Shown: one piece after another, positions 1 to 64,000 of the stretch
How the letters are laid out: each line of letters starts with the position of its first letter
Position numbering within the stretch: the first letter of the stretch is position 1
Assembly (NCBI GenBank): GCA_963813335.1
Contig: CAWEYL010000005.1
Location: 32,001 to 96,000, forward strand
From: an uncultured Chloroflexia bacterium
GTDB taxonomy: Bacteria > Chloroflexota > Limnocylindria > Limnocylindrales > CSP1-4
Reading direction: 5' to 3'
DNA: 64,000 bases
The notes under the pieces: generated by a model
Database searches by the model: none
Told to the model about the DNA's origin: nothing
Seen by the model: the letters and a program-made list of their open reading frames with translations, nothing else
Program-made: the position numbers and the translations under genes

Positions 1-70
1 GCGCGGCCCCGATCGCGTCGCCCGAGGTCGAGCTCTCGCGCCAGGTCAACAGGTCTTCGAAGGCGGTCAT
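1..70 (-). CDS. 5' end of a gene running off the window edge, downstream of the GntR gene; product unknown
   Basis: ATG (70-68) overlaps the GntR stop codon (ATGA coupling); reads MTAFEDLLTWRESSTSGDAIGAA with no stop. Confidence 0.5.
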   Translation of the reverse strand, partial: MTAFEDLLTWRESSTSGDAIGAA

Positions 71-792
71 CGGTCGCGAAGCTCCACGGAATAGCGATAG
101 CGGTCGCCGCGGACCGTGCTCCGGCAGAACTCGATCGGCAGGTCGTCCTGGTCGTAGGCGACGCGCTCGACCCGGAGGGCCGGCTCGCCGCGGCGCTGGT
201 CGAGGAGGGCCGCCTCGTCGGCCGTGAGCAGGATCGGCTCGAACGTCTCCCGTGCACGTGTCGGGCGGCAACCGTAGCGGGTCATGAGCGTGTCGTAGAG
301 GCGGACGGACGAGAAGTCGACGGTCTCGAGCCTCGGGAACCGCCGCGCCGGCAGGTAGCTCGTCTCGACGACCAGCGGATCCGGACCGGCGAGCCGGAGC
401 CGACGCAGCGACACCATCGACGTGCCCGGCGCGACGTCCAGCGCCTCCGCGACGTCGTCCGCGGCCCGCTCGGTGCGCAGGTCGAGGACCCTGGTGCCCG
501 GCTGGAGCCCGTGCCGCTCGATCTCGCGGCTGAACGAGTAGAACCCGCCGATGGTGTGCTCGAAGCGCGGTGCGCTGACGTAGGTCCCCAGGCCGCGCCG
601 GACCTCGAGCGCGCCGACGGCGATCAGGCCGCCGAGCGCCTGGCGGACGGTGGCCCGGCTGACGCCGTAGCGCTCCATCAGCTCGAGCTCGGTCTCCACC
701 TGCGCGCCCGGCGCCAGCTCGCCGGCCCGGATCCGGTCGCGCAGGTCGGCCTCGATGCGGCGGTAGAGCGGCAGCCCCTCGACGTTGGCCAT
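67..792 (-). CDS. GntR/HutC-family transcriptional regulator (HTH + UTRA)
   Basis: PLYRRIEADLRDRI...ELELMERYGVSRATVRQAL HTH; C-terminal UTRA domain ending PIEFCRSTVRGDRYRY; start MANVEG at 792. Confidence 0.93.
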   Translation of the reverse strand: MANVEGLPLYRRIEADLRDRIRAGELAPGAQVETELELMERYGVSRATVRQALGGLIAVGALEVRRGLGTYVSAPRFEHTIGGFYSFSREIERHGLQPGTRVLDLRTERAADDVAEALDVAPGTSMVSLRRLRLAGPDPLVVETSYLPARRFPRLETVDFSSVRLYDTLMTRYGCRPTRARETFEPILLTADEAALLDQRRGEPALRVERVAYDQDDLPIEFCRSTVRGDRYRYSVELRDR

Positions 793-794
793 GG

Positions 795-1699
795 TCAGCC
801 CTTGATCCCGGTCATGGTGATCCCGCGGACGAACTGCCGCTGGGCGATCACGAACAGCACGATCATCGGGATCACGCTCACCAGCGCGCCCGCCATCAGG
901 AGCGGCCACCGCCCGACGTACTGCCCCTGGAACAGCGACAGGCCCGCCGTCACGGTCAGCGTTTCGATGTCGCGCAGGTAGATGATCGGGTCGATCAGGT
1001 CGTTCCACGACCACATGAACGTGAAGATCGCCAGCGTCGCGAGCGCCGGCTTCGCCAGCGGCACGTAGATGTGGCGGTAGATCTGCCACGGGTTCGCCCC
1101 GTCCACGCGGGCCGCGTCGCCGAGCTCCTTCGGGATGGCCAGGAAGAACTGGCGGAGCAGGAAGGTCCCGAACGCGCCGCCGAGGAACGCGCCGACCCAC
1201 AGCGGCTCCTGGGTCCCGATCCAGTTCCCGCTCGTGGACGTCGGGTGCGGCAGCAGGCGGTACAGGATGAAGTTCGGGACGAGGACCACCTGGAACGGGA
1301 TGATCAGGGTGATCAGCAGCAGCGCGAACAGCGGCTCTCGGAACCGGAACCGGAGGGCCGCGAAGGCGAACGCGGCCATCGAGCAGCTGATCAGCTGGCC
1401 GATCGTGCTCAGCGCGGCGAGCTTGAACGAGTTGAAGAAGAAGGTGGCGAACGGCAGGGCGTTCCACATGTCCGGGTAGTTGTGCCACTGGGGGACGAGC
1501 GGGAAGAGCGTCGGCGGGCTGGCGAACACCTCGGACCGGGTCTTGAGCGACGTCGTGATCATCCACAGGAACGGGACCATCATCAGGATGCCCGCCGGCC
1601 ACCAGCAGCCCGATCAAGGCGGCTCGCCGGGTCGTGCGGCAGCCAGCGCCGGGGGCGTCGCGCCGGAGCGCTCCGGGGGGTGGCGACGTCGGCGCTCAC
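795..1699 (-). CDS. Carbohydrate ABC transporter permease (MalG-like); N-terminus frameshifted
   Basis: EAA motif IPKELGDAARVDGAN, WSWNDL, multiple TM helices; GTG at 1699 overlaps upstream stop; frameshift near 1610. Confidence 0.88.
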
Positions 1700-2609
1700 T
1701 GGTAGTGCACCCAGCGGCCCTGCGACCGGAAGTAGATCGCCGTGAAGAGGGCCACGATCGGAACAGGACCCACGACGCCGCGCTCGCGTAGCCCATCTTG
1801 AAGAACTTGAAGCCGTTCTCGTAGATGAAGTAGACGACCGTGATCGTGGCATCCGTCGGGCGAGGCTTGATCAGGACGAAGATCTGGTCGAACACCTGGA
1901 AGCCGGCGATCAGGGCCAGCACGCCGGTGAAGAAGACCGCCGGGGTCAGCAGCGGCAAGGTCACGTGCCGGAAGCGCGCCCACCGGCCGGCGCCGTCGAC
2001 GCTGGCGGCGTCGAGCAGCTCGGACGGGATCGCCTGGAGGGCGGCCAGGAAGATGATCACGTTGACCCCCAGCCCCTGCCAGATCGACATCGCGATGATC
2101 GACGGCATCGCGAGGGTCGGGTTGGTCAGCCATTTCTGCGGCGGGATGCCGACGACCCCGAGCGACCTGGTTGAGCAGCCCCGAGTCCGCGTTGTAGATC
2201 CACTGCCAGACCAGGGCGATGGCGATGGTCGAGGTCACGACCGGCAGGAAGTACGCGGTCCGCACGAGGGCGATGCCGCGGACCGCCTGGTTCAGCGCCA
2301 GGGCCAGGCCGAGCGCGATGGCCAGCCCCAGCGGGACCGACACGATCGTGTAGAAGAACGTGTTCCGGAGCGCCTTGAGGAATCGGTCGTCGGACAGCAG
2401 CGCGCCGAAGTTGTCGAGGCCGACGAACGTCGGTGGCGGTCAGCAGGTCCCACTTCGTGAGGCTGATCGCGAGCGTGCCCAGGATCGGCCCGGCCGACAG
2501 GAGGGCCAGGCCGATCAGGGTCGGGGCGAGGAACGCCAGGGCCCAGCGACCCTCGCCGGCCAGCGGCCCGCGACCCTTGCGGGCCGCGGGGCCGGGGATC
2601 GCTGATCAC
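1696..2609 (-). CDS. Carbohydrate ABC transporter permease (MalF-like); several frameshifts
   Basis: Pieces in different frames: RTAYFLPVVTS, AALQAIPSELLDAASVDGAG, FKMGYASAASW. Confidence 0.85.
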
Positions 2610-2638
2610 GGCGTGTGCTCGGGCGATCGGTCAGGCCG

Positions 2639-4026
2639 TCACTGGCTGGCGAGGATCTCGTCGAGCTGCGGGCAGCGACGTCGGTCAGCGGCCTGCTTGG
2701 CCGTCTTGTTCGGCTCGTTGAAGACGTTCGCGTCGAGCTCCGTCTGGAGCGTCGGTCGTCCAGTCGTTGAAGCCCTTGAACGATGGCTTGAGGTGGGCGT
2801 AGGCGATCGCCGCAGCGAGGACGTCGGCACCCGGGAACGAGGTGGCGAACGGCCCGGCCAGGACCTCCTTGTTGGCCGGCAGCGACGCCCGGAGCTCCAT
2901 GATCTTCGTCTGGGCCGCCGGGCTGGCGAGGTACTTGACGAAGGCCCACGCGGCCTCGGGATTCTTGGAGTTCTTGTAGACGACCGCGCCGGTCGGGTTG
3001 ATCGAGGTGGCCTGACCGGCCGACCCCTTCGGCAACGGGGCGATCCCGAAGTCGATGCCGGCCGACTGGTGGGTGGCCACCAGCCATGAGCCGTTGGCCT
3101 CCATGGCCGCCTTGCCCTGCTCGAAGGCGTCGCCGCTGTCGGCCGGCCAGGCGGCAGGGTCAGGCATGATCTTGTCCTTCCAGATCAGGTCCTGGAGGAA
3201 CTGGATGCCGCCGGCCGCCTCGTCGCTGCCGACGAGGCTGGTCTTGTGGTCGGCCGAGATGATGTCCCCGCCGTTCTGCCAGACGAGCGACGACCAGTAG
3301 TTCTCCATGTCCGTCGACTCGGTGTAGAAGCCCCACTGGGTGGCCTTGCCGGCGGCGTCCCGAAGCGTCAGCTTCTTGCCGACCTCGACCAGCTTCGCCC
3401 AGTCCCACGTCTCGTCGGGATACGGGATCGAGGCCGCGTCGAACATCTTCTTGTTGTAGTACAGGGCGACCACGTTGAGGTCGCGGGGCAGCCCGAACTG
3501 GCCGGTCGGCGTCGTGAAGTCGGCCACGGCCTGATCGGCGAGCTGGCGTCAGGTCGTACCCGTCGCGATCGATGAAGGGCTTGAGGTCGAGCAGGACGTC
3601 GCGGCTCTGGTAGTCGGGGAACAACGGCCCGTCCATCGCGAACACGTCGGGGGCGTCGCCGCCGGCGATCGATGTCTGGAGCTTGTCCCAGTACGGCTCC
3701 CAGTCGGACACGGTCACCTTGACCGTGATCTTCGGGGTGGCGACGTGGAAGGCGTCGACGATCGCCTGCTGGTTCTTGATCTCCTGCGGGTCGCCCCAGA
3801 TCGAGTAGGTGATCGTGGCCTCCGGGCCGGTGTAGCCCGCGTCGCTCGGGGCCGCCGACGCGGGGCTCGACGGCGCCGTCGAGACCGCGGCGCTCGGTGG
3901 CGCGGCGCTGGTCGGCGCGCTGGTGGCGGTCGTGCCGCTGCAGGCCCCGGCGATCAGGGCGACCACGGCCAGTAGCGTGAGCGCCGGAGCCGTCCGCGCG
4001 CGTCGCGCGGTCCGGTCGTTCGTCAT
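2639..4026 (-). CDS. Sugar ABC transporter substrate-binding lipoprotein; frameshifted
   Basis: Lipobox LIAGAC plus Ser/Pro/Ala linker; DKLQTSIAGGDAPDVF, LYYNKKMFDAA, FEQGKAAM; split over ORFs 3160-4083, 2685-3527 and 2639-2830. Confidence 0.88.
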
Positions 4027-5366
4027 CGATCCGTGCCTCCTCCTCGGTCGGCGGCCGTGCCGCCCAGCCAGGCCGGGAGCCACTCGGCTTCGGCCTCGAT
4101 CATCTCGTCGGTCAGACGCCAGGCGTCGTCCAGGGTCAGGTGGCTCTGGACGATCGGGTCGGTCATCACCGCGTGGCCGATGGCCGCGCGGTCGTGGTCG
4201 AGCGCGGCCCGGACCGTCAGCCCCTGCATGTCCACGGCGCCGCGGACGTAGGCCGCCAGCTGGAGCGGCAGTGGCCCCATCGCGACCGGGTGGACGCCGA
4301 GCGCGTCCACCAGCGCCGGGACCTCGACGCAGGCGTCGGCGTCGAGGTTGGGGATCAGGGTGCCGCGGTTCATCGCGTTCACCACGATCCGGGCTGGCAC
4401 CCCGGTCGTCATGGCCTCGGCGATCGTGGCCGCGTACTCGCCGCTGCGCTCGATCTCGAACGGCTCACCGGCGTCCAGCATCCGCCGGGTCTCGGCGTAC
4501 TCCTCGAGGTTGTGCGACACGCGGTCGAGGTACTCGCCGATCGGGCACGTGGAACCGTTCCACGGCGTCGCCGTGGGCGTCGCGCTTGCCGATGTACCAG
4601 GGGTTGTACTCCGCGTGGTGCTCCGAGGACTCCGTGGGGTAGGCGCCCAGCCGGCGGAACAGCTCGGCGCGGACCAGGTCGTCGTCGGGCGCCTTGCCGG
4701 CCTCGATGAAGGCCCGCAGCGCCGGGAGCAGATCCCGACCCTCGTGCTCCATCCGCAGGACGAAGGCGTTGTGGTTGAGCCCGGCGGTCTCCGCGTGGAC
4801 CGCCTCGTGGGGCAGGCCGAGGTACCCGGCGAGCCGTGTCGATGGTCCAGAAGACCGAGTGGCACAGCCCGGCGACCTTGATCGACGTCGCCTCCGCGAC
4901 CGCCCGGACCAGGATCGCCATGGGGTTCGTGTAGTTCAGGAGCCACGCATCCGGGCAGACGCGCCTCCATGTCGCGGGCGATCCCGAGGACGACCGGGAT
5001 CGTGCGCAGGCCCCGGAACACGCCCCCGACGCCGATGGTGTCGTTGATCGTGTAGTGCAGCCCGAAGGTCGCCGGCACGGCGAAGTCGATCTCGGTCGCA
5101 CGGGCGCCGCCGACCTGGATCGTGTTGACCACGAAGTCCGCGCCGGCCAGCGCCTCGCGCCGGTCGAGATGGGCGGAGATCGTCGGGTCGGCATCGAGCG
5201 CGCCCGCGGTCCAGCGGGCCATCCGCTCCGCGGTCGCCAGCCGCTCCGGGTCGATGTCGTGCAGCGCGATGTGCGAGGTCCGCAGGGCCGGCGAGGTGAG
5301 CATGTCACCGAGCAGGTTCCGGGTGAATTCGACGCTGCCTGCGCCGACGAGGACGATCCGAGGCAT
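4023..5366 (-). CDS. Glycoside hydrolase family 4 (alpha-galactosidase/glucosidase, MelA-like); frameshifted
   Basis: [11 protein letters not shown] Rossmann motif, [28 protein letters not shown] and GLCHSV (other frame), [24 protein letters not shown]. Confidence 0.9.
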
Positions 5367-5389
5367 CGCGGCTCCACGTGACGATGGTC

Positions 5390-5424
5390 GTCAGGACGTA
5401 CGGACGTCCGGATGTCACGGTAGC
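5390..5424 (-). promoter_or_regulatory. Promoter of the GH4 operon (extended -10 TGcTACCGT) with tandem 8-bp GTxxGGAC-type repeats; candidate GntR operator
   Basis: GTCAGGAC-GTACGGAC-GTCCGGAT at 5390-5413, next to a minus-strand -10 at 5417-5422. Confidence 0.5.
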
Positions 5425-5451
5425 AGGTCGGCCCCAAGTGGCGCAAGACCG

Positions 5452-5487
5452 TACACTCGAAGCAGGGCAGCGAGCCGAAACTTTCGG
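5452..5487 (+). promoter_or_regulatory. xylA promoter -10 (TACACT) and palindromic operator CCGAAACTTTCGG
   Basis: TACACT at 5452-5457; perfect palindrome at 5475-5487 resembling CGAA-Nx-TTCG BxlR/LacI-type xylan operators. Confidence 0.6.
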
Positions 5488-5506
5488 GCAGTTGGAGGGT
5501 CCGCGC

Positions 5507-6850
5507 GTGGGTCAGGAGTTCTTCACCGAGGTGACGGGCCCGATCCCGTTCGGCGGGCTCGGGTCGACGGACCCGCTCGCGTTCAAGGTCTACCAGCCCG
5601 ACCGGCTCGTCCTGGGCAAGCGGATGGTCGACCACCTCCGTCCCGGGGTCTGCTTCTGGCACTCGTTCTCGTGGCCCGGCGTCGACATGTTCGGGACCGG
5701 GACGCTCGATCGCCCGTGGCTCAGCGGGACCGGCGACCCGATGGCGGCGGCCCGCGAGCGGCTCGCGGTGGCGTTCGAGTTCTTCGCCAAGCTCGGCATC
5801 CCCTGGTACTGCTTCCACGACCGCGACGTCGCGCCGGAGGGCGGCTCGTTCGCCGAGTTCCGGTCCAACCTCGACGCGATCGTCGACGACGCGCTCGGCT
5901 ACCAGGAGCGCACCGGCGTGCGCCTGCTGTGGGGCACGGCCAACCTGTTCACCCACCCCCGCTTCCAGGGCGGCGCGGCCACGAACCCGGACCCCGAGGT
6001 CTTCGCCTACGCGGCGGCGCAGGTCAAGCACATGCTCGAGGTGACGCTGCGGCTCGGTGGCGAGAACTACGTGCTGTGGGGCGGCCGCGAAGGCTACGAC
6101 ACGCTGCTCAACACGGACCTCAAGCGCGAAGGCGCCCAGCTCGCCCGGTTCCTCCACCTCGTGGTGGAGCACAAGCACAAGATCGGCTACACCGGCCAGC
6201 TCCTGATCGAGCCGAAGCCGATGGAGCCCACCAAACACCAGTACGACTACGACTCGGCCACGGTCCACGGCTTCCTCGTCCGCAACGGACTCGAGGGCGA
6301 GTACGCGGTCAACGTCGAGGCCAACCACGCCACGCTCGCCGGCCACTCGTTCCACCACGAGGTCGCGTTCGCGACCGCGAACGGCTTCCTTGGCAGCATC
6401 GACGCCAACCGCGGCGATCCGCAGAACGGCTGGGACACCGACCAGTTCCCGAATTCGGTCGAGGACCTGACGATGCCGATGTACGAGATCCTGCGGAGTG
6501 GCGGCATCGCGCCGGGCGGCTTCAACTTCGATGCGAAGCTTCGCCGCCAGAGCTCCCACCGCACGGACCTCTTCCACGCCCACATCGGCGCGCTCGACAC
6601 GCTCGCCCAGGCCCTCCTCGCCGCCGCCGCCCTGATCGAGGACGGGCGGCTGGCAACGCTTCGTGACCAGCGTTACGCGGGCTGGGACGGCGACCTCGGG
6701 AGCGCCATCCTCGGCGGCTCGCTGGGCCTCGCCGACCTCGAGGCCCGCGTCGCCTCGGGCGAGATCGACCCGCGACCGGTGTCGGGCGCCCAGGAGCACC
6801 TCGAGAACATCGTCAACCAGGGCATCTGGCGGGCGGCCAAGGAGGGCTGA
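5507..6850 (+). CDS. xylA: Xylose isomerase (class II)
   Basis: [43 protein letters not shown]; GGAGGG RBS before GTG 5507. Confidence 0.97.
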
Positions 6851-6866
6851 CAGCCGGTCGCGGCGG

Positions 6867-7120
6867 TCAGGCGGGGAGCGGCACGCTCTCGACCATCGGC
6901 TTCACGACCTTGACCAGGGTCTCCATCGTCTCGAGGTCGTAGGGCGCCCCGAGCTCCACGATGAACGTGTGGAAGCCGATCCGCCGGTAGGCCACCATCG
7001 TCTCGGCGATCTGCTCGGCGGTGCCGGTCCAGAAGGTCTCGTCGTCGGCCACCCGCGACAGCGGGGTCCGGTTGTGCTCGAGCATCGCCCGCCGGACGCG
7101 CTCGGCTTCGGCCGCGGTGC
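6867..7120 (-). CDS. C-terminal fragment of an LLM-class (probably F420-dependent) oxidoreductase, truncated at a junction
   Basis: FWTGTAEQIAETMVAYRRIGFHTFIVELGAPYDLETMETL...VKP is a typical LLM C-terminus; upstream sequence is unrelated. Confidence 0.65.
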
Positions 7121-7193
7121 ATCGCCGCCGATGCGATCGACCGGAGGAGGCAAGGCCCGTCGTTTTGGGCCACGGGACGAACGAAACCGACAC

Positions 7194-8159
7194 GTCGATA
7201 TCACGGACCAGACGAAGGACTGGCCGGAGCTCGCCGACGTGAGCCCGGGCCACAAGACCGTCGCGACGTTCAACAACCGCCTGTTCGGCGTCCCGCTGTA
7301 CGCCGACGTCTCGGCGCTGTTCTACAACAAGGACCTCTTCAAGAAGGCCGGGCTCGATCCCAACAAGCCGCCGACCAGCCTCGCAGAGATCCGCTCGTAC
7401 GCCGACAAGATCACCGCGCTGGGCGGTGACACCAAGGGCTACTACCTGCCGGGCAACTGCGCCGGCTGCAACATCTTCACCGTCGGCCCCCTGATGTGGG
7501 CGTCCGGCGCCACGATCGAAGCCGGCAAGTGCGGTGACGAGCCGCTCGTCGGCGATGGCGTCAAGCAGGTCGACCAGTGGGCACGCGACATGGTCGCGGC
7601 CAAGAACGTCCCCGATGGCGCGCGGGCCGAGACCGGCGCCACCTTCGCGGAGCAGTTCGGCTCCGGCAAGCTCGGGATGATGGGGACGGGGAACTTCAAC
7701 ATCGTGCTCGCGCGCGACCAGATGAAGGACCACCCGTTCGAGTTCGGCATCAGCCTCCTCCCGGGCACGGAGGCCGGCAAGTACGCGTCGTTCATCGGCG
7801 GCGACCTGGTCGTCATCCCGAAGGGCAGCAAGCGCGTCGACGACTCGCTCGCGTTCATGCACTACCTGCTGAACGACGCCCAGCAGGTCGAGCTCTACGC
7901 CAAGGCGCTCAACCTGACCACCCGCACCGATCCGAAGCTCCTCGACAACCAGTACTACAAGGCCGAGCCGCTCATCGCGGACGTGGCCAAGGCGCTGGCG
8001 GTCGGCAAGACGCCGTATTCGCTGACCTTCTTCGAGCAGATCAACGATCCGGCCGGCCCCTGGCTGCAGCAGCTCCAGCGGGCGTACTACACGACCGACA
8101 GCATCGACACGATCATCGCTGACGCCAAGACGGCGATGAAGACCATCTCCTGCAAGTAA
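7194..8159 (+). CDS. Sugar ABC substrate-binding protein lacking its N-terminus
   Basis: FGVPLYADVSALFYNKDLFKKAGLDPNKPP, FGSGKLGM; no signal peptide or start codon visible. Confidence 0.8.
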   Translation, partial: VDITDQTKDWPELADVSPGHKTVATFNNRLFGVPLYADVSALFYNKDLFKKAGLDPNKPPTSLAEIRSYADKITALGGDTKGYYLPGNCAGCNIFTVGPLMWASGATIEAGKCGDEPLVGDGVKQVDQWARDMVAAKNVPDGARAETGATFAEQFGSGKLGMMGTGNFNIVLARDQMKDHPFEFGISLLPGTEAGKYASFIGGDLVVIPKGSKRVDDSLAFMHYLLNDAQQVELYAKALNLTTRTDPKLLDNQYYKAEPLIADVAKALAVGKTPYSLTFFEQINDPAGPWLQQLQRAYYTTDSIDTIIADAKTAMKTISCK

Positions 8160-8207
8160 GCCTCTGAAGGGTGCTCCAACCCCGCAGGGATAGCCGCGGG
8201 GTCACCA

Positions 8208-8702
8208 TGCGCCGACCGTTCGCCCGCGCCTGGTCCCGCGTGTGGGCCGGGCGGAACCGCTATCTCACGAGCGCGTTCTGCGTGGCCATCTCCGCATTCA
8301 TGCTCGTGCCGATCGTCTCCTCCGTGCTCACCTCGGTGAAGACGAGGGCGGAGGTGGCTGCGGTGCCGCCGACCTACTTCCCCCACGAGCTGAGCCTCGA
8401 CAACTACGCCCGGCTGTGGGACTACCAGGCCGGGCTGCCCACGTACTTCGGGAACAGCCTGGCGACGGCGGGCATGACGATCGCCTTCACCCTGCTCCTG
8501 ACGATCCCGGCGGGCTACGCGCTGGCGCGGTTCCCGGTCCCGGCCAAGGAGGGCATCTTCGTCTTCCTGCTGCTCGCCCTGATCATCCCGTACCAGGCGC
8601 TCCTGACGCCGATCTTCCTGATGTTCGCGTCCCTGCCGGTCAAGCTGACGAACACGCTGGTAGGCCTGGCCATCCTCCACACGGCGATCCGAGCTGCCAT
8701 TC
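8208..8702 (+). CDS. N-terminal half of a carbohydrate ABC permease, truncated at a junction
   Basis: SLDNYARL, IPAGYALARF, LIIPYQALLTPIF, ending at HTAI(Q)LPF; EAA motif absent. Confidence 0.75.
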
Positions 8703-10602
8703 AAGCCGAGCGAACGGCGAGCAGCGCCGTCCTGCCCACCGACGGGGCGATCTCCGTCGCGAGGCCGCTACCCGCGCGGGACGTGGCCATCGTCGCCGGC
8801 CTGTGGGCCGACCGGCTCCGAACGAACCGCGAGCGCTCGCTGCAGCACGGGTATGCGGAGCTCAGCCGCGTCGGGAACCTCCAGAACTTCCGGCTCGCCG
8901 CGGGCGCGCAGGGGACCTACCAGGCTCTCGGGGCGCCGATGGGCCTGGTCTTCCCGTTCCTCGACACCGACGTCTACAAATGGCTCGAGGCGGTCGGCTG
9001 GCAGCTTGGGCATGGGCCGGACGCGGGCCTGTCTGCGGCGGCGGACGAGGTGATCGGGCTGATCGAGGCCGCGCAGCGGCCGGACGGCTACATCAACACC
9101 TACGTGCAGGTCGTCGCAGGCGGGGAGCCCTACCGCGACCTCCAGTGGGGCCACGAGCTCTACTGCGTCGGCCACCTCATCCAGGCCGCGATCGCGTGGC
9201 ATCGCTCGATCGGGGACGACCGCCTGCTGACCGTCGCGCTCCGGGCCGTCGCGTCGGTCGACGCCGAGCTGGGACCGGACGGCCGCGACGGCGTCGACGG
9301 CCACCCAGAGGTCGAGATGGCGCTCGTCGAGCTGTACCGGACGACCGGCGACCGGCGCCACCTGGAGCTCGCCAGGCGCATGGTCGAGCTGCGCGGCCAC
9401 GGCATCCTCGGACCGGGACGGTTCGGGGCCGCGTACTGGCAGGACCACCTGCCGGCGCGTGACGCCACGTCCGTGGCCGGCCATGCGGTCCGCCAGCTCT
9501 ACCTCGATCGCGGCGTCGTGGACCTCGCCGTGGAGCTCGGCGATCGCGAGCTGCTCGAGGCGGTGCTCCGGCGCTGGCACGACATGGTCGAGACCCGGAT
9601 GTACCTGACGGGCGGGCTCGGCAGCCGCCAGCACGACGAGGCGTTCGGCGACCCGTACGAGCTGCCGCCGGACCTCGCCTACGCGGAGACCTGCGCCTCG
9701 ATCGCGAGCGTCATGCTCGCCTGGCGCCTGCTGCTCGCCACGGGCGATCCCGCCTGCGCGGACGTCATCGAGCGGGCGGTCTTCAATGGCGTCCTGCCCG
9801 GCGTGGCGGGCGACGGGACCGCGTTCTTCTACGTCAACACCCTCCAGCGCCGGACGGTCCGGGCGGCGACGGCGGACGGTTCCGGCGAGCGCCAGCCGTG
9901 GTTCGCCTGCGCCTGCTGCCCGCCCAACGTCATGCGCCTGCTCAGCTCCTGGGAGCAGTACATCGCGACCGCCGATGGCTCCGGCATCCAGCTGCAGCAG
10001 TACGCGGCCGCGGAGCTGGGCGCCGATGTCGGGGGTGGTCCGGTCCGCCTGCGGGTCGACACCGACTACCCGTGGAGCGGCCGGATCGAGGTGTCGATCC
10101 TCGAGAGCCCGGCGGCGCCCTGGACCCTGACGCTGCGGGTCCCCGGCTGGTGCGAGTCGGCGAGCGTCGAGGTCGCCGGGGCCGCGCCCGAGACCGTCCC
10201 GGCCGGTGCGCGGACCGTCGAGCGGACGCGCTCGTGGACGGCCGGCGAGCGGGTCGTGCTGACCCTCGACATGCCGGTCCGCGTGACCCGGCCGCATCCC
10301 CGGGTCGATGCGGTCCGCGGCTGCGTCGCGTTCGAGCGGGGGCCGATCGTGTACGCGGTCGAGACCGCGGACCTGCCGGCTGGGACGGAGCTCGAGGACG
10401 TCCGCGTCGACGCGCAGGTCCGGCCGAGCCTCACAACACGGGATGACCTGCCCGGTGCGCCGGTCGGGCTCACCCTGGCGGCCAGCTCGGCCTCGACCGG
10501 CGCGGAGACCGAGATCGGGGCGATCCCTACTTCTCCTGGGCGCAGCGGCGGACCGAGGCGATGCGCGTCTGGATCCCGGTTCGCGCGGCCGGCGAGGACT
10601 GA
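8703..10602 (+). CDS. Glycoside hydrolase family 127 (beta-L-arabinofuranosidase-like); start missing, C-terminal frameshift
   Basis: DTDVYKWLEA, HELYCVGHL, GHPEVEMALVELY, GHAVRQLY, YAETCASI, WFACACCPPN, RGPIVY; ends MRVWIPV...TGA 10602 in a shifted frame. Confidence 0.9.
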
Positions 10603-10612
10603 CCGGGCGCCC

Positions 10613-11775
10613 TCAGCCCGCGGCGGTGGGGTCCGCCGCCAGCCCGGCCGGCGCGGGCACGCGGATCGCCGGCGGTGCCGTGGACTCGCGGACGACGAGC
10701 GTCGGGTCGAAGGACTGGATGCGCGCCTCGCGGGGGCTCGTGGGGTCCTGCGCGAAGCCGATGGCCTGGCGGACGCCCTCGCGGACCATCTCGGTGATCG
10801 GCATCCGCAGGGTCGTCAGCGCCGGCGCCGTGTGCGCCGCGATCGGGATGTCGTCGAAGCCGACCACGGACAGCTCGCGCGGGACGATCCGGCCGCGGCT
10901 GTAGGCCGCGTGCAGGACGCCGATCGCCACAAGATCCGTCGAGGTCACGAGGGCGGACGGGGGGTCGTCGAGCTCGAGCAGCGCGTCAAGGGCCGCCTCG
11001 CCGCCGGCCATCGTGTTCGGGACGTCCTGGATGTAGTCCGGACGGACGCCGCCGAAGCGCTCGACCATGAAGCCGATGAACGCGTCGCGGCGCTGCGGGT
11101 TGTCGCCCGGCAGCTGGGCGCTGACCATCGCGATGCGCTCGTGGCCGAGCGCGGCAGGTGCTCCCGGCGAGCGGATGCCAGCGTCGTTGTCGACGTCGAC
11201 GGTCGGGGGAACAGCAGCGGGCTAGCCCGCCAGAGCGCCACGACCGGGACGACGGAATGGCCGAGATCGTCGAGGAGGCGCGGCTGGTCCTGCATGTCGC
11301 CGAGCAGGACGATCGCATCGCAGTGGCGGGTCTCGAGGACCGCGGGCAGTGACCACGCTTCGTCGAGCCGGCCATGGCCGAGCACCACGTTGTAACCGCG
11401 CCGCGCGGACTCGACGGCGAGCGCCTCGATCGCGCCGGCGAAGAACGGGTCGCCGAAGTCACGGACCACCGCTCCCAGCAGCATGGTCGGCGCGCCGCGC
11501 AGGCCGCGGGCCAGGGGGTTCGGCCGGTAGCCGAGCGTCCGGGCGGCAAGGATCACCCGCTCGCGGGTCGCCTCGGTGATGGGGACGCTGGTCGAGACGT
11601 CGTTGAGGACCCGGGATACCGTGCTCTGCGAGACGCCCGCCGCGAGGGCGATGTCGCGCATGGTCGGGACGTAGCCGCGGGACCTGGGCGGCGGGGCCGC
11701 GGGGCGGCCGTCAGTGCTCGAGTCGGGGTCGCGAACGCCGCCCGACCGATCGAGCGTGGCGTCGTCCGGTCCCAT
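10613..11775 (-). CDS. LacI-family transcriptional regulator; frameshifted
   Basis: TMRDIALAAGVSQSTVSRVLN HTH, LGYRPNPLARGL, VPRELSVVGFDDI...PALTT, PTLVVREST. Confidence 0.92.
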
Positions 11776-11781
11776 CGTGCA

Positions 11782-11816
11782 AGCGTAGCACCGAAGATGC
11801 GGTCATACGTATGCAA
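11782..11816 (-). promoter_or_regulatory. Leaderless promoter of the LacI gene and palindrome CATACGTATG (candidate LacI operator)
   Basis: TGcTACGCT 6 nt before ATG 11775; perfect palindrome at 11804-11813 with a central CG. Confidence 0.55.
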
Positions 11817-11922
11817 TCTTGGGCTGGAGCACGCAAGGATGGACTCCGGGGCCACTTTCGGCGGGCGCGTGGGCGACGCCAGACCCCGGGCGCGACCCGA
11901 ACGATCCGGCTGGCGCCTCGCC

Positions 11923-12768
11923 CTAGTGGACGATCTCGTCGATCTCGGACTGGGTCACCTGCTCGGGCGGCTTCCCGAGGATGATCATGCCGAGGACCTC
12001 GTCCTTGGTGACCTTGTGCTTGTCGACCGTCCCGACGAGCTTCCCGGTGGCCATCACGCTGATCCGGTCGGCCAGGTCGAAGACGTCGTGGATGTCGTGG
12101 CTGATGAGGAAGATGCCGATCCCCTCCTCCTTCAGCTGCGCCACGAGGTCGCGGACCTGCGCGGTCTCGGCCGGGCCGAGGGCCGCGGTGGGCTCGTCCA
12201 TGATCAGGATCTTCGCGTTGAAGTGGATGGCCCGCGCGATGGCGACCGACTGCCGCTGGCCGCCGGAGAGCGACTTCACGGGGACCTTGAAGTTCTTGAA
12301 GCGCGGATTGAGCCGGCCCATGACGTTGCGGGTGGCCGACTCCATGGCAGAGTCGTCCAGCGAGCCGGTCCGCGTCAGGAGCTCGCGTCCGAGGAACATG
12401 TTCCCTGCGGCGTCGATGTTGTCGGCGAGCGCCAGGGTCTGGTAGATGGTCTCGATCCCGTAGCCCTTGGCCTCGCGGGGGTTGCGGATCGTGACCGGCT
12501 CGCCCCGGATCAGGATCTCGCCCGAGTCGGCTGCCTGGGCCCCCGAGAGGACCCGGATGAGGGTCGACTTGCCGGCGCCGTTGCCGCCGACGAGGCCGAC
12601 CACCTCGCCGACGTGCAGGTCGACGCTGACGTCGTCGACGGCGTGCACGCCGCCGAACGAGACGCTGACGTGGCGCATCTCCACGAGCGGCACGTCGGTC
12701 GCCGCGGCGGCCGCGGCCGGCGCGCCCGCGGGGACGACCGTGGTCCCTGGATCCTGGGGGATGGTCAT
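11923..12768 (-). CDS. xylG: Monosaccharide (xylose-type) ABC ATP-binding protein, single NBD
   Basis: [31 protein letters not shown]; next to xylH/xylF-like genes. Confidence 0.85.
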
Positions 12769-12790
12769 GGTCGTGAGCCTCCCATCATCA

Positions 12791-14116
12791 TCACGTGGAC
12801 CGGCGCCGCAGCCACGAGTCGAAGGCGACCGCCGCGATGAGGACGATGCCGACGACGACGTCCTGGGTCGGCGAGTCGACCAGCAGCAGCACCATCCCCG
12901 AGCGCAGCGATTGCATGATCACCGCGCCGATGACCGCCCCCGCGATCGTCCCGATCCCGCCCGCGAACGACGTCCCGCCGATGACCGCCGCCGAGATCAC
13001 GTCGAGCTCGTTCTGGATGCCGAGGTTCGTGACCGCGGCGTTCAGGCGGGCCGTCTGGACGGCCGCGCTGATGGTGGTCAGGATCCCCATCAGGACGAAG
13101 GTCAGCATGAGCGTCCGGCGGACGTTGATGCCACCGAGCTCGGCCGCGTCGGGGTTGCCGCCGATCGCGTAGACGTAGCGGCCGAACTTCCGCCGGTTGG
13201 CGATGTAGGTCATCACCAGCGCGACCCCGACCATGATGATGACGGGGATCGGGATGCCGGTCGGGATGATCAGCCCGCCGGGCGGCTCGGTGATGCCGTG
13301 GTCGATGGCGTACTGCGTCGCCAGCGCCGGCGGCCATGGGTAGCTGTTCATGATCTGGACGGCGCCGAGCACGAGGACGCAGCCGATGGCGCCGACCGTG
13401 ACCTCCGCCCACATCGGGCGGACCGGGAACCCGTAGCGGCGGCGGCGGCGGCGCCCGAAGTAGAGCGTCGCGATGATCGCGATGCAGGCGAGGATGCCGA
13501 CCGCCCAGCTGAGCGTCTCGCCCAGCGACCCGCCCGGGCCGCCGCCGAGGAGCTGGAAGGTCTTGTCGAGGGGCGCGAGCGTCTGCCCCTGGGCATAGCG
13601 GAAGATGAGTCCGCGCCAGATGAGGAAGCCGCCGAGGGTGACGATGAAGGCCGGGACGCGGCCGTAGGCGATGATGAAGCCCTGGAGGGCGCCGATGAGC
13701 GCACCGAGAAGCGCACCGGCGGCGAGCACGACGATCCAGGTGAACGGCTGGTCGTAGCCGAGGCCGAGCGTCTCGGGGATCCAGGTGATCTGCATCATCG
13801 CCATCGTGTAGCCCAGGAAGCCGAGCAGCGAACCGACCGACAGGTCGATGTTGCGCGACACGATGATGAGGACCATGCCGGTCGCCATGATCGCGATCGA
13901 GGCGCTCTGGACCGACAGGTTCGAGAGGTTCCGCGGCGTGATGAAGTTGCCGCCGGACAGGAGGTCGAAGCCCAGCCAGATCACGCCGAGGCCGACGAGC
14001 ATCCCCAGCAGTCGCGTGTCGATCTCGGTGACCCGCAGGAACGCCGTGACGGCCCCACCGATCGAGCGGCGGGGTGGCGTCGGTGCCGTGGCGGGTGCGC
14101 TCGTAGCCTCAGTCAT
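12791..14116 (-). CDS. xylH: Xylose-type ABC transporter permease
   Basis: [48 protein letters not shown]. Confidence 0.87.
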
Positions 14117-14164
14117 CGAGGACCCCTTCTCGGGAGGGACACGACGGACTAGGAGAACGTGAGG

Positions 14165-14201
14165 CGCCCTGCCCGGCCGGCGGAGCCGGCGGGGCAGGGC
14201 G
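14165..14201 (-). terminator. GC-rich stem-loop between xylF and xylH (partial terminator or mRNA-stabilising hairpin)
   Basis: CGCCCTGCCC...GCCGGC-GGA-GCCGGC...GGGCAGGGCG inverted repeat downstream of the SBP gene. Confidence 0.6.
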
Positions 14202-14228
14202 ATCGCTATCGAGGGTCAGTTCGAGCGG

Positions 14229-15308
14229 CTAGCAGCCGCCGACGGAACCCGCCGTGACGTCCTTGCAGAGGTCGGCCTTGGTGATCCAGCCAGCGTCGAG
14301 GACCGCGTTGAGGTTGTCCTTCGTGATCGGGTTCGGCTGGAGCTGGATGCCGCTGACGTTGTTCCCACCGGGGGTGGTGAACGGCGAGGCGCCAGCGATC
14401 TTGTCGACCGCGGTGCCACCGCACAGGGAGATGGCTGCGGCACCGGCGGCCGCGCCCAGGAGGCGCGCGTCCTTCCAGACGGAGACCGTCTGGGAGCCGA
14501 GGGCGACGCGGTTGAGGGCGGCCTTGTCGCCGTCCTGGCCCGAAAGCGGGACCTTGAGGCCCTGTGCCTTGAGCGCAGCGTAGGCGCCCGTGGCCATGCC
14601 GTCGTTCTCGGAGAGGACCGCATCGACCTTGTTGTCGTTGGCGGTCAGGATCTGCTCCATGTTGGTCTGGGCCTTGGCGCCATCCCAGTTGTCGGTGTAG
14701 ACCTCGCCGACGATCTTGATGGTATCGCTCGACTTGCCCACGTCGGGGATGCCGGCCTCGGTCATGCCCGCGCGGAGGAAGTCGGCGTTGGCGTCAGCCT
14801 TGTTGCCCTTGATGATCGCGAAGTTGCCCTTCGAGACGACCTTCAGGATCTCCTGCGCCATCATCTTGCCGACGAGCTTGTTGTCGAAGGTGAGGTAGAG
14901 GACGGCCGGGTCCTCGATCAGGCGGTCATACGCGATGACCGGGATCTTGGCTGCGGTCGCCGCCGCGACGGACGACTTGATGGCCGTGCCGTCCTGGGCG
15001 AGGATGATCAGGACCTTGGCGCCCTGCGAGATCAGGTTCTGGACGTTGGACGTCTGGGTCTCGGCGGACGACTTGGCGTCGTTCGAGATGTACTTGGCGC
15101 CGGCGGCGTCGAGGGCCTTCTTGATGGCCGGCTCGTCCCACTTGGCCCAGCGCTCTTCGTTGTAGTTGTTCCACGACACGCCGACGGTGCATCCGGCGGC
15201 CGAACCGCCGCCCCCGGACGCTGCCGGGCTGCTGCCCGAATTGGAACACGCGGCGAGCGCGATCATCGTGACCGCCCCCATGACCGCGAACCTGCTCTTG
15301 AACTTCAC
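14229..15308 (-). CDS. xylF: D-xylose ABC substrate-binding lipoprotein
   Basis: Lipobox LAAC; VGVSWNNYNEERWAKWD, PVIAYDRLI, SGQDGDKAALNRVALGSQTVSVWKD. Confidence 0.88.
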   Translation of the reverse strand: MKFKSRFAVMGAVTMIALAACSNSGSSPAASGGGGSAAGCTVGVSWNNYNEERWAKWDEPAIKKALDAAGAKYISNDAKSSAETQTSNVQNLISQGAKVLIILAQDGTAIKSSVAAATAAKIPVIAYDRLIEDPAVLYLTFDNKLVGKMMAQEILKVVSKGNFAIIKGNKADANADFLRAGMTEAGIPDVGKSSDTIKIVGEVYTDNWDGAKAQTNMEQILTANDNKVDAVLSENDGMATGAYAALKAQGLKVPLSGQDGDKAALNRVALGSQTVSVWKDARLLGAAAGAAAISLCGGTAVDKIAGASPFTTPGGNNVSGIQLQPNPITKDNLNAVLDAGWITKADLCKDVTAGSVGGC

Positions 15309-15395
15309 TTGGTTGCTCCTCCTCTGTACACATACCGCGACAGAACGCGAGATGGTCGACGCTAGGCTACCACCCTCCTTGTCCGGATTCCGCAC

Positions 15396-16643
15396 TCATG
15401 CGCTGGCTCGGGCGGTCAGGGCGCCACGGCGCAACCACAGCGCCGGATCGCCGAGCAGCGGTTCGAAGGCGAGTTCAGCGGCACCGAGCAGCGGGGCATC
15501 GGCACCGAGGGCCGCCGGGACGACGCGGACCAGGCGTCGCGGGGCCTGCAGCGCGAGCCGGTCGAGTTCGCGCTCGACGACCGCCTGGGTGTACGGATGG
15601 ATGCGCCCCAGCAGGCCGCCGAGGACGATCAGCCGCGGGTCGAAGATGTTCACCAGGCCGGCCAGCCCGCGACCCAGCCATGCCCCCGTCTCCTCGAGCG
15701 CCGCGAGGGCCCGCGGGTTCCCGGCCTCGGCCTCGCGCAGGACCGCGTCCACCTCGAGCGCCCCCCGGCCGGCATGGCGGCCCGCGCGCCGCAGCAGCGC
15801 GCCTTCGCCGACCTCGGTCTCCCAGCAGCCGATGGACCCGCAGCGGCAGGTGACGCCGTTCGGGTTCATGGGCATATGCCCGACCTCGCCGGCGTAGCCG
15901 GCCACGCCGGTGAGCGGCACGCCGTCCACGATCAGGCCGCCGCCGACCCCCACCTCGCCCTGCAGGAACAGCACGTGGTCCGCACCGATGGCGGCGCCAC
16001 GGCGCAACTCGGCGACAGCGCCCAGGTCGGCGTCGTTGGCGATCGAGATCGGGATCGCCCGTCCCAGGGCGGCAGCGAGCCGCTCACCCAGCGGGACGTC
16101 GACCCAGCCGAGGTTGGGGGCCATCGAGACCAGGCCGTCCTGGCGGCGGACCACGCCGACGACGGCGACCCCGATCCCGAGCTCGGGATGGGCGCCTGGG
16201 CGCCGCGAGCGGACGTGCGCCACGAGCCGCGCGAGGTCGGCGACGATCTCCTCGACGGTCGTGTGCCCGGGCGTGCGCTCGATCCGGATGAGGTCGATGA
16301 CCTCGCCGCCGAGGCCCACCCGCGCGACGGCGAGCGAATCGACCGCGATCTCGAGGGCCAGCACGACCGCGCCATGCGGGTCGAGCGAGACCCGCGGCGA
16401 CGGGCGGCCCGGCAGGCCGCGCGCGGATCCCGGCTTCTCGACCGCCAGGCCGCCGGCGACCAGCTCGCCGACGAGCGTCCGGATGGCGCCGCGGGTCAAC
16501 CCGGTGCGGGCTACGAGCGTCGAGCGCGACTGGGGGCCGCGGAGGTGCAGCTCCTGGACGATCGCCCGCAGATTCGCGCGGCGGACCGTCTCGCTTCGCT
16601 GTCCGATCTCGACGACCAACGGTTTTGTGTTCCTCTTGCTCAA
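15396..16643 (-). CDS. ROK-family transcriptional repressor (XylR-like); start may be TTG 16619
   Basis: N-terminal HTH (SRSTLVARTGLTRG), NDADLGAVAE, GYAGEVGH, CRCGSIGCWET. Confidence 0.92.
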   Translation of the reverse strand: MSKRNTKPLVVEIGQRSETVRRANLRAIVQELHLRGPQSRSTLVARTGLTRGAIRTLVGELVAGGLAVEKPGSARGLPGRPSPRVSLDPHGAVVLALEIAVDSLAVARVGLGGEVIDLIRIERTPGHTTVEEIVADLARLVAHVRSRRPGAHPELGIGVAVVGVVRRQDGLVSMAPNLGWVDVPLGERLAAALGRAIPISIANDADLGAVAELRRGAAIGADHVLFLQGEVGVGGGLIVDGVPLTGVAGYAGEVGHMPMNPNGVTCRCGSIGCWETEVGEGALLRRAGRHAGRGALEVDAVLREAEAGNPRALAALEETGAWLGRGLAGLVNIFDPRLIVLGGLLGRIHPYTQAVVERELDRLALQAPRRLVRVVPAALGADAPLLGAAELAFEPLLGDPALWLRRGALTARASA

Positions 16644-16722
16644 ATGACTGCGGTAGGCTCTACCCCGGCCGCCGCCATGTCAAGGGCCATTCCGCGCGAA
16701 GGAGATCGTCAGGGGTGAACGG

Positions 16723-18375
16723 ATGAGCCGGGGCCGGGCGGCCGCCGCGCTGGCCGGCGTCGGCGTCCTCGTCGTCGTCGCCATCGGCGCGCTCGTGGCG
16801 ACCGGGGCGATCGCCGGGAACCGGGCGCTCGAGGCGCCGCACTACGTCGAGGAGACGGCGAGCGCCGGCATCGACCAGGTCTTCGGCAGCGACTTCGTCT
16901 ACTCCGTCGGCGGCGGGGTGGCCGTCTTCGACTGCGACGGCGACGGCAAGCCCGATGTCTACCTCCCCGGCGGGAACGGGCCGGCCACGCTCTACCGGGA
17001 CGTGAGCCCGGTGGGCGGCGCCCTGCGGTTCAGCGCGATCCACGACGCCGCGACCGACCTCGATGCGGTGAACGGCGCCTATCCCCTTGACATCGACGGC
17101 GACGGGATCATCGACCTGGCCGTCCTCCGGGTCGGCGAGAGCGTGCTGCTCCACGGACTCGGGGGCTGCCGCTTCGAGCGGGCGAACGAGGCGTGGGGCT
17201 TCGACGGCGGCCACGCGCAGACCACCGCGTTCAGCGCGACCTGGGAAGGCTCCGCGGCGATGCCGACCCTGGCGATCGGGCGCTACCTGGGCCTCGACGC
17301 CAGCGGCGCGCAGACCAGCACGTGCGACGGGAACGAGCTCGTCCGGCCGGCCGCCGGCGGGTCCGGCTACGGCCCGGCGACGGCCCTCGCCCCGGGTTAC
17401 TGCACGCTCTCGATGCTGTTCAGCGACTGGGACCGGTCCGGCCGCCGCGACCTGCGGGTGAGCAACGACCGCCATTACGACGTCAACGCCCAGGAGCAGC
17501 TCTGGCGGGTGGCGGCCGGCGCGGCGCCGCGTCTCTATACGGAGGCGGATGGCTGGGTGACGATGCGGATCTGGGGGATGGGGATCGCCAGCTACGACGT
17601 GACCGGGGACCCGTACCCGGAGGTCTACCTCACGAGCCAGGGCGACAACAAGCTCCAGACGCTCGCCGCCGGGCCGACCGCGCCGACCTACCGCGATATC
17701 GCCCTCGACCACGGGGTGACCGCCGCCCAGCCGTTCGCGGGCGGCGACGCCCTGCCCTCGACGGCGTGGCACCCCGAGTTCGACGACGTCAACAACGACG
17801 GCTTCATGGACCTCTTCGTGTCCAAGGGCAACGTGAGCGACCAGCCCGACTTCGCCCAGCGCGACCCGAGCAACCTGCTGCTGGGACAGCCCGACGGCGT
17901 CTTCGTCGAAGGGGCGGAGGCGGCCGGCGTGCTGAGCTTCGACCGCGGGCGCGGGGCAGCTCTCGCCGACTTCAACCTCGACGGCCTCCTCGACCTGGTC
18001 GAGGTGGACTACGGCGGCCCGACGCGGATCTGGCGCAACGTCGGCGGCGGCGACGCGTCGAGCCCGGAGCCGATGGGCCACTGGCTCGCCCTGCGGATCG
18101 AGCAGCCGGCCCCGAACCCCGATGCGATCGGCGGCTGGCTCGAGACGCGCGTGGGTGGCGTGACCACCCAGCGAGAGCTGACGGTCGGCGGCGGCCACGT
18201 GGGCGGCCAGCTGGGCTGGGTTCACGTCGGGCTGGGGGCGGCGACCGCGGCCGACGTCCGAGTCCTCTGGCCGGACGGCAGCGCCGGCCCGTGGATCACG
18301 CTGGCGGCCGACCGATTCGCCATCATCACCAAGGGCGCGACGGACGCGACGGCGTGGACGCCGCCGGCCGACTGA
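16723..18375 (+). CDS. Membrane-anchored CRTAC1/ASPIC-UnbV protein with FG-GAP Ca-binding repeats
   Basis: N-terminal TM; DCDGDGKPD, DIDGDGIID, DVNNDGFMD, DFNLDGLLD repeats; C-terminal GGGH.GGQLGWVHVGLG UnbV motif. Confidence 0.88.
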   Translation: MSRGRAAAALAGVGVLVVVAIGALVATGAIAGNRALEAPHYVEETASAGIDQVFGSDFVYSVGGGVAVFDCDGDGKPDVYLPGGNGPATLYRDVSPVGGALRFSAIHDAATDLDAVNGAYPLDIDGDGIIDLAVLRVGESVLLHGLGGCRFERANEAWGFDGGHAQTTAFSATWEGSAAMPTLAIGRYLGLDASGAQTSTCDGNELVRPAAGGSGYGPATALAPGYCTLSMLFSDWDRSGRRDLRVSNDRHYDVNAQEQLWRVAAGAAPRLYTEADGWVTMRIWGMGIASYDVTGDPYPEVYLTSQGDNKLQTLAAGPTAPTYRDIALDHGVTAAQPFAGGDALPSTAWHPEFDDVNNDGFMDLFVSKGNVSDQPDFAQRDPSNLLLGQPDGVFVEGAEAAGVLSFDRGRGAALADFNLDGLLDLVEVDYGGPTRIWRNVGGGDASSPEPMGHWLALRIEQPAPNPDAIGGWLETRVGGVTTQRELTVGGGHVGGQLGWVHVGLGAATAADVRVLWPDGSAGPWITLAADRFAIITKGATDATAWTPPAD

Positions 18376-18398
18376 CCGAGCGACGAGGAGGACGATCG

Positions 18399-19772
18399 AT
18401 GGCGACGGCTCGACTGGCCGAAGTCCGGCTGCCCGAGTTCGGCGTGTCCGAGTTCGCCCCGGAGGTCCCGGCCGCGACCTACGCCGCCCGGCTCGAGGCC
18501 CTGCGCGAACGCGCCGAGCGGGCGGGCTACGACCGCCTCGTCGTGTACGCCGATCGCGAGCACAGCGCCAACCTCGCGTTCCTGAGCGGCTTCGACCCGC
18601 GGTTCGAGGAGGCGATCCTGGTCGTCGGGCCGGTCGGCGACCCGGCCATCCTGCTGGGCAACGAGTGCTACGCCATGGCCGGGGCCGCGCCGCTCCCGAT
18701 GCGCCGGGTCCGCTTCCAGGACCTGAGCCTGCCGAGCCAGCCCCGGGATCGCTCGCAGCCGCTGGCCACGATCCTCGCGGACGAGGGGATCGGCGCCGGG
18801 AGCCGGGTCGGCGTGCTGGGCTGGAAGCCCTACGCCGACCGACGCTGGATCGACATCCCGGCGTTCATCGTGGACGAGCTGCGCGGGCTCGTCGGCGCCT
18901 CGGGGACGGTCGAGAACGCCAACGAGCTGCTGGTCGATCCGGCCGACGGCCTGCGGATCATCAACGACGTCGACCAGCTGGCCGTCTTCGAGCACGCGTC
19001 GTCGCGCACCTCGCAGGGGGTCCGCGACCTGCTCGCCGGCCTGGCGCCGGGGATGCGCGAGCGCGAGGCCGTCCGCCTCCTCGGCTGGGACGGCACGCCG
19101 CTCTCGTGCCACGTGATGCTGACCGCCGGGCCGCGGGCCACGTTCGGGCTGCTGAGCCCGGGCGACCGGCGCATCGAGCGCGGCGACCGGTTCACGACCG
19201 CCTTCGGGATCTGGGGCGCCCTCACCTGCCGGGCGGGCTTCGTCGTCGAGGACGCGGCCGAGCTGCCCGACGGGATCCGCGACTACGTCGAGCGACTCGT
19301 GGGACCGTACTTCGCGGCCGTCGCCGAGTGGTACGGCGCGCTGCACATCGGCCAGACCGGCGGGACGCTGCAGGCCATCATCGACCGGCACCTCGGCGAC
19401 CCGTTCTTCGGGATCTTCCTCAACCCCGGCCACCAGCTGCACCTCGACGAATGGGTGAACTCGCCGATCTGGCCGGGCTCCACGGTCGAGCTGCGCTCCG
19501 GGATGGCGATGCAGGTCGACATCATCCCGGCCACGGGCACCCCCTACTTCACGACCAACATCGAGGACGGCATCGCGCTCGCCGACGAGACCCTGCGCGG
19601 GTCGTTCGCGGCCGCCTACCCCGAGGCGTGGGCGCGCATCGAGGCGCGGCGACGGTTCATGGCCGACACGCTCGGCATCGACCTCCACCCGGACGTGCTG
19701 CCGCTCTCCAACCTGGCGGCCGCCCTGCCGCCGTTCCTCCTGCGCCCCGACCGGGTCATGACCGTCGGCTGA
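18399..19772 (+). CDS. M24 (Xaa-Pro aminopeptidase/creatinase-fold)-like protein
   Basis: Creatinase-like N-domain (VYADREHSANLAFLSGFDPRFEE), NPGHQLHLDEW, SGMAMQVD, TNIEDG; GAGGAGG RBS. Confidence 0.75.
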   Translation: MATARLAEVRLPEFGVSEFAPEVPAATYAARLEALRERAERAGYDRLVVYADREHSANLAFLSGFDPRFEEAILVVGPVGDPAILLGNECYAMAGAAPLPMRRVRFQDLSLPSQPRDRSQPLATILADEGIGAGSRVGVLGWKPYADRRWIDIPAFIVDELRGLVGASGTVENANELLVDPADGLRIINDVDQLAVFEHASSRTSQGVRDLLAGLAPGMREREAVRLLGWDGTPLSCHVMLTAGPRATFGLLSPGDRRIERGDRFTTAFGIWGALTCRAGFVVEDAAELPDGIRDYVERLVGPYFAAVAEWYGALHIGQTGGTLQAIIDRHLGDPFFGIFLNPGHQLHLDEWVNSPIWPGSTVELRSGMAMQVDIIPATGTPYFTTNIEDGIALADETLRGSFAAAYPEAWARIEARRRFMADTLGIDLHPDVLPLSNLAAALPPFLLRPDRVMTVG

Positions 19773-19786
19773 GGCGCCAGCCGGAC

Positions 19787-20549
19787 TCAGGTCCTGGCGG
19801 TCCCCGGCTCGAGGCGCGCCCGGAGCAGCGCGCTGCCGGCGGCGTCGAGCAGCCGGAACGACCAGCCGCCGGCGTCGGCCCAGACCGCGGCCTCGAGCGT
19901 GGCGCCGGGCTCGGCCGCCGAGGCGTACTCGAGCCGCATCGCCCGCGGCACGGCGCCGACGGCGCGGGGATCCCCGGCGGCGATGACCGCCTCGTCGACC
20001 CAGTCGGCGTAGACGGCGTTGTTGACGTGGGCCATCGGGTCGAGCTCCTGCGGGCGGACGGTGAAGGCGTGCCGATGCGCGTCCGCAGGCGGGTCATCGA
20101 GGGCGACGCGGCCGAGGGCGAGCGCCCCGGCGGGGACCTGGAAGGTGGCCTCGAAGATCGCCGGGATCCGGATCGGGACGCCGCGGTCGTCCACGAGCAC
20201 CCAGTCGATGTCGACGCGTGGCCACGAGCGCTCCCGCCGCGTCGTGGATGTCCGAGTGGCGGCGCGACCAGACCCGCCGGAAGCCGACGACGTGGGTCGT
20301 CGCGGTCAGGTTCGAACCGACCGGGATCTCGCCGAGGATCGCGAGGCTTGCCGCCCGGACCAGCCAGGTCAGGCGCTGCTCGCCGTACCACGCCCGGTCG
20401 AAGCCGAGCGCCGCCGAGTGGATCCAGGCGAGGTCCTGCGCGTAGCGCAGCAGGGACGACGTCCGCAGGCGGCCATCCGGCGCGGCCTCGTCGAAGCGCA
20501 CGCGGAACGGGGCGCTGAAGCCGGGGCCGGCACCCTCGCCGGTGCTCAT
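19787..20549 (-). CDS. Acyl-ACP thioesterase (double hotdog); frameshifted
   Basis: FRVRFDEA...LLRYAQDLAW, WLVRA; VRPQELDPMAHVNNAVYADW. Confidence 0.85.
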
Positions 20550-21220
20550 CGGGGCAGGCCGGCGAGCTCGTCGAGCGTCTCGATCGAGATCAGCCGCGTC
20601 CCCTCGGTCGGGGCGGTCTGGCGATCGAGCCGGACGGCGCACGAGCGCGCGGCATCGAAGACGACCAGGGCGACCGCGAGCCGCTCGTCCTCGTCCGCCG
20701 CGTGGGTCCGCGCGTCGTCGAGCTGGTGGAGGACGTCCGCGTTGATGCCCCGCGCGCCCCACTTGCAGTCGTAGGCCTCGGCCGCGCCCGGGCGCTCGAC
20801 GGTCACGTCGTAGGGGTGGATCTCGGCGGCGACCCCGTCGAACAGGATCCGGCGCTCGCGGCGGACCGCTGGCTCGCCGACCCGTCGCGCCAGCAGGGTC
20901 GCGGTCAGCGACTCGACGATCGCGCCGCGTACCTGACTGCGCACCTGTTCCCCGCGATCGGCCACGGCCAGCGAGGCCGCGAGGACCGCTTCGGAGCGGG
21001 CGCGGTCCGGCGGGTCCGCACCGTCGCCGAACAGCCCGGGGAACGTCGCCCGCCACCCGTCGGGGTCCGTCGTCTCGCCGTTCATCACGGCCCGGGCCAG
21101 GACCCGCTGGGCCGGCGTCGCGTCGGCGAGGAGTGCCGCGGTCGCGGCCACCGCCGGCTCGGCCTGGATCCCCGCGTAGACGACCGCGCGGGCGTCGCGG
21201 GCCGCGTCCTGGAACCTCAC
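20546..21220 (-). CDS. Hypothetical protein with a PD-(D/E)XK nuclease-like motif
   Basis: RGAIVESLT (helix E)...PYDVTV...AEAYDCKW pattern; start and stop overlap both neighbours. Confidence 0.6.
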   Translation of the reverse strand: MRFQDAARDARAVVYAGIQAEPAVAATAALLADATPAQRVLARAVMNGETTDPDGWRATFPGLFGDGADPPDRARSEAVLAASLAVADRGEQVRSQVRGAIVESLTATLLARRVGEPAVRRERRILFDGVAAEIHPYDVTVERPGAAEAYDCKWGARGINADVLHQLDDARTHAADEDERLAVALVVFDAARSCAVRLDRQTAPTEGTRLISIETLDELAGLPR

Positions 21221-21519
21221 GGGCGCTCGCCGATCGCGAGCAGCACCACCTGGGGATAGGTCGACAGCCAGTCGATGGCGCGATGCGGGTCGCGGATGCG
21301 CCCGATCTCGTCGATCGCGCGCGCGACCGCCGCTTCCACGGCCGGTGACGCGACCTCGTCGCCGCGTGCGGCGATGGCCGCCTCGATGCGCTCGCGCCAG
21401 GCGGCTTCAAGGTCGGTGACGTAGGTCCACTCGTCCTCGACCTCCTCGCCGAGCGCCTCCAGCTCCCCATAGGCCTCGAGGGCGTCGGCCAGCAGGGCCG
21501 CGATCGTCGGGTCGGACAT
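21217..21519 (-). CDS. Small acidic helical hypothetical protein
   Basis: Coding-like codon bias; TAGGCT -10 6 nt before ATG; coupled to the downstream gene. Confidence 0.75.
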   Translation of the reverse strand: MSDPTIAALLADALEAYGELEALGEEVEDEWTYVTDLEAAWRERIEAAIAARGDEVASPAVEAAVARAIDEIGRIRDPHRAIDWLSTYPQVVLLAIGERP

Positions 21520-21545
21520 GGGCCAAGCCTACGGCCTGGCGCGGA

Positions 21546-21818
21546 TCAGGAGGTGGCGGGTCTCCCGGAGGGGAGCGCGCGGCCGGGGACCGATCCCTCG
21601 GTGCCGGCCTCGCCGGAGGGCGGTCGGGCGGCTCGCCGCAGCAGGTCCTCGAGGCCGCGCCGCGCCCGCGGGTCCCAGGCACGGGAGTAGATCCGTGTCG
21701 CGGCGGCGCGCACGCGTCCCGCCTCCGCTCGGGAACCGTCCCGCTCGAGTTCGGCGACCCGATCGAGGATGGCGCGATAGAGGGCAGGCAGCTCTTCGGC
21801 GGGAGAGTTCTGCTCCAT
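21546..21818 (-). CDS. Small hypothetical protein
   Basis: MEQNSPAEELPALYRAILDRVAELE...; plausible helical ORF between acyP and the next gene. Confidence 0.65.
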   Translation of the reverse strand: MEQNSPAEELPALYRAILDRVAELERDGSRAEAGRVRAAATRIYSRAWDPRARRGLEDLLRRAARPPSGEAGTEGSVPGRALPSGRPATS

Positions 21819-21899
21819 CGTCCGTCACGTTGCGCTCATCGGCCAGCGGAGGGGAATAGCCCAGCGGTCCCGTCGGGGCTCGGCGATGGTCGGAGGCGC

Positions 21900-22202
21900 T
21901 CAGTCGCCCAGGTGGGACCCGCTGCGCACGGCGAACGGCCCCAGGTCGCCGCCCGGCGGGCCCCAACGCTCGCTGACGTCGGTCACCAGGGCTGCCGGCG
22001 GGCCGGCGCGAAGGATGGCCAGGAACGCCTCCAGGCGGTCGCGCGGACCCTGGGCCACGCACCGCACCGAGCCGTCCGGCTCGTTGGCGACCCAGCCCGC
22101 GAGGTCGAGCGCCATCGCCTCGCGCCACGCGAAGTAGCGGTAGCCGACGCCCTGGACGCTGCCGCGGACGATGGCCTCGAGGCGGGCCGGCTCGGTGGTC
22201 AC
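21900..22202 (-). CDS. acyP: Acylphosphatase
   Basis: VRGSVQGVGYRYF, GWVANEPDGSV, GPPAALV. Confidence 0.93.
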   Translation of the reverse strand: MTTEPARLEAIVRGSVQGVGYRYFAWREAMALDLAGWVANEPDGSVRCVAQGPRDRLEAFLAILRAGPPAALVTDVSERWGPPGGDLGPFAVRSGSHLGD

Positions 22203-23446
22203 GCCGCCCGGCGGCGATGCGGCCAGTCGAGGACGAGGACGTCGAGGACCAGCTCCGGCGAGCCGTTGGCCGCGAGGAGGGTCGCCGCGCGTTCCGTCGC
22301 CGCGAGCGCCAGCGCGGCCGCGCCATCCGGCAGGTCCGCCGCGGCGGCGGTCAGCTCCTCGAGCAGGTCGGGGTCGCGGACCGCGCGGACGCCGCCGGCA
22401 CTGACCAGGGCGAGATCGCGCGCGACGTCGATCCAGACCGAGACGAGGATCTCGGCCGCGCGGCGCCGCAGCGGGGCCGGGATCGCGCGGCCGACGGCCG
22501 GCTCGGGCGGCTCATCGACGGTCACGTCCGCGGCCGGATCGTCGTCGGTCGCGGCCGGGGCAGGCGGCGGGCCGGTGCCGGCCGCCCCCTTCGCGGGACG
22601 TCGGCCCGAGCGCCCGGCGGTCTTCTCGCCGGCGCCATCCGCCACGGGGAGCGGGGCCATCGCGGCCTCCAGCGCGGTCGACATCGCGATGGCGATCGGC
22701 AGCGCCTCGCGCATGGCGACCAGTCGGCGCGCCGGTCGCGCGGCGAGGAGGTCCAGCAGGGTGCGCGCCAGCTCGGCGCGGGCACGGACCGCGTCGGGGG
22801 CGCGGGCGTAGGCGATGGCGACGCCGGGCCGGCCGGCCGCCAGCCGGGCCAGCCGGGAGGCGAGCGGGGCGTCGGCCACGCCGTGCTCGGCCAGGATCGC
22901 TTCGATGTCGCGCGGGCCGACCGGACCCAGCCGGATCCGCGCGCAGCGCGACCGGATCGTCGGCAGCAGCCGATCGACATCGTCGGCGCACAGGATGATC
23001 GTGACCCCGTCCGGGGTCTCCTCGAGCGTCTTGAGGAGCGCGCCCTGGGCGGCCTCGTTCATCCGGTGGGCCGATTCGATCACGGCGACGCGAGCGCCCC
23101 CCTCGAGCGGCATGAGCAGCAGGTCGCCGATGAGGTCGCGGACGCCGCGCAGCTTCTCGTCACGCCCGCCGATGACGACCTGGCCGCCCGGCCCCTCCGG
23201 CGCCACCACGTGGAGGTCCGGGTGATCGCCGTGCTCGACCAGGCGGCAGCCCCGACAGGTCCGGCACGGGCGCGCCGCGACGTCCGGGTGGACGCACAGC
23301 AGCCCCGCCGCGAGGTCCATCGCGAGCGTCGTCTTGCCGACCCCACCCGGGCCGCTGAGCAGGAGCGCGTGGGGCGCCCCGCCGCGGATCATCCCCTCGA
23401 CGGCGGCCAGCGCCGTGGCCTGGCCGCGCGTCCGGGCGCCGTCCAT
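22199..23446 (-). CDS. holB: DNA polymerase III subunit delta'
   Basis: HALLLSGPGGVGKTT, Zn motif C..PCRTCRGC, HPDL, ALLKTLEE, LLPTIRSRC. Confidence 0.9.
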   Translation of the reverse strand: MDGARTRGQATALAAVEGMIRGGAPHALLLSGPGGVGKTTLAMDLAAGLLCVHPDVAARPCRTCRGCRLVEHGDHPDLHVVAPEGPGGQVVIGGRDEKLRGVRDLIGDLLLMPLEGGARVAVIESAHRMNEAAQGALLKTLEETPDGVTIILCADDVDRLLPTIRSRCARIRLGPVGPRDIEAILAEHGVADAPLASRLARLAAGRPGVAIAYARAPDAVRARAELARTLLDLLAARPARRLVAMREALPIAIAMSTALEAAMAPLPVADGAGEKTAGRSGRRPAKGAAGTGPPPAPAATDDDPAADVTVDEPPEPAVGRAIPAPLRRRAAEILVSVWIDVARDLALVSAGGVRAVRDPDLLEELTAAAADLPDGAAALALAATERAATLLAANGSPELVLDVLVLDWPHRRRAA

Positions 23447-23461
23447 TCGCGTGGAGACGGC

Positions 23462-25276
23462 CTAGGCGGTCGGCGCCTTGCGCGGGGCGCGCGGCTTCTT
23501 CGCCGGTGCCTCGCCCGCATCGGTCCCTGCGACCGCGGCTGCCTTGGATGCGGCCGGCTTGCGGGTCGCCTTCGGCTTCGGGGCGGCGGCGTCGTCGGTC
23601 GCGGCGGCCGTGGCCGCCTTGGATGCGGCCGGCTTGCGGGTCGCCTTCGGCTTCGGGGCGGGGGCGTCGTCGGTCGCGGCGGCCGTGGCCGCCTTGGATG
23701 CGGCCGGCTTGCGGGTCGCCTTCGGCTTCGGGGCGGCGGCGTCGATCGGGGACTCGGGCACGGCTTCCGCGCGCGCCTCGGCCGGCCGCGAGGCGACCGG
23801 CTTGCTGGCGAGCTGGGCCATCAGCTGGGCCTCGAGCTCCGGCGGGACCTCGCTCCATTCGTCGCTGCCACGGCGCGGGGCCGGTGCAGCCCCACCGCCG
23901 CCACCGCTCGATGGACGGGGTCCGCGGTCGTACGACCGGTCCTGCCGCTGACCGGCGGCCGGGGTCCGTCCGCTCACGTCCGGATACCGGTTGATCCCCC
24001 CGCCGCCGCCGCGGCCATAGCGCTCGCGCGCCATCGCCGACTGGTAGGCCGCGCGACCGCCGCGGGCACCGCCGCCACCGCCCCCGCGACCCGCGTTACC
24101 GCGCCGCTGCTCGGCGATCAGGTATTCGGGGATCTCGGGCTCGTCGAAGTCTTCGTCGTCGCTGAGCGGCTTGAACGTCCCGGACGAGGCCGCCGGGGCG
24201 GCCGTCCCGAGCTGCGAATCCCAGACCGAGCCGAACGGCGTCGCCTTGGGGTTGCGCGGCGGGGCGACGATGTCCTCGAGCTCCTCGTGGTCCTCGTCGT
24301 CCTCCGGTTCGACCGCGTGGGTCCGCGCGCCGTTGGACGGTGCCTCGGTCCCGGCCGGTTCGCCCTCGCCACGGCCGCGTCCGCGTCCGCGTCCGCGGCC
24401 ACCGCGGCGGCGCCGGCGGCGGGTGCCGTCGCCGTCCTCGCCATTCGCGGCTCCGGGCAGCTCGACGACCTCGCCGTCGTCATCGAGGGTGAACACCTCG
24501 GCGGCGGCCAGGTCGGCCTCGGTGAGCGACCCCGGCAGGCGCGAGAGCCGCTCGCCGGGCAGCGCTACGAGGCCACCATCGACCGCAGCCGTCGCGGCGA
24601 CGGCTGCGGCGGCGACCGGGCGGGCCCGACCGCGTCCGCGCCCCGAGGCGGCCACCGGCTCCGGCTCGCCGGCACGGCCACGGCCTCGACCACGACCACG
24701 GCCACGGCCGGCACCGGTCCCCTCGGTCTGCTTGTCGGGGACCTCGGTCATCGAGAGGTCCTCGCCGTCGTCGCTGACGCGTCGACCGGAGCGCGAACCC
24801 TTCTCGACGCGCGCGAGCTGGATGATGTCGGTGAAGAGGTCGGCGACCTCGATCAGGTCGGAGCTGGTGTTGCCCCGGAAGCTGATGACCTCGCAGCGGA
24901 CGCCCATCTCCTGGACCGCCCGGATGGCCGGCGCGAAGTCGCCGTCACCGGAGACCACGATGGCGATATCGAGGTTCCGAGCGGTCTTCATCATGTCGAC
25001 CACGAGCTCGATGTCGAGGTTGGCCTTGACCTTGCCGTCCCCGTACTTGCGGATGTCCTTGCTGACGACCTTGTAGTTGCTCCGGCGCAGGAAGTCGTGG
25101 AAGTTGCGCTGGTTCTCGTTGTCCGGATCGAGACCTGTGTACGCGTACGCGCGCACGAGGTCCCGGCCGGCCGTGGCCGACTTGAGCAACGTGACGTAGT
25201 CGATGTCCACGCCGGCGGCCTTGGCCGCATAGAAGATGTTCGCCACGTCAACGAAGACGGCGACGTTCTTGCCCAC
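23462..25276 (-). CDS. NYN-domain (LabA/DUF88, PIN-fold) protein with a ~430-aa low-complexity C-terminal tail
   Basis: VFVDVANIFY, KANLDIELVVD, VVSGDGDFAPAI, SSDLIEVADLF; RG/acidic/PKA-rich tail. Confidence 0.9.
   Translation of the reverse strand: MGKNVAVFVDVANIFYAAKAAGVDIDYVTLLKSATAGRDLVRAYAYTGLDPDNENQRNFHDFLRRSNYKVVSKDIRKYGDGKVKANLDIELVVDMMKTARNLDIAIVVSGDGDFAPAIRAVQEMGVRCEVISFRGNTSSDLIEVADLFTDIIQLARVEKGSRSGRRVSDDGEDLSMTEVPDKQTEGTGAGRGRGRGRGRGRAGEPEPVAASGRGRGRARPVAAAAVAATAAVDGGLVALPGERLSRLPGSLTEADLAAAEVFTLDDDGEVVELPGAANGEDGDGTRRRRRRGGRGRGRGRGRGEGEPAGTEAPSNGARTHAVEPEDDEDHEELEDIVAPPRNPKATPFGSVWDSQLGTAAPAASSGTFKPLSDDEDFDEPEIPEYLIAEQRRGNAGRGGGGGGARGGRAAYQSAMARERYGRGGGGGINRYPDVSGRTPAAGQRQDRSYDRGPRPSSGGGGGAAPAPRRGSDEWSEVPPELEAQLMAQLASKPVASRPAEARAEAVPESPIDAAAPKPKATRKPAASKAATAAATDDAPAPKPKATRKPAASKAATAAATDDAAAPKPKATRKPAASKAAAVAGTDAGEAPAKKPRAPRKAPTA
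23541..23744. repeat. 75-bp tandem repeat (~2.7 copies) encoding PKPKATRKPAASKAATAAATDDA
   Basis: gccttggatgcggccggcttgcgggtcgccttcggcttcgggg recurs at 23541, 23616 and 23691. Confidence 0.95.
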
Positions 25277-25337
25277 TCTGACTCCTTGAGTTAGGGATCC
25301 ACCCGGCCGGCGCGAGCACGCTGCACGGCGGGCAGGT

Positions 25338-25805
25338 TCATGAGGAGTGACGCCCGGCAGCTCCAGCCGCCGTCACGATGCGTTGCAGTCGAGGTCCAGC
25401 CACGTCGAAGCCCATCCCTTCCAGGCGGGCCCGGGCGACAGGGTCATCCGGCCGAACGGTCTCGACGACCGTGCAGCCCTTGTTGCTGGCCGATCGCAGG
25501 AGTTCGTCGACGAGCGCCTCCGTGATCCGTTCCGCATCGTGGTCCGGGTCGACGACCAGCAGGTCGATCGTGCCCACGTACCCGCCGGAATGGACCGACG
25601 GACGAAGCGCGAGGACGGCCCCGCCCACGATGAGACGCCGCGATTCCGCGACGACGATGCTGGCCTGCGGCAGGTAGACGAGCTGGCGCATGAGATCCGC
25701 GGCGGCGAGCGGTCCGCCGGCAGCGGTCATCGACAGGGCGCCGTCGCTCAAGGCGACGAGACGGTCGATGTCCGTGACACGGGCGGCTCGGACCAGGTAT
25801 TCCAC
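25338..25805 (-). CDS. GNAT-family N-acetyltransferase
   Basis: VRAARVTDIDRL, GTIDLLVVDPDH, ASNKGCTVVE, LEGMGF; the acetyl-CoA motif A appears divergent. Confidence 0.75.
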   Translation of the reverse strand: MEYLVRAARVTDIDRLVALSDGALSMTAAGGPLAAADLMRQLVYLPQASIVVAESRRLIVGGAVLALRPSVHSGGYVGTIDLLVVDPDHDAERITEALVDELLRSASNKGCTVVETVRPDDPVARARLEGMGFDVAGPRLQRIVTAAGAAGRHSS

Positions 25806-25945
25806 GCGGGCGGGGTACCTCGCAGGGCCGGCGATCCGTCGCCCCCGACCGGAGCTCGAGCAGGGGTCGTACCGATCTCGCGCTCCCCTCGTCGGCGGCG
25901 AGCGAAAGCGCTCGCGACAGGCTGACGGGGCGCGGCCGACCGGTA

Positions 25946-25982
25946 TTGCAATCGGAACGCCGATGCCTATGATACGGCATCG
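25946..25982 (+). promoter_or_regulatory. Sigma70-type promoter of the liv operon with an inverted repeat over the -10
   Basis: TTGCAA (25946)-N16-TATGAT (25968); CGATGCC-N8-GGCATCG at 25961-25982. Confidence 0.55.
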
Positions 25983-26177
25983 CTTCGGCGGCCACCTGCG
26001 CGCCGCTCGGACGCGGGCTCGTAGCCACCACCCGTCACGCACCAGTGCCCGGCATGCGCGGCCCTCCGAGGGGGGCGGCCAGCGCCACCGGGCTCCGGGC
26101 GCCGGGGGTTCGGCTCCGATCCGCGTCGCGGGTCGCCTGCACGGGTGGATTCGACCGGTGATTTGGAGGAGTACTGG

Positions 26178-27473
26178 ATGAAACTGCACAGGATCGGTGC
26201 GCTCGCGGCCGTCAGCGTCTTGGCGTTCGCAGCGTGCAACAGCAGCGGCTCGAGCGCCGCACCGAGCACGGCGGCCAGCGGTGGCGCGGTCGCGACGCCC
26301 GGCGACACCAGCAAGGGCACGGTGAACATCGCGATCGAGCTCCCGCAGCAGGGCAGCGAGCTCGCGGCGTCCCAGCCGATCATCAACGGCATCCTGCTTG
26401 CCGTGAAGGAAGCCGGCGGCGCCGCCGGCGGGTACAAGATCGAGATCCCCAAGGAAGTCATCTTCGATGACGCCAAGGACGGCGTGCACGACCCGCAGAC
26501 GGGTGCCCAGAACATGGGCAACATCGTCGGCCTCGACAAGGTCGTCGCCGTCATCGGCCCGCTCAACTCGAGCGTCGCCAAGGTCCAGATCCCGATCAGC
26601 AACGAGGCTGGCCTGTTCCAGTGCAGCCCGGCCAACACCAACGAAGGCCTGACCAAGCCGGAGTTCGGCGCCCTCGACATCCGCAAGGCGAACCCCACGA
26701 AGATCAACTACGTGCGGGTCGTCACCACGGACGACAACCAGGGCCCGGCGGCTGCCAAGTACATCCTCGAGGTCCTTGGCAAGAAGAACGTCTACATCAT
26801 CGATAGCACCGACACGTTCGGGAAGGGCATCGCCGACAACTTCCAGAAGTACCTGGAAGCCAACGGCGGGAAGACCGTCGCCCGCGACGGCGCCCCGAAG
26901 GGCACCTCGGACTACAGCGCGCTCATGACCGCCGCGGCGGCCGCCAAGCCGGAGGCGATCTACTTCGGTGGCGTCACGGCCGACGGTGGTGCGCGCATCC
27001 TCAAGGCCGCGGTCGCGGCCGGCATGGCCGACATCCCGTTCATCGGGCCGGACGGCATCTATGACGGCAGCGCGGCGACCAAGGACTCGTTCCTGAACCT
27101 GGCCGGCGACGACGCCAAGAACTCCTACGCGACGGCCGCCGCGGTCGGGGACTTCCCCGGTCGTGAGGACTTCGCCAAGCGGTTCAAGGCTGAGTACAGC
27201 TCGGATCCGACCGGCTACAGCGCGACTGGCTACGCCTGCGCGCAGGTCGTCATCGACGCCCTCAACCGGGCGGCGGCATCGGCCGACATGAAGGCGCTCC
27301 GTGAGGCCGTCCGTGTCGCCGGTGTCGACACGACCCACAAGTACACGTCGGTGATCGGCGAGTTCACGTTCGACGCGAACGGCGACACGAGCCAGAAGAT
27401 CATCTCGTTCTACGGCTTCGACGCGGCGACCAAGGACTGGGCCTTCAAGTCCCAGCTCGACTTCGCCAAGTAA
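26178..27473 (+). CDS. livK: Branched-chain amino acid ABC substrate-binding lipoprotein
   Basis: GGAGG RBS; lipobox FAAC; VIGPLNSSVA, SPANTN, RVVTTDDNQG, IYFGG. Confidence 0.9.
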   Translation: MKLHRIGALAAVSVLAFAACNSSGSSAAPSTAASGGAVATPGDTSKGTVNIAIELPQQGSELAASQPIINGILLAVKEAGGAAGGYKIEIPKEVIFDDAKDGVHDPQTGAQNMGNIVGLDKVVAVIGPLNSSVAKVQIPISNEAGLFQCSPANTNEGLTKPEFGALDIRKANPTKINYVRVVTTDDNQGPAAAKYILEVLGKKNVYIIDSTDTFGKGIADNFQKYLEANGGKTVARDGAPKGTSDYSALMTAAAAAKPEAIYFGGVTADGGARILKAAVAAGMADIPFIGPDGIYDGSAATKDSFLNLAGDDAKNSYATAAAVGDFPGREDFAKRFKAEYSSDPTGYSATGYACAQVVIDALNRAAASADMKALREAVRVAGVDTTHKYTSVIGEFTFDANGDTSQKIISFYGFDAATKDWAFKSQLDFAK

Positions 27474-27487
27474 GACCGCAGTGACGG

Positions 27488-27516
27488 GGGCCGGGGATCC
27501 AGCGGATCCCCGGCCC
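27488..27516 (+). terminator. 13-bp perfect stem-loop after livK
   Basis: GGGCCGGGGATCC-AGC-GGATCCCCGGCCC followed by a pyrimidine run. Confidence 0.7.
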
Positions 27517-27562
27517 TCTCTCTACTCCCACTTGATCGTCCTGCGATAGCCAGAGGTCGACC

Positions 27563-28636
27563 GTGACGGCTGCGTCTAGCTCCGGGAGCCCCGCCGATCG
27601 CGGTCGCATCGACCCGCGGCTCCGACTGCTCGGCACCTGCCTGCTCGGGATCGTCATCTACTACCTGGTCCTGAGCGTCATGGTGGAGGGCGGCTCGGCC
27701 GTCGCGGCCCAGCAGGTCGGCAACGCCCTCACGCTGGGCGCCATCTACTCGCTCGTGGCCCTCGGCTACACGATGGTCTACGGCATCATCGAGCTCATCA
27801 ACTTCGCCCACGGCGACGTGTTCATGGTCGGCACGTTCATGTCGTTGTTCTTCCTGTCGAGCCCGCCGGCGCCGCTCGACTTCCTCGGCCTGCATCTCCA
27901 CGGACCCATCGCCGAGCCGATCACGCTGGCGCTCGTCATGTTCGCGGCCTTCGTCTTCGGGATGACGGTGATGGGCCTCATCAACGTGACCATCGAGCGC
28001 TTCGCCTACCGACCGCTGCGCCATGCCCCGCGGGTCGCCCCGCTGATCACCGCGATCGGCGTCTCGCTGATCCTGCAGAACATCATGCAGATCATCGTCG
28101 GGACCGGCGACCGCCTCGTGCCGCAGGTCTTCCCCAACACCAAGATCTCGATCATGGGCGCCAGCATCGGCGTCCTGAACATCTTCATCCTCGCGGTGTC
28201 GCTGTCCCTGATGTACGTCCTGGTGCTGTTCGTCGGGCGCACCCGGCTCGGCCGCGCGATGCGCGCCACCGCCCAGGACCAGCAGGCCGCCCAGCTGATG
28301 GGCGTCGACCTCAACCAGACGATCGCGATCACGTTCCTCATCGGTGGCGCCCTCGCCGGCGCCGCGGGCGTCTTCCAGGGCCAGTACTTCGGGTTCGTGC
28401 GCTTCGATCTCGGGTTCAACGCCGGCCTGAAGGCCTTCACGGCCGCCGTCCTCGGCGGCATCGGCAACCTGGCCGGCGCGGTGCTCGGCGGATTCATGAT
28501 CGCGTTCATCGAGGTCTTCGCCGCGGCGAACGGACAGCAGCGCTGGTCCCAGGCCATCCTGTTCATGGTCCTGATCCTCGTGCTGGTCTTCCGTCCGAGC
28601 GGCATCCTCGGCCAGCAGATCGGGGAGCGGGCATGA
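27563..28636 (+). CDS. livH: BCAA ABC permease
   Basis: ALGYTMVYGIIELINFAHGD, GRAMRATAQD, KAFTAAVLGGIG. Confidence 0.93.
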   Translation: MTAASSSGSPADRGRIDPRLRLLGTCLLGIVIYYLVLSVMVEGGSAVAAQQVGNALTLGAIYSLVALGYTMVYGIIELINFAHGDVFMVGTFMSLFFLSSPPAPLDFLGLHLHGPIAEPITLALVMFAAFVFGMTVMGLINVTIERFAYRPLRHAPRVAPLITAIGVSLILQNIMQIIVGTGDRLVPQVFPNTKISIMGASIGVLNIFILAVSLSLMYVLVLFVGRTRLGRAMRATAQDQQAAQLMGVDLNQTIAITFLIGGALAGAAGVFQGQYFGFVRFDLGFNAGLKAFTAAVLGGIGNLAGAVLGGFMIAFIEVFAAANGQQRWSQAILFMVLILVLVFRPSGILGQQIGERA

Positions 28637-29811
28637 CCGCCGGGACGGCCGGGGCGGCGCGGACCGCGCCATCGAAGCCGGCGTCGACCCGCGACCGGCT
28701 GACCGACTACCTCCAGATCCACCGCTCGACGACGATCATCCTGGTGATGACCGCGGTGACGCTGGGCCTGCCGCTGCTGGCCATCGTCCCGCCGTTCAGC
28801 TTCTTCCAGAAGCAGGACGTCTGGCTGTCCGGGTTCTCGAACGCCGGGGTCTTCGTGCTCCTCGCGCTGGGGCTCAACATCGTCGTCGGCCTGGCCGGCC
28901 TGCTCGACCTGGGCTACGCCGCCTTCTTCGCCATCGGCGCGTACGTCTATGCCTATGGCGCCTCGCCGTACTCCGGCCTGCACTTGCCGTTCCTGGTCAT
29001 GCTGGCGATCGCACCGCTCGTGGCCGCCACCTTCGGGGTGCTACTCGGCGCGCCGACCCTCCGTCTGCGCGGCGACTACCTGGCGATCGTCACCCTCGGC
29101 TTCGGCGAGATCGTCCCGATCGTCTTCCTGAACGCGGAGAAGTTCACCGAGGGCACCAACGGCATCGGCGGCATCTACAAGCCGGAGCTGCCGTTCGTGG
29201 AGTTCACGCTCCTGAACCCGTGGCCGTTCTACGTGCTCATGGCGGTGATGCTCACGATCACCATGATCCTGATCTACCGGTTACAGGATTCCCGGATCGG
29301 CAGATCCTGGATGGCCATCCGCGAGGATGAGCTGGCGGCCGCCGCCAGCGGCCTGAACACGGTCACGACCAAGCTGCTCGCGTTCGCCCTGGGCGCCTCC
29401 ACCGCCGGCCTCGCCGGGGTGTTCAACGCCTCCAAGCTCACGCTCGTCAGCCCGGACCAGTTCCTCTCGACGGTGTCGTTCTCCATCCTGGCGATGATCG
29501 TCCTCGGCGGCATGGGCAACATCTGGGGCGTCGCGCTCGGCGCGTTCGTCGTCTACACCATCCAGGTCGTCTTCCTCAAGCAGCTGAACACGTTCTTCGC
29601 CGCGTTGCAGGTGCCGATCCTCAAGGACCTCAACTTCGTGCAGTACCAGCTCCTGCTCTACGGCCTGGCCCTGGTGCTGATGATGTTGTTCCGCCCCGAG
29701 GGCCTGTTCCCCTCCAGACGTCGCAAGCGGGAGCTCCATGCCGCCGATGACCTCGGCGACATGGCCCTGGTCGGCGAGCAGGAGATCGGCGTGAGCGAGC
29801 TCGATCGATGA
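28633..29811 (+). CDS. livM: BCAA ABC permease
   Basis: GLAGLLDLGYAAFFAIGAY, LRLRGDYLAIVTLGFGEI, AIREDELAA, RPEGL. Confidence 0.93.
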   Translation: MTAGTAGAARTAPSKPASTRDRLTDYLQIHRSTTIILVMTAVTLGLPLLAIVPPFSFFQKQDVWLSGFSNAGVFVLLALGLNIVVGLAGLLDLGYAAFFAIGAYVYAYGASPYSGLHLPFLVMLAIAPLVAATFGVLLGAPTLRLRGDYLAIVTLGFGEIVPIVFLNAEKFTEGTNGIGGIYKPELPFVEFTLLNPWPFYVLMAVMLTITMILIYRLQDSRIGRSWMAIREDELAAAASGLNTVTTKLLAFALGASTAGLAGVFNASKLTLVSPDQFLSTVSFSILAMIVLGGMGNIWGVALGAFVVYTIQVVFLKQLNTFFAALQVPILKDLNFVQYQLLLYGLALVLMMLFRPEGLFPSRRRKRELHAADDLGDMALVGEQEIGVSELDR

Positions 29812-30818
29812 CGGCCTCGTTACCGGACGACGGCACGGTGCTCGCCGCCGACCACATCACGAAGCGCTTCGGCGGCCTGCTCGCGATCAACGACATCAGC
29901 TTCGACATCCCGCGCGGCGCGATCGTCAGCCTGATCGGGCCGAACGGCGCGGGCAAGACCACGTTCTTCAACATCATCGCGGGCATCTACGACCCGACCA
30001 AGGGGTCGGTCGCCGTCGAGGGCCGCCGCCTGATCGCCCACTCCGTGCGCGGCTACCTCGAGCCGTTCGTGTGGACCGTCCCGGCCGTCGTCGTCGCGAT
30101 CCTGACGGCGATCGCCACGGTGGCATCGGGCTCGGAGACCACCGGGATCATCGGTCTCGCGCTGACGCTGGGGACGCTGACCACGATGCTGATCTCGGCC
30201 GTCGCCCGGCCGGCGTGGTACACCCGGCTGCTCAACCGGCTCGGGATCTTCCGGAGCGCCCGGCCGAACGACATGGTCGAGGCCGGCCTCGGCCGGACCT
30301 TCCAGAACATCCGCCTGTTCCAGAACATGACCGCGACCGAGAACGTCCTCGTCGGGATGCATATCAAGCTCCGGGCGAACATCGTCGACGCGATGCTCTC
30401 GACGCCGAAGAACCGCCGTGAGGAGGTTTCCTCCCGGCAGCGGGCCAACGAGCTCCTGAACCTCGTCGGGCTGCGCAATCGCGGCGAGGACCTGGCCAAG
30501 AGCCTGCCGTACGGCGACCAGCGGCGACTGGAGGTGGCGCGTGCGCTCGCGAGCGATCCGAAGCTCCTCCTGCTCGACGAGCCGACGGCCGGGATGAACC
30601 CGAACGAGACGGCCCAGATGATGGCCCTGATCAACAAGCTCCGGACAGAGCTGGGGCTGACCGTCCTCCTCATCGAGCACGACATGAAGGTGGTCATGGG
30701 CATCAGCGACCGGGTCACCGTGCTGGACCACGGCGAGAAGATCGCCGAGGGGACGCCGGAGGATGTCCGGAAGGACCCCAAGGTCATCGAGGCCTACCTC
30801 GGAGCCCCGGCTGTATGA
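29808..30818 (+). CDS. livG: BCAA ABC ATP-binding protein with an internal hydrophobic insertion
   Basis: GPNGAGKTT, RTFQNIRLF, LPYGDQRRLE, LLDEPTAGMN, IEHDM, VIEAYLG. Confidence 0.92.
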   Translation: MTASLPDDGTVLAADHITKRFGGLLAINDISFDIPRGAIVSLIGPNGAGKTTFFNIIAGIYDPTKGSVAVEGRRLIAHSVRGYLEPFVWTVPAVVVAILTAIATVASGSETTGIIGLALTLGTLTTMLISAVARPAWYTRLLNRLGIFRSARPNDMVEAGLGRTFQNIRLFQNMTATENVLVGMHIKLRANIVDAMLSTPKNRREEVSSRQRANELLNLVGLRNRGEDLAKSLPYGDQRRLEVARALASDPKLLLLDEPTAGMNPNETAQMMALINKLRTELGLTVLLIEHDMKVVMGISDRVTVLDHGEKIAEGTPEDVRKDPKVIEAYLGAPAV

Positions 30819-31576
30819 CGACCGCGACCGTGGCCGCCACCGACACGCCGCGCGGGGAGCCGGGCGAGACCCTCCTCCACCTCGACGGCGTCCACACCTA
30901 CTACGGCCATATCCACGCCCTGCAGGGCGTCTCGCTCGATGTCCGGCGCGGCGAGATCGTGACCTTGATCGGCGCGAACGGAGCCGGCAAGACGACGACC
31001 CTCAAGACGATCTCCGGGCTGCTCCATCCGAGATCCGGGACCATCACCTTCGAAGGCAAGGACATCTCGAAGGCGAACGCGCACGACCTGGTCCGCGCCG
31101 GCATCAGCCAGGCGCCCGAGGCCCGCCGGATCTTCTCGCGCATGACCGTCCTGGAGAACCTCCAGATGGGCGGCTTCACGCGGCCGACGAAGGAGCTCGC
31201 CCAGGACACCGAGCGGGTCATGACGCTGTTCCCGCGCCTGCGCGAGCGCACCCACCAGCAGGGTGGGACGCTGTCGGGCGGCGAGCAGCAGATGCTCGCG
31301 ATCGGACGGGCCCTGATGGCCCGGCCGCGGGTCCTGCTGCTCGACGAGCCATCGCTGGGGCTCGCCCCCATCCTCGTCCAGCAGATCTTCGCGATCATCC
31401 GCGAGATCAACGACGCCGGGACGACGATCCTGCTCGTCGAGCAGAACGCGCTCCAGGCGCTCACCGTGGCGCATCGCGGCTACGTCCTCCAGACCGGGAC
31501 GGTCCTCCTGTCCGGCCCGGCGTCGGAGCTGATCACCAACGACATGGTGCGAAAGGCCTACCTCGGCGAGGTCTGA
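30815..31576 (+). CDS. livF: BCAA ABC ATP-binding protein
   Basis: GANGAGKTT, PEARRIF, LSGGEQQMLAIGRAL, DEPSLGLAP, VRKAYLG. Confidence 0.95.
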   Translation: MTTATVAATDTPRGEPGETLLHLDGVHTYYGHIHALQGVSLDVRRGEIVTLIGANGAGKTTTLKTISGLLHPRSGTITFEGKDISKANAHDLVRAGISQAPEARRIFSRMTVLENLQMGGFTRPTKELAQDTERVMTLFPRLRERTHQQGGTLSGGEQQMLAIGRALMARPRVLLLDEPSLGLAPILVQQIFAIIREINDAGTTILLVEQNALQALTVAHRGYVLQTGTVLLSGPASELITNDMVRKAYLGEV

Positions 31577-31623
31577 CCCCGGATGATCCCGACCCCGACC
31601 GCCACGGACCGGGGCGGCCGGCG

Positions 31624-32325
31624 ATGAGCCCGCCGCTCGAGCGGGTCGGCGGACGGGGACCGAGCGAGAGGACGCTGCTCCGGGTCGTCGTGCTGGTCCT
31701 GTTCGCGGCCCTGCTGGCCGTGGTCAAGCCGTGGAGCGGCGGCGAGACGGGCGGGGTCGCGCCCGGGCCGTCGCGGGGAACGGCGGCGGCGGCGAGCGCG
31801 ACGCCCGCCGGACCGACGCCGAGTCCGACACCCGTCGATCCCGCGTCGGCCTTCTGCATCACGCCGAGCGACTGGCGCCTGACCTCGCTCGAGATCTTCG
31901 ACCACCAGACCATCCGGGTCTGGCAGACGATCAGCCCGATCCACGCGACGGGACCGACCGACCCGGACCTGCCGGAGGGCCTGGTCGTGTCGACGTCGGT
32001 CCGCGCGGTCGGCTGGTGCGCCCCGACGGCCGTGGACATCCGCCCGGCCGGGCCCGTGACCACGCGGATCTGGCGGGTCCCGACCGATGGCGAGCCGGTC
32101 GCGCTGGACCTCCGGCCGCGCCTCGGTCCGAGCGACCTGGGCGAGGACTACGCGGCACCCGACCTCGGCGCGGGAGCCAGCGACTGGACGCCGGGGCGCT
32201 ACGTCTTCGAGATCGCGGAGCCGAAACCGGGCCGCTCGTGGTGGTTCGCCGTGACGGTCCGCCGGTTCGTGCCCGACGGGCCGGCCGTCGCCCCCACGGA
32301 GTCACCCGCCTCGCCGGTACCATGA
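31624..32325 (+). CDS. Membrane-anchored hypothetical protein
   Basis: TM VVVLVLFAALLAVVKPW, Pro/Thr linker, beta-rich domain with two Cys (WTPGRYVF). Confidence 0.7.
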   Translation: MSPPLERVGGRGPSERTLLRVVVLVLFAALLAVVKPWSGGETGGVAPGPSRGTAAAASATPAGPTPSPTPVDPASAFCITPSDWRLTSLEIFDHQTIRVWQTISPIHATGPTDPDLPEGLVVSTSVRAVGWCAPTAVDIRPAGPVTTRIWRVPTDGEPVALDLRPRLGPSDLGEDYAAPDLGAGASDWTPGRYVFEIAEPKPGRSWWFAVTVRRFVPDGPAVAPTESPASPVP

Positions 32326-32332
32326 GCCGGGT

Positions 32333-33100
32333 ATGGACCTGGGGCTGACCGGACATCGAGCGCTCGTTGGCGGGGGGAGTGGCGGGCTCGGCGGCGCCAT
32401 CGCCGCCGTCCTGCGCGCCGAGGGCGTGGCGGTGGCGCTCGTCGCCCGGGAGAGCCCGCGGCTGGCGGCGGCCGCCTCGCGGCTGGACGCCGTGGCCGTG
32501 CCCGCCGACCTCTCGACACCGGACGGCCCGGCCGCCGCGGTGACCGGTACGGTGGCCGCCCTGGGCGGCCTGGACCTCCTGGTCGTCAACTCCGGCGGCC
32601 CGCCCATCGGGCGGTTCGTGGACCTCGACGAGGCGGCCTGGGCCAGGGCCATCGACGGCACGCTGTGGAGCACGATCCGGTTGGTGCGCGCGGCCCTGCC
32701 GGCCCTGCGCGACGGCCGCGACCCGGCGATCCTGGTGATCCTCTCGAGCTCGGTCCGCGAGCCCATCCCCGGGCTCGCGACGTCGAATGCGCTCCGGCCG
32801 GGACTCGCCGGACTGGTCAAGAGCCTCGTCGAGGAGATCGCCCCCATCCGCATCAACGCCCTCGCGCCGGGACGGCTGGCGACGGACCGCATCGCCGAGA
32901 TGGACGGGGCCCGGGCGGCGGGCAGTGGGGTCGCCGTCGAGGAGATCCGCCAGGCGCACGTCGCGCGCATCCCGCTCGGCCGCTACGGCGACCCGGCGGA
33001 GCTGGGCCGGGTGGGGGCGTTCCTCCTGTCGCCGGCCGCGTCCTATGTCACGGGCGCGATCGTCCCGGTGGACGGGGGGATGGTCAAGGCCCTCCCGTAG
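32333..33100 (+). CDS. SDR-family oxidoreductase
   Basis: MDLGLTGHRALVGGGSGGLG, NSGGPP, SNALR, IPLGRYGDPAE, VDGG. Confidence 0.92.
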   Translation: MDLGLTGHRALVGGGSGGLGGAIAAVLRAEGVAVALVARESPRLAAAASRLDAVAVPADLSTPDGPAAAVTGTVAALGGLDLLVVNSGGPPIGRFVDLDEAAWARAIDGTLWSTIRLVRAALPALRDGRDPAILVILSSSVREPIPGLATSNALRPGLAGLVKSLVEEIAPIRINALAPGRLATDRIAEMDGARAAGSGVAVEEIRQAHVARIPLGRYGDPAELGRVGAFLLSPAASYVTGAIVPVDGGMVKALP

Positions 33101-33115
33101 CGCTCGAGACCCGCG

Positions 33116-33558
33116 TCAGCGGCGCGACGGCTCGCGGGCCATGTCGTAGGTCGCCCGCGACAGCACGATGAGCCCAAGCGCCGAGAGCCACAGGCCGGGA
33201 CCGTTGGTGATGACCTGGGCGGGCTCGCTGAAGACGAACGCGCCGCGCGACAGCAGCTGGATGAAGCTGATCCCGAGCCCGACCCAGCCGGCGACGGTCA
33301 GGATCAGGTACGAGATCCAGCGGTCGACGCCGAGCGGCCGGTCGCCCGCGGCGTAGGGCAGCGCGACGAGCGCCAGCACCAGGATGCCGACAAGGAAGAC
33401 GACGATCCCCGCACCCTCGAAGCCGTTGCCGCTCAATGGGGTGATGCCGGTCTCACCGCCTCCGACCATCCACCACGGCAGGACGCAACCGATCACGAGC
33501 AGCACCCCGGCGACCGCGGCCAGCGTCCGCCCGCGGCCCAGCGGCCGCCGATGCATCG

Positions 33559-33562
<4 letters not shown>
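33116..33562 (-). CDS. Membrane protein (about 4 TM)
   Basis: Hydrophobic helices, LPWW motif; coupled to the hpt stop. Confidence 0.8.
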
Positions 33563-34127
<565 letters not shown>

Positions 34128-34131
<4 letters not shown>

Positions 34132-34616
34132 CGCCCGCCCTCGGAGGCAGCCGGGGCCGCCAGTGGCCGCTGGCGGGTGCGGCGGGCCGCGCGCTCGGCG
34201 GCCGTGGGGACGGCGGCGGCCTCGCGGGCCACGGTCGCCGCCGCGCTCCCGCGCGGCGGGGTCGTCTGCCCGGAGCTGCCGGACAGCGCGTCGACGAGCG
34301 CGAGCTTGCCGTACTTGAGCATCAGCGCCCGGAAGTCGCGGGCGTAGAACAGCTTGATGGTGACGGCCGGATAGAGCTCGCGCAGGCGGCGCAGCTTGCG
34401 GTTCTTCTTGCGGACGAGCTTCTGGCGCAGCGTGGTCATCTCAAGGTAGCAGTCGAGGTCGGGCAGCCAGAAGTCCGGCGAGAAGCTCTCGACCACCTCG
34501 CCCTCGAGGTTCCACAGGATCGGGAAGGTGTGCGGCTCGTAGACCCAGCGGACGTCGTAGAAGTCGAGGATGCGGGCCATCTCGGCCTCGCTGGCGTGGG
34601 CGAACGAGGCGGTCAC
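34128..34616 (-). CDS. hpt-associated protein with a PD-(D/E)XK-like fold
   Basis: FAHASEAE..RILDFY..W.YEP..F; FSPDFWLP...YLEMTT; KKNRKLRRLRELYP. Confidence 0.7.
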
Positions 34617-34747
34617 CGGGCGCTGGGCAGGCGGCGCAGGTCGCCCCGTCGGGCCAGGATCCTGCGCCGGTCGGCGGGGACGCCGGCGCCGCAGGCGGTG
34701 CAGGCGACATCTTCGGGCGTCGGGCGGAGGCCGTCGCGAGGATCCAT
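34613..34747 (-). CDS. Short ORF with a single CxxC (possible truncated zinc ribbon)
   Basis: MDPRDGLRPTPEDVACTACGAGVP...; TAGACT -10 8 nt upstream; stop overlaps the next GTG. Confidence 0.45.
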   Translation of the reverse strand: MDPRDGLRPTPEDVACTACGAGVPADRRRILARRGDLRRLPSAR

Positions 34748-34801
34748 CGGCCCACAGTCTAGCCGAAGCGCCGGGGAGCACGGCGGGCGTCGCATCCGCC
34801 G

Positions 34802-34826
34802 ATACCCCCTGGGGGTATGGTAGGAT
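34802..34826 (+). promoter_or_regulatory. CsoR operator and extended -10 of csoR
   Basis: Perfect palindrome ATACCCCC-T-GGGGGTAT (34802-34818), the classic CsoR C/G-tract type, followed by TGgTAGGAT. Confidence 0.85.
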
Positions 34827-34878
34827 CGTCTCCGTCCCGACGGGCGTCCCGTCGATCGCAGCGATGAGGTCGTGTCTG

Positions 34879-35235
34879 ATGCCAGCGAGCCCGGGCCGTC
34901 GGCCGGCGCCGAAGCCGGACCCGAGCCACTTCCGCCACAGCTACTCGAAGGACAAGACCCTGCTCGTGCGCCGCCTGTCGCGCATGGAGGGCCAGGTCCG
35001 CGGCATCGCCCGGATGATCGAGCGCGAGGAGTACTGCGTCGACATCCTCCAGCAGACCGCGGCGCTGCGCGCCGCGGTGGACGCCCTCTCGATCCTGGTC
35101 CTCGAGGACCACGTCCAGGGCTGCGTCCGCACCGCCGCGGAGGCCGGCCAGGCCGACGGCTACGTCGAGGAGGTCATCGACGTCGTCCGGCGCACCCTCG
35201 GACGGCCGGTCCGCGGTGGGGCCCGCACGAGCTAG
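34879..35235 (+). CDS. csoR: Copper-sensing repressor of the CsoR/RcnR family
   Basis: RRLSRMEGQVRGIARMIEREEYCVDILQQ...EDHVQGC (C-H-C ligands). Confidence 0.92.
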   Translation: MPASPGRRPAPKPDPSHFRHSYSKDKTLLVRRLSRMEGQVRGIARMIEREEYCVDILQQTAALRAAVDALSILVLEDHVQGCVRTAAEAGQADGYVEEVIDVVRRTLGRPVRGGARTS

Positions 35236-35269
35236 GACGAGGCGTCCCGACCACCGTCGCGGGCCCGAC

Positions 35270-35310
35270 TTATCCACGAATCCCGGGGTCCGTCGACACT
35301 TGGTGGATAA
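35270..35310. promoter_or_regulatory. Two inversely oriented DnaA-box-like sites
   Basis: TTATCCACG (35270-35278, +) and TTATCCACC (35302-35310, -), each 8/9 to TTATCCACA. Confidence 0.55.
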
Positions 35311-35459
35311 CCTCGTTGACGCGTCGCGTCACGGCGCGTAGCGTCCGTCATCCGCACTGGGGCGACCCGGGTACGGAGGTCCGCGAGGGGCTCGGGGAGA
35401 CCCGACCACGAACCGGACGGACGGCCGAAGCACCGGACCCACGCTCGTGGTGCGAAACG

Positions 35460-36311
35460 ATGACGCCGGGAGTGGCACGGCGCGGGACGATCGGCACGTA
35501 CAACAGGAGGCGTGCCCTGCAGCCCGCGCGTGAGCCGCTCCCGACGCGCGTCGAGGGCCTTCCACCGTTGCCGTCGGCCTATGCCGACGCCCTCGACGAT
35601 GGCCTGTCCCGCCTCGACCTCCACCTCGGCGCGGCCCAGCGCGCCGCCATCGACGGCCACGTGCGCCTGCTGCTGGCCTGGACGACGGCGATCAACCTCA
35701 CGGCCATCCGCGATCCGCGCGAGGTCGCCGTCGCGCACGTCCTCGACAGCCTCAGCGCGATCCCGCTGCTGCGCCGGCTGGGCATCGATGCCCTCGTGGA
35801 CCTCGGATCCGGCGGCGGCTTCCCCGGCCTGCCGCTCGCGGTCGCGCTGCCGGCGCGGCGGGCCGTGCTCGTCGAGTCGACCGCCAAGAAGGCACGCTTC
35901 CTGCAGACCGCGATCGCCGCCATCGAGGCGCACCCCGGCGACGGAGAGGCGGCCGCGCCGATCGCGGTGGCCGCGGTCCGCGCCGAGGCCCTCGCCCGCG
36001 ACCCGGCCCAGCGCGCCGCCTGGCCGTGCGTGACGGCGCGAGCCGTGGGTGCGCTTCCCGACCTGGTCGAGCTGTCCGTCCCACTGCTCCGGCCGGGCGG
36101 CGTCCTCGTCGCCTGGAAGCGCGGCGACCTCGCTGGCGAGCTCGCGGCCGGGCGGCGCGCACTCGACGCCCTCGGCGGCGGACGGCTCGAGACGACCGCC
36201 GTCGACCTGCCCGGCCTGGCCGATCACGTGCTGGTCGTGGTGACGGCCGCGGGCGCGGCGGACGCGGCGTATCCGCGCGATCCCGCCGTGCGCGCGAGGC
36301 GACCGTGGTGA
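35460..36311 (+). CDS. rsmG: 16S rRNA m7G527 methyltransferase; start uncertain
   Basis: AINLTAIRD, HVLDSL, DLGSGGGFPGLPLA, ESTAKKARFL, RAE, VTARAV, YPR. Confidence 0.93.
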   Translation: MTPGVARRGTIGTYNRRRALQPAREPLPTRVEGLPPLPSAYADALDDGLSRLDLHLGAAQRAAIDGHVRLLLAWTTAINLTAIRDPREVAVAHVLDSLSAIPLLRRLGIDALVDLGSGGGFPGLPLAVALPARRAVLVESTAKKARFLQTAIAAIEAHPGDGEAAAPIAVAAVRAEALARDPAQRAAWPCVTARAVGALPDLVELSVPLLRPGGVLVAWKRGDLAGELAAGRRALDALGGGRLETTAVDLPGLADHVLVVVTAAGAADAAYPRDPAVRARRPW

Positions 36312-36337
36312 GCGACCCGCTGCTACGCTGACCGGCC

Positions 36338-37060
36338 ATGCGGATCGCGGTCCTGTCCGACATCCACAGCAACCTCGTCGCGCTCGATGCGGTCCTCGCC
36401 CACATGGGGACCGTCGACGCCGTCTGGCATCTCGGCGACGTCGTCGGGTACGGCCCGGAACCGGACGCCGTGGTCGATCGACTCGCTGGCCTCCGCGCGG
36501 TCGGCGTCCGCGGCAACCATGACGCGGCGGCCGCCGGCGGGCCCGAGATCGAGTACTTCAACCCGGACGCACGCAAGGCGATGGAGTGGACGATCGCGCG
36601 GATCTCCCCGGCGACCCGCACCCATCTCGCGGGGCTGCCGGAACGGCTGACCATCGAGGACGTCTCGCTCGTCCACGGCAGCCTGCGCGACCCGACCTGG
36701 GAGTACGTGACCACGCTGGCGATCGCCCGGGCATCGCTCGACCTGCTGGCCACACCGGTCGGGCTGCACGGCCACACCCACGTCCCGGTGGCCTTCATCG
36801 CCGAAGAGGAACGCACTGACGTGGTCGCGGTCGGCGACGCCACGCGCCTCCAGCTCCCGGACCGTCCGGTCCTGCTGAACCCGGGCAGTGTCGGCCAGCC
36901 ACGCGACGGCGATCCCCGGGCCGCCTACCTCGTCCTCGACACCGAGGCCAGGGTCGTGACCTGGCACCGCGTCGAGTACGACATCGCCGCCGTGATGGCC
37001 GCGATGCACGCGGCCGAGTTGCCGGTCCGCCTCGCCGAGCGGCTCCGCCATGGACTCTGA
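36338..37060 (+). CDS. Calcineurin-like metallophosphoesterase
   Basis: SDIHSN, LGDVVGYG, RGNHD, VHGS, GHTH, NPGSVGQPRDGD. Confidence 0.93.
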   Translation: MRIAVLSDIHSNLVALDAVLAHMGTVDAVWHLGDVVGYGPEPDAVVDRLAGLRAVGVRGNHDAAAAGGPEIEYFNPDARKAMEWTIARISPATRTHLAGLPERLTIEDVSLVHGSLRDPTWEYVTTLAIARASLDLLATPVGLHGHTHVPVAFIAEEERTDVVAVGDATRLQLPDRPVLLNPGSVGQPRDGDPRAAYLVLDTEARVVTWHRVEYDIAAVMAAMHAAELPVRLAERLRHGL

Positions 37061-37225
37061 TCGAGCGGCCGCGTGTGGCATCGCCTGGACCGATTGCTGT
37101 ATAACCAAGTCGCCAAGCGGCGCAGGGCCGAACCTGTCGGGCGCGAACCCACGGTCATCGCCGACGTCCGGTTCCGACGCGGCGACTGATCCCCGGGCCG
37201 CGTCCCGCCCACGACTGGAGTCCCG

Positions 37226-39286
37226 TTGATCGGAGGCCGGCGGCCCCTGCAGGGCCGCAAACCGGCGGACAAGCGCGTCCGGATCGAGCGCCCGCACGCC
37301 CCCTTCTTCCGCTACGTCGGGCCCGGCCAGCTGGTCGCCAAGCCGGGCGCCAACATCGCCCAGACGCCGACCGGGCGCTTCCTCGCGCGCACCCGCGCCA
37401 TCGTCTTCGGCCGCCCGCTGTCGAACGAGGAGGAGATCGGCGAGCGCCTCTCGAAGACCAAGGCCCTGGCGATCTTCAGCTCCGACGCGATCAGCTCGTC
37501 CGCCTATGCGACCGAGGAGATCCTGCGGGTCCTGCTGCTCGCCGGCGCCAGCGCCCTCTTCCTGTCGATCCAGGTCGCGATCGCGATCACGGTCCTGCTG
37601 GCCGTGGTGTCGGTGTCGTACCGCCAGGTCTGCCGCGCCTATCCGAACGGCGGCGGTGCCTACGTCGTGGCGCGGACCAACCTGGCCCCGATCTTCGGGC
37701 TCATCGCGGCCGCGGCCCTCCTGATCGACTACGTGATGACGGTCGCGGTCTCGACGGCGGCGGCGATCACCCAGATCCAGTCGGTCATCCCGGCCGCCTA
37801 CGACGTCCGGATCGAGATCGCCTTCATCTCGATCTCGCTGATCACCATCGCCAACCTGCGCGGCCTGCGCGAGTCGGGGAACATCTTCGCGGTGCCGACG
37901 TACCTTTTCGTGGGGCTGGCCCTCTCGATCGTGGCCATCGGGCTCGTCAACATCGTCGGCGGGACGGTCGTCCAGCCGCCGCCGACCGACGCGGTCCCAT
38001 TCCCGCCGGCGAACGCGCTCGAGCCGATCGGGATCCTGCTGCTGCTGAAGGCCTTCGCCGGCGGCTCGGTCGCACTGACCGGCGTCGAGGCGATCGCCAA
38101 CGGTGTGCCGGCGTTCAAGCCGCCCGAATCGAAGAACGCCGCGAACACCATGACCGCGATGGCGGTCCTGCTGGGCATCCTGTTCGTCGGGCTCACCCTC
38201 GTCGCGGTCGCCTACGGGCTCCGTCCCACCAATCCCGGCGGCGCGTCGATCGTCGCCCTCGCCGCGGAGGCGACCTTCGGCGAGGGCTCCGTGTTCTTCA
38301 TCGCGTTCGCGGCGTCGACCGCGCTGATCCTGTTCCTGGCCGCGAACACGAGCTTCAATGCCTTCCCGCGCCTCGCCGCGATCCTGGCCGAGGACGGCTA
38401 CATGCCCCGCCAGTTCTCGTTCCGCGGCGATCGCCTCGCCTACTCCTGGGGGATCGTCCTGCTGGCGGCGGTCGCGTTCGGCCTGCTCTGGTTCTTCGGC
38501 GGCGACACCCACGCGCTGATCCCGCTCTACTCGGTGGGCGTGTTCGTCTGCTTCACCCTCAGCCAGATCGGCATGGTCCGCCACTGGCTCACGGTCCGCG
38601 AGTCCGGCTGGCACTGGCGCATGGCGGTCAATGGGCTCGGGGCCGTGCTGACCGCGGTCGTGCTCGCGGTCGTCGTCTCCGAGAAGTTCGAGGCCGGTGC
38701 CTACCTCGTGGTGATCCTCGTCCCGACCCTCGTCGCGATGATGCTGTTCATCAGCCACCAGTACAGCCGCTCGAAGCGCGAGCTGGCGGTCCGTCCGGAC
38801 CTGGTCGTCCAGGCGCTGCACCGCGAGGAGCGGGCCGTCGTCCCGATCCCGGGTCTCAACCGCGCCGTCGTCCAGGCCATCAACGTCGCCCGCTCGATCA
38901 GCGACGACATCCGCGCGGTCTATATCAGCGACGACCCGGAATCCGCGGCGCGCCTGCGCACCGATTTCGAGCGGCAGATCCCCGGGGTGCCGCTGGTGGT
39001 CGTCGAATCGCCGTACCGGGCCCTGGCCGGACCGCTGCTCGCCTACCTCGACGTGCTGGACGCCGCGTGGCCCCCGGGCAAGCACGAGCCGATCACCTTC
39101 GTGGTGATCCCCGAGTACGTGGCCCGCTCGTGGTGGGAGCGCATCCTCTACAACCAGGCGGCCAAGCGGCTGCGGACGGTGCTCCTGGGGCGCCCCCACA
39201 CCGTGGTCGTGAACGTCCCATACCGGCGCGAGGACCGCGACCAGTTCGAGGGCGCGCATGCCGCCGACGAGGCGAAGCTGGAGTAG
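37226..39286 (+). CDS. kimA: APC-family K+ transporter (KimA/YdaO-like)
   Basis: SSDAISSSAYATEE, AYPNGGGAY, LTGVEAIANGVPAF, LIPLYSVGVF, ESPYR, VIPEY. Confidence 0.88.
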   Translation: MIGGRRPLQGRKPADKRVRIERPHAPFFRYVGPGQLVAKPGANIAQTPTGRFLARTRAIVFGRPLSNEEEIGERLSKTKALAIFSSDAISSSAYATEEILRVLLLAGASALFLSIQVAIAITVLLAVVSVSYRQVCRAYPNGGGAYVVARTNLAPIFGLIAAAALLIDYVMTVAVSTAAAITQIQSVIPAAYDVRIEIAFISISLITIANLRGLRESGNIFAVPTYLFVGLALSIVAIGLVNIVGGTVVQPPPTDAVPFPPANALEPIGILLLLKAFAGGSVALTGVEAIANGVPAFKPPESKNAANTMTAMAVLLGILFVGLTLVAVAYGLRPTNPGGASIVALAAEATFGEGSVFFIAFAASTALILFLAANTSFNAFPRLAAILAEDGYMPRQFSFRGDRLAYSWGIVLLAAVAFGLLWFFGGDTHALIPLYSVGVFVCFTLSQIGMVRHWLTVRESGWHWRMAVNGLGAVLTAVVLAVVVSEKFEAGAYLVVILVPTLVAMMLFISHQYSRSKRELAVRPDLVVQALHREERAVVPIPGLNRAVVQAINVARSISDDIRAVYISDDPESAARLRTDFERQIPGVPLVVVESPYRALAGPLLAYLDVLDAAWPPGKHEPITFVVIPEYVARSWWERILYNQAAKRLRTVLLGRPHTVVVNVPYRREDRDQFEGAHAADEAKLE

Positions 39287-39320
39287 TCGGGCGGCACCGG
39301 TGGTATCGTGACCGCCGCCC

Positions 39321-39779
39321 ATGTCAGAGACCCACGCCCCCGCCTTCAAGCGAGCGGTCATCGCGCTCAACGGCAGCCCGAGCGACGCCCGCGTCGTCCG
39401 ACTCGTCGCCGAGCAGGCCCGCCTCGCCAAGGCCGAGCTCATCGCCGTCCATGTCGTCGAGATCGACTGGACGCTGCCGCTCGACGCCGACATCGCCAGC
39501 CGGTCCGAGAGCGTCCAGCAGGTGCTCGACTCAGCCGAGGCGGTCGCCGAGGAATCGAAGCAGACCCTCGAGCCGGTCCTGCTCCAGGCCCGCGACGTCG
39601 GGGCGGCCATCGTCGACGAGGCGGCCGAGCGCGGCGCGGACCTGATCGTCCTGGGCGTCCCGTTCCGGACCCGGTTCGGCGGCGAGTTCGCCATCGGCCG
39701 GACCATCCCCTACGTCCTGCAGAGTGCGCCGTGCGCCGTCTGGGTGGTGCGCGAGCCGATGTCCGAGGAGCCGTCGTGA
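39321..39779 (+). CDS. Universal stress protein
   Basis: VIALNGS, VHVVE, ADLIVLG, IGRTIPYVLQSAPCAVWVVR. Confidence 0.9.
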   Translation: MSETHAPAFKRAVIALNGSPSDARVVRLVAEQARLAKAELIAVHVVEIDWTLPLDADIASRSESVQQVLDSAEAVAEESKQTLEPVLLQARDVGAAIVDEAAERGADLIVLGVPFRTRFGGEFAIGRTIPYVLQSAPCAVWVVREPMSEEPS

Positions 39780-40288
39780 AGATCGTGATCGTGGGCTGCG
39801 GCCGCGTGGGCGCCGCCATCGCCGACGCGTATGACGTGGCCGGTCACCAGGTGCTGATCCTCGACCTGCACACCGACGCCTTCGACCGCCTGCCGTCGAC
39901 GTTCCGCGGGCGCGCCGTCCGCGGCGACGGGACCGACGAGGACGTCCTGATCAGGGCCGGTGCCGGCGACGCGGACGTCTTCCTGGCGATGACCGAGGGC
40001 GACAACCGCAACGTCATGGCCGCGCAGCTCGCGACCGAGGCCTTCCGCATCGCGAAGGTCGTCGCCAAGATCAACGACCCGGTCCGGGCCGAGGCGTACG
40101 CCGAGCTCGGGATCGCCACGCTGTGCCGGACCGGGCTGATGCTCGATGCGGTCAACGGCTACCTCGGGTTCCCCAAGTCCGGCCTGGCCGGGCTCCTCGC
40201 GCCGTCCGGGAGCCATCCCGGCGGCGAGCACCACGTCCACGGCACGGCCGCTGGCGTCGCGTCCGACACGTCGTCGGGCGCCCGATAG
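39776..40288 (+). CDS. trkA: TrkA-family K+ uptake regulator (RCK N-domain only)
   Basis: IVIVGCGRVG, GDGTDEDVL..AG, TEGDNRN, KINDP. Confidence 0.88.
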   Translation: MKIVIVGCGRVGAAIADAYDVAGHQVLILDLHTDAFDRLPSTFRGRAVRGDGTDEDVLIRAGAGDADVFLAMTEGDNRNVMAAQLATEAFRIAKVVAKINDPVRAEAYAELGIATLCRTGLMLDAVNGYLGFPKSGLAGLLAPSGSHPGGEHHVHGTAAGVASDTSSGAR

Positions 40289-40300
40289 GAGGTCTGGATC

Positions 40301-40984
40301 GTGTTCGTCCTCGTCGTCGGTGGCGGGAAGGTCGGCTACTACCTCACCAAGGAACTGATCGATGCGGGCCACGAGGTGGCCCTGATGGAGAAGGACCCGT
40401 CGCGCGCGGTCCAGATCGCCGACGAGATCGGCTCGATCGTGATCGCCCATGACGGTTGCGAGGGCAAGTACCTCGGCGAGGCCGGCTGCAACCGGGCCGA
40501 CGTCGTCGCGGCCGTGACCGGCGACGACGAGGACAACCTCGTCATCTGCCAGATGGCCAAGCACCACTTCGATGTCCCGCGGACGATCGCCCGCGTCAAC
40601 AACCCCAAGAACGAGGCGCTCTTCCGCCACCTCGGCGTGGACGAGCTGATCAGCCCCACCCGGATGATCCTGGGCTCGATCGAGCAGGACATCCCGGTCC
40701 ACGAGCTCCTCCACCTCGCCGCCCTCGGCGAGAGCGACCTCGAGCTCATCGAGGCGCATCTGCAGGCCGGCTCGCCGGCCATCGGGCGGGCGCCGAAGGA
40801 CCTCTCGATCCCCGAGGGCTGCTCGCTCTTCGCGGTCATCCGCGAGGGCGTCGCCACGCCGCTGCGCCCCGATACCGTCATGCTCGAGGGCGACAAGGTC
40901 ATCGCCATCGGCCGGCAGGACTGCCAGGAACTGCTGCACGACCAGCTCATCGGCGACGCGGAGGTCGTCGGCGCCGACGCCTGA
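40301..40984 (+). CDS. trkA: TrkA-family K+ uptake regulator (RCK N + C)
   Basis: VVGGGKVG, VTGDDEDNL, ARVNNPKN, TrkA_C domain. Confidence 0.92.
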   Translation: MFVLVVGGGKVGYYLTKELIDAGHEVALMEKDPSRAVQIADEIGSIVIAHDGCEGKYLGEAGCNRADVVAAVTGDDEDNLVICQMAKHHFDVPRTIARVNNPKNEALFRHLGVDELISPTRMILGSIEQDIPVHELLHLAALGESDLELIEAHLQAGSPAIGRAPKDLSIPEGCSLFAVIREGVATPLRPDTVMLEGDKVIAIGRQDCQELLHDQLIGDAEVVGADA

Positions 40985-41380
40985 CCCGCGGACCGGGCCG
41001 GGGCGGCGCAGGGCGCAGCCCGGGCGGGGCCACCGGCGCCGACCGGTCCAGGAAGCCACGATACGTGCGTCGCTGACGACGTCGACTCGATCTTCAATCG
41101 GCCACGCACGCGTTGTGGCCCGTGACGCCGGTCTTCCTGCCGCGATCCTTGACCCCGAGCCCGCGCCGGCCTGCGACGCAGCGTTCGTGGCCTGACGGAC
41201 CCACGGACGATCGGCGGTGGGCGACACACTCCAGGCTCGAGGCCCGTCGACCCACTGTGTTCGGCCGCCAGCTCCAGCGGCCGGTTTCGACCGCCACGAG
41301 GGTCATGACGAGCCACCGTCGAGGCCGACTGAGACCTCGACCGGTGCGCCGGCGCAAGACATTGGCAAATCGAAACCGCA

Positions 41381-41416
41381 GAACTCTTGACAACGATATT
41401 GTCAACGTTCTAGCAT
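41381..41416 (+). promoter_or_regulatory. hspR operon promoter with an inverted-repeat operator
   Basis: TTGACA (41387)-N18-TAGCAT (41411), ATG 7 nt later; TTGACAA-CGATA-TTGTCAA at 41387-41405. Confidence 0.8.
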
Positions 41417-41423
41417 CCCCGGC

Positions 41424-41801
41424 ATGACCACCGGCCAACCAGATCGTGACCCGACGCGACCCGTCTACGTGATCAGCGTGGCGGCGACGCTCGTCAGCGT
41501 CCATCCGCGGACCCTGCGGATCTACGAGGACGAGGGCCTGATCTGCCCGGCCCGGACCCCGACCAATATCCGCCTGTACAGCGAGAACGACATCCGGCGA
41601 GTCCTCTGGATCCGCCACCTCACGCGGGACCGCGGCGTCAACCTCGCGGGCATCCGGATCCTCTTCGAACTCGAGGAGCGCCTCGGCGCCCGGATCCTCG
41701 AAGCCCTCTACGCCGAAGGCACGGCCGCCATCGAGGCATCCGCAGCCGCCACCCGTGACGAATCCACCGTCGACCCCGACCCAGCCGCCAAGTCTGCCTA
41801 G
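41424..41801 (+). CDS. hspR: MerR-family heat-shock repressor
   Basis: PVYVISVAA.L...HPRTLRIYE..GLI.P.RT...RLYS..D, GVNLAGI; heads a chaperone/protease operon. Confidence 0.9.
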   Translation: MTTGQPDRDPTRPVYVISVAATLVSVHPRTLRIYEDEGLICPARTPTNIRLYSENDIRRVLWIRHLTRDRGVNLAGIRILFELEERLGARILEALYAEGTAAIEASAAATRDESTVDPDPAAKSA

Positions 41802-41832
41802 ACCACGGCACCAGCACCCCTAGGAGAACCCG

Positions 41833-44325
<2,493 letters not shown>

Positions 44326-44337
44326 CGGAGGGTCGCG

Positions 44338-45411
44338 ATGGCCGGCGGCGGGCCTGGAGCAGGCCTGGAGTACAAGGACTACTACGCGGTCCTCGGCGTG
44401 CCGAGGACCGCGTCGAAGGCCGAGATCAAGAAGGCGTTCCGCAAGGCCGCTCGCGAGAGCCATCCCGACGCCAAGCCCGGTGACAAGGCGGCCGAGCAGC
44501 GCTTCAAGGACATCAACGAGGCCAACGAGGTCCTCTCGGACCCCGACAAGCGCAAGCGCTACGACACGCTCGGCGCGGCCTGGGACCAGTACGGCCAGGG
44601 CGGTCCCGGCGCGGCCGACCCGTTCGGTCCGGGCGGACCGTTCGCCGGGTTCGCCCGCGGCGGTGCCTCGACCGGCCCGGGCGGCGTCCGCTACGAATTC
44701 CACACGACCGCCGACACCGGCGACTTCAGCGATTTCTTCCGGATGTTCTTCGGCGGCGACACCGGCGGCGGGCAGCCCGGCGGCCCCGGTCCCGGACGCG
44801 GCCGCCGTCCCAGCGGCGGCGAGTCCTTCGAATCGATCCTGGCCGGGATGGGCCTCGACGGCACGACCTCGACCGGCACGCGGACCCGTCCCGCGCCGAA
44901 GCCGTCAGCCGAGGCCATCGCCGAGATCAGCCTCGAGGAGGCCTACCACGGGACGACCCGCCGGGTCGACGTCGAAGGCAAGCACCTCGAGGTCACGATC
45001 CCCAGGGGCGCCGACACCGGGACCCGCGTCCGACTGTCGGGCAAGGCCCCGGGCGGCGGCGACCTGTTCGTCGTCGTCAAGCTGGAGCCGCACCCCACGT
45101 TCAAGCGCCGCGGCGCGGACCTCGAGCGCGAGATCGCCCTGACCCTCGGGGAGGCGCTGCTCGGCGGCGAGGTCCCCGTCCGCACGCTCAAGGGCAAGGT
45201 CCTGCTGACCGTGCCCGCGGGCACGCAGCCCGGCCGGACGTTCCGGCTGGCCGGCCAGGGGATGCCGCGGCTCGGCGCGACCGGGCACGGCGACCTGTAC
45301 GCCCGCGCCAGGGTGGTGCTCCCGACCGGCCTGTCCGACACGGCCCGCGAGGCGGCGACCACCGCCATCACGCTCATCGACCAACCAGACCCCCGCTCCC
45401 GAGAGACCTGA
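44338..45411 (+). CDS. DnaJ-class co-chaperone (CbpA-like, no Zn finger)
   Basis: [12 protein letters not shown] motif, G/F region, C-terminal domain; no CxxCxGxG repeats. Confidence 0.92.
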
Positions 45412-45412
45412 C

Positions 45413-48151
<2,739 letters not shown>

Positions 48152-48167
48152 CCGGCAGCCGCACGGC

Positions 48168-48806
48168 GTGCGCTTCGCGGACGTCCTGGAACGGCTCGCG
48201 GCACTCCCTGATCCCCTGCCGCCGCCCGCCGAGGTGCTCATGCCGGTCGTGGTCGGCTCGGACGAGCCACGGCCACGCGGCGGGCTGCCGCCGGGACGGA
48301 CCGGCCGGCCCGCGGCGGTCCTCGCGCTGCTCTACCCCGATGACGCCGGGATGGCCCGGGTCGTGCTGATCGAGCGCTCCGCCGGCGGCCACCACTCCGG
48401 CGAGGTGAGCCTTCCCGGCGGCAAGGCCGAGCCGGACGATGCGGACACGACGGCGACCGCCCTGCGCGAGACCGTCGAGGAGGTCGGCCTCGACGTCCTG
48501 GCGGCCGGGGTCCGGGTCATCGGGGCGCTCGACCTGCACTGGATCCCGGTGAGCGACTTCGCCGTCACCCCGATCGTAGCCGTCGCCGAGCGGCGGCCGG
48601 TGCTGACCCCCGCGCCGTCCGAGGTCGCGCGCATCCTCGAGCCGCCGATGGCCGCGTTCCTGCCCGGCGCGCCGATCGAGATCGTCGAGCGGACGGTCGG
48701 GACCTGGCCGCTGCGCTACGGCACATACACAGTGGACGGCCTCTCCGTGTGGGGCGCGACCGCCCGGATCCTGAGCCAGCTCGGGGCGATCCTGGCCGAG
48801 GGCTGA
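48168..48806 (+). CDS. Nudix hydrolase (CoA pyrophosphatase type)
   Basis: AAVLALL, HSGEVSLPGG, TALRETVEEVG, VWGATA. Confidence 0.9.
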   Translation: MRFADVLERLAALPDPLPPPAEVLMPVVVGSDEPRPRGGLPPGRTGRPAAVLALLYPDDAGMARVVLIERSAGGHHSGEVSLPGGKAEPDDADTTATALRETVEEVGLDVLAAGVRVIGALDLHWIPVSDFAVTPIVAVAERRPVLTPAPSEVARILEPPMAAFLPGAPIEIVERTVGTWPLRYGTYTVDGLSVWGATARILSQLGAILAEG

Positions 48807-48807
48807 G

Positions 48808-49281
48808 TCAGGCCGGTTCGCCGTCCCGCGGCTCGTCGCGTGGCGTGTCCGGTCGCAGCGGCACGGCGATCCCCTCGACCGGCGGCAGCCCGGCGACGTC
48901 GCCGTCCTCGCGGACGAGTCCGTCGAGGAGGCCGCGCACGGCCGAGTCATCGGCCCCGGCGAACTCGACGACCAGGGCGCGCATCTCCGAATGCTCGGTC
49001 CACGCCGCATGCAGGACGTCGGCCGGCCAGAGGACCGCCTCGCCCGGCGCCACCCGCGTCCGCTCCCCGGCGACCGCGACCCAGCCGCCGCCCTCGATGA
49101 CGACCATCCAGGTCGTGTTCGGGCTCGTGTGGGGCTCGACGCGCGCGTCCCGGGCGAACGCGACCTCGGTGATGAGCCCGCGCCCGTCCGAGTGGATCAC
49201 CTGGCTCCTGACGCCGACCGTGCCGGGCGGCCCGTCCGGCCGTCGATGGCCGACCCCGAACCGGCGGATCTCGATCGGCAT
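48808..49281 (-). CDS. Cupin-domain protein
   Basis: VEPHT, VIEGGGWV, GEAVLWPADVLHAAW. Confidence 0.85.
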   Translation of the reverse strand: MPIEIRRFGVGHRRPDGPPGTVGVRSQVIHSDGRGLITEVAFARDARVEPHTSPNTTWMVVIEGGGWVAVAGERTRVAPGEAVLWPADVLHAAWTEHSEMRALVVEFAGADDSAVRGLLDGLVREDGDVAGLPPVEGIAVPLRPDTPRDEPRDGEPA

Positions 49282-49287
49282 CGTCGA

Positions 49288-49734
49288 CTAGCGGCGGCGC
49301 TTCTGGCTGCGCGCTGCCCGACGTGCGCCGCGCTTCTTGATCGTCGACTCCGGGTCCGCGAACTTCTGCTTCGTGTAGTAGCGCTCGCGGGCGAGCCGCG
49401 CCTCGTGCGCCGCGAGGATCGGCGGGAAGCGCCGGAAGCGGATCCAGACCAGCGTCCCGATGCCGATGACCTGGGTCACCAGCACGATGAAGAAGTCGAA
49501 GACGAACAGCGCCTCGATCACGATCATGCTGAACGTGATCAGCCCGGTCCACCACAGCCATTCCCACATCTCGAGGAACGGCGGGTGGCGGTGGAGCGCC
49601 CGCGTCCGGACGTTGTAGAGGATCAGCAGGACCGCCAGGAGGACGGCGGCCGCGATCCACGTCGGATGGAAGAGGTCCGGGAAGTTCTTGTGGTTGAACG
49701 ACAGGAAGAGGTAGTCCCAGGGGGCGAGCGTCAC
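49288..49734 (-). CDS. Membrane protein (about 3 TM) with a basic C-terminus
   Basis: Hydrophobic helices; strong coding codon bias. Confidence 0.8.
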   Translation of the reverse strand: MTLAPWDYLFLSFNHKNFPDLFHPTWIAAAVLLAVLLILYNVRTRALHRHPPFLEMWEWLWWTGLITFSMIVIEALFVFDFFIVLVTQVIGIGTLVWIRFRRFPPILAAHEARLARERYYTKQKFADPESTIKKRGARRAARSQKRRR

Positions 49735-49886
49735 GCACCGACCTCGATGTTCTGACCGTGGATGGGCCCCCGGAGTATGCCACGCTGGGCGCTATACTCG
49801 GCCGAGCGGTGCGGCGCCAGAGGACCGGCCGGGGGCGCCACCCGCCGGGACCCCGAGCGCGCCGCCGGAACCCTTGCGATGGGAGG

Positions 49887-51443
49887 ATGGCCCGGGTGCG
49901 AGCGCTGCTGTCAGTCGCGAACCGCGATGGGATCGCGGCTCTTGCGCGCGACCTCCTCGCCCTCGACATCGAGATCTTCGCGACGGACGGCACCCGCGAG
50001 TTCCTCGCCGGCGAGGGCGTCGACGTGGCGTCGGTCGCGGACCTGACCCAAGGGGAGTCGACGGTCGGCGGCCAGGTCAAGACCTTCCACCACGCGGTCT
50101 ATGCGGGCATCCTCGCCCGCCGCGACGTCCCGGCCCAGCTGGCCGAGCTCGAAGCCCAGGGCATCGTCCCGATCGACCTCGTGATCGTGAACGTCAAGCC
50201 GTTCGCCCCGGCGATCGGGGCCAAGCTCATCGGGCTGGACGAGGCGATCGAGATGATCGACGTGGCCGGAGCGGCCCTGCTCGGCGCAGCGGCCCGGAAC
50301 TCGGCCGGGGTGGCCGCCGCATCCGACCCGTCGCAGTACGGCCGGATCGTCGGCGAGCTGCGCGAGCACGGCCTGGTGACGCCCGAGACGCGGGCCGCGC
50401 TGGCGGCCGAGGCGTTCAGCATGGTGGCGGCTTATCACGCCGAGATCGCGGCCTACCTCAACCAGATCTCGGGCAACACGTTCCCGCACCGCCTGGCCAT
50501 CGTCCTCGAGAAGGTCGACGACCTGCGCTACGGCGAGAACCCGCACCAGCGCGCGGCGTTCTACCGCGAGACCACCCACCGCAGCGGCACGCTCGCGGAC
50601 GCGACCCAGATCGCCGGCGACCGCCCGTCCTTCAACAACCTGATGGACCTCGACGCGGCCTACCGGATCGCCCGCGACTACACCGGTCCCACGGTCGCCA
50701 TCGTGAAGCACACCGACCCGGTCGGCATCGCCTCGCACGACGAGCTGGTCGAGGCCTATCGGCACGCGCTCGAGACGGACCCGGTCGCCTCGTTCGGCGG
50801 CATCGTCGGGGTCAACCGCGAGCTCGACGGCGCGACCGCGCGCGAGATCGCGGCGAACTCCTACGAGGCGGTCGTGGCCCCCGGCTTCAGCCAGTCGGCG
50901 CTCGGCATCCTGCGCGCCAAGAGCGGGCTGGAGCTGCTGGCCGTCCCCGCCGACCCGATCGAGGGGATGCGCGACTACGGCATCGCGAACCTCGACTTCA
51001 AGCGGGTCGCCGGCGGGCTCCTCGTGGAATCGCTGGACGACCTCGGGCTGGACCGCGGCCGGCTCCAGGTCGTCACCGAGCGCCGGCCGACGCTCGAGGA
51101 GCTGACCGACCTGCTCTTCGGCTGGCGGGCGGTCCGCCACGTCCGCTCGAATGCCATCGTGCTGGCCAGGCACGGCGCGACGGTCGGGATCGGGGCGGCC
51201 CAGGCGTCGCGCCAGGTGTCGGTCGAGATCGCGCTGCGCCGCGCCGGCGACCGCGCCAAGCTCGCGGTGATGGCCTCGGACGCCTACTTCCCCTTCCCGG
51301 ACGGCATCCAGGCGGCGGCCGGCGCGGGGGTCACCGCGATCATCCAGCCAGGCGGCTCGATCCGCGACGAGATGGCCATCGAGGTCGCCGACCGCCACCA
51401 CCTCGCCATGGTCTTTACCGGCCGCCGGCACTTCCGGCACTAG
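49887..51443 (+). CDS. purH: PurH (AICAR transformylase/IMP cyclohydrolase), divergent
   Basis: [44 protein letters not shown]; GGGAGG RBS. Confidence 0.88.
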
Positions 51444-51445
51444 CC

Positions 51446-52427
<982 letters not shown>

Positions 52428-52438
52428 CGGTCTCGCCT

Positions 52439-53140
52439 GTGCCCCTGGAGAACGACTTGATCCACGACTCGCTCTCCGCCATCGAACCGGGCGAGACGCT
52501 CGAGACCGCGATGCTCAGCCCATGCGTGGGTGGACTCGTGCGCACGTGGACCGATCACGGCTCGCGGTTGTGGGGCGTGGCCGACCCATCGACGCTCGCG
52601 TCGTCGATGGGGCGGGGCGTCATCGCCCGGACGCTCCGCGAAGAGGGGCGATTCCGCGAAGTCGCCCTGCTCCACCAGCGGACGGGCACCCTGCTCCTCC
52701 AGTCCCGGTGGCCGACGCAGACGTCTGAGGGAGCCATCGAGTCCACGGCTCCCGTCGTGCAGTTGACTGCCCCACGGCCCGCGGCGACCTCGCCATGGGC
52801 GGACCTCCAGGCCGTGCTTGGCCAGGCCGTACGTCATACGCTCGAGGTCGACGGGCTGCTGGTGGTCGAGCAGGGCGGATGGGATGCCCCGATCGAGCCC
52901 TATTGCCTGTTCCTCGTGGTCCACGATCACGGCGACGTGAGCCTCGTGGAATGCGCGCCGGCGCCGACCGGCGCCACGCTCTGGCAACAGGACCTGCGAG
53001 CTGGCGCGGCCGGCGCGACCATGTCGGCCCCGGCGACCGACGCGACCCTCGGCGTCGTTCCGGCGCTCATCGTCGACGCCTGCGCCACCTGGGGGCTCGA
53101 GCCGTGGGATCTCGCCATCACGTACGGCGATCGGTCCTGA
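52439..53140 (+). CDS. Hypothetical protein
   Basis: Open 233-aa ORF filling the gap; weaker GC3 bias than neighbours; start uncertain. Confidence 0.6.
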   Translation: MPLENDLIHDSLSAIEPGETLETAMLSPCVGGLVRTWTDHGSRLWGVADPSTLASSMGRGVIARTLREEGRFREVALLHQRTGTLLLQSRWPTQTSEGAIESTAPVVQLTAPRPAATSPWADLQAVLGQAVRHTLEVDGLLVVEQGGWDAPIEPYCLFLVVHDHGDVSLVECAPAPTGATLWQQDLRAGAAGATMSAPATDATLGVVPALIVDACATWGLEPWDLAITYGDRS

Positions 53141-53266
53141 CCGTCGAGGGGCAGGCGCGTGCCGCAAGATCTCGATCGAGGTCCCGGCTTGGGCGCAACT
53201 TCTGATGAAGGCTTCGCGATGCGCTTGCCCACGTCACCGAGCGAGGACCACGACCGTCGTGTGGGC

Positions 53267-53749
53267 ATGCGGTGGGCGGGTGTCGGCATGGTGGTCCTGA
53301 CCCTGGTCGGCTGCGCCGTCGGGACGGCCATGCCTGACAACATCCGGCCCACAGTGGCGGCGATCGAGACGCTCGGCTACCGCTGCGGTGACGGCGTCAA
53401 GGACAACGTGCCCAGCGGCCTCTTCCAGTGGTCCTGCAACGGCCGGATCGACGGCGTGCCATCGACCATCCTGGTCGATGGGAATGCGGAGGGCGTCGCA
53501 GGCGTCACCCTCGTCGTCGAGGATCCACGGGACCCCGGAGGCACGGCCAGTCAGTTCGCGCGACTCGTGGACGAGGTGCCCCCGCTCAACACGGCACCCG
53601 TGCTGAAGGACACGGTCGCTGGCTGGGCCGGCGCTGAACAGGCATGGACGGTCGGGGGAATCCGCATCTCCGCACAGTGCGATGCGACCCAGTGCCTCTT
53701 CATCGTCATGCCAGCCGAAGATGCCCTCCGCCCGCTGCCGTTGCCGTAG
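53267..53749 (+). CDS. Hypothetical lipoprotein
   Basis: MRWAGVGMVVLTLVGC lipobox; four further Cys; start uncertain. Confidence 0.6.
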   Translation: MRWAGVGMVVLTLVGCAVGTAMPDNIRPTVAAIETLGYRCGDGVKDNVPSGLFQWSCNGRIDGVPSTILVDGNAEGVAGVTLVVEDPRDPGGTASQFARLVDEVPPLNTAPVLKDTVAGWAGAEQAWTVGGIRISAQCDATQCLFIVMPAEDALRPLPLP

Positions 53750-53845
53750 ATCACAGATCCAAACCGGGGCTCGCGGGCGGACGATCAACCGAGACGCGCC
53801 TGGGCGTCGCGCCGTGTGCCTGCTTGTCCGCGCTTCCTGCCGGTC

Positions 53846-54832
53846 TCAGCCCAGCTTGAGCTGCGGCAGGACCTCCTTGCCGAACACCTCGATGAACTCG
53901 GCCTGGTTGCGGCCGACGTTGTGCAGGTGGATCTCGTCGAAGCCCATGTCCACGTAGTGCTGGATGTACGCCGCGTGGGCGGCGAGGTCGCTGGTCATCA
54001 GCACCCGGTTCTTGAAGTCCTCGGGCCGGACCAGCTTCGCCATCGCGGCGAAGTCCTCGGGGTTCTTGATGTCCTGCTTGGGGAACGGCATCCCGCCGTT
54101 GGGCCATTCGATCATCGCGTTCTGCACGGCTTCCTCGTCGGTCCGCGCCCAGGACACGTGGATCTGGAGGAGCTTCGGGGTCCCGACCGGCTTGCCGGCC
54201 TCCAGGCAGCCCTCCTCGCACTTCTCCCAGAGCATCCGGATCTTCTCGTCGGCGGCGCCGACCGTGATCATGCCGTCGGCGAACTTGCCGGCCTTCTTCG
54301 CGTTGACCGGCCCGGCGGTCGCGACGTAGACCTTCACGGGCTCGTCCGGGATCGTGTACAGCCGGGCGCTCTCGAGCGTGAAGAACTCGCCCTTGTGCTT
54401 GACGACCTTGCCGGAGAACAGCTTGTTGATGATCTCGATCGACTCGAACAGCATCGAGCTGCGGATGCCGACCTCCGGCCAGATGCCGCCGATGATGTGC
54501 TCGTTGAGCGCCTCGCCCGCCCCGAGGCCCAGGTAGAACCGGCCTGGGTACATGGCGCCGAGGGTCGCCGCGGCGTGGGCGATGACCGCGGGGTGGTAGC
54601 GGAACCCCGGGCAGGTCACCGCCGTCCCGAAGGGGAGGCTCGTCCGCTGGCCGAGCGCGCCCATGAACGACCAGGCGAAGGCGCTCTGGCCCTGCTGCGG
54701 GGTCCAGGGGTGGAAGTGCTCGCTGACCATGAAGCCGGCCTCGAAACCGGCCCCTTCCGCAGCCGCGCACCAGTCGAGGAGGTCGGTCGGATGGAACTGC
54801 TCGAGCATCGCGGCGTAGCCGATCGTCGTCAT
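53846..54832 (-). CDS. F420-dependent LLM-class oxidoreductase (G6PDH/Fgd-like family)
   Basis: GYAAMLEQF, SEHFHPW, GTAVTCP, LGLGAGEALNE. Confidence 0.9.
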   Translation of the reverse strand: MTTIGYAAMLEQFHPTDLLDWCAAAEGAGFEAGFMVSEHFHPWTPQQGQSAFAWSFMGALGQRTSLPFGTAVTCPGFRYHPAVIAHAAATLGAMYPGRFYLGLGAGEALNEHIIGGIWPEVGIRSSMLFESIEIINKLFSGKVVKHKGEFFTLESARLYTIPDEPVKVYVATAGPVNAKKAGKFADGMITVGAADEKIRMLWEKCEEGCLEAGKPVGTPKLLQIHVSWARTDEEAVQNAMIEWPNGGMPFPKQDIKNPEDFAAMAKLVRPEDFKNRVLMTSDLAAHAAYIQHYVDMGFDEIHLHNVGRNQAEFIEVFGKEVLPQLKLG

Positions 54833-54838
54833 GGTCGG

Positions 54839-54848
54839 AGGGTAGCAT
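54839..54848. promoter_or_regulatory. Overlapping bidirectional -10 elements for two leaderless genes
   Basis: TAGCAT (+, 54843-54848) 6 nt before ATG 54855; TGcTACCCT (-, 54839-54847) 6 nt before ATG 54832. Confidence 0.65.
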
Positions 54849-54854
54849 CAGCCG

Positions 54855-55799
54855 ATGCCTGACCTTCGAAGGCCATCCGGACGGACCGCGCTGGCCATCC
54901 TGACCACCCTGATCGTCGCCGGCTGCAGCGCCGCGGCGCCGGCGGCGTCGACCTCGCCGTCGAGTGCCGCGATCCCGAGCCCAGCGCCGCCGACCGTCGC
55001 GCCGTCGCTCGGCCAGACCCGCACCGACCCCGCCGGCGTCCGACAGGTCTACGTACCCGCCGGCACATTCCGGATGGGCACCGATCAGGCCGACATCGAC
55101 ACGCTGCTGGCCGCCGGACTACCGGACTGGGTGGCGGTCGCGCTCCCGAGCGAGGTGCCCGCCCACGACGTGACGCTCACGCAGGGCTACTGGATCGACC
55201 AGACCGAGGTCACCAACACCGACTTCCAGGCGTTCAAGGACGCGGGGGGCTACACGACGCAGACGTACTGGTCGGCCGCGGGCTGGGCCTGGCTCAGCCA
55301 CAGGGTCGCCTCCGGCCTGCCGAAGCGCTGCGAGGGCGACGCCCCGGACGTTCCCCGCCGATGCATCACCTGGTTCGAGGCGGAGGCGTACGCGGCATGG
55401 CGCGGCGGCCGCCTTCCGACGGAGGCCGAGTGGGAGTACGCCGCCCGCGGCCCGAAGGCCTCGGTCTACCCTTGGGGCGACGAGTGGGACCCGGCGAAGG
55501 CGAACGTCGTCGACAGCACGGGACCCGCCGCGGTCGGCAGCCACCCGGAGGGCGCGAGTTGGGTGGGCGCGCAGGACATGTCCGGCAATGCCATGGAGTG
55601 GGTGAGCGACTGGCTCGCACCGCATTCGGGCGATCCAGCCGCCGACCCGACCGGTCCGTCCGAGGGCACGATCAAGGTCGAGAAGGGCGGCTGGTGGGGC
55701 AGCAACCCGTTCGTCGCCCGGTCCGCGTACAGGCACTATGAGGACCCACCGACCTACGGCGACGAGCACATCGGCGTCCGCGTGGTCTCCGAGTACTAG
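54855..55799 (+). CDS. FGE-sulfatase (SUMF1-family) domain lipoprotein
   Basis: Lipobox VAGC; GTFRMG, TEVTN, RLPTEAEWEYAARG, DMSGNAMEW; lacks the FGE catalytic Cys pair. Confidence 0.9.
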   Translation: MPDLRRPSGRTALAILTTLIVAGCSAAAPAASTSPSSAAIPSPAPPTVAPSLGQTRTDPAGVRQVYVPAGTFRMGTDQADIDTLLAAGLPDWVAVALPSEVPAHDVTLTQGYWIDQTEVTNTDFQAFKDAGGYTTQTYWSAAGWAWLSHRVASGLPKRCEGDAPDVPRRCITWFEAEAYAAWRGGRLPTEAEWEYAARGPKASVYPWGDEWDPAKANVVDSTGPAAVGSHPEGASWVGAQDMSGNAMEWVSDWLAPHSGDPAADPTGPSEGTIKVEKGGWWGSNPFVARSAYRHYEDPPTYGDEHIGVRVVSEY

Positions 55800-56431
55800 G
55801 CGGGTCGGCGACCCCGCACCGGGCGCCACTGACGGGCCGACGGGTCCCACGTCCCGGCCACCCGAACGGCGTCGGGACCCTCCGCCCCGGTCTGCCGTCG
55901 CCGCGCGGTCGCCACGGTCTCGCCCCAGCCGGGCGGCACGAGCCCGGGCGCGAGATCGGCGAGGGGCGCGAGGACGAACAGCCGCCGCGCGGCGTCGCGA
56001 TGCGGGACTTCCAGCAGCCGGGCCGCCCGAGCCGGATCGCCGTCCGCATCGACGGAACGCGCCTCCGGTGGCCGCTCGACGGCCAGCCGGGCGCGGCCGA
56101 AGACGAGCAGGTCGAGGTCGAGCTCGCGCGGGCCCCAGCGCCGGCGCCGGCGCCGACCGAAGTCGCGTTCGAGGTCCTTGAGCCGGGTCAGCAGGTCGAG
56201 CGCGCCGGTCGCCGGGTCCGGGCCAGCAGGCACGTCCACAGCCACGACGGCGTTGCGGAAGTCTGGCTGGTCGGGATCGCCCCACGGCGCGGTCGCATAG
56301 AGCCTCGAGACGCCCCGGAGCCGAGTGCCGGGCAGGCCCGCCAGCGCGGTGACGGCCTCCGCCAGGGTCGTCTCGGCCTCCCCGACGTTGGCGCCAAGAC
56401 CGATGTACGCGCGGACCCGTCTTGCGGCCAC
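55796..56431 (-). CDS. folK: 2-amino-4-hydroxy-6-hydroxymethyldihydropteridine diphosphokinase
   Basis: AYIGLGANVG, SRLYATAPWG, QPDFRNAV, RWGPRELDLDLL, VPH, FVLAPLADL. Confidence 0.93.
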   Translation of the reverse strand: MAARRVRAYIGLGANVGEAETTLAEAVTALAGLPGTRLRGVSRLYATAPWGDPDQPDFRNAVVAVDVPAGPDPATGALDLLTRLKDLERDFGRRRRRRWGPRELDLDLLVFGRARLAVERPPEARSVDADGDPARAARLLEVPHRDAARRLFVLAPLADLAPGLVPPGWGETVATARRRQTGAEGPDAVRVAGTWDPSARQWRPVRGRRPA

Positions 56432-56464
56432 GGACGCCTCCCTGGTGACGGCTAGACTCGGATG

Positions 56465-57520
56465 ATGCGACCGGTCGCCGTCCGCATCCTCCACCCGGTG
56501 CCCGGCGCGACCGCCGGGCCGATCGAGTGCTGGGTCGGCGAGGCCCGGCGACGCCTCGCCGAACGGCACCGCCGAGGATTCGCGGCCGCGGGCGCGAGCG
56601 ATGTCCGGGTCGTCAGCTGGCCGCCCGACGATACACCGTTCGGCCGGCGCCTCCGCGAGCTGGTCAGCACCGAGCGGCCCGACGGGCTGGTGGTCCTCGG
56701 CTCGGGCTCGATCCCGCTGGCGACCCTCGCCGACCGCCGCGACCTCGTCCGGGCAGCAGGCTCCGGGGACCGGCGGGCGCTCGCCAACGACCGCTATTCG
56801 GCCGACGTGGTCGCGGTCGCGTCCGCGGCGGATGCCCTCGCGGACCTGCCCGACGACCTCGGCGACAACGCGCTGCCGCGCTGGCTGTCGGAGGTCCGCG
56901 GCTGGGCCGTGGACGACCTCCGGCGGCGGTGGCGGCTCACGGTCGACATCGACGGCCCGCTCGACCTGGTCCTCGCCGGCGATGCCGGCGAGCTCGCCAC
57001 GGAGGAGGCGCGGCGCATCGACACCGGCCACGTCCGCGGCCGCCTCGACGCCATCCGTGCGCTCGCGTCCGACCCGGGCGCCGAGCTGCTGATCGCCGGG
57101 CGGACCTCATCGGCGACACTCGCCTGGTACGAGCGGCACACCGCGTCCCGGACACGGGCGCTGGTCGAGGAGCGCGGGCTGCGCACGCGACGCGCCGGCC
57201 AGCGCGCGCCTGCCTCGGTCCTCGGCGCGTTGCTGGACCACGATGGGGCCGGTTCGCTCGGCACGCACCTCGCGCGCCTCGCCGATGGCGCCCTCATCGA
57301 CACCCGGGTCCTCCTCGCCCACCGGCTCGGGGCGGACGAGCGGGCGTGGCCGCCGGCGGAGGACCGGTTCGCGTCGGACCTGCTGCTCCACGGGGCCATC
57401 CGCGACCCGTGGCTCCGCGACCTCACCCGCGCCGCGGCGGACGCACCCATCCCGGTCCTGCTCGGCGGGCACACGCTGGTCGGCCCGGGCGCGCGCCTCG
57501 TGCTCCGCGGGCAACGCTGA
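56465..57520 (+). CDS. Hypothetical protein with a CofC/GT-A nucleotidyltransferase-like N-terminal domain
   Basis: PFGRRLREL, GSGSIPL, NDRYSAD, DIDGPLDL (compare DVDTPxDL); C-terminal GGHTLVGPG. Confidence 0.6.
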   Translation: MRPVAVRILHPVPGATAGPIECWVGEARRRLAERHRRGFAAAGASDVRVVSWPPDDTPFGRRLRELVSTERPDGLVVLGSGSIPLATLADRRDLVRAAGSGDRRALANDRYSADVVAVASAADALADLPDDLGDNALPRWLSEVRGWAVDDLRRRWRLTVDIDGPLDLVLAGDAGELATEEARRIDTGHVRGRLDAIRALASDPGAELLIAGRTSSATLAWYERHTASRTRALVEERGLRTRRAGQRAPASVLGALLDHDGAGSLGTHLARLADGALIDTRVLLAHRLGADERAWPPAEDRFASDLLLHGAIRDPWLRDLTRAAADAPIPVLLGGHTLVGPGARLVLRGQR

Positions 57521-57530
57521 GGCCCGCGCG

Positions 57531-58754
57531 GTGGACCCCGTCTTCGGCCTGCGACGCGACGCGGCGCCCGACCTCGACGCGGTGGGCGAGGACGAGGCGC
57601 TCGCGGCCCGGATCCGCGCGGAGATCGAGCGCGACGGCCCGATGACCTTCGCGCGGTTCATGGACCTGGCCCTGTACGACCCCGACGGCGGCTACTACCG
57701 GGCGACCGATGCGCGGCCGGGTCGGGCGGGCGACTTCCTGACCGCGCCGGAGATCCATCCGGTCTTCGGCTGGGCGCTGGCGGGCCTGCTCGACGAGGCC
57801 TGGCGGCGGCTCGGCCGGCCGCGCCCGTTCGTGCTCCGCGAGCACGGCGCGGGGACCGGGACGCTCGCACTCGCCATCCTCGAGCGGCTCGGGCGGACCG
57901 GGTCGGGGTTGCGCGACGTCATCGCCTACGACCCGATCGAGGTCGAACCGGGACGCCTCGAGACCATCGCCGACCGGCTGGCCGCGGCCGGCGCCGCCGA
58001 CCGCCTGCTCGCCCCGGACCGGCGCGACGGTCCGGTCGTGGGGGTCGTGCTCGCCAACGAGGTCCTGGACGCGCTCCCGGTCCATCGCGTCCGCCAGCGC
58101 GGGACCCGCCTCGTCGAGATCGCGGTGGGGCTCGACGAGGGCGCGTTCGTCGATGTCGAGATCGAGCCGTCGAGCCTGGCGCTCGCGGCCCGGCTCGCCG
58201 CCGAGGGCATCGAGCTCGCCGACGGCCAGGCCGCCGAGATCTGCCTCGCCCTCGACCGCTGGGTCGCCGGGACGGCCGCCGGCCTCGAGCGCGGCCTGCT
58301 CCTGCTGATCGACTACGGCGCCCCCGCGGCGGAGCTGTACGACCCGGTCCGGCGTCGCGATGGCACGCTCATGGCCTACCTGCGCCATCGCGCGTCGCAC
58401 GAGCCCTATGCCCACATCGGGCGCCAGGACCTGACCGCCCACGTCGATGTCACCGCCGTCGAGCGGGCCGCGGCCGCGGCCGGTCTCAGTCACCTGGCGA
58501 CCACGACGCAGGCCGAGCTCCTCGTCGGGCTGGGCACCGAGGGTCTGCTGCGCGAGGTCCAGGAGGACCCGGCAACGAGCCTCGAGTCCTACCTCGAGCT
58601 GCGCTCGGCCCTGATGCGCCTGCTCGACCCGTCGGCGATGGGACGGTTCCGGGTGATGGCATTCGGGCGCGACTGGCCGGACGGTCCGCCGCTCGAGGGC
58701 CTCGCCTTCCGCATGCCCCGCCGGCCGTCCGCCGAACGGATGCCGTCCGACTAG
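57531..58754 (+). CDS. MidA/NDUFAF7-family SAM-dependent methyltransferase
   Basis: GPMTFARFMDLALYDP..GYY, GDFLTAPE, EHGAGTGTLA, ANEVLDALPV, IDYG, QDLTAHVD. Confidence 0.92.
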   Translation: MDPVFGLRRDAAPDLDAVGEDEALAARIRAEIERDGPMTFARFMDLALYDPDGGYYRATDARPGRAGDFLTAPEIHPVFGWALAGLLDEAWRRLGRPRPFVLREHGAGTGTLALAILERLGRTGSGLRDVIAYDPIEVEPGRLETIADRLAAAGAADRLLAPDRRDGPVVGVVLANEVLDALPVHRVRQRGTRLVEIAVGLDEGAFVDVEIEPSSLALAARLAAEGIELADGQAAEICLALDRWVAGTAAGLERGLLLLIDYGAPAAELYDPVRRRDGTLMAYLRHRASHEPYAHIGRQDLTAHVDVTAVERAAAAAGLSHLATTTQAELLVGLGTEGLLREVQEDPATSLESYLELRSALMRLLDPSAMGRFRVMAFGRDWPDGPPLEGLAFRMPRRPSAERMPSD

Positions 58755-58996
58755 GGCGATGTACCTATTGCCGCGCGGATGCGGCGGCATGCACGCTTCT
58801 CAACGGTCGGGCACGACCTGACGGGGAGCGGCGCGCGAACCTGCACGCGCGCTCGGCGCACGCCGCTCCCCGACGCCCCCGACCAGCCCCGTCGCCCCAG
58901 CGCCGGGTATCCGGCCGCCCGCTATCTCCCCCGACCGGGCTCCGTCCCCGAAGCCCGGTCGGGGTCCTCCACCGGCCGGGCGGGCCCCGCTCCCAC

Positions 58997-59005
58997 TGCT
59001 AGAAT
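58997..59005 (+). promoter_or_regulatory. Extended -10 of the nuo operon
   Basis: TGcTAGAAT about 105 nt upstream of nuoA. Confidence 0.55.
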
Positions 59006-59111
59006 TGGCCCCGGGCGCCGATGCGTCCCGTGTGGGTATGCCTGCCCGCTCGCTCAGGGGCCTCCAGCCAGTGACGCCTGCCCCAGGCGCGTCGCTCGAA
59101 GGGAAATCCGG

Positions 59112-59470
59112 TTGACCGGCATCTGGTACATCGTGGGCTTCGCCTTCGCCGGCGTCTCGTTCGTGTTCCTGACGATCGGCGCCGCGTGGCTCATCTCGCA
59201 CCGCAACCAGGGCGACGAGCACAAGGGCCTGCCCTACGAATCCGGGATCGACACCTACGGTGACACCCACGGCCGGTTCGGCCTGTCGTTCTACATCTAC
59301 GCCCTGCTCTTCGTCGCCTTCGACATCGAGGTCGTCTTCATCTACCTCTGGGCGATCATCTTCCGCTCGATCGGCTCGTGGGCGGCCTCGTGAGCATGTT
59401 CATCTTCGTGGCCATCCTGCTGCTCGGGCTCGCCTACGCCTGGCGCAAGGGCGTGCTCACGTGGCGCTGA
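59112..59470 (+). CDS. nuoA: NADH-quinone oxidoreductase subunit A; frameshifted
   Basis: [35 protein letters not shown] (shifted frame). Confidence 0.92.
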
Positions 59471-60174
59471 CCCCGCCGCGCGATCCGGCGGCGCCCCGCA
59501 GCGACCTGCCCGCCACCGCGGGCTCGAGCGAGCTGATCGTGCCGCTCGTCGTCCCGAACACGCTCTGGCAGGCGGACGATCCCGAGGCATACGACGGCGG
59601 CCGCGAGAGCGACATCACCCACCTGCGCGAGTACGAGGCGAGCGGCGCTGGGTCGCCGCGACGACGCGCGCTGGAGCGGCGTCCTCGAGGTCATCCCGAC
59701 CAAGGCGGACTACGTCCTGGACCTGATCCGGCGAACAGCCTGTGGCCGCTGCTGTCCGGCCTCGCCTGCTGCGCGATCGAGATGATGTCCGCGGCCACCT
59801 CGAAGAACGACATGGACCGCTGGGGCATGTTCCCGTTCCGGGCCAGCCCGCGCCAGGCGGACGTGCTGATCGTCGCCGGCACGCTGACCACCAAGATGGC
59901 CGGCCCGCTGGTCCGCCTCTGGGAGCAGATGCCGGAGCCCAAGTGGTGCGTGGCGCTGGGCGACTGCACCTGCTCGGGCGGCCGCTACAAGCGGAGCTAC
60001 TCCACGGTCGAGGGGATCGACCGGGTGATGCCGGTCGACGTCTACATCCCGGGCTGCCCGCCCCGCCCCGAGGGCCTCATCTACGGGATGATGAAGCTCC
60101 AGCAGCTGGTCAAGGAGCGCCGCGGCCACTGGCCCGATCGCGCCATCGGCCCCACCGTGCCGGAGGGCGTCTGA
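59461..60174 (+). CDS. nuoB: NADH-quinone oxidoreductase subunit B; N-terminus frameshifted
   Basis: [35 protein letters not shown]. Confidence 0.94.
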
Positions 60175-60745
60175 GCGTGGATCGACGGCTTCAAGGCACG
60201 CCTCGAGGCGCGCTTCGCCGACCAGCTGACGGGACCCGTCCGCCAGCGCCATGACGAGACCGAGATCCGCATCGCGGCGGGCGACGTCGTGCCGGTCCTG
60301 ACGCGCCCTCCATGACGAGCCGGCGTTCCACTTCGAGTTCCTGGCGGACCTCGCGGGCGTCGACACCGGCCAGGTCATGCAGGTCGTCTACCACCTGTGG
60401 AGCGAGACCACGCCGGACTGGCTGCGCGTCATCGCCGACGGCCTGTCCCGCGAGGACCCGCGCGTCCCGTCCGCGACGTTCCTCTGGAAGGGCGCCGAGT
60501 GGATGGAGCGCGAGGCCTACGACATGTTCGGCATCACGTTCGAGGGCAACCGCGACCTGCGCCGGATCTACATGCCGCCCGACTACACGAGCTTCCCGCT
60601 CCGCAAGGACTTCTACCTGGCCGACGACGCCGCGCGCTCGCCCGGCGGCGGGCGTCCGGCCGATGGAGCGCACCCACGCCCCGACGGCGGCGCCGGCCTC
60701 GGCGCTCGTCCGCCGGTCGCCGGCGTGACCGAGGACCGCCCGTGA
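60175..60745 (+). CDS. nuoC: NADH-quinone oxidoreductase subunit C; frameshifted
   Basis: VVYHL, VPSATFLW..AEWMEREAYDMFGITFEG..DLRRI, PLRKDF. Confidence 0.9.
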
Positions 60746-61963
60746 CGACGACCACCCGACGCCCGTCCCTCGACGACCCGCGCGTCCCGCTCGACCGCGA
60801 GCTGGGCGTCTTCGAGCCGATCCCGCCGTACCCGCCGCGGACCGAGCGCGAGGCCGAGTTCTACACGCTCGGCGACGGCGAGATGCTGATCAACATCGGC
60901 CCGCAGCACCCGTCGACCCACGGCGTGCTCCGCGTCGTGCTCAAGCTCGACGGCGAGAAGGTCGTCGACCTCGACCCGGTCCTCGGCTACCTCCATCGCG
61001 GCGTCGAGAAGCTGTGCGAGAACGCCGACTACCACCAGGCGATCTGCTACATCGACCCGCTCGAGTACGTCAGCTCGCTCTTCTGCGAGTGGCCCGGCGT
61101 CATGGCCTTCGAGAAGCTCCTCGACGTCCAGGTCCCGCGCCGCGCGGAGTACATCCGCGTCCTCGCTACCGAGCTCAACCGGATCGCCAGCCACGCGCTG
61201 TTCCTCGGCTGGATGGCCCTGGACCTCGGCGGCCTCACGCCGATCCTCTGGTCGTTCATCGAGCGCGACGAGATCGTCGAGATGCTGGCGTCGCTCACCG
61301 GCCAGCGGATGCTCTTCAACTACATGCGCATCGGCGGCGTCAACGGCGACCTGAACCACGAGTTCATGAGCCGCCTCGGCGACTGGATGTCGCACGCGAC
61401 CGAGCAGATCGAGGCCGGCAACGCGCTGCTCAACGAGAACGAGATCTTCGTCCGCCGGATGCGCGGCCTCGGCGTCATCGACTCGAAGACGGCCCTGCGG
61501 ATGGCGATGACCGGCCCGAACCTGCGCGCGACCGGCCTGCCGTTCGACGTCCGCCGGGCGCACCCGTACTGCGTCTACCCGGAGCTCGAGTTCGACATCC
61601 CGACGCGCGCCGAGGGCGACTGCCTGGCCCGCTACCTGCTCCGCATGGACGAGATCAAGCAGAGCCTGCGGATCATCGACCAGTGCCTCCACCAGATGCC
61701 CGACGGCCCGGTCATGGCCAAGCTCCCGCGCCTGCTCCGGCCGCGGCCCGGCCAGCGCGTACGCCGCGATCGAGGGCCCGCGCGGCCAGTACGCGGCCTA
61801 CGCCATCAGCGACGGCACCGACCAGCCGTTCCGGATGCGCATCCACGACCCCTCGTTCGTCCACCTCCAGTCGGTCGGCCTGATGATGCCCGGCCACCTC
61901 GTCGCCGACACGATGGCGGTCATGGCCTCCCTCGACCCGATCATGGGCGGCGTCGACAAGTGA
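60742..61963 (+). CDS. nuoD: NADH-quinone oxidoreductase subunit D; frameshift near 61755
   Basis: NIGPQHPSTHGVLR, GYLHRGVEK, ELNRIASH, IEGPRG and [11 protein letters not shown] (shifted frame). Confidence 0.94.
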
Positions 61964-63304
61964 CGGTCGATCGGTCGGTCCGTGGTCGCGCCTGACCTTG
62001 CCGGGCAAGGTCATCTTCACCGTGGTGCCGGTGCTGCTGGCGTCGCTGATCGCGCTCGTCGCGGTCGTCGCGATCCTCGGGCCGACCATCGTCGACTTCC
62101 TCGCGAACAACCTGCCGATCGTCCGCTTCGTCGTCGCGGTGACGGTCGTCCTGCTGATGACCGTGCCGACGGCCTTCCTGATCATCTACATGGAGATGAA
62201 GGTCATCGCGCTGATGAACCTGCGGATCGGCCCGGACCGGGTGGGCCCGTTCGGGTCGCTCGCTGTCGGTGGTCCACGGGCTCAAGGTCCTCATGAAGGA
62301 GGACTTCACGCCGACCGGCGCCGACCCGATCGTCTTCACGTGGGCGCCGGTCGTCGTCTACCTCGCCAGCGTCATGAGCCTGCTGGTCATCCCGTTCGCT
62401 CCCGGGCTCTTCGGGCAGGACCTCAACCTCGGGCTGCTCTACTTCTTCGCGATCGGCGGCCTGTCGGTCGTCGGCCTGCTGATGGCCGGCTGGTCGAGCT
62501 TCAACAAGTACTCGCTGCTGGGCGGGCTGCGCTCCGCGGCCCAGGTCGTCAGCTACGAGATCCCGCTCACCCTGTCGGTCGTCGGGATCATCCTGCTGGC
62601 CGGCACGATGAGCCTCAACCAGATCGTCCTGGACCAGGGCGGCTGGTTCATCGACTGGTACATCTTCCGCCAGCCGCTCGGCTTCCTGATCTTCTTCATC
62701 GCCGCGACCGCGGAGGCGAACCGGACCCCGTTCGACCTGACCGAGGCGGACTCCGAGATCGTCGCCGGCTTCGCCACCGAGTACTCGGGCATGCGCTTCG
62801 GGTTCTTCTTCTTCGCCGAGTACGTGAACGTGTTCATCATCTCGGCCCTGACCGTGACCCTGTTCTTCGGCGGCTGGAACGCGCCGTTCCCCTGGCCGTG
62901 GCCGGTCACCGTCAACCTCGACCCGGGCGAGCCTCGGGATCGTGCTGCTGCTCCTCGTCGCGATCGTCCCGCTGGTCGTGACGCTGGTCTTCGCGGCCCC
63001 GTTCTGGCTCGCGTCGTCGCGGATCAAGGGCTGGCAGGCGCTCATCGTCGGCTTCGTGCTCGCGAACATCTTCATCGTCGCCGTCATCGGCGCCTGGGCG
63101 TACATCGGGCTCGACTGGGTCGCCGGCCTCGTCTGGTTCCTGGGCAAGACCTACGTCTTCGTGTTCACGTTCGTGTGGATGCGCGGCACGCTGCCCCGCG
63201 TGCGCATCGACCAGCTCATGGACTTCGCCTGGAAGTGGCTGCTGCCCGCCGCGCTGCTCAACCTGTTCGTGACCGCGACGGCGATCGTGGTGGTGGGCAA
63301 GTGA
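61960..63304 (+). CDS. nuoH: NADH-quinone oxidoreductase subunit H with extra TM segments; frameshifted
   Basis: [65 protein letters not shown]. Confidence 0.92.
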
Positions 63305-63979
63305 TCAACGAGCTGATCCCGGGCCTCGGCATCGTCAAGGGCATGGCGCTGACCCTGCGCCGCTTCTTCGAGCCGAAGGTCACGGTCATGTACCCGGAGG
63401 TGCCGGTCGACGTCTCGCCCAAGTTCCGCGGCCGGCTCCAGCTCCTGTACGACGAGTACGGCACGCTCAAGTGCGAGACGTGCTTCCAGTGCGCCCAGGC
63501 CTGCCCGATCGAGTGCATCGACATGGGCGGCATGGACACCCGCGGCCGGTTCCACGTCCACTGGGGCGCGCCGGAGACCTACGGCGAGCGTCGCGAGGAA
63601 TCCGCGCTGCGGCGCTCCGGCCGCCCGGTCCCCGACCCGGCCTACCGGCCGTTCGCAGGCGGTCGACCTCGCGACGGTCGACGCGATCCTCGAGACCTAC
63701 GACCACGACCCGGCGCACCTGCTCGCGATCCTCGAGGAGACACAGGCCGCCTACGGATACCTGCCGGTCGCCGCGCTCAAGCGGATCAGCCAGCTCACCG
63801 GCACCTGGTACGCGATGATCTACGGCACCGCGTCGTACTACTCGCACCTGCGCTTCGAGCCCGCCGAGGCGGCCGACCAGGCGGCCGCGATGGCCGCCCA
63901 CCGACCGGCCGAGACCGCCTACCTCGCGGCCCTCGGGACGGCCCTCGGTGGCGGCACGGCCCAGCGGGCGGACGCGTGA
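63301..63979 (+). CDS. Fusion of the NuoI N-terminal half (one 4Fe-4S motif) with a NuoE-like N-terminal helical domain; one frameshift near 63660
   Basis: VTVMYPE...KFRGRL...[17 protein letters not shown]; then in the +1 frame [16 protein letters not shown]...[15 protein letters not shown]; stop at 63979. Confidence 0.75.
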
Positions 63980-63981
63980 CC

Positions 63982-64000
63982 ATGGCGACCCTGCTGAAGA
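63982..64000 (+). CDS. Start of the next gene (position suggests a nuoF-like gene), truncated by the window edge
   Basis: ATG 2 nt after the upstream stop (MATLLK); identity from context only. Confidence 0.35.

Follow-up and report, generated by a model that had tools for sequence, protein, structure and literature searches.

A nuoI gene split between a nuoE-like and a nuoG-like gene in the complex I operon of Limnocylindria

The fusion gene and its operon

The analysed window, a stretch of 64,000 nucleotides, ends within an operon for respiratory complex I (Nuo), in which a gene joining part of NuoI to part of a NuoE-like protein is surrounded by nuo genes A, B, C, D, H, J, K, L, M and N. 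We placed the nuo genes by a tblastn search of the clean operon of locus L027 against the window's contig. The gene order, nuoA-B-C-D-H-[I_N::E]-F-[G'::I_C]-J-K-L-M-N, implies a three-gene cassette inside nuoI. The features are as follows:

59112..61960, forward strand: nuoA, nuoB, nuoC and nuoD of the same operon, with one frame change each in nuoA, nuoC and nuoD
61983..63304, forward strand: nuoH, directly upstream of the fusion gene, with frameshifts at about 62255 and 62935
63301..63979, forward strand: nuoI_N::nuoE_N fusion gene, about 225 aa when a 1-nt indel near 63655 is discounted
63301..63558, forward strand: N-terminal half of NuoI, comprising an amphipathic N-terminal helix, the YPE..RGR segment, the first Fe-S motif and a beta-hairpin
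63472..63507, forward strand: the sole CxxCxxCxxxCP [4Fe-4S] motif of the fusion gene
63559..63654, forward strand: conserved connecting segment (HWG..E.Y.ERRE.SA.RR.GR.V.D..), starting where canonical NuoI enters its second motif
63655, forward strand: extra base breaking the frame (assembly indel), left out in the X1 and X3 contigs, with a net -1 nearby in X7
63680..63868, forward strand: NuoE/NfnC-type helical N-domain (PF01257 positions 2-64 of 145)
63869..63976, forward strand: Ala-rich tail without Cys, in place of the thioredoxin-like [2Fe-2S] domain
63982..64000, forward strand: start of the NuoF-like gene, which continues past the window to about G000:C5:97229

The gene at 63301..63979 is a genuine fusion of the front half of NuoI with the anchor domain of a NuoE-like protein. 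It opens with a GTG (63301-63303) that overlaps the nuoH stop codon (63302-63304) and closes at 63977-63979, and the ATG of the next gene follows at 63982. Both its position directly after nuoH and its N-terminal segment are those of NuoI: in an ortholog, residues 9-93 align with residues 7-89 of M. smegmatis NuoI and 7-88 of T. thermophilus Nqo9, and the window matches positions 1-64 of the NuoI profile TIGR01971 at G000:C5:95340-95534 (63340-63534 of the window). The four Cys and the Pro of the Fe-S motif are invariant in all 26 sequences of alignment A1 and all 34 of alignment A3, the latter including Ktedonobacterales forms; a second such motif is absent from the rest of the fusion-gene frame. 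The alignment to canonical NuoI stops at the ..PGE.Y. position, and the connecting segment has 13 invariant columns in A1.

A first-pass annotation, made from the sequence alone, had read the gene in this way and suggested Fer4, NuoI and 2Fe-2S_thioredx profiles as a check, and their results agree with it. Fer4 covers a single motif in the first part and stays below threshold (E 0.002-0.008; 16.7-18.5 bits against cut-offs of 25.5-35), and the TIGR01971 match is partial. PF01257 (2Fe-2S_thioredx) matches the second part above its gathering cut-off (E 2.6e-10; 40.8 against 24.8 bits), confined to the helical N-domain, which in solved homologues binds the NuoF-like flavoprotein. An AF2 model of a same-genus ortholog gave pLDDT 88-96 for this domain and about 70-78 for the Ala-rich tail, modelled as two helices; residues 23-115 of the NuoI half were of low confidence (below 50). 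For the helical domain, Foldseek placed C. saccharolyticus NfnC (9bp5_C) first, at an rmsd of 1.1 A over 66 columns and 44% identity; 9n5u_C, 8oh5_A and 7p5h_C came next.

The thioredoxin-like domain with its four Cys for a [2Fe-2S] cluster (N1a/C1) is absent from the window, where no Cys follows the NuoI motif region. The annotation's description of a NuoE part without its [2Fe-2S] module thus holds for the window; most of the class, by contrast, keeps the domain in a degenerate version. In these long forms only the first C-x4-C pair remains; the third and fourth Cys of the canonical [2Fe-2S] site occur in 0 of 23. The short form was found in 7 of the 15 same-family genomes sampled, and the whole domain was lost secondarily, within one family.

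By record titles, the class is Ca. Limnocylindria of the Chloroflexota, and all 32 of its sampled genomes contain the fusion, each as one match spanning both parts. A pattern scan matched at least 537 species genomes. Among the 80 scan genomes kept, 79 were titled Chloroflexi/Chloroflexota, Limnocylindr*, Ca. Aquidulcis, Chloroflexia or Anaerolineaceae, and the other 'uncultured bacterium'. Ktedonobacterales carry a divergent form of the fusion; in one Ktedonobacterales-like genome, four genes come after nuoB rather than after nuoH.

The second half of NuoI and the broken frame

The first-pass annotation had surmised that NuoI is split, with its second half on a downstream subunit, and had proposed looking for the second motif in relatives. 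That half indeed lies about 4 kb downstream, outside the window, as the C-terminus of the large NuoG-like subunit. TIGR01971 is divided in all five genomes examined: its positions 1-64/72 match the fusion gene, and 71-116/117 match the C-terminal end of the large subunit. No match in these genomes (G000, G282, G207, G019 and G076) exceeds the cut-off of 113.05 bits; the best on the fusion gene reaches 53.1 bits (positions 1-64). Alignments to PDB structures likewise abut: the match of the N-half to Nqo9 (7-88) ends where that of the last 99 aa of the large subunit begins (Nqo9 88-128; E. coli NuoI 92-130). The NuoI-type C-terminal motif is present in 62 of the 91 loci scanned and invariant in 18 of 18 sequences, and all eight cluster Cys are retained across the two halves. 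We also considered the N-half as a complete single-cluster NuoI and rejected this, the complementary half being present downstream.

Neither an intact nuoI nor a second nuoH was found in the four Limnocylindria genomes checked, and G000 (the window's genome), G282, G019 and G076 have one NuoH each. The only NuoF-like and the only NuoE-like gene of G019 both belong to this operon; in G000 and some relatives, another NuoE/NuoF pair is encoded elsewhere in the genome.

Near 63655 the homology shifts to the +1 frame, which reads the NuoE-type helical domain. In 30 of 30 relatives, both parts are in one frame, with start offsets from match coordinates that are all multiples of 3, and only the window's genome is out of frame (offset 361); same-genus loci are single ORFs of about 219-231 aa. 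Metagenome contigs covering the site carry a net -1 relative to the window in three of three runs (X1, X3 and X7, on which the count rests, run X2 having no cover at 63655). One base is missing at 63655 in X1 and X3, and the X7 contigs have -1 at 63644, +C after 63651 and -1 at 63657. Since these contigs also show 5-41 further differences from the window per piece, they represent close relatives and not necessarily the same population. One of the nuoH frame changes, at 62925, is likewise missing in the X3 and X7 contigs. The frame break near 63655 is an assembly indel error, and the single-nucleotide correction that the annotation had called for is confirmed.

Two other accounts of this architecture were weighed. 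According to the first, the fusion is an assembly artefact, a deletion having collapsed separate, full-length nuoI and nuoE genes, or it is a pseudogene because of its frameshift. The broken frame of the window favors such an account, as do the many indels of the assembly, with six frame changes in about 4.9 kb of the window's nuo genes (two in nuoH and one each in nuoA, nuoC, nuoD and the fusion gene). However, the same architecture recurs in one frame in the 30 relatives and throughout the 32 class members, instead of the separate full-length nuoI and nuoE that a collapsed assembly would predict; the connecting segment keeps its 13 invariant columns, the extra base is absent from independent contigs, and intact NuoI occurs in 0 of 5 genomes. 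We therefore regard an artefact or pseudogene as extremely improbable. According to the second account, the halves stay apart, the N-half being a mere membrane/NuoH anchor for the E- and F-like subunits and the C-terminal motif of the large subunit part of its own ferredoxin domain. The preceding domain of the large subunit already holds two Fe-S motifs, and contact between the halves is backed by no complex prediction: the NuoI N-half (residues 1-115 in A1) with the C-terminal 100 aa of the large subunit (A2), run without controls, scored 0.24 and 0.22 against a mark of 0.32. Yet the two motifs of the preceding domain pair mutually, as in HydA and StnC, and the last motif is therefore an orphan. 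This orphan and its tail align with the C-half of NuoI, including the FE..A..R segment after the motif; the four Cys of the equally orphaned N-half motif are all invariant; and without N6a/N6b the sole complex I encoded in these genomes would have no route to N2. Separate halves thus seem highly unlikely, and we infer that they come together in trans to form the 2x[4Fe-4S] NuoI fold (N6a/N6b).

The inserted cassette and its proposed function

The large subunit (848 aa) keeps the NuoG-type N-terminal Fe-S domain, with a [2Fe-2S] site and a two-motif ferredoxin domain; the idea in the first-pass annotation of a shortened wire bypassing NuoG is accordingly not supported. A GltD-like FAD/NADPH domain is inserted and the molybdopterin-like C-terminal domain is gone. 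Pfam reports Fer2_4, Fer4_20, Pyr_redox_2 and Fer4_Nqo3, and the closest comparisons are with C. saccharolyticus NfnA (9bov_A; E 4.3e-164 over residues 50-780) and S. ovata StnC (8oh5_C; E 3.1e-141). The FAD GxGxxG, the GGGxxxxD..YRR and the Fe-S motifs align with those of NfnA and StnC and, by this alignment, the GltD part appears intact. The subunit has the make-up of the BfuA type, namely [2Fe-2S], GltD-like FAD/NADPH domain and NuoG-type ferredoxin domain.

The F-like subunit scores highest against NfnB, HydB and StnB (293-301 bits), with NuoF of M. smegmatis, E. coli and Thermus reaching 224-237 bits; the best matches of the E-like subunit are HydC and NfnC. The E-, F- and G-like genes are nearer to NfnABC/StnABC (Bfu) than to canonical NuoEFG. 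The F-like subunit (419 aa) consists of the core only: residues 41-403 align to 159-521 of the 602 residues of NfnB, and the C-terminal ferredoxin domain with which BfuB reduces ferredoxin (B3/B4) is absent, Pfam detecting no Fer4 in this subunit. The second Cys of its N3/B1 motif is missing in 58 of 58 Limnocylindria alignment rows. Of 60 rows, 53 share one and the same N3 variant; GEET and the Gly-rich loop are retained, and in the Ktedonobacterales-like form all N3 Cys are kept (2/2 rows). In place of the canonical NADE motif stands N-[GA]-Y-x in the 55 rows in which the motif was found, plus N-L-[MI]-G in two. With an atypical flavin site and one N3 Cys missing, NADH oxidation at the NuoF-like site is uncertain, and the NuoF-like subunit could be only structural. 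The flavobicluster of BfuBC (B1-FMN-C1) is not found as such, the C1 ligands being incomplete or absent and B1 lacking that second Cys.

Taken together, these results are probably best explained if the fusion gene is one of two created when an NfnABC/StnABC-like cassette came inside nuoI. The cassette, composed of an E-like, an F-like and a G-like gene with a GltD-type FAD/NADPH domain, would have entered a host operon of the order A-B-C-D-H-I-J-K-L-M-N between the two Fe-S motifs of nuoI. The N-half of NuoI would have been fused in frame to the E-like protein, and the C-half would have become the end of a G-like subunit without a molybdopterin-like domain. Both arms of the input module would thereby be covalently tied to the quinone module, an arrangement that may make up for the lost NuoG scaffold domain. 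Electrons would enter from NADPH at the GltD-like FAD site, and possibly from NADH at the NuoF-like flavin site, and would pass along the Fe-S chain of the G-like subunit to the rebuilt NuoI, N2 and quinone. We propose that no electron bifurcation takes place, since B1-FMN-C1, the bifurcation site of Bfu enzymes, is incomplete here. The E-like part would have lost its mobile cluster domain by deletion in the genus of the window, leaving the static anchor domain alone.

Two functional alternatives start from the same cassette. The module might still bifurcate or confurcate in the manner of the predicted Nuo-Bfu, with NADH (or NADPH) and reduced ferredoxin co-oxidised for quinone reduction; its homology to the bifurcating NfnABC/StnABC would fit, as would the Nuo-Bfu complexes proposed for other phyla (PMC9304861). 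However, the bifurcation site of Bfu enzymes is defined as B1-FMN-C1, described as the minimal site (PMC11829005). Here, the C1 [2Fe-2S] ligands are incomplete class-wide and their domain is absent in the window, and the F-like subunit is without the cluster domains at its two ends (B3/B4, ferredoxin site) and without one B1 Cys, making bifurcation very unlikely. Alternatively, the NuoF-like and E-like subunits might be catalytically dead scaffolds in a strict NADPH:quinone oxidoreductase that works via the GltD-like FAD site alone. The replacement of the canonical flavin-site Asp by Tyr (Met/Ile in the other family of the class), the lost N3 Cys, the lost N1a/C1 site and the intact GltD motifs all point this way. 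Nevertheless, the conservation of the variant N3 motif, GEET and the Gly-rich loop indicates strong constraint on the F-like subunit, and the Ktedonobacterales-like form retains all N3 Cys. Moreover, an Fe-S cluster can be held by three Cys and another ligand, so that the remaining three may still carry one. We consider dead scaffolds unlikely. The best reading is that this is the only complex I here, fed by NADPH, NADH or both via a de-bifurcated Nfn-like module on a two-chain NuoI. The single-insertion scenario is just the most parsimonious reading of the gene order, and the Ktedonobacterales-like genome with the genes after nuoB counts against it. A bolder statement can be made only tentatively, and we think it doubtful in its entirety: that Limnocylindria have as their only complex I, and Ktedonobacteria as a second one, a proton-pumping quinone reductase linked to NADPH and NADH, and that a single insertion, in frame, of a de-bifurcated NfnABC transhydrogenase cassette into nuoI gave rise to it.

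On this bolder reading, one membrane enzyme would couple the NADPH, NADH and quinone pools, with a core Fe-S subunit rebuilt from two polypeptides. Complex I is regarded as having conserved, separate core subunits, and a core Fe-S subunit in two pieces, each joined to a different subunit of a foreign input module, is an unusual form of docking. The split nuoI offers a concrete case of modular evolution through insertion into a gene. Limnocylindria inhabit freshwater and soil, in line with record titles and with wetland and soil run labels, and NADPH would be a possible direct respiratory donor in this widespread class. The fusion is named 'subunit E', 'ferredoxin' or 'hypothetical protein' in the sources; with these names, and no NuoI model passing its cut-off, automated reconstructions are likely to score NuoI as missing or complex I as incomplete.

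Comparison with known systems

Canonical NuoI (Nqo9/TYKY) shares with the fusion gene the N-terminal helix, the YPE..RGR segment, the first CxxCxxCxxxCP motif and the position after nuoH; here, however, it is cut at about residue 88 of Nqo9, and the second motif is on another polypeptide. The helical domain resembles that of canonical NuoE (Nqo2/24 kDa), whereas the [2Fe-2S] domain is absent (window) or has incomplete ligands (class). NuoI and NuoE are separate in canonical complex I, and here half of the former and part of the latter form one protein. The 11-subunit complex I (nuoABCDHIJKLMN) has exactly the backbone order seen around the cassette, but in the present operon an input module lies within nuoI.

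Mbx-like operons (Degli Esposti 2015, PMC4758237) also place a GltD-type NAD(P)H site on a complex I-like membrane complex at the NuoI position. There, a flavoprotein is described as replacing NuoI, whereas the complex considered here has a full Nuo membrane arm and keeps both NuoI halves, fused to other subunits. The predicted Nuo-Bfu (Schut et al. 2022, PMC9304861) likewise has a Bfu-type ABC module in the middle of a nuo cluster, replacing NuoEFG. It is reported from Deferribacteres, Proteobacteria, Planctomycetes and Nitrospirae as 14 separate subunits with the bifurcating BfuBC core complete (PMC9304861). The sections of that paper covered yielded no mention of a split NuoI, a GltD-type A subunit or a Chloroflexi Nuo type. 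An HMM survey of Nuo variants lists, in the portion available, CD and BCD fusions only (bioRxiv 10.1101/2025.03.13.643058). Within the accessible text of the literature searched, no paper was found to report NuoI in two pieces, NuoI fused to NuoE or a complex I carrying GltD in Chloroflexi, in keeping with the suggestion of the first-pass annotation that the arrangement is undescribed. A heliorhodopsin preprint deals with 11-subunit operons of Actinobacteria and was set aside as not relevant.

The closest solved relatives of all three cassette subunits are NfnABC and StnABC (PDB 9BOV/9BP5, 9N5U, 8OH5), which comprise the same three subunits: one like NuoE, one like NuoF, and one like NuoG into which a GltD-like FAD/NADPH domain is inserted; StnC has been described as a NuoG-GltD fusion (PMC10482914). 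In contrast to these enzymes, the module described here would be membrane-linked through the NuoI halves. Its large subunit ends in the C-half of NuoI instead of an FdhF-like C-terminal domain, the extra cluster domains and one of the B1 Cys are missing from its F-like subunit, and the C1 site is lost.

The fusion gene and its reading frame

The window corresponds to positions 32001-96000 of contig C5 in a genome of seven contigs. Directly behind nuoH, it carries a gene that joins the N-terminal half of NuoI to a NuoE-like helical domain:

63302-63304, forward strand: nuoH stop codon, overlapped by the GTG of the fusion gene
63301, forward strand: GTG start of the fusion gene, whose product begins NuoI-like (amphipathic N-terminus, then ..YPE..RGR..)
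63472-63507, forward strand: its single CxxCxxCxxxCP motif
63977-63979, forward strand: its stop codon
63982, forward strand: start of the next gene (NuoF-like), which continues past the window end

The NuoE-type helical domain is read in the +1 frame from ~63655 and is followed by an Ala-rich tail without cysteine; reading the window sequence revealed no second CxxCxxCxxxCP motif in the gene. Pfam searches returned only sub-threshold Fer4 matches in the first part and, in the second, a PF01257 match of 40.8 bits (cut-off 24.8) confined to profile positions 2-64 of 145. The first-pass annotation, which had noted one motif, a NuoE-type helical domain and no later cysteine, was right in all details, and the short profile match and cysteine-free tail bear out its description of a NuoE N-domain without the [2Fe-2S] module.

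The frame break near 63655 is an assembly error. We used the two parts as separate queries against 30 relatives: 18 congeneric genomes and 12 from a second family, whose genomes measure ~1.1 Mb. Both parts were present in all 30, and the distance between the starts of the two matches was always a multiple of three, compared with 361 in the window's genome, as calculated from coordinates. In same-genus loci the fusion is a single ORF of ~219-231 amino acids. Contigs crossing the site in three public metagenome runs had a net loss of one base compared with the window, located at 63655 in two of the three; since they also differ from the window elsewhere, these contigs represent close relatives, and it is not certain that they come from the same population. 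A fourth run did not cover 63655. The one-nucleotide correction proposed earlier is thus needed, and the alternative raised with it, that separate nuoI and nuoE genes had been merged by a collapsed-assembly deletion, is contradicted by the fusion ORF common to all 30 relatives.

The nuo genes of the window contain six frame changes within ~4.9 kb (59112-63979): in nuoA (~59370), nuoC (~60300), nuoD (~61760), nuoH (~62255 and ~62935) and the fusion gene (63655). One more affects the large downstream subunit on the same contig. This load is consistent with poor consensus quality of the assembly, and other "broken" genes in this genome are probably artefacts too.

The two parts of NuoI and their operon

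A clean copy of the operon in a 1.2-Mb relative (L027) reads nuoA, B, C, D and H, the fusion gene (273 amino acids), a NuoF-like gene (419), a large subunit (848) and nuoJ, K, L, M and N; the window's own contig has the same gene order. According to Pfam, the 848-residue protein comprises, in order, Fer2_4 ([2Fe-2S]), Fer4_20 with Pyr_redox_2 (GltD-type Fe-S and FAD/NAD(P)H) and Fer4_Nqo3, a NuoG-type ferredoxin domain with two Fe-S motifs, and lacks a molybdopterin-like domain. Close to its C-terminus lies a further, orphan CxxCxxCxxxCP motif.

At the end of the large subunit, a stretch of 99 residues aligns with the C-terminal half of NuoI (Thermus thermophilus Nqo9 88-128, Escherichia coli NuoI 92-130, Paracoccus denitrificans NuoI 93-139), including the segment past the motif. 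The N-terminal half of the fusion protein aligns with Nqo9 7-88 and Mycobacterium smegmatis NuoI 7-89. The two pieces therefore abut at Nqo9 residue 88. Similarly, the NuoI profile TIGR01971 was divided in all five genomes searched (the window's, G282, G207, G019 and G076), with positions 1-64 or 1-72 on the fusion gene and 71-116 or 71-117 on the large subunit, and none of these genomes contained a match above the family cut-off. This confirms the earlier suggestion that NuoI is split, with its second half on a downstream subunit. In the N-half motif, the four cysteines and the proline do not vary in either of two alignments (26 and 34 sequences), and 18 aligned sequences likewise show no variation in the orphan motif. 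A scan recovered the orphan motif in 62 of 91 loci, a set with at least two duplicates, some loci with a flank too short to reach the gene and two in which the motif did not conform to the pattern. Canonical NuoI uses eight cysteines to bind N6a and N6b; the two halves jointly supply eight, and we infer that they reassemble.

Several other features of the operon stood out. An NDUFAF7-like gene, identified by eye and from similar contexts in a preprint, lies just 5' of nuoA (window 57243-58754, forward strand) and also precedes the operon in L027, with 41% identity between the two copies (tblastn). NuoH has ~435-446 residues in the window's and Limnocylindrus families versus 339 in a third family (window 61983-63304; L027:8132-9472; third-family locus L111:7635-8654). 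Its extra ~100 residues are hydrophobic and precede the last conserved helices, and so may be additional transmembrane segments. NuoB has an N-terminal extension of ~60-70 residues before the conserved domain (L027:5650-6369; window 59479-60171). In the window's family, a Gly/His/Asn-rich tail (G-H-G and N-G-H runs) follows ..LPVLP.. in the large subunit (L025:14504-14902 and many other loci); this tail is absent in the Limnocylindrus family.

Distribution and the short form

A pattern scan of species genomes yielded at least 593 stretches and at least 537 confirmed relatives, whose source names and record titles point to Chloroflexota, Ca. Limnocylindrales and Ca. Limnocylindrus. In a sample of 300 genomes across the phylum, including five flagged as unpublished and counted in the overall tally only (G300, G202, G174, G068, G256), each of the 32 genomes from the window's class (15, 2 and 15 from three families) yielded one match that covered both parts. 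The third-family operon L111 is made up likewise, at ~37% identity, and has two additional genes between the large subunit and nuoJ. These genes (L111:13297-14543) encode proteins of 134 and 281 amino acids, the latter resembling a metallo-beta-lactamase fold by eye.

Outside the class, among the matches listed (393 further), at least 12 genomes had one match that covered residues 8 to 179 or beyond. The two inspected are Ktedonobacterales-like and encode, apart from the canonical nuo operon, a four-gene cluster of nuoB, a 227-residue protein resembling the short fusion, a NuoF-like protein and an 800-807-residue GltD-bearing subunit whose C-terminal part carries the orphan motif (L113:4927-9938; L114:3743-8799, reverse strand). 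No Pfam domain is recorded for the 227-residue protein, and its relatives are named "ferredoxin" or "hypothetical" and attributed to Ktedonobacterales. Four such genomes combined the split TIGR01971 pattern with a canonical NuoI above the cut-off adjoining the canonical nuoH; a second nuoH lay directly 5' of the split gene in one of the four.

Genome searches indicate that the split operon is the sole complex I in Limnocylindria. NuoH was found once each in the window's genome, G282, G019 and G076, and G207 had two further weak matches. The only NuoF-like and NuoE-like genes of G019 both lie inside the operon. The window's genome has a second NuoE-like/NuoF-like pair (contig C3:285329-287884) with Fer4 matches nearby, which may be part of a soluble NAD-linked dehydrogenase or a bifurcating (Bfu-type) enzyme.

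By comparison among relatives, the window's form of the fusion gene is secondarily reduced. Across the sample of the phylum, the match reached the end of the thioredoxin-like domain in 8 of 15 same-family genomes and in both second-family genomes; in the remaining seven it ended at about residue 190-199, as in the window. In NAD(H)-bound structures of NfnC, the N-terminal domain alone is modelled (67 residues in 9bov_C, 64 in 9n5v_C; TM-scores on the target 0.93 and 0.88), and the part left in the window is exactly this domain. The window's form has thus retained the static anchor on the flavoprotein and lost the mobile cluster domain.

Origin of the cassette and a proposed electron route

The closest solved relatives of the large subunit include Caldicellulosiruptor saccharolyticus NfnA (9bov_A; E = 4.3e-164, residues 50-780 on 6-700 of 1178), Sporomusa ovata StnC (8oh5_C; 3.1e-141) and Thermococcus sibiricus NfnA (9n5u_A); these entries are described in PMC11829005 (9BOV), PMC10482914 (8OH5) and PMC12018979 (9N5U). 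The NuoF-like subunit scored 293-301 bits against NfnB, HydB and StnB versus 224-237 bits against NuoF of M. smegmatis, E. coli and Thermus, and the closest solved relatives of the NuoE-like subunit are HydC and NfnC. In an AF2 model of a same-genus ortholog, the helical domain (pLDDT 88-96) can be superposed on NfnC of C. saccharolyticus over 66 columns with an rmsd of 1.1 Å.

PMC11829005 identifies the flavobicluster B1-FMN-C1 as the minimal site for bifurcation in Bfu enzymes, with low-potential electrons exiting via the B subunit's C-terminal cluster domain. Judged by its motifs, the cassette complex is not a bifurcating enzyme. Of the C1 site, the NuoE-like part retains just one C-x4-C pair, the first, and the second occurs in none of 23 long forms; at alignment columns ~190-245, these forms show C-x-C-x-x-C and a conserved His instead of the canonical four cysteines of the [2Fe-2S] site. 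The NuoF-like subunit is core-only. In its N3/B1 motif, Thr, Ser or Ala takes the place of the second cysteine in all 58 Limnocylindria rows, and both Ktedonobacterales-like rows retain this cysteine. At the flavin site, the canonical NADE motif takes the form N-[GA]-Y-x for 55 rows; two others carry N-L-[MI]-G, and three rows were unmatched by the pattern. These variant motifs are strongly conserved, indicating that the subunit is under selection. In the GltD-like domain, the FAD, NAD(P)H and Fe-S motifs all align with those of NfnA/StnC.

Alongside the observed gene architecture, conservation and homologies of the cassette operon, we propose a model of its function. The NuoI halves would form a two-cluster fold next to NuoB and NuoD, tying in the large subunit by its C-terminus and the E/F pair via the N-terminus of the NuoE-like domain; both ties would take over the scaffolding role that the C-terminal domain of NuoG plays in canonical complex I. 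NADPH would reduce the FAD in the GltD-like domain, with electrons passing along the NfnA/StnC-type Fe-S chain to a junction cluster. One branch of this chain is a dead end in Stn, whereas the large subunit here has the NuoI C-half in its place, and electrons would continue to N6a/N6b, N2 and quinone. The branch to the [2Fe-2S] cluster and the NuoF-like flavin may bring in NADH or allow exchange between nucleotides.

Related combinations have been described. Bfu-type modules were predicted in nuo clusters (Nuo-Bfu; PMC9304861); as presented there, these belong to other phyla, comprise 14 separate subunits and keep the bifurcating core intact. In Mbx-like operons, a GltD-related protein has been noted at NuoI's place (PMC4758237). 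Our literature searches, whose scope ended before the supplements of PMC9304861, returned no split NuoI, NuoI-NuoE fusion or such operon.
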